Source of the DNA: Candidatus Helarchaeota ASGARD archaeon Hel_GB_B
Lineage (GTDB): Archaea > Asgardarchaeota > Lokiarchaeia > Helarchaeales > HEL-GB-B
Direction of reading: 5' to 3'
Assembly (NCBI GenBank): GCA_005191425.1
Contig: SUPR01000085.1
Span: 1-14,992 of the forward strand
Length of the DNA stretch: 14,992 nt
Numbering within the stretch: the stretch's first letter is position 1; each line of letters begins with the position of its first letter. Below are positions 1-14,992 of the stretch, one piece after another. The position numbers and the translations under genes are program-made. The notes under the pieces were generated by a model. It was not told the origin of the DNA. It saw only the letters and a program-made list of their open reading frames with translations, and did not search any database.

Positions 1-1
1 G

Positions 2-943
2 GTCTGTAGTATTTAATGTCCCTTGCTCATGACCTAATAAACTATTTTCCATCCATAAAATTGCATCAATTATAATTTCCGGAACTCTTGGCTCTTCTTC
101 GTGTTGGACTCCTGGATTTCTATAATATATATTATATTGACGTGCAGTTCCAAGTGAGAAATTCCCATAAAGTTTCCCGACTTCTGCAGAAGCGTTATTA
201 GTGGCATTTCTAAGGACAAGAATATCATCCTGAGCTAGTTCATCAGCACAACCTACTTGAATCAATAGATTTTTTGGCATTGTAGAATTGACCCAAAACA
301 TTGGAGAGCGTAAATAAAGTTCATGTGGGTCAGAGATATTGAAATCTAGACCTAACAGGTTCTGAATATAACCGAGGTTAAAATTTTTAATATAATATGA
401 TAAAAGAATAGATACTGAAGGGGGAGGTGCTATTGCAACAGTAGCTCTTATTCTGGAATCGTTAAAAGCAGCTCTAATACCAGACATTGCACCTAATGAG
501 TGCCCTATAATTCCAATTTCGCTTTTATTAATTTGCGGAATTTTGTATAAATAATCAATTGCACCCATTATATCAAATGGCTCATCTTTTGAAAGTGTAC
601 ATGTCCCTTGAGATCCGGCATGCCCCCGAAGGTCAATTCCAAGTACAAAAAAGTGTCTGCGACTAAATTCAATATTTAATCTAGTATGTGCCATTAGATT
701 AGAATTTATTCCATGAATTGATACTATTGCAGGATAGGTCTTACTTACATTATAATCAATTGGGTAATAAAGTACACCTTTTATTAATAATCCATCACGA
801 CTATAAAAAGAAATACTTTTCTGAGTTATATTAGTCCCATAAAAAGCAATATATGGGTCATATCTCATAAAAAGAAAACTTATACCCATTAAAACAATAC
901 TCGATATTAATAAATATTTCCGAAATTTATTTAATTTACTCAA
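2..943 (-). CDS. Alpha/beta hydrolase with N-terminal signal/TM helix (partial; runs off the left edge of the window)
   Basis: Hand translation; absent from the ORF track because there is no stop in the window. Open frame from TTG at 943: MSKLNKFRKYLLISSIVLMGISFLFMRYDPY... It contains FYSRDGLLIKGVLYYP, IVSIHG (oxyanion region), GIDLRGHAGS, nucleophile elbow GHSLG (491-505), candidate acid GCADE and candidate His VQHEEE. Upstream in-frame stops rule out an earlier ATG. Confidence 0.9.
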   Translation of the reverse strand, partial: MSKLNKFRKYLLISSIVLMGISFLFMRYDPYIAFYGTNITQKSISFYSRDGLLIKGVLYYPIDYNVSKTYPAIVSIHGINSNLMAHTRLNIEFSRRHFFVLGIDLRGHAGSQGTCTLSKDEPFDIMGAIDYLYKIPQINKSEIGIIGHSLGAMSGIRAAFNDSRIRATVAIAPPPSVSILLSYYIKNFNLGYIQNLLGLDFNISDPHELYLRSPMFWVNSTMPKNLLIQVGCADELAQDDILVLRNATNNASAEVGKLYGNFSLGTARQYNIYYRNPGVQHEEEPRVPEIIIDAILWMENSLLGHEQGTLNTTD

Positions 944-1571
944 TTTTATTACCCATTTGGATTTCAGAAATCATTAAAAACAAATTAAAAATGATATTTT
1001 CCCAATAATATTTAAGATTAATCCTATCCTTAATATTTGGGGTATTATTTGTGATTTTAATATTTTTTAAAACATATTCCAATTGGCGAGTTTTATATTT
1101 TTTCCCAGAAAATGCGATAAATATTTAATTATTGGCGCATATTTTTAACTAAATAAAAATACGAGTAATTAATTCAAAAATAATGGATTATTTCTAAATT
1201 TTAATGTACCAATTTTAAGAATAATGGTTTTTTCAAAATAAAAAATAGTTTTAAATTATAATTTAAAGATTAAATAAATATAAAATAGGTTTAGGGTAAA
1301 TTAAAAAGAAAAACTAATAACAAAATAAGAATAAACCAAAATATTTAAAAAATTACCAAATTTCTTATAAAATCCAAAAGGTTATGGAGATTAGATAGAG
1401 TATTATCAATGATTATTCGTTTATAACATGAAAATTATATAATGTAAAAGGAAAATGGGCGAATAATTTATTACATCTAAAAATTTCTTTTAAATTTAAA
1501 TATTTTTTAAGTAGATTATAATAATATTTTTAGCAATAATTAATATTAGATAATTTCTAGCGTGTATTTAA

Positions 1572-2426
1572 ATGAACATTATGCTAATTGGGAAAAATAA
1601 ATTTGATTCAGGTAAGACATCTGTGGCAAGAATATTAACTCAGATATTCAAGAGTTTAGGATTGGAAATCATACCGTTTAAACCACATTCTGGTTTTAAT
1701 TATTGGTATAATTATAATTTTTTGGAATATTATTTTAAATTTGGTGATTTTTATTCAAAAGATATATTAACTTTATTAAAAGATGCAAAATTCTCGTATA
1801 AAATTAACCCATTAATTTTAAATCCAGTCCACCGAGTTTTAGGACCTACTAAAAAATTATTTAACGAGACATTTTTTGATGAAATATTCTTAATAAGATT
1901 TACTAACTTAAATAAACCAAATTTTATACCAAAATCTAAATATTACATAAATCAAAATCATATAGGAATACAAGAAATAATTGAAAAAATAAAAAAACTA
2001 TACATTCCTGAACAAATTAAATTCATTAATTCAATGAGTGAAGTTGAAGAATTATATGTCAATAATTTTTCTATATCTGTTGAGAGTTGTTTTTCTTATT
2101 TAAATAGTAATTTTGAGAATATAATTGTAGAATGCTTCAATGATGCAGCATATCCATTTTTGAACATTGAAAATTATATTGATTATGTAGGTCTTGTTAC
2201 TCCAGGTAAATTGTATATATTAAATAGTGAAAAATATTTTAAAAAATGTGATTTAATGGCAAATATTAACTCAAAATTGCTTTTAACATCAAGTAAAATT
2301 ATTGAACAATCATTAATTATTGCTGAATTTGATATATATCCAGTGAATGATTGGAACAAATTTCTAAAACATCAAATTTTAAATAAATACAGTACCTTAA
2401 AAAAATTCATATTAAAGAACACATAA
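1572..2426 (+). CDS. Predicted P-loop ATPase/GTPase, archaeal COG4028-like (dethiobiotin synthase/CobQ-related fold)
   Basis: N-terminal deviant Walker A GKNKFDSGKTS, then PFKPHSGFNYW, INPLILNPVHR and Walker B-like IIVECFND. This motif order matches the uncharacterised archaeal COG4028 family as I recall it. Confidence 0.75.
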   Translation: MNIMLIGKNKFDSGKTSVARILTQIFKSLGLEIIPFKPHSGFNYWYNYNFLEYYFKFGDFYSKDILTLLKDAKFSYKINPLILNPVHRVLGPTKKLFNETFFDEIFLIRFTNLNKPNFIPKSKYYINQNHIGIQEIIEKIKKLYIPEQIKFINSMSEVEELYVNNFSISVESCFSYLNSNFENIIVECFNDAAYPFLNIENYIDYVGLVTPGKLYILNSEKYFKKCDLMANINSKLLLTSSKIIEQSLIIAEFDIYPVNDWNKFLKHQILNKYSTLKKFILKNT

Positions 2427-2493
2427 TAAAAAGAGTATATTATCATTTTTAAATCATAATGAACAAAATAAACCAGAAAACTCTTAGTTAAAG

Positions 2494-2826
2494 TTATATT
2501 GCTATAATATTCGATAATAAATAATTAGGACTATCGAATATTTTATTATTTAATTGTGAATAATCTGTAAAATCATTATTTACAAAATAAACGTTTATTT
2601 CATCATTGAACTTTTTGAAAATTATTTTATAATTTAATGTCTTAATTTCAACAATGTTTTCCCCGATAAAATCTTGAATAAATTTATCAACTGCATAAAA
2701 GAAACCAGAAATAATCTGTGGATCGAAGTTTTTATTTGAATGGTCTAATTTTTTATAGAAGTTACATAGACCATTAGAAGATATTTTCAATAAACCGAAA
2801 ATCTTATTATTATTCATTTTAATCAC
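2494..2826 (-). CDS. Small stand-alone longin-like domain protein (Asgard eukaryotic-signature type)
   Basis: Pattern beta-beta (IFGLLKISSNGLCNFY), helix DPQIISGFFYAVDKFIQD (D-x-x-[LI]-x-SG-F-x-x-A-[IV]-x-x-F), then three beta strands (IVEIKT, YKIIFKK, EINVYFV). This is typical of longin/roadblock-type domains in Asgard archaea. The start may be at 2826 or 2817. Confidence 0.7.
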   Translation of the reverse strand: MIKMNNNKIFGLLKISSNGLCNFYKKLDHSNKNFDPQIISGFFYAVDKFIQDFIGENIVEIKTLNYKIIFKKFNDEINVYFVNNDFTDYSQLNNKIFDSPNYLLSNIIAI

Positions 2827-3163
2827 TTGATAATTGACTTAATTTTCATTAATAAAAAATATTTATAAACTACGCTGACCAATAAATCGCATAGAAGTTT
2901 TTCTATATATTATAAAATATAGCTAAAATAATGTCATAATTTATTCTTCTTATTAAATTTATTTTGTTAAATCATGCCATATTATTACTTATTTTGGAAT
3001 ATTCTTCTAAAATTTTAACCTAAATTTTCCAACCATACTTTATAAATAAAATTATGCGCAAAATGAAACGAAATAGCTATAAAATCACAAAATAAATTTA
3101 GAAAAAAATTTGTTTGTTTATTTTTCTCATTGATTATTTACATAGTTAGATTTCGTGTATTTT

Positions 3164-5731
3164 TTATTCTAATGCCAATAATTTCAAGGCAAGCCCAATC
3201 AATGGGCGAAATATTGAAGGTAAATAACTTTCTAAAGTTAATCTTAAGCCAAAATTATATGTATTGATGGATTTAATATTATTGCTAAGATATGGTTTAA
3301 TAATTCTACCATTATAACCAGGAGACATTCCAGCAATCTTTACTTTTTTCCAGTCACTGTCATTATAGTCATTTTTAATCCAATTATCTTTAACATTTGT
3401 AGTACCTATCCAGCTTGAATCTGAAATAACAATTTTATTTTTATTTTTAATATTGTCAATAAATTCTATGTAAATATTTATTGCTTCATTATTAGAAATA
3501 AAATTATAACTTTCTATTGCAATAACATTTTTACCTTTTCTAATTTTATCAGTTATATCAAATAATTTTATTTGTCCGTCCATAGCTACGTAAGAAAGTG
3601 AATTTCTGGATAATACATAGCCGAGATAATCACCATTTACATAAATTTTCATGTAATGATTAGCAATGCCTTGTAAATAACATTTTTGGAATTCATTCTC
3701 AATAATAATTGTTTTTCTATAATATCGTGGTTTCTGGAATTTTTTAGGCCCAGATACAGTAATCCATTTGGCGGGATGATTAGGGTCCTCCCAGTTAATA
3801 TTATTATTAATTTCTTCAATTTTTTTCTGGTAATAAAAATTCATAATTTCATATTTCTTTAGTAATCTATCTAATCCAGATCTTTTAGCACAGATAAGCC
3901 ATAATTTTTCATAATCATTTTTTAGATCGTTTAGCATTTTTGTTATTGATTTGATGTCTTTAATAATTCCTGTTTTAATAGCTTTATTTTCTAATATACT
4001 CGGATTTAAGAGGATTTTACTTATATTTTCGGTTTCTTTAAATTTAATTGCGAGGAATTTTACGAGTTTTGCACTGAATTCGAGATATTGTAAACAATCT
4101 TTATTTCTTTGTACCTTATTTTGGGCATTTTTTAGTGAATCTAAAATATTATTTGCGATATTTTCCATTTTGTTATATTTTTTAATATTAATTTTTGGTC
4201 TCTGTCTTAAGAAGGGATGTTCCCAGAATTTTATATAGAAATTAGGGGGCAATTTCGAAAAGAATTTATGAATCGAAGTTAATTTATCCAAAATATTAAT
4301 AATGGTAAGATCACCTTTTTTACATCCAAAAAATTGATGCGCTAAAGCACATTTAAAATATTCTTCATTTATATAGGACCATAATGCACATGCAGAAAAA
4401 ATATAACTATAATAATGATTTATTCTCAAGTCTTCATGACCATAGTCGCCCCATTGAGAAGTGATTCCGCCCAGAAACTCGTTTTTTTTCGCATAATTAT
4501 ATAATGCTAAGATATTTTTTGTTGACAATTTGAAATCAGGGAAAAAACGGCTCCAGTTAAATATTGTAGGACTTACTATTACTCTAAATCCGAAATTTTT
4601 CAAATATTTTGATTTGCGATAAAATAGTTTATTATTTGTAAAATATTTCCAGTAAAACATGATTACATCTTTAGGGATATTTTTTAAGAAGTCTTGTTGA
4701 TGAGCTACTATATCATGATAAAGAAAGATGTTTTCTTTACCATAATCTTTACACTTTTTATATACCCAATAATAATGATCAAAATAAGCCTTACCAATAC
4801 CTTTTTCTTTTATAATATCTTTTGATTTAAATTTTCCAAAATCCCATGATTCGTCTCCCCCAATATGAATATAATTAGAATCAAAAGTATCAGAAATATT
4901 TTTAATAATATTATCGAGAAACGACCTAACCTTTTCAGTATCAATAATATTAAGACATTGAGAACCTGGGAACTCAGCAAGATCAATATATTCTGGGAGA
5001 GAAAGTATGTTATCATAATGTCCTAAAACTTGGAAAAATGGTACTAATTCAATGAAATGACTTTTAGCATATTTTTGAATTTCATCAATTTCAGTCTTGG
5101 TTAAATATCCCATATTTTCTGCGAATTTAGGATGGTCTTTATTTGCAAGAAATTCAGTTTCATAGCCAATAAAATAAAAATTCATTTTATAATGACTTAA
5201 TAATCTAATTAATCTTTTTGCATTGTCTACTGTGGGGATTTGACCTCTTGTTATGTCATCTGAAATACCTCTTATTTGTAATAGAGGATAATCCGTAATA
5301 TAGATTTCTGGTAAAGATATACTATTATTTTCTATAGAATCCATAAGTTGGATTAGTGTCTGAATTCCATAAAAAGCGCCTTGATCAGTTTCCGAGCAAA
5401 TAATACATTTTGAATCAAAAACTTTTAAAATGTAGCCTTGTTCTTTTTGAAATTGCTTAAGATTATCTATTAATTCAAATGAATCTTGGTTATTTGTCTC
5501 AACTTTTTTAATTGAACTCATTCTTAATTCTTTTAGTTTGTTATTGATTTGTTCTTGCAGGAGCTCTTCCAAATTATCTGCAATATTATCAAATGAAATT
5601 GTCGTATTAGCATTGAAATCGTAAAAAAAGGTGCCTAATTTATATTCAATTGGTTTAGGAATTATTGTTAACATAAAGTCATTTTCAATTTTTTTATTTT
5701 TATTTAGATTCTCTAAAATTATTCGTTTCAT
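3164..5731 (-). CDS. GH20 beta-N-acetylhexosaminidase with N-terminal GH20b domain and C-terminal carbohydrate-binding-like beta-sandwich
   Basis: GH20 domain 2 signature (QGYILKV...GAFYGIQTLIQL...ITDYP), RGISDDITRG, catalytic HIGGDES, later WKY and SQWGDYG. C-terminal module YYRKT...KIYVNGDYLG...FDITDKIRKGKNVIAIE...WIKNDYNDSDWK resembles the rhamnosidase N-terminal/CBM67-like jelly-roll. No signal peptide is evident. Confidence 0.92.
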   Translation of the reverse strand: MKRIILENLNKNKKIENDFMLTIIPKPIEYKLGTFFYDFNANTTISFDNIADNLEELLQEQINNKLKELRMSSIKKVETNNQDSFELIDNLKQFQKEQGYILKVFDSKCIICSETDQGAFYGIQTLIQLMDSIENNSISLPEIYITDYPLLQIRGISDDITRGQIPTVDNAKRLIRLLSHYKMNFYFIGYETEFLANKDHPKFAENMGYLTKTEIDEIQKYAKSHFIELVPFFQVLGHYDNILSLPEYIDLAEFPGSQCLNIIDTEKVRSFLDNIIKNISDTFDSNYIHIGGDESWDFGKFKSKDIIKEKGIGKAYFDHYYWVYKKCKDYGKENIFLYHDIVAHQQDFLKNIPKDVIMFYWKYFTNNKLFYRKSKYLKNFGFRVIVSPTIFNWSRFFPDFKLSTKNILALYNYAKKNEFLGGITSQWGDYGHEDLRINHYYSYIFSACALWSYINEEYFKCALAHQFFGCKKGDLTIINILDKLTSIHKFFSKLPPNFYIKFWEHPFLRQRPKINIKKYNKMENIANNILDSLKNAQNKVQRNKDCLQYLEFSAKLVKFLAIKFKETENISKILLNPSILENKAIKTGIIKDIKSITKMLNDLKNDYEKLWLICAKRSGLDRLLKKYEIMNFYYQKKIEEINNNINWEDPNHPAKWITVSGPKKFQKPRYYRKTIIIENEFQKCYLQGIANHYMKIYVNGDYLGYVLSRNSLSYVAMDGQIKLFDITDKIRKGKNVIAIESYNFISNNEAINIYIEFIDNIKNKNKIVISDSSWIGTTNVKDNWIKNDYNDSDWKKVKIAGMSPGYNGRIIKPYLSNNIKSINTYNFGLRLTLESYLPSIFRPLIGLALKLLALE

Positions 5732-5741
5732 AATTTTTCCC

Positions 5742-6419
5742 TTATAGTAATAATAATAAGATAAATTGACTTATTAATGTTGTGAAAAAACCATTAATTC
5801 CACCAGAAATTAACTGCTTAACTGTGTGCCCTTTAATTTTCCATCTTGCCCATGCGATAATAGGAACAAACAAATATAATAATAAAATTAATGGGCCCAA
5901 ATAAAAACCCATTGCTGTTATTCCGCACATAGCGCCAGAAATATGCATAGAAGTTTTAAATTTGAAGATACAAGTAATAATAAAATCGATAATTAAGACT
6001 ATAACATAAGAGATTGTAAAATTTATAAGAGGAGATAATAACAAATTAAAATAAGTTCTTATAAATGAATAAATGAATATCACGGTCAAATATCCAGGAA
6101 TAATTGTTAAAAAAACAATATATCGCTCTTCTCGAGGAAATTGAGCTCCGACCAATCGAGATTTTCTTCCTAATACAATAAGCGGAATTAAAGGTATTAA
6201 TATATAAAAAATACCAGAAATAGTATTTACAAATATATTTAGGGCAGGAAATTTAGAAATTGGGACAATAATTGCAGTTAATGTCATATATGCAACTATT
6301 TGAAAGGGAGACATAGATAATATTGTTATATATTTTGCTATTTTTTCACTTTTATTGAATATAGGTTCTTTTTTTTTAAAAAAATTGAATATATCTTCAG
6401 ATTTAGTCATAGCCCTCAT
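5742..6419 (-). CDS. PAP2-superfamily integral membrane phosphatase-like protein (about 6 TM)
   Basis: Multiple hydrophobic segments; C2-like KTSMH and C3-like ARWKIKGHTVKQ (R-x5-H-x3-Q). Its start overlaps the upstream gene's stop as ATGA at 6416-6419. Confidence 0.75.
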   Translation of the reverse strand: MRAMTKSEDIFNFFKKKEPIFNKSEKIAKYITILSMSPFQIVAYMTLTAIIVPISKFPALNIFVNTISGIFYILIPLIPLIVLGRKSRLVGAQFPREERYIVFLTIIPGYLTVIFIYSFIRTYFNLLLSPLINFTISYVIVLIIDFIITCIFKFKTSMHISGAMCGITAMGFYLGPLILLLYLFVPIIAWARWKIKGHTVKQLISGGINGFFTTLISQFILLLLL

Positions 6420-7906
6420 TTGGTTTTTTTCTTAAAAAATGGAATTTTAAAATCCAAAAATTTGACCTTTGGCATTATCTTTAGCATTTGTACTAATGCT
6501 TTAGGATTTTTTATTGCGTTAAATATTAATTGAAAGATAACTGGATAGATATAATATAAATTAGGATTGATTTGAGATGCATATTGAATTTTTGAAGATG
6601 AGAAATCTTTAAGATATGGAAAGCCAGGTATCATAAATGGGATAACAATAGCCAATGCGGGAGATACTGGGCAGCCGTAAAATTTAATATCGGCATCTTC
6701 ACACATTTTACAAGCACAGGTTCCATATGCAACAAGAATTTCATAAGGTCTTTTGTGACGCGGTTTAGTTGTTTTCCCAGTAATAATTCGTATTTTATTT
6801 TTACATTTTCTCGGTACCGGTAAATCACCTATTTTACTATGAGTCATTAATGAGAATAAACACATACCTGAACAGCCATCTCTACATTCGATATCTTGCT
6901 CCACAGTGAGACCTGGAAAATATGATACAATTTCTGGAAAATTGAAATCTGGCTCGGGATATTTTAGCCAATTATGTATTTCAAGCATATACTTTTCTGC
7001 AGGCTCTCCATTTAAAGTTATTTTAGGTAATTTCTTGAAAAGTGTTTGATAAGCATGTAATGCTTTAGAATAAACTTTTCCGAACATAATTAATTCGCCA
7101 GCATAATCCAGAGGAATTATATCATCTCCAGATAAAACAAAAGGTTCCTCAATAGGTTTCGATTCAAAATAAGTACATGTAGTACCTTGTTTTTTGTATT
7201 TAAAGTTAATCACAGAAACTACTTGCTTACATATTTTCGATAACGCATCACAATAAAGTACCAGCCATTTTCCAAAAATATTTTCTGCTTTATCATCATC
7301 TGTTTTGAATGTACTATGATATTTTAATCTGAACCCAGTTGTACCTACAGCACTTACCTTCATTGATAATGTTGCTCCAGAAAATGAGTTAGTTTTTGCA
7401 TCATTAAAAGCTATAAATAATGTATGCTTGTCAAAAATCTTCGGGATATAGAGCATGGGGACATCTTCATTGTTAGTTTTATATGGCTGAAGTTTTAGTG
7501 CATTACCATCAAGTAGTTTCCAATTCATGTCTGCAATTATTTCATCAAGATTTAGCAGCTTTTTATTATGGGAAAGAGGTACTATTGAACCCGCTTTAAT
7601 AAATAGATATTGATTTGGTATTCCAAATGAATCTATCGCTTTTAAAAATGGCCGAAGTTCTAACGATAGAATTGAAGGGTGATATTTATTCATAATATTT
7701 AAGTCATTATGCTTTACAATTACTTTATGATATGGTTGATTTATAAATGGCTTTAATACGCGTCTATATTCTTTAATTAAGATTTTCTCAGCTTTAGAAT
7801 CTCTAAAAGCTGGATTAAATGTACCAATAAAATCAGATTTTTTATATATATTCCAGATTTTATGTGTTAAACTTTTATTTACTTTAGTAATAAAAACTCG
7901 ACCCAT
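6416..7906 (-). CDS. DUF362-family protein with C-terminal Cys-rich putative Fe-S domain
   Basis: VIVKHN, a LYIPKIF segment and KTNSFSGATLSMK (DUF362 K-T-H...TLSxKN-like). C-terminal Cys motifs CRDGCSGMC, YGTCACKMC and YGCP. Confidence 0.65.
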   Translation of the reverse strand: MGRVFITKVNKSLTHKIWNIYKKSDFIGTFNPAFRDSKAEKILIKEYRRVLKPFINQPYHKVIVKHNDLNIMNKYHPSILSLELRPFLKAIDSFGIPNQYLFIKAGSIVPLSHNKKLLNLDEIIADMNWKLLDGNALKLQPYKTNNEDVPMLYIPKIFDKHTLFIAFNDAKTNSFSGATLSMKVSAVGTTGFRLKYHSTFKTDDDKAENIFGKWLVLYCDALSKICKQVVSVINFKYKKQGTTCTYFESKPIEEPFVLSGDDIIPLDYAGELIMFGKVYSKALHAYQTLFKKLPKITLNGEPAEKYMLEIHNWLKYPEPDFNFPEIVSYFPGLTVEQDIECRDGCSGMCLFSLMTHSKIGDLPVPRKCKNKIRIITGKTTKPRHKRPYEILVAYGTCACKMCEDADIKFYGCPVSPALAIVIPFMIPGFPYLKDFSSSKIQYASQINPNLYYIYPVIFQLIFNAIKNPKALVQMLKIMPKVKFLDFKIPFFKKKTK

Positions 7907-8452
7907 TTTTCATCAATCTATTAATTTACATTTTAAATATGAATTATTGTTTTACCAAAATTATTTTAATATAAAATTGTTTCCTTAAAAGTTCTTATTT
8001 TATTTTCCGAATTCTTATTATTTTCGCCATTTTCTGTAATTAAAATTTAAGTTCCGTTATTAGTCTAAGCTAATTTATATTATTTCATTAATCTAATTTA
8101 AATGAATATTAATTAAAACTCAAAAAATTATAATTTATTTCCAAACTCTTTTAAATTTATTATTTGGAATTTGATTGTATTCATAGGATCATTTATTTTC
8201 TTAAAAAAAGGAATATTGCTAGAAGATTTAGTCAATTGAAGTATTATTGTAAGAAAAAAGTGCTCAATAGATTTTATTAAATTATTTTTTTAAATTTTTA
8301 AATTAAAATCCTATTATCAATAAAAAAATGGATCAATAATTGATGTTTTTAGCACTATAAAATTTAATCAGTTATAGATACTTCAAAATGAAAATAAATG
8401 TATATTTGATAAACTGCTATAAATTTTTAATTATATATGACAAAGTTAATTT

Positions 8453-9793
8453 ATGAATGAAGAAGAAATTTTGAAAGCCATAGACACTGCAAAAGAAGAA
8501 ATAATAAATTTCTGTCAAAAATTGATCCAAACGGACAGCGTGAATCCTCCAGGAAATGAGTTAAATGTTGCTAAAGTAATTAGCAAATTTTTAGAAGAGA
8601 ATGGAATTGAATCTGAAATTTTTGAATTAGGAAATAATCGAGCAAACTTGATCGCTACATTAAAAGGGGCGGGTGATAAGCGGTTATTATTAAATGGTCA
8701 TATGGACGTTGTGCCTATTGAAAATGAGAAAAATTGGGTTGTGCCACCATTCTCGGCTTCAATTAAAAGAAAAAGAATAATTGGAAGGGGAGCTGTTGAT
8801 ATGAAAGGACCATTAGCAGCAATGATAAGTGCATTTGTAATTTTAAAGCGATTAAACTTTCCATTAAAAGGTAATTTAATTTTGAATTGTGTTTCTGATG
8901 AAGAAGTTTTAGGAGAAATTGGGACTAAATGGTGTATTACAAATTATCCTGAAAAAATGAGAGCAGATGCAGTTATTGTTTGTGAGCCAAGTGGCCTAGA
9001 CCCACTTCCAAAAGCAATATTAATAGGAGAAAAAGGGAGACTTGAAGTTCAAATTATTACCCACGGTATCTCTTATCATGCTGGAATGCCCGCGTTGGGT
9101 GTTAATGCCTTTGAAATGTTTAATAAAATATTTAATAATATACATAAATTAAATTCCTATATTTCTCCGGTAATCCCGCCTTTTTCAAAAGATGAACTAA
9201 AATCAATGCTTATTGAATGTTTTGGAACAAAAGAAATTTTTGAAAAAATATATGAGGACAATTCTATCCTCCAAGCCTTAATTGATGCTTTAAGTAATTT
9301 TACATGCACTCTTTCAATTGTTAAAGCTGGTCTGAAAGAAAATGTAGGACCAGGTGAATGTACAGCAATTCTTGACATAAGATTGGTCCAAGGTCAAGAT
9401 TCAAAAGAGATTATTAACGGCTTAAAAAAGTTAATTAATGACGTAGGTTATCCAATAAAGAGTCCGGACAGTGCTGCTAAAAATGAATTATATGTAGAAT
9501 TGAAAATCAATTCTTTAAGTGAACCATCAATTGTTGATCGATATGATTATGAAATTATAGATATATTGAAAAATACATATAAAGAAATTTACCATAAAAA
9601 AACGTTTAAATTTTTAATGCCAGCTACGACTGATGCAAGGTTTTTCCGAAACAGCGGTTTTTGTAAACAAACGGTTGTATTTGGCCCAGGAAATGCGACA
9701 CAAGCTCATAGTAAAAATGAATATATAGATATAAAAGATTTAATAAATGCTACCAAAACTTATGCATTAGTAGCTGCAAGATTTTTAAAATAA
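8453..9793 (+). CDS. M20 metallo-amidohydrolase, ArgE/DapE subfamily
   Basis: Metal and catalytic motifs NGHMDVV, GRGAVDMKG, SDEE, CEP, SYHAG, ATTDARF and GPGNATQAHSKNE. Confidence 0.93.
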   Translation: MNEEEILKAIDTAKEEIINFCQKLIQTDSVNPPGNELNVAKVISKFLEENGIESEIFELGNNRANLIATLKGAGDKRLLLNGHMDVVPIENEKNWVVPPFSASIKRKRIIGRGAVDMKGPLAAMISAFVILKRLNFPLKGNLILNCVSDEEVLGEIGTKWCITNYPEKMRADAVIVCEPSGLDPLPKAILIGEKGRLEVQIITHGISYHAGMPALGVNAFEMFNKIFNNIHKLNSYISPVIPPFSKDELKSMLIECFGTKEIFEKIYEDNSILQALIDALSNFTCTLSIVKAGLKENVGPGECTAILDIRLVQGQDSKEIINGLKKLINDVGYPIKSPDSAAKNELYVELKINSLSEPSIVDRYDYEIIDILKNTYKEIYHKKTFKFLMPATTDARFFRNSGFCKQTVVFGPGNATQAHSKNEYIDIKDLINATKTYALVAARFLK

Positions 9794-9848
9794 AAATTTA
9801 ATTCAAGTTTAATATGAAATCTAAACACAAAATAATTCTCAGAAAAAA

Positions 9849-10637
9849 ATGAAAAATTATTTACATATACTTGGAAGTGGGTCGGCTCAGACTACCCCAT
9901 GTCATAAGTGTAAATGCAAAAACTGTAGAGAAGCGAGAAAAAATCAAAAATATAGGCGAGACTGTAGCGCTTACCTTTTTAGATTTGATGATATCAATCT
10001 TTTAATTGATTATGGCGCCCATTTATTAAATAAATATGGATTAGATGATATAAATATTGATTATATATTCATTTCACACGCCCATTCTGACCATTTTAAA
10101 GGATTGTTCCCATTAAGCTGGACACGCCAAGAGAAAATTCCGATATATTATTCAGGAGAAGATTTATCAGGAGCATTTAAAGATTTATTGGAAAATCCCA
10201 AAAGAGAACATTTCATAAAATGCCCAGTTTATCAAATTATTAATTTAAATAAATCACTTGAAATAACCCCAATATTATTGAACCATAATATTTACACCAC
10301 TGGATTCTTTATTAAATTTAACGATTATTCAATTGTATACCTTTTAGATACTAAGGGATTGCCTAAAAAATCAATGGATTTTTTAAAAAATCAGAAAAAG
10401 ATAGATTTAGTTTTAATAGACTCCAATTATGGCCCACAAATAAATAGTAATAGCCACAATAATATTAATGATGCATTGGAAGTGGTTGGGCGTCTAGAAC
10501 CTAAAAATGCCATTCTAACTCACATTTCTCATAAAAACCCACCAATAAAATTTTTGCAAGATTATATTAATAATAATAAGCCAATTCAAAATGTTTTTTT
10601 AGCTTTTGATGGACTAAAATTCAAATTTAAAGTTTAA
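9849..10637 (+). CDS. phnP: PhnP-like metallo-beta-lactamase phosphodiesterase
   Basis: LGSGSAQTTPCHKCKCKNC (CxCxxC Zn site), SHAHSDH (HxHxDH), GLFPLSW, LLNH, YLLDTKGLP, SHN, ILTHISH and AFDG. These are collinear with E. coli PhnP as recalled (GLFPLRW, LNHSK, SDTAGLP, LTHISH). Confidence 0.85.
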   Translation: MKNYLHILGSGSAQTTPCHKCKCKNCREARKNQKYRRDCSAYLFRFDDINLLIDYGAHLLNKYGLDDINIDYIFISHAHSDHFKGLFPLSWTRQEKIPIYYSGEDLSGAFKDLLENPKREHFIKCPVYQIINLNKSLEITPILLNHNIYTTGFFIKFNDYSIVYLLDTKGLPKKSMDFLKNQKKIDLVLIDSNYGPQINSNSHNNINDALEVVGRLEPKNAILTHISHKNPPIKFLQDYINNNKPIQNVFLAFDGLKFKFKV

Positions 10638-11019
10638 AAATTGTTGAAAACCTTCATATTATATTCAGATTTCTTCAATATTCCTAAATTCTAAGCTAAT
10701 TAAAATATAATAAAATAAATTAAATTCCAACATAAATTATTTATTTTTTTTAATAGACATTATACAAATAAAGAGTTTATTTATTTTTCATTGCTTTTAT
10801 TAATTGTAGTTTAGTTTTCTAACTTAATTTCACACCATTTTTTAATAGCCACCATAATAGATTTTTAGACCTTCTTGCGATTATCCGGTACATTCTCATC
10901 TTCTCTAAAATATCTTCTACCCAATTAGGAAACTGACGGTAGCCAGAAATTTCATTGTATAAATATCAGATTTATAATATAAATATTTAAACATTAATTG
11001 ATTAATAAAATATATATGG

Positions 11020-11349
11020 ATGACCGCTAAAGATATAATCAGAAGATCCACAAATCCTTATTATTCTGAGGATGTTTATAATTATTATTCAGACAATAGA
11101 TTTAATAATAAAATAGGTTATTATAAACTTATGGCATCTGATGAAGGAATATGCGTGATTATTGGATTTTTTATTATACTTGGATAAATCATTACTGTGA
11201 TTACATATATGAGTGCCCAATACAATTATGCAATGACAGGAAACTTGCAAGCAATAGTTAATGCTAATATGACGGTAATTATAATTTGGGTAGTATTTAT
11301 AGTGATAATAGTTATAATAATAATTGCAATAATTAAATCAGGGGTCTAA
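11020..11349 (+). pseudogene. Small two-TM membrane protein gene interrupted by one in-frame TAA (11185-11187)
   Basis: Hand translation: MTAKDIIRRSTNPYYSEDVYNYYSDNRFNNKIGYYKLMASDEGICVIIGFFIILG*IITVITYMSAQYNYAMTGNLQAIVNANMTVIIIWVVFIVIIVIIIIAIIKSGV*. The hydrophobic helix continues in the same frame across the stop. Confidence 0.55.
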
Positions 11350-11950
11350 TTTGGGGTATTAGAGATAATAAAAATTAAATTTGGTAAAAATATTAGAGGA
11401 ATACACCGCATATTTAGAATATGTGTAGAATAAGGACAGCTTAATGGATAATATGAATATATAAGTATTTCAAAATAAGTCCAAGAAAGATATTAAGTTA
11501 GATCTGATTGAAAAAAAAATCCGAATTTCGAGCAGAATAAAATTGAATAATAATATAAGTATAATTTGTCTATACAAGTCCATAATAACCTATAACCTTT
11601 TTTATCAACAAAATTAAAAATATCATAATAAGATTAAAATCAATAAGAAAAAATACCTTGTTTTCTTTACAAAAAAGATTTCAAGCCATATCTAATTGCT
11701 TTATTTTGCTTAATTTTGATTCATCCGAAAGTAAATCAATTAATAACCAAAATTTTATATTGCCTAATTCAAATATTATTCCTAATCGATTCACCTTTAT
11801 TATTGTATTAAAATGAACCCCTGATTTTTCTAATAATTTTTTTAAATATTAATGTGCTGGAAAAGATCCTGGGGGAAATATGAGTATTATATAATAAATG
11901 GTAAATTGTATAAGGTTTGTTTTAATAGAATATTGAAAAGAAATCAGAAG

Positions 11951-14512
11951 TTAAAGTAATTTAGGTTCCTTTTCTTTTTTTCTTTTTTCTTCCTCTTCCA
12001 ATTCTTTAATTTTTTTAAGTTGTTCACTTGTTATCTTATCGAATTTTAAAAAAGAAGGTAAATCTTCGGAAATATTCACATTATTTCTCTTAACTTCCTG
12101 TCTGGACGATTTAAGGAGGCCATCAATTTCTACTTTATCATCGTCCATTTTTTCTTCAAATTTATTTTCAAGTAATTTAAAAGTTGGCACATTCGGGACT
12201 AAAAGTCTTGCATCTCTGGGTTTTTCAGTTTTTTCAATTCCTAATAATTTGTTTTTATTTTTATCAATCTTTGAACTTTCAGGTATATCACCTAATAATA
12301 GAGAACTTTTCTTATCTTGGTGAGTTTCTTTTATTGTTCCTTCATCTTCTTGAGGGTCTAAGCTGGTCAATAATTTAGGTTCTAATTTTTTAATTTCTTT
12401 TGGTTTTGTCCGGGAATCAAGTAAACTAAAATAAGATTTAGCGTCATTAATCTCTCTATCTTTTGATTTATTATCTTGGTTATTACCTTTTGATTTATCA
12501 TAATATAAAAATGAAGGTTGAGATAATAATTCTTCAGGGAGCTGATTGTTTCGTTTTGGTTCTATTTGAACTTCTTGAGGTTCTGGTATTAATTCAGTAA
12601 TTTCTTTTAATCTTTGGAATTTTTTAATTCTCATCTTTTTTTCTTTTTCAGGTGTAAGGACAGGACTATCTTCACTTTCCCATTCAGTTTGTGAAACTTG
12701 ATCAATTTTTTGAAATGTGAATTCTGTTTCTTGAAGAGGGGCTGTTTTTCTTTTTGGTATATTTTCGATGTTTGGCGATTCAGTAGTATTCATTTGTGGA
12801 CTAATTTCAATTTTAACTGTTTTTTTCAATTTTTTAATTTTGTTTTCAGTAAGAACTGGACTTTCCATTTTTTCCCATTCTTTTTTCTTAATTTCGTCAA
12901 TTTTTAAGAAAGTAGGTAAATTTTCATCATTTGTTATTTGTTCTGTTGTTTCTTGAGCTGCTAGTACCTTTTTGCGTAGACCTTCACTTATATTAACCTC
13001 TTTTTCTTGATAACCAGCAAAACGCTCAGTAGAACTTACCTTATCCGCCGAAGTTTTAGGAACAGCAGACAATTCCCGTTTTTTTCCAAATTCAAAATTA
13101 ATAAAATCAAATGATTCTTGGTCGACTTCTCCATTAATTAGATTTCGGGCTAAAAGAGTATATATCATTTTGAGTACCCTTATTTCCGGTATACGAATAA
13201 TTTCTGAAATTTTGGAAATATTAATTCGGCGATATTGGATTAATGTATTAAGTAAAATTTTGTAAATATAATTTGTGGGTAAGGCAATATCCAGCGTATC
13301 CATTGAATTTAATTGAGTTTTTAGTGAACCTAAAGATATTTCGGTCATATTTGTATAATAATCCAGATCGATCTTCAACTCTCCGCCTATTCTTGTATAA
13401 TCTTCTAATTTAATACGAATTGGTGATAAATCTTGCCCTGATGCAAAAATTTTAGACGCACCTATCCAAGCAGAATATCTTGGGTCATTTATTTCACGAT
13501 AACTTGTAATATTAAATTCCAATTCCCCAAGCTGTCCAATCATCTCCCGAATTAAACGTTCTCTTAGTCCATTTAAAGCACTAGTGCCACCCGTAATAAT
13601 AATATTATTGGCAATCTCCTGGCGTAATGTATTCGTACAACTCAAAATAGATTTAATTATTAAATCTTTAATTGAATATTCATTAATACCAAAAAGTCCT
13701 GGATTAAATAATATCTCACAACTATTGTACAGTGGTATATGTAATTCAATTGTTTCTCCCTTGAATAATGGGATAATTTTAGTTAATTTTCCTTCCATAG
13801 CTTCTTTAAAATCTCTTTTCGGAGATAACGAAACGAATGCTAATGATTCCTTTATATCGGTCGCAAGATTATATGTATCAATTATATAGGACGATTCCTT
13901 ATCTTCCATTAATGGAATGATCTCGGCTTCTAATAATCTTGTAATATTATCCCCACCTATAAAAGCTCTTAATAACCCTTCTGAAACAACATTTCCTCTA
14001 AAAATTGGGGTTATATTACAATTGTAATGCCCAATGTCTACAATTAACGCCGAACCATTTTCAACTCCTGAAGATACTAAATCCGAAAAAGGTTGAATGA
14101 CTGGAATTATTGATTTACATTCATATTTAGCAAATAACAATTCTCCAAGAGATTGTAAAACTTTAGAATTAAAAGGTTGAATTAAAATAAAATCTTGACC
14201 TTTTAATTTAAAATTATATGTGTAAGATATATATTCAAGAAAATATTCTAATAAATCCATATCGAAAAAGTCTTCATTATAAATCAATGGAATTTTTTCT
14301 AAAAGTTTTGAATAATATATTGCAGTATCACCACAAAATAAATCCGGTAATTCACTAAGACCAAATAGATTTATAAGATAATTTTTCATCTCTGCATTAA
14401 GTTTTGGATCTGGACGCCCAAAAATAGATGGAATATCTATTCTCGGAAATGATTCTCCAGCATACCCTATTTTTGTGGAATAATTTCCCATTTCTATAAT
14501 TATTGGTCTCAT
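11951..14512 (-). CDS. Actin-related protein (aa 1-377) fused to a PCI-type winged helix (aa ~412-473) and a charged disordered repeat-bearing tail (aa ~478-853)
   Basis: Eukaryote-type actin motifs in order: IIIEMGNYSTKIGYAGE..P...PSIFGRP, GD, VIQ, VDIGH..N.TPI..G, GG..IT, DIKE, EILFNP, NIIITGGTS..NGLRERL, RYSAWIGAS, EDY..IG. These are followed by YRRINISKISEII...LLARNLINGEVDQ and a K/E/S/P-rich tail. Confidence 0.93.
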   Translation of the reverse strand: MRPIIIEMGNYSTKIGYAGESFPRIDIPSIFGRPDPKLNAEMKNYLINLFGLSELPDLFCGDTAIYYSKLLEKIPLIYNEDFFDMDLLEYFLEYISYTYNFKLKGQDFILIQPFNSKVLQSLGELLFAKYECKSIIPVIQPFSDLVSSGVENGSALIVDIGHYNCNITPIFRGNVVSEGLLRAFIGGDNITRLLEAEIIPLMEDKESSYIIDTYNLATDIKESLAFVSLSPKRDFKEAMEGKLTKIIPLFKGETIELHIPLYNSCEILFNPGLFGINEYSIKDLIIKSILSCTNTLRQEIANNIIITGGTSALNGLRERLIREMIGQLGELEFNITSYREINDPRYSAWIGASKIFASGQDLSPIRIKLEDYTRIGGELKIDLDYYTNMTEISLGSLKTQLNSMDTLDIALPTNYIYKILLNTLIQYRRINISKISEIIRIPEIRVLKMIYTLLARNLINGEVDQESFDFINFEFGKKRELSAVPKTSADKVSSTERFAGYQEKEVNISEGLRKKVLAAQETTEQITNDENLPTFLKIDEIKKKEWEKMESPVLTENKIKKLKKTVKIEISPQMNTTESPNIENIPKRKTAPLQETEFTFQKIDQVSQTEWESEDSPVLTPEKEKKMRIKKFQRLKEITELIPEPQEVQIEPKRNNQLPEELLSQPSFLYYDKSKGNNQDNKSKDREINDAKSYFSLLDSRTKPKEIKKLEPKLLTSLDPQEDEGTIKETHQDKKSSLLLGDIPESSKIDKNKNKLLGIEKTEKPRDARLLVPNVPTFKLLENKFEEKMDDDKVEIDGLLKSSRQEVKRNNVNISEDLPSFLKFDKITSEQLKKIKELEEEEKRKKEKEPKLL
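12632..12916 (-). repeat. Two copies of a 30-aa intragenic repeat, period 65 codons (aa 533-562 at 12827-12916; aa 598-627 at 12632-12721)
   Basis: PTFLKIDEIKKKEWEKMESPVLTENKIKKL versus FTFQKIDQVSQTEWESEDSPVLTPEKEKKM: 16/30 identical without gaps, counted by hand. Confidence 0.85.
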
Positions 14513-14871
14513 TTTGTTTAGACCATCATAAAATGATTATTTTTTTATATTTTATTTTAATTAAAGTAATCTAAATCCTATTTTATTATTTTTCTTGTTT
14601 TTATTTTAAATTTTATAATTCTAATTATTGTTTTTTAATTAAAATTTATTTTTTAGTTAGTCTATGTAAATTATTAAATTAATTAGTTTCCTAAATTTAT
14701 TAATTTTCAATTATTTTTTTAATTTTTGATGGACTCTATTATGGTATTAATGTTTTTCTACAATAATTTAAAAAATGTTTTTCTGAAAAAAAATCGATTC
14801 ATTAAAATAAAATAAAACTATCGCCTTAAAAATTAAAGGAGATTTTTTCAATTCCATTGCTGAAGCAACTA

Positions 14872-14991
14872 TTAATTTACAACTTTTAAACTTTCCGATA
14901 AAATAGTTTTTCGGGTACTTTTTGGGTATATATTTTCTCTAACCCATCTATTTTGAATTTGTGGAAATGAAGTTATCCGGGTTATTTCATC
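14872..14991 (-). CDS. Possible 3' end of a gene entering from the right edge (hypothetical)
   Basis: Frame open from the window edge: DEITRITSFPQIQNRWVRENIYPKSTRKTILSESLKVVN*. It is only 39 codons, with locally higher GC than the adjacent intergenic DNA. No motif recognised. Confidence 0.3.
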   Translation of the reverse strand, partial: DEITRITSFPQIQNRWVRENIYPKSTRKTILSESLKVVN

Positions 14992-14992
14992 T

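What the first reader, a model, noticed from the sequence alone, without database searches (positions are those of the whole stretch)
13094..13279. PCI-like winged helix (proteasome lid/CSN/eIF3 type) attached directly to an actin fold
Seen: aa 424-472 LIQYRRINISKISEIIRIPEIRVLKMIYTLLARNLINGEVDQESFDFIN. From memory, the CSN2/Rpn6 PCI C-terminus reads roughly [50 protein letters not shown], with the same Y-x-RI-x-I-x-x-IS...V...N-x-I-x-G-x-x-DQ pattern. PCI winged helices oligomerise through their beta-wings into a horseshoe. Inference: the domain could array several Arp heads into a nucleation template, or dock the Arp on a PCI or ESCRT-II-like WH complex. A DNA-binding WH is the alternative.
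Basis: partly seen in the sequence, partly recalled or inferred. Interest (0 to 1): 0.78.

Follow-up and report, generated by a model that had tools for sequence, protein, structure and literature searches.

The report
Asgard actin-related protein with PCI-like winged helix
An actin-related protein of a Helarchaeota-type Asgard archaeon carries, just after its actin fold, a real and conserved winged-helix domain whose shape is closest to the protein-docking winged helices of the proteasome lid, COP9 signalosome and DDRGK1; this domain combination was not found in the papers searched, and its partner is unknown.

Summary
Window 11951-14512 (-) is one 853-aa gene: an actin fold (aa 1-377), a 35-aa linker, a winged helix (WH, aa 413-475 = window 13088-13276) and a 378-aa motif-rich disordered tail.

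The WH is canonical (H1-b1-H2-H3-b2-b3, pLDDT above 90). The sequence signal for PCI is real but below threshold: Pfam PCI 18.9 bits against a cut-off of 22, and CSN2 E 0.006. It appears in only 2 of 10 family members.

Structure gives the stronger evidence. Three predicted models (AF2 of this protein, ESM Atlas models of this protein and of a ~25%-identical relative) all place CSN2, CSN4, Rpn6 and DDRGK1 winged helices nearest. The best PCI match has Z 12.5 (1.5 A over 65 residues); the best DNA-binding WH has Z 9.7. The recognition helix and wing carry no conserved basic residues, so DNA binding is unlikely.

It is not a full PCI domain, because the helical-repeat half is absent. It is best read as one more copy of the stand-alone PCI-like WH module that Asgard archaea attach to many proteins.

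The Arp-WH-tail architecture is conserved in two families of one order: 5 of 400 Asgard genomes, about 10 distinct sequences.

Oligomerisation and nucleation-template roles remain untested. Earlier scan notes record PCI-like WH modules on other Asgard proteins in other genomes, but not on an Arp.

The parts
13382..14512 (-). Actin fold of the Arp (aa 1-377)
   Evidence: Pfam Actin E 6.8e-45, aa 3-376. Best PDB hits are actins and Arp4/Arp2/Arp1 at E 4e-32 to 1e-22. About 26-32% identical to other Asgard actin homologues.
13277..13381 (-). Linker (aa 378-412), probably with one amphipathic helix
   Evidence: pLDDT 49-69 in the AF2 model. Conserved within each subfamily (54-66% identity) but only 6-17% between subfamilies.
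13088..13276 (-). Winged-helix core (aa 413-475): H1-b1-H2-H3-b2-b3, PCI/DDRGK1-like
   Evidence: AF2 block pLDDT 92-95. CSN2 Z 12.5, rmsd 1.5 A over 65 residues. Pfam PCI 18.9 bits, below the cut-off of 22. It evolves about as slowly as the actin domain: 68 vs 71% and 60 vs 70% identity.
11954..13087 (-). Disordered K/E/S/P-rich tail (aa 476-853) with repeated aromatic motifs and a conserved charged C-terminal helix
   Evidence: No Pfam domain. The motifs and the C-terminal ~25 residues align across all nine full-length family members. Identity is 43% where the folded parts are about 70%.

Best explanation
The region encodes a genuine, selectively maintained winged-helix domain fused, through a short linker, to the C-terminus of a divergent Asgard actin-related protein. 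It is a stand-alone WH of the PCI/DDRGK1-like structural class, the class that eukaryotes use for protein-protein scaffolding in the proteasome lid, CSN, eIF3 and the UFL1-DDRGK1 ligase. It belongs to the pool of such modules that Asgard archaea have spread over many unrelated proteins. Shown: the fold, its nearest structural neighbours, its conservation, its non-basic surface, and its restriction to two families of one order. Inferred: it acts as a protein-docking handle, not a DNA binder. It would tether the Arp head and its motif-rich tail to another protein, most plausibly another WH-bearing scaffold protein, of which this genome encodes at least seven, or to further copies of itself. The partner and the stoichiometry are unknown.
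For: The fold is canonical, with pLDDT above 90 over aa 413-475. The nearest solved structures are PCI WHs: CSN2 Z 12.5 at 1.5 A over 65 residues, then CSN4, CSN1, Rpn6, Rpn3, Rpn5, eIF3c and DDRGK1 in ranks 1-28, with the first DNA-binding WH at Z 9.7. Foldseek against PDB and against Swiss-Prot models gives the same ranking. Independent ESM Atlas models of P0001 and of the ~25%-identical P0012 give CSN2, Rpn6, CSN4 and DDRGK1 as nearest clusters. Pfam's best hit is PCI and the best PDB sequence hit is CSN2. The family profile A2 matches Asgard WH repeats at hhalign 97.8%, E 1e-12, and those repeats hit DDRGK1 at 7e-9 and CSN4, CSN2, Rpn6 and Rpn5 at 1e-5 to 8e-4. Net charge of the WH core is -4 to +1, helix 3 is net -2 in 7 of 10 members, and no basic residue is conserved. 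TrmB/AsnC/MarR domains of the same genome are mostly +3 to +12, and its PCI-like WHs mostly -3 to -6. The WH is as conserved as the actin domain. The architecture is present in all 5 genomes of families f1 and f2. PCI/HTH modules on diverse Asgard proteins are described in print (PMC10936438), and UFL1 and DDRGK1 are reported to originate in Asgard archaea (PMC10183829).
Against: The sequence evidence for PCI is sub-threshold: 17.9-18.9 bits against a cut-off of 22. It is confined to subfamily f1, 2 of 10 members. The whole-family profile finds no PCI chain in PDB; its top hits are a spurious BUB1 match, then Csa3 and Lrp. A local profile-profile test separates PCI-like from DNA-binding WHs of the same genome only weakly: 94.5%, E 8e-8 over 53 columns against 92%, E 7e-7 over 43 columns. 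In the search over cluster representatives, NiaR, BirA and ScpB lie within 1-2 Z of the PCI hits. The Pfam PCI model gives weak hits in all 14 control genomes. The AF2 alignment contained Asgard WH repeats that are themselves DDRGK1-like, which could bias that model, although the Atlas models do not use it. No partner is identified, and gene neighbours are not conserved between f1 and f2.
Confidence: 0.6

Rival explanations
1. Intramolecular module: the linker helix and WH fold back on the protein's own actin fold (for example on the barbed-end groove) or bind its own tail motifs. They would then act as an autoinhibitory cap or a rigid spacer rather than a docking site for another protein.
For: The WH follows the actin C-terminus after only 35 residues, which include a conserved amphipathic stretch. 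No conserved neighbouring gene suggests an external partner. The tail carries many repeated short motifs that could be ligands.
Against: The linker sequence is not conserved between subfamilies (6-17% identity), which is weak for a fixed interface with the well-conserved actin fold.
Confidence: 0.18
2. One reading: WH-WH beta-sheet pairing, as in the PCI horseshoe, arrays several Arp heads into a filament-nucleating template.
For: The closest structural class is PCI WHs. By established knowledge of the lid and CSN structures, these associate side by side. The b3 residues F-I-N and the Gly before b2 are invariant or nearly so across the family.
Against: True PCI rings also need the helical-repeat halves and a C-terminal helical bundle, and both are absent here. 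There is no evidence that this Arp polymerises or nucleates. The single WH resembles DDRGK1-type modules as well as it resembles ring-forming ones.
Confidence: 0.1
3. An ordinary nucleic-acid-binding wHTH (DNA, or RNA/ribosome as for eS10, eS25 or SelB) that tethers an actin-family ATPase to chromatin or ribosomes.
For: The fold is generic. NiaR, BirA, ScpB, Z-alpha and MarR chains score Z 8-9.7. ESM feature search lists IclR, HTH_24 and MarR clusters, all below the 0.9 score that counts. The A2 profile gives weak Csa3 and Lrp hits and the f1-only profile A1 a weak eS10 hit. Nuclear Arps of eukaryotes work on chromatin (own knowledge).
Against: No basic residue is conserved in helix 3 or the wing. 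Helix 3 is net -2 in 7 of 10 members and the domain net charge is -4 to +1, whereas the genome's real regulators are mostly +3 to +12. Every DNA-binding Pfam family scores far below its cut-off, e.g. TrmB 12.8 bits against 25.6.
Confidence: 0.12

Closest known systems
WH subdomain of PCI proteins (CSN2, CSN4, Rpn6/PSMD11; Pfam PF01399)
   Same: Same H1-b1-H2-H3-b2-b3 winged helix. CSN2 aligns at Z 12.5, 1.5 A over 65 residues, 25% identity. The sequence pattern after helix 3 (I-x-G-x-[IV]-D/E ... F) is shared. The surface is acidic or neutral.
   Different: There is no helical-repeat (TPR-like) half before the WH and no C-terminal bundle helix. The Pfam score is below the gathering cut-off, and the signal is absent in 8 of 10 relatives. 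It sits on an actin fold. No ring partners are known.
DDRGK1 / UFL1 winged helices of the UFM1 E3 ligase
   Same: These are stand-alone PCI-like WH modules used for protein scaffolding. DDRGK1 fills ranks 5-9 and more in the Swiss-Prot fold search and scores Z 10.1-10.5. The Asgard WH repeats that link to the Arp WH (hhalign 97.8%) hit DDRGK1 at E 7e-9. UFL1 and DDRGK1 are reported to originate in Asgard archaea (PMC10183829).
   Different: P0001 has no DDRGK or E3_UFM1_ligase Pfam hit; one relative has a hit at E 0.016. Here there is a single complete WH, not a tandem array or a split WH completed by a partner (PMC10702826).
Asgard tandem-WH plus RING proteins and other PCI/HTH-bearing Asgard multidomain proteins
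   Same: These are the nearest sequence relatives of the Arp WH outside its own family: P0005-P0011, E 2e-9 to 4e-4 summed over 4-7 repeats. The own genome has 8 loci over the PCI cut-off. PCI/HTH domains on Asgard ESCRT-linked proteins are described in PMC10936438.
   Different: Those proteins carry RING, zinc-ribbon, kinase or longin domains, not an actin fold. Each single repeat matches the Arp WH only weakly, at most 21 bits.
Asgard actin-related proteins (ARPs) and Lokiactin
   Same: Full actin fold, with a separate canonical actin homologue of 379 aa elsewhere in the same genome. Asgard ARPs are known as a diverse, patchy group (PMC9834061).
   Different: In the 61 genomes of the class that were searched, actin homologues have reading frames of about 320-490 aa. 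Only this clade has frames of 715-861 aa carrying WH plus tail. No paper in the searched library mentions an Arp-WH fusion.

Membership tests
PCI domain (Pfam PF01399; proteasome lid / CSN / eIF3 subunits) | Score at or above the Pfam gathering cut-off (22 bits) | tested here: not met
   15.5 bits in the whole protein and 17.9-18.9 bits for the isolated region; 17.4 bits in the genome scan. Only 2 of 10 family members hit PCI at E <= 1.
PCI domain (Pfam PF01399; proteasome lid / CSN / eIF3 subunits) | C-terminal winged-helix subdomain with the PCI geometry | tested here: met
   AF2 core pLDDT 92-95. CSN2 Z 12.5 at 1.5 A over 65 residues, and ranks 1-28 are all PCI or DDRGK1 chains. Atlas models of P0001 and P0012 give the same neighbours.
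PCI domain (Pfam PF01399; proteasome lid / CSN / eIF3 subunits) | Helical-repeat (TPR-like) subdomain immediately N-terminal to the WH | tested here: not met
   The WH is preceded by the actin fold and a 35-aa low-confidence linker. The Pfam match covers only profile positions 24-77 of 84.
PCI domain (Pfam PF01399; proteasome lid / CSN / eIF3 subunits) | Assembly with other PCI subunits into a ring through WH beta-sheets and a C-terminal helical bundle | not testable with these tools
   No partner is known, and the region C-terminal to the WH is disordered.
DDRGK1/UFL1-type stand-alone PCI-like WH | WH fold closest to DDRGK1/UFL1 WHs, and a homology link to Asgard WH repeats of that type | tested here: met
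   DDRGK1 Z 10.1-10.5 and many DDRGK1 rows in the Swiss-Prot fold search. A2 against A6 gives hhalign 97.8%, and A6 hits DDRGK1 at E 7e-9. The A6 rows were picked by likeness to P0001, so the hhalign value is somewhat inflated.
DDRGK1/UFL1-type stand-alone PCI-like WH | Pfam DDRGK (PF09756) or E3_UFM1_ligase (PF09743) match | tested here: not met
   None for P0001. One of 10 relatives hits E3_UFM1_ligase at E 0.016, below cut-off.
Actin / Arp family (Pfam PF00022) | Full actin fold above the Pfam cut-off | tested here: met
   153.8 bits, E 6.8e-45, profile positions 6-401 of 410.
DNA-binding wHTH regulators (TrmB / MarR / AsnC-Lrp) | Family Pfam score above cut-off, and a basic recognition helix or wing | tested here: not met
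   TrmB 12.4-12.8 bits against a cut-off of 25.6. Helix 3 is net -2 in 7 of 10 members, there are no conserved basic residues, and core charge is -4 to +1.
ESCRT-II winged helices (Vps22/Vps25/Vps36) | Tandem WH pair with ESCRT-II-like geometry, and Pfam EAP30 or ESCRT-II hits | tested here: inconclusive
   3cuq_A scores Z 7.6 at rank 48, well below the PCI hits. No ESCRT-II Pfam family is listed at E <= 10. Only one WH is present.

The most novel reading that the evidence does not exclude
The WH plugs an actin-family ATPase into a WH-based scaffold. Either it pairs with one of the genome's PCI/UFL1-like multi-WH proteins, or it self-associates to array Arp heads. With the motif-rich tail, the protein would then work as a pre-eukaryotic Arp-based organiser or nucleator of Lokiactin, built on a different principle from Arp2/3.
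Probability: 0.12. Interest if true: 0.85.

Novelty: new variant of a known kind. Interest (0 to 1): 0.5.

Why it matters
Asgard actin-related proteins are thought to regulate the Lokiactin cytoskeleton, but none has a known partner or mechanism. This clade offers a built-in handle: a small, well-folded docking domain of the class that eukaryotes use to build the proteasome lid, CSN, eIF3 and the UFM1 ligase. That turns the question of what an Asgard Arp binds into a direct pull-down or co-folding experiment. It also adds the actin family to the list of Asgard proteins that have acquired the PCI-like WH module. The distribution is narrow (two families of one order), so it says little about the eukaryotic ancestor itself.

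Tried and rejected
- AF2 with only the four closest orthologues gave a poor, all-helical model (mean pLDDT 57.6). It was not used.
- Complex prediction on two copies of the WH (aa 402-482) returned no verdict (score 0.01). It says nothing for or against self-association.
- The whole-family profile A2 against PDB gave a spurious BUB1 kinase match on top, then weak Csa3, KAT7 and Lrp hits, and no PCI chain.
- Metagenome scans added no new family member. The first found none. The second found only copies of sequences already held.
- ESM Atlas feature search gave only generic HTH clusters, all below the 0.9 score that counts.
- Gene neighbourhood gave no neighbour conserved between subfamilies f1 and f2. 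In the window the upstream side ends after 480 bp of 18.5% GC with no ORF.
- Rfam and tRNA scans of the window found nothing.
- The ESCRT-II reading scored only Z 7.6.
- Literature searches for an Arp-WH fusion in Asgard archaea found nothing relevant.
Full report
**What is there.** The finding lies in a single 853-codon ORF, window 11951-14512 on the minus strand. The quoted peptide is exactly aa 424-472 (window 13097-13243), and the finding's range is aa 412-473. Pfam recognises a complete actin fold at aa 3-376 (E 6.8e-45). The best solved relatives of that part are actins and Arp4, Arp2 and Arp1, at E 4e-32 to 1e-22. A near-identical database protein is labelled Candidatus Helarchaeota archaeon (P0003). 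The window is 20-32% GC.

**Is the PCI resemblance real?** By sequence it is real but sub-threshold.
- For aa 395-490 alone, Pfam PCI is the top family (E 0.0018, 18.9 bits, gathering cut-off 22), covering profile positions 25-77 of 84. The next hit is TrmB at E 0.11.
- Against all PDB sequences the best hit is plant CSN2 residues 353-417 (E 0.0064), followed by the CSN4 PCI domain (E 1.5).
- The PCI model is not very specific. It gives weak hits in all 14 control genomes, and in this genome the Arp ranks eleventh of 14 matches.

**The family.** Relatives with the same three-part architecture exist.
- Subfamily f1: P0003, P0004, and the same-genus genome G126.
- Subfamily f2, more distant: three genomes of a second family of the same order (G123, G124, G125) and the metagenomic proteins P0012-P0016.
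- Between the two subfamilies the actin part is about 30% identical and the WH 21-25% identical.
- A profile of the WH region (A2, 10 sequences) run over 400 Asgard genomes finds the fusion in 5 genomes. These are all of f1 (2 of 2) and f2 (3 of 3), and none of f3 (0 of 2) in the same order. The next hits are ~500-720-aa non-actin proteins at E 6e-8 to 9e-7.
- In the 61 genomes of the class that were searched, all other actin homologues have frames of about 320-490 aa.
- The WH evolves about as slowly as the actin domain (68 vs 71%, 60 vs 70%, 67 vs 65% identity). The tail is at 41-43% in two of these pairs and 52% in the third. The WH is therefore a constrained folded domain.

**Family-level sequence signal.** When each of the 10 members is scanned on its own, PCI appears only in 2, both in f1. 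The others give weak hits to HVO_A0114, POLR3C_WHD or E3_UFM1_ligase. The A2 profile finds no PCI chain in PDB.

**Link to other Asgard WH domains.**
- An exhaustive search with the WH found, outside the Arp family, ~460-690-aa proteins with 4-7 tandem copies of a similar WH. Several of them end in a RING finger.
- Those proteins hit Pfam PCI (up to 53 bits), E3_UFM1_ligase, DDRGK, TrmB and others.
- The window's own genome has 8 loci above the PCI cut-off. One is a 682-aa protein with two PCI hits plus E3_UFM1_ligase and DDRGK hits.
- The Arp-WH profile A2 matches a profile of such repeats (A6) at 97.8% probability, E 1e-12. A6 in turn hits DDRGK1 (E 7e-9), CSN4, CSN2, Rpn6 and Rpn5 in PDB.
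- The A6 rows were chosen by likeness to P0001, so I ran an unbiased control. A2 against the genome's own Pfam-defined PCI-like WHs gives 94.5%, E 8e-8 over 53 columns. A2 against its TrmB/AsnC/MarR domains gives 92%, E 7e-7 over 43 columns.
- Profile comparison alone therefore separates the two classes only weakly.

**Structure.**
- AF2 with a 31-row alignment (A5) gives a canonical H1-b1-H2-H3-b2-b3 winged helix, with pLDDT 92-95 over aa 413-475. The linker is poorly defined.
- Foldseek against PDB: the top 15 rows are CSN2, CSN4 and Rpn6, several at 0.9-1.0 A over about 60 columns. E-values are modest (2e-3 and above), as expected for a 60-residue domain. AspA and MarR-type chains appear from rank 37.
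- Foldseek against Swiss-Prot models: all top 30 rows are Rpn6, CSN2 or DDRGK1, although that library holds thousands of bacterial wHTH regulators.
- VIA second look: CSN2 scores Z 12.5 (1.5 A over 65 residues). Ranks 1-28 are all PCI subunits, eIF3c or DDRGK1. The first DNA-binding WH (NiaR) is at Z 9.7.
- Foldseek-independent search over cluster representatives: the gap is smaller. CSN2 scores 11.3, DDRGK1 10.1, CSN3 10.0, NiaR 9.6, BirA 9.4 and ESCRT-II 7.6.
- Two further models not made by me, the ESM Atlas models of P0001 and of the f2 member P0012, have CSN2, Rpn6, CSN4, Rpn5 and DDRGK1 clusters as nearest structural neighbours.
- The PCI-like geometry is therefore a property of the family, including members with no PCI sequence signal.

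**DNA binder or protein binder?** Across the family, no basic residue is conserved in helix 3 or the wing. Helix 3 is net -2 in 7 of 10 members, and the core carries a net charge of -4 to +1. In the same genome, TrmB/AsnC/MarR domains are mostly +3 to +12 and Pfam-defined PCI-like WHs mostly -3 to -6. The invariant positions are hydrophobic core residues, an Asn in H1, the Gly before b2, and F-I-N in b3. This favours a protein-binding role.

**What it is not.** It is not a PCI domain in the family sense. The score is below cut-off, the helical-repeat half is missing, and the sequence after the WH is a disordered tail rather than a bundle helix. It is a stand-alone PCI-like WH, as in DDRGK1. 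Such modules on many Asgard proteins are already in print (PMC10936438), and UFL1 and DDRGK1 are reported to originate in Asgard archaea (PMC10183829). Earlier notes of this scan describe the same module on Asgard membrane, RING and HEAT proteins in other genomes, but not on an Arp. I found no paper describing an Arp-WH fusion.

**Mechanism.** Shown: fold, class, conservation, non-basic surface and distribution. Inferred: the WH is a docking handle that ties the Arp head and its motif-rich tail to another protein, or to itself. Gene neighbourhoods give no partner.

**Verdict.** It is a new domain architecture built from known parts, of moderate interest.

Noticed in passing
window 10638-11950: A 1.3-kb stretch at 23% GC between the convergent MBL-fold gene and the Arp gene. 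It has no ORF of 60 aa or more, no Rfam or tRNA match, and only weak AT-rich repeats. This is unusually long for an intergenic region in this window.
   Followed up: partly
window 11954-12040 (aa 825-853): The last ~25 residues (pattern EEQL-x-x-IKE-x-EEEE-basic run-KLL) are conserved in all nine full-length family members across both subfamilies. From my own knowledge, the L-x-x-I-x-x-L spacing in an acidic context recalls MIM1-type MIT-binding helices of ESCRT-III. This was not tested.
   Followed up: no
L038 / L039 (P0012; NCBI GCA_035531115.1, DATKTP010000099.1): The NCBI record is named Candidatus Deferrimicrobium sp., which by my recollection (not checked here) is a bacterial name. The contig nevertheless encodes this Asgard-type Arp, Arf-like GTPases and a TBP, and the identical gene lies in genome G124, which falls in the same order as the window's genome. 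The name is probably a mislabel or a misbinned contig.
   Followed up: partly
G000:C160:19226-21403 (L002:622-2667:-): A 682-aa protein of the same genome has two above-threshold PCI hits plus E3_UFM1_ligase (E 8e-11) and DDRGK (E 1e-6) Pfam hits. It looks like a UFL1/DDRGK1-like tandem-WH protein and is a candidate WH partner.
   Followed up: no
L037:5322-7807, L038:2682-5196, L039:1372-3886: In subfamily f2 the Arp gene is preceded by a conserved 547-aa radical-SAM gene and a small unannotated ORF (127-187 aa). An Exo_endo_phos gene and an unannotated 424-428-aa gene lie downstream, directly in L037 and about 4 kb away in L038 and L039. L038 and L039 also carry Arf-like GTPase genes 3-4 kb upstream. 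None of this is seen beside the f1 genes.
   Followed up: partly
P0013-P0016 tails (alignment): The f2 metagenomic members carry 3 to about 8 tandem copies of a Y-[VI]-P-S-[FY]-[QE]-x-Y-x-T-G motif right after the WH. It has expanded most in the 912-aa P0015. The f1 proteins have other motif sets.
   Followed up: no
window 1572-2426 (+), 2494-2826 (-), 5742-6419 (-): Three ORFs (284, 110 and 225 aa) have no Pfam match at E <= 0.001. They lie among ordinary genes: an alpha/beta hydrolase, a GH20 hexosaminidase-like gene, an M20 peptidase and an MBL-fold gene.
   Followed up: no

What the first reader, a model, noticed from the sequence alone, without database searches (positions are those of the whole stretch)
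12632..12916. Duplicated TFxKID-x5-EWE-x3-SPVLT-x2-KxKK module in the Arp tail
Seen: two ungapped copies at 16/30 identity, 65 aa apart. Conserved positions are the aromatic/hydrophobic residues, the Trp in acidic context and SPVLT; the intervening residues have diverged, suggesting selection on a binding motif rather than recent slippage. Copy 1 runs directly into LKKTV (aa 562-566). Established: eukaryotic nucleation-promoting factors use an acidic Trp motif (e.g. DDEWD, DDWE) to bind Arp2/3 and LKKT-type WH2 motifs to bind G-actin. Inference: a cis-acting VCA-like module. S-P and T-P could also be phosphorylation sites.
Basis: partly seen in the sequence, partly recalled or inferred. Interest (0 to 1): 0.65.

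Follow-up and report, generated by a model that had tools for sequence, protein, structure and literature searches.

The report
Repeated helix motif in archaeal Arp tail
The two similar stretches are real copies of an old, previously undescribed ~30-residue peptide motif found only in one order of Asgard archaea; it probably docks a partner protein, but it is not a relative of the eukaryotic VCA/WH2 actin-nucleation modules.

Summary
Observation confirmed and extended. Residues 534-563 and 599-628 of the 853-aa actin-related protein (window 11951-14512, minus strand) share 16/30 residues, against at most 13 in 200 shuffles. A profile built only from distant relatives picks out exactly these two sites in the whole genome.

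They belong to a lineage-specific module: T-F-x-[KR]-[IV]-D-x6-[W/Y/F]-x-K-[D/E]-x2-hydrophobic pair. AlphaFold predicts an amphipathic helix (F0, I3, hydrophobic at 6/7, W11) followed by a short hydrophobic stretch.

The module occurs 1-4 times per protein, in all 7 sampled genomes of one Asgard order (MAGs labelled Helarchaeota). Only one chance-level hit was seen in about 393 other Asgard genomes. It sits in two architectures: Arp + winged helix + tail, and zinc ribbon + tail. In one genome the zinc-ribbon form lies 83 bp from the Lokiactin gene.

The VCA/WH2 reading fails:
- LKKTV is present only in this protein and its 98% twin.
- WH2 and thymosin profiles do not match.
- The Trp context is not consistently acidic.
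- The motif order is the reverse of VCA.
- Predicted helix confidence does not depend on the Arp domain.

Best reading: multivalent docking helices for a partner, most plausibly an actin-fold protein bound in trans. The partner is inferred, not shown.

The parts
11951..14512 (-). Whole gene: 853-aa actin-related protein with winged helix and a roughly 380-aa tail
   Evidence: ORF. Pfam Actin E 6.8e-45 over aa 3-376. Orthologues.
13385..14506 (-). Actin fold (aa 3-376)
   Evidence: PF00022, 153.8 bits. AF2 pLDDT mostly 80-90.
13097..13273 (-). Winged-helix domain (aa 414-472), weakly PCI-like
   Evidence: PF01399 E 0.021. AF2 gives an H-E-H-H-E-E pattern with pLDDT 79-90. Conserved in f1, f2 and f3 Arps.
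12950..12991 (-). Conserved helix ISEGLRKKVLAAQE (aa 508-521), upstream of copy 1
   Evidence: Invariant I508, S509, G511, L512 in f1. Predicted helix, pLDDT 75 in the tail-only model.
12833..12925 (-). Module copy 1 (aa 530-560): ..PTFLKIDEIKKKEWEKMESPVLT..
   Evidence: HMM 42.4 bits; 13.5 bits with the clade-out HMM. Present in all f1 orthologues. Predicted helix 535-548, pLDDT 71-74.
12815..12829 (-). LKKTV (aa 562-566), not conserved
   Evidence: Only in P0001 and P0003. P0004 has LRKPK, P0005 has LKRRP, and it is absent in P0006, P0007 and f2.
12638..12730 (-). Module copy 2 (aa 595-625): ..FTFQKIDQVSQTEWESEDSPVLT..
   Evidence: HMM 44.6 bits; 21.9 bits with the clade-out HMM. Present in P0001, P0003, P0004 and P0005; missing in P0006 and P0007. 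Predicted helix 600-611, pLDDT about 79.
12593..12652 (-). Basic amphipathic helix after copy 2 (aa 621-640)
   Evidence: AF2 helix 621-640, pLDDT 83-88 in the tail-only model. Conserved in f1, including the single-copy orthologues.
12494..12544 (-). QLPEELLxxPSFLYYDK (aa 657-673): truncated module relic
   Evidence: P666, S667, F668, D672 and K673 are invariant in f1. It aligns with the third full module of f2 proteins.
12362..12442 (-). AKSYFxLLDSRTKPKExKK..LLTS (aa 691-717): conserved f1 motif
   Evidence: Invariant S693, Y694, S700 to P704, L714 to S717.
12167..12223 (-). KPRDARLLVPNVPTFKLLE (aa 764-782): PTF motif
   Evidence: P776, T777 and F778 are invariant across f1 and f2.
11954..12061 (-). 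C-terminal motif LPSFLKFD..EQLKKIKE..EEEE..KKEKEPKLL-COOH (aa 818-853)
   Evidence: Conserved in f1, f2 and the zinc-ribbon proteins of f3. hhalign of Arp tails against zinc-ribbon proteins gives 97.5% probability, E 5.8e-12. Predicted helix 829-848.

Best explanation
The duplicated stretch is two copies of a lineage-specific peptide module of about 30 residues: T-F-x-[KR]-[IV]-D-x6-[W/Y/F]-x-K-[D/E]-x2-hydrophobic pair. It is predicted to form a three-to-four-turn amphipathic helix with F0, I/V3, a hydrophobic residue at 6/7 and W11 on one face. A short hydrophobic extended piece follows, and the module is set in a disordered charged tail. It belongs to an old array whose copy number varies (1, 2, or 3-4) and which has left truncated PTF/PSF relics in this protein. 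The same tail occurs in two architectures within one Asgard order. In two families it is fused behind an Arp plus winged helix, as here. In a third family it is fused behind a zinc ribbon, while the Arp plus winged helix is a separate gene. Inferred mechanism: the helices are multivalent docking sites for a protein partner bound in trans. The most plausible partner is an actin-fold protein (Lokiactin subunits, or the Arp itself), so that the protein would tether, decorate or seed Lokiactin filaments. That would resemble tandem actin-binding repeats in logic but not in ancestry. Shown: the motif, its conservation, its distribution and its predicted helix. Inferred: that it binds a partner, and which partner. 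It is not a VCA or WH2 homologue.
For: The repeat is real and under selection. Position-specific conservation over 28 copies: T-1 in 24/28, F0 in 26/28, K/R+2 in 28/28, I/V+3 in 28/28, D+4 in 24/28, aromatic at +11 in 28/28. Copy number is 1-2 in f1, 3-4 in f2 and 1-3 in the zinc-ribbon proteins; spacing in f2 is a regular 37-48 aa. The module profile hits 7 of 7 genomes of the order and gives one chance-level hit among about 393 other Asgard genomes. Only 11 proteins match the tail profile in 1.84 billion representatives. Only Arp and zinc-ribbon architectures appear in 5.8 billion proteins. The zinc-ribbon plus tail proteins have no actin fold, and their tail is homologous to the Arp tail (hhalign 97.5%). 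The f3 genomes carry separate tail-less Arp plus winged-helix genes, a fusion/fission pattern. In G127 the zinc-ribbon plus tail gene ends 83 bp from the Lokiactin gene. AF2 predicts helices at 535-548 and 600-611 with pLDDT 71-80 inside an otherwise disordered tail.
Against: No binding was tested or modelled, because the tools give neither multimer prediction nor coordinates. The Lokiactin adjacency is seen in one genome only and not in G128. Lokiactin is universal in Asgard archaea while the module is confined to one order, so a clade-specific partner is equally possible. The orthology of the f3 Arps is not resolved because of long branches. AF2 confidence for a short helix may reflect helix propensity alone.
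Confidence: 0.5

Rival explanations
1. One reading: a cis-acting VCA-like unit. An acidic Trp motif binds the Arp, and LKKT acts as a WH2 that binds G-actin.
For: The Trp is conserved in 23 of 28 copies, and copy 2 is locally acidic with net charge -4. LKKTV follows copy 1 in this protein. The module is fused to an Arp.
Against: LKKTV is not conserved. There is no WH2 or thymosin profile match and no PDB relative. The Trp context is mostly mixed-charge, as in EKWAKD. The order is the reverse of V-C-A. The genome has a single Arp plus Lokiactin only. Module confidence in AF2 does not drop when the Arp and winged helix are removed. The module also works outside any Arp fusion, in the zinc-ribbon proteins.
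Confidence: 0.05
2. The modules dock a non-actin, clade-specific partner. Candidates are the PCI-like winged helix of the Arp (self-association in trans) or another hub protein. The core [ST]-[FY]-x-x-[ILV]-[DE] also fits generic two-pocket peptide-binding modes.
For: The fusion/fission pattern links the tail to the Arp plus winged-helix protein rather than directly to Lokiactin. The module is confined to one order while Lokiactin is universal. Winged helices of the PCI type are protein-docking domains (weak PF01399 hit).
Against: AF2 module confidence does not fall when the winged helix is absent. No candidate partner was identified. Adjacency to Lokiactin in G127 points the other way.
Confidence: 0.3
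3. The helices are membrane-binding amphipathic helices that anchor the Arp, or the zinc-ribbon protein, to the cell membrane.
For: There is a clear hydrophobic face (F, I, M/L, W), with Lys at +2 and +13. The helices are predicted as autonomous.
Against: The polar face is rich in Asp and Glu and the net charge is about -2, which is unfavourable on anionic membranes. The invariant K/R+2, D+4 and T-1 look like specific protein contacts rather than lipid contacts.
Confidence: 0.08
4. Functionless low-complexity repeat produced by slippage in a charged tail.
For: The tail is K/E-rich and copy number is labile.
Against: Position-specific conservation holds across families that are about 27% identical overall. 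Synonymous divergence at conserved residues is seen. The clade-out HMM recovers both copies.
Confidence: 0.02

Closest known systems
WH2 / beta-thymosin repeats (Pfam PF02205, PF01290), including tandem-WH2 nucleators such as Spire, Cobl, VopL/VopF
   Same: A short amphipathic helix followed by an extended segment, repeated in tandem within a disordered region of a cytoskeletal protein, at a period of about 38 aa in f2. The tandem-WH2 comparison is from general knowledge, as an analogy of design only.
   Different: No profile match. LKK[TV] is not conserved. A different signature (TFxKID...W...KD). The binding partner is unknown.
VCA/WCA region of WASP-family nucleation-promoting factors
   Same: A conserved Trp near acidic residues after an amphipathic helix, in a protein associated with an Arp.
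   Different: The order of elements is reversed. The Trp context is mixed-charge (mean -1.8) and internal rather than C-terminal. There is no Arp2/Arp3 pair. The module is repeated 1-4 times and is also found without any Arp.
WH2-like LKKT-type linker of Asgard two-domain gelsolins (PMC9433394)
   Same: These are the only WH2-like elements reported so far in Asgard archaea. They are also short linear elements that contact actin.
   Different: They are four-residue motifs (LRRV, LKHV, LVDV) between gelsolin domains. They are unrelated in sequence and context to the module described here.
Asgard actin-related proteins in general (PMC9834061)
   Same: The host protein is an Asgard Arp encoded alongside a single Lokiactin.
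   Different: The papers read mention Arps only as actin homologues; no tail repeats or winged helix are described.

Membership tests
WH2 domain (PF02205) | Match to the WH2 profile | tested here: not met
   No WH2 hit for the whole protein or the tail at E<=1 and E<=10. A six-frame search of the genome at E<=10 hits only an unrelated ORF on another contig at 14 bits.
WH2 domain (PF02205) | Conserved LKK[TV] a few residues after the amphipathic helix | tested here: not met
   LKKTV occurs only in P0001 and P0003, lies 15 residues after the Trp, and is replaced or absent in all other orthologues.
WH2 domain (PF02205) | Binds monomeric actin in the barbed-end cleft | not testable with these tools
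   No multimer modelling and no model coordinates are available.
VCA/WCA of class I nucleation-promoting factors | V-C-A order, with the Trp in a strongly acidic C-terminal stretch | tested here: not met
   The Trp precedes LKKT. The module is internal and repeated. Net charge within +/-5 residues averages -1.8, range -4 to +1.
VCA/WCA of class I nucleation-promoting factors | A target Arp2/3 complex (two Arps plus ARPC subunits) in the genome | tested here: inconclusive
   Only Lokiactin and this one Arp match PF00022. ARPC4 was not found, but the control genomes were silent and the genome is 93.7% complete.
beta-thymosin (PF01290) | Match to the thymosin profile | tested here: not met
   No match at E<=10 in the genome and none in the hmmscan of the tail.
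Actin family (PF00022), host protein | Full-length actin fold | tested here: met
   E 6.8e-45, aa 3-376 against profile positions 6-401 of 410. The fold is confidently predicted.
TFxKID-W module (defined here) | T-F-x-[KR]-[IV]-D, aromatic at +11, K-[DE] at +13/+14, hydrophobic pair at +17/+18 | tested here: met
   Both copies score 42-45 bits with the family HMM, and 13.5 and 21.9 bits with an HMM that excludes their own clade.

The most novel reading that the evidence does not exclude
The Arp + winged helix + tail protein is a single-chain archaeal actin nucleator or filament organiser. The Arp supplies an actin-like template, and the tandem amphipathic helices each recruit a Lokiactin subunit. 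This would be functionally equivalent to Arp2/3 plus VCA, or to tandem-WH2 nucleators, but independently evolved, and in a sister family it is split into two genes, one of them beside Lokiactin.
Probability: 0.2. Interest if true: 0.85.

Novelty: new variant of a known kind. Interest (0 to 1): 0.55.

Why it matters
The Asgard papers read here describe only profilins and gelsolins as Lokiactin regulators, and none mentions a nucleator or filament organiser. This is a conserved multivalent peptide array that is either fused to the genome's only Arp or encoded as a separate gene, once next to Lokiactin. It is a concrete and cheap candidate to test for that missing activity with peptides and recombinant Lokiactin. 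Even if the partner is not actin, the two architectures show that disordered tails with modular linear motifs, a typically eukaryotic way of wiring the cytoskeleton, exist and evolve by repeat gain, repeat loss and domain swapping in an Asgard lineage. The family is narrow (one order, 11 representatives in 1.84 billion proteins), which limits its bearing on eukaryogenesis.

Tried and rejected
- WH2, thymosin and VCA homology: rejected.
- Cis docking on the Arp: tested by comparing AF2 confidence with and without the Arp and winged helix. There was no drop, so there is no support. Contacts could not be inspected because no coordinates or PAE are returned.
- Other module-bearing proteins in the own genome: none found.
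- ESM Atlas look-alikes for the tail: none usable.
- The search for related loci: four attempts led nowhere.
So the contexts of P0004, P0006, P0007, P0016 and P0021, and any expression evidence, could not be examined.
- MIM2-like reading of LLVPNVPTF: dropped, because f2 lacks VPxVP.
- Villin-headpiece-like KKEK C-terminus: a resemblance from memory only, with no VHP hit in the hmmscan at E<=10.
- EF-hand-like FxKID: dropped, because there is no Dx[DN]xDG loop.
- Polarity of the copy-number change within f1: unresolved by the tree.
- Synteny with a nearby M20 peptidase in G127 and in the window: judged non-specific.
Full report
THE OBSERVATION

The finding lies in one ORF, window 11951-14512 on the minus strand, encoding 853 aa. 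Pfam finds a full actin fold at aa 3-376 (E 6.8e-45) and a weak PCI-type winged helix at aa 416-466. The remaining roughly 380 residues are a charged tail.

The two copies start at aa 534 (TFLKID) and aa 599 (TFQKID). They are 65 aa apart, ungapped, and share 16 of 30 residues. LKKTV is at aa 562-566. The coordinates 12632-12916 correspond to aa 533-627.

The similarity is far beyond chance. In 200 shuffles of the tail, the best 30-aa diagonal had 10.0 identities on average and 13 at most. The BLOSUM62 score is 89 against 36.3 +/- 4.7.

At the DNA level the copies are only 60% identical, and 7 of the 16 conserved residues use different codons.

ORTHOLOGUES AND THE TRUE EXTENT OF THE REPEAT

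A search with the tail found five relatives: a 98% twin (P0003) and four proteins of 35-50% tail identity. Most come from MAGs labelled Helarchaeota.

The alignment shows the whole tail is a chain of conserved short motifs:
- Copy 1 is present in all of them.
- Copy 2 is present in P0001, P0003, P0004 and P0005.
- P0006 and P0007 carry a single hybrid copy, with the head of copy 1 joined to the sequence that follows copy 2.
- LKKTV is not conserved. P0004 has LRKPK, P0005 has LKRRP, and the others have nothing there.

A six-frame search of 400 Asgard genomes with the tail found matches only in the window's own order. The second family of that order (f2; loci L011, L012, L014) has Arps that are about 27% identical overall. 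Their tails carry three full modules at a 38-aa period, plus a degenerate fourth.

A profile search of 1.84 billion representative proteins found just 11 hits.

Twenty-eight ungapped copies give the signature:
- T at -1 in 24/28
- F at 0 in 26/28 (Y in the other 2)
- K/R at +2 in 28/28
- I/V at +3 in 28/28
- D at +4 in 24/28
- K/M/L at +7
- W at +11 in 23/28 (Y in 3, F in 2)
- K at +13
- D/E at +14
- a hydrophobic pair at +17/+18

An HMM built without any copy from the window's own clade still recovers exactly the two copies in the six-frame translation of the 3.5-Mb genome. Its E-value is 9e-8, and the next ORF scores E 0.7.

Three further sites in this tail are truncated relatives conserved in orthologues: QPSFLYYD, VPTFKLLE and LPSFLKFD. 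The first aligns with the third full module of the f2 proteins.

A SECOND ARCHITECTURE

The module profile hits all 7 genomes of the order. It gives one chance-level hit (E 0.008) among about 393 other Asgard genomes.

In the third family (f3) the module is not in an Arp. It sits in a 937-aa protein (L033:1279-4089, minus strand) with these parts:
- an N-terminal zinc ribbon
- YxPTY/PTF repeats
- full modules (for example GPTFKQIDATMAEQWKQDETVIT)
- a long array of other roughly 24-aa repeats
- the same C-terminus as the Arp tails (PTFLKID...EEEE...GPQLL)

This is shown. P0016, P0021 and P0022 are of the same type.

A profile-profile comparison of Arp tails with these proteins gives 97.5% probability and E 5.8e-12 over 124 columns.

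The f3 genomes also have separate Arp plus winged-helix genes without the tail, of 483 and 570 aa. Each genome of the order checked for this (G000; G123, G126, G127, G128) has exactly two actin-fold genes: Lokiactin and one Arp with a winged helix. This is a fusion/fission pattern, although the tree cannot confirm orthology of the long-branched f3 Arps.

In G127 the zinc-ribbon plus tail gene converges on the Lokiactin gene with 83 bp between them. In G128 it does not. In the window's own genome the module occurs only in the Arp.

A word-indexed search of 5.8 billion proteins with the module profile found only these two architectures.

STRUCTURE

AlphaFold2 on the full-length protein, with a 13-sequence alignment, folds the actin and winged-helix domains well and leaves the tail disordered. 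The exceptions are islands at the modules (pLDDT 70/66 for aa 541-560 and 62/75/67 for aa 611-640) and at the C-terminal helix.

As a test of cis docking I folded the tail alone (aa 471-853) with the same relatives. The islands stay or rise: 71/74 for aa 531-550 and 79/80/88/83 for aa 601-640. Helices are predicted at 535-548, 600-611 and 621-640.

The confidence therefore does not depend on the Arp or the winged helix. The module is predicted as an autonomous amphipathic helix running from F0 to W11, with F0, I3, a hydrophobic residue at 6/7 and W11 on one face.

I could not inspect contacts, because the tool returns no coordinates. This is absence of support, not disproof.

THE VCA/WH2 READING

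- Pfam WH2 and thymosin profiles do not match the gene, even at E<=10.
- Profile searches of all PDB chain sequences with the module or the tail find nothing relevant.
- The aromatic residue sits in a mixed-charge context (mean net charge -1.8, typically EKWAKD), not an acidic run.
- The Trp precedes the LKKT, the reverse of the V-C-A order.
- The LKKT itself is private to this protein and its twin.
- The genome has one Arp, not an Arp2/Arp3 pair. ARPC4 was not found, but that search had no positive control.
- The papers read report WH2-like elements in Asgard archaea only as four-residue linkers inside gelsolins. They describe Arps only as actin homologues.
- The S-P and T-P sites are conserved only in the closest clade.

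INTERPRETATION

Shown:
- a conserved, position-specific helical module
- labile copy number, with relics of lost copies
- restriction to one order
- two host architectures, with complementary distribution across families

Inferred:
- The modules are multivalent docking helices for a protein partner bound in trans.
- I favour an actin-fold partner (about 0.35-0.4). The reasons are the fusion to the genome's only Arp, the single adjacency to Lokiactin, and the regular 37-48-aa spacing in f2, which would suit consecutive subunits of a polymer.
- A clade-specific non-actin partner, including the PCI-like winged helix, is nearly as likely (about 0.3).
- Membrane binding is less likely, given the acidic polar face.
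- In design the array resembles tandem actin-binding repeats, but by membership it belongs to none of the known families.

LIMITS

- No multimer modelling was available.
- Public-contig scans gave no extra loci.

Noticed in passing
window 10638-11950: A 1.3-kb AT-rich stretch just downstream of the Arp gene has no ORF longer than 55 aa, no tRNA and no Rfam match.
   Followed up: partly
P0015 (693 aa) and L013:846-2942 (G038): Asgard proteins made of several PCI-like winged-helix repeats (PF01399 E 2.7e-14, three stretches), ending in a RING-like zinc finger. Their winged helices resemble the one behind this Arp.
   Followed up: partly
L033:1279-4089 (G127), P0021, P0022: The zinc-ribbon plus tail proteins contain long arrays (more than 15 copies) of two alternating roughly 24-aa repeats, DDARYKAEDYIPEELKYKRKLEL and SEDYKEEIKDYIPEEYKDYKRKLEL. 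These have no Pfam match and are absent from the Arp tails.
   Followed up: no
G000:C149:14843-15148 (L043): A weak profilin-like match (PF00235, 20.7 bits, below the cut-off) inside an 861-aa open frame of the same genome.
   Followed up: no
G000:C142:448-1311 (L044-L046): A three-domain gelsolin-like protein (369-aa frame) in the same genome. It is a candidate Lokiactin regulator to include in binding tests.
   Followed up: no
L038:1465-2913 (G128 Arp plus winged helix): The tail-less f3 Arp has a YPTFEKIQ motif in the linker between the actin fold and the winged helix. This resembles the N-terminal half of the module.
   Followed up: no
L022:646-1635 (G211, another family of the same class): A 329-aa protein begins with ..ENYTFEKIDQE.. 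(half a module, no Trp) and ends in a zinc ribbon. The match is at chance level statistically (E 0.008 per genome).
   Followed up: partly
P0008 and P0022 source names: One family member is labelled Candidatus Deferrimicrobium sp. (a bacterial name) and another Candidatus Hodarchaeota. These are probably mis-binned or mislabelled contigs.
   Followed up: no
P0010 aa ~520-690: One f2 Arp carries about seven tandem copies of a Trp-less variant (YVPSYQRYQTGETP...AQAAKP). This shows rapid local expansion of the PTF-type half-motif.
   Followed up: no
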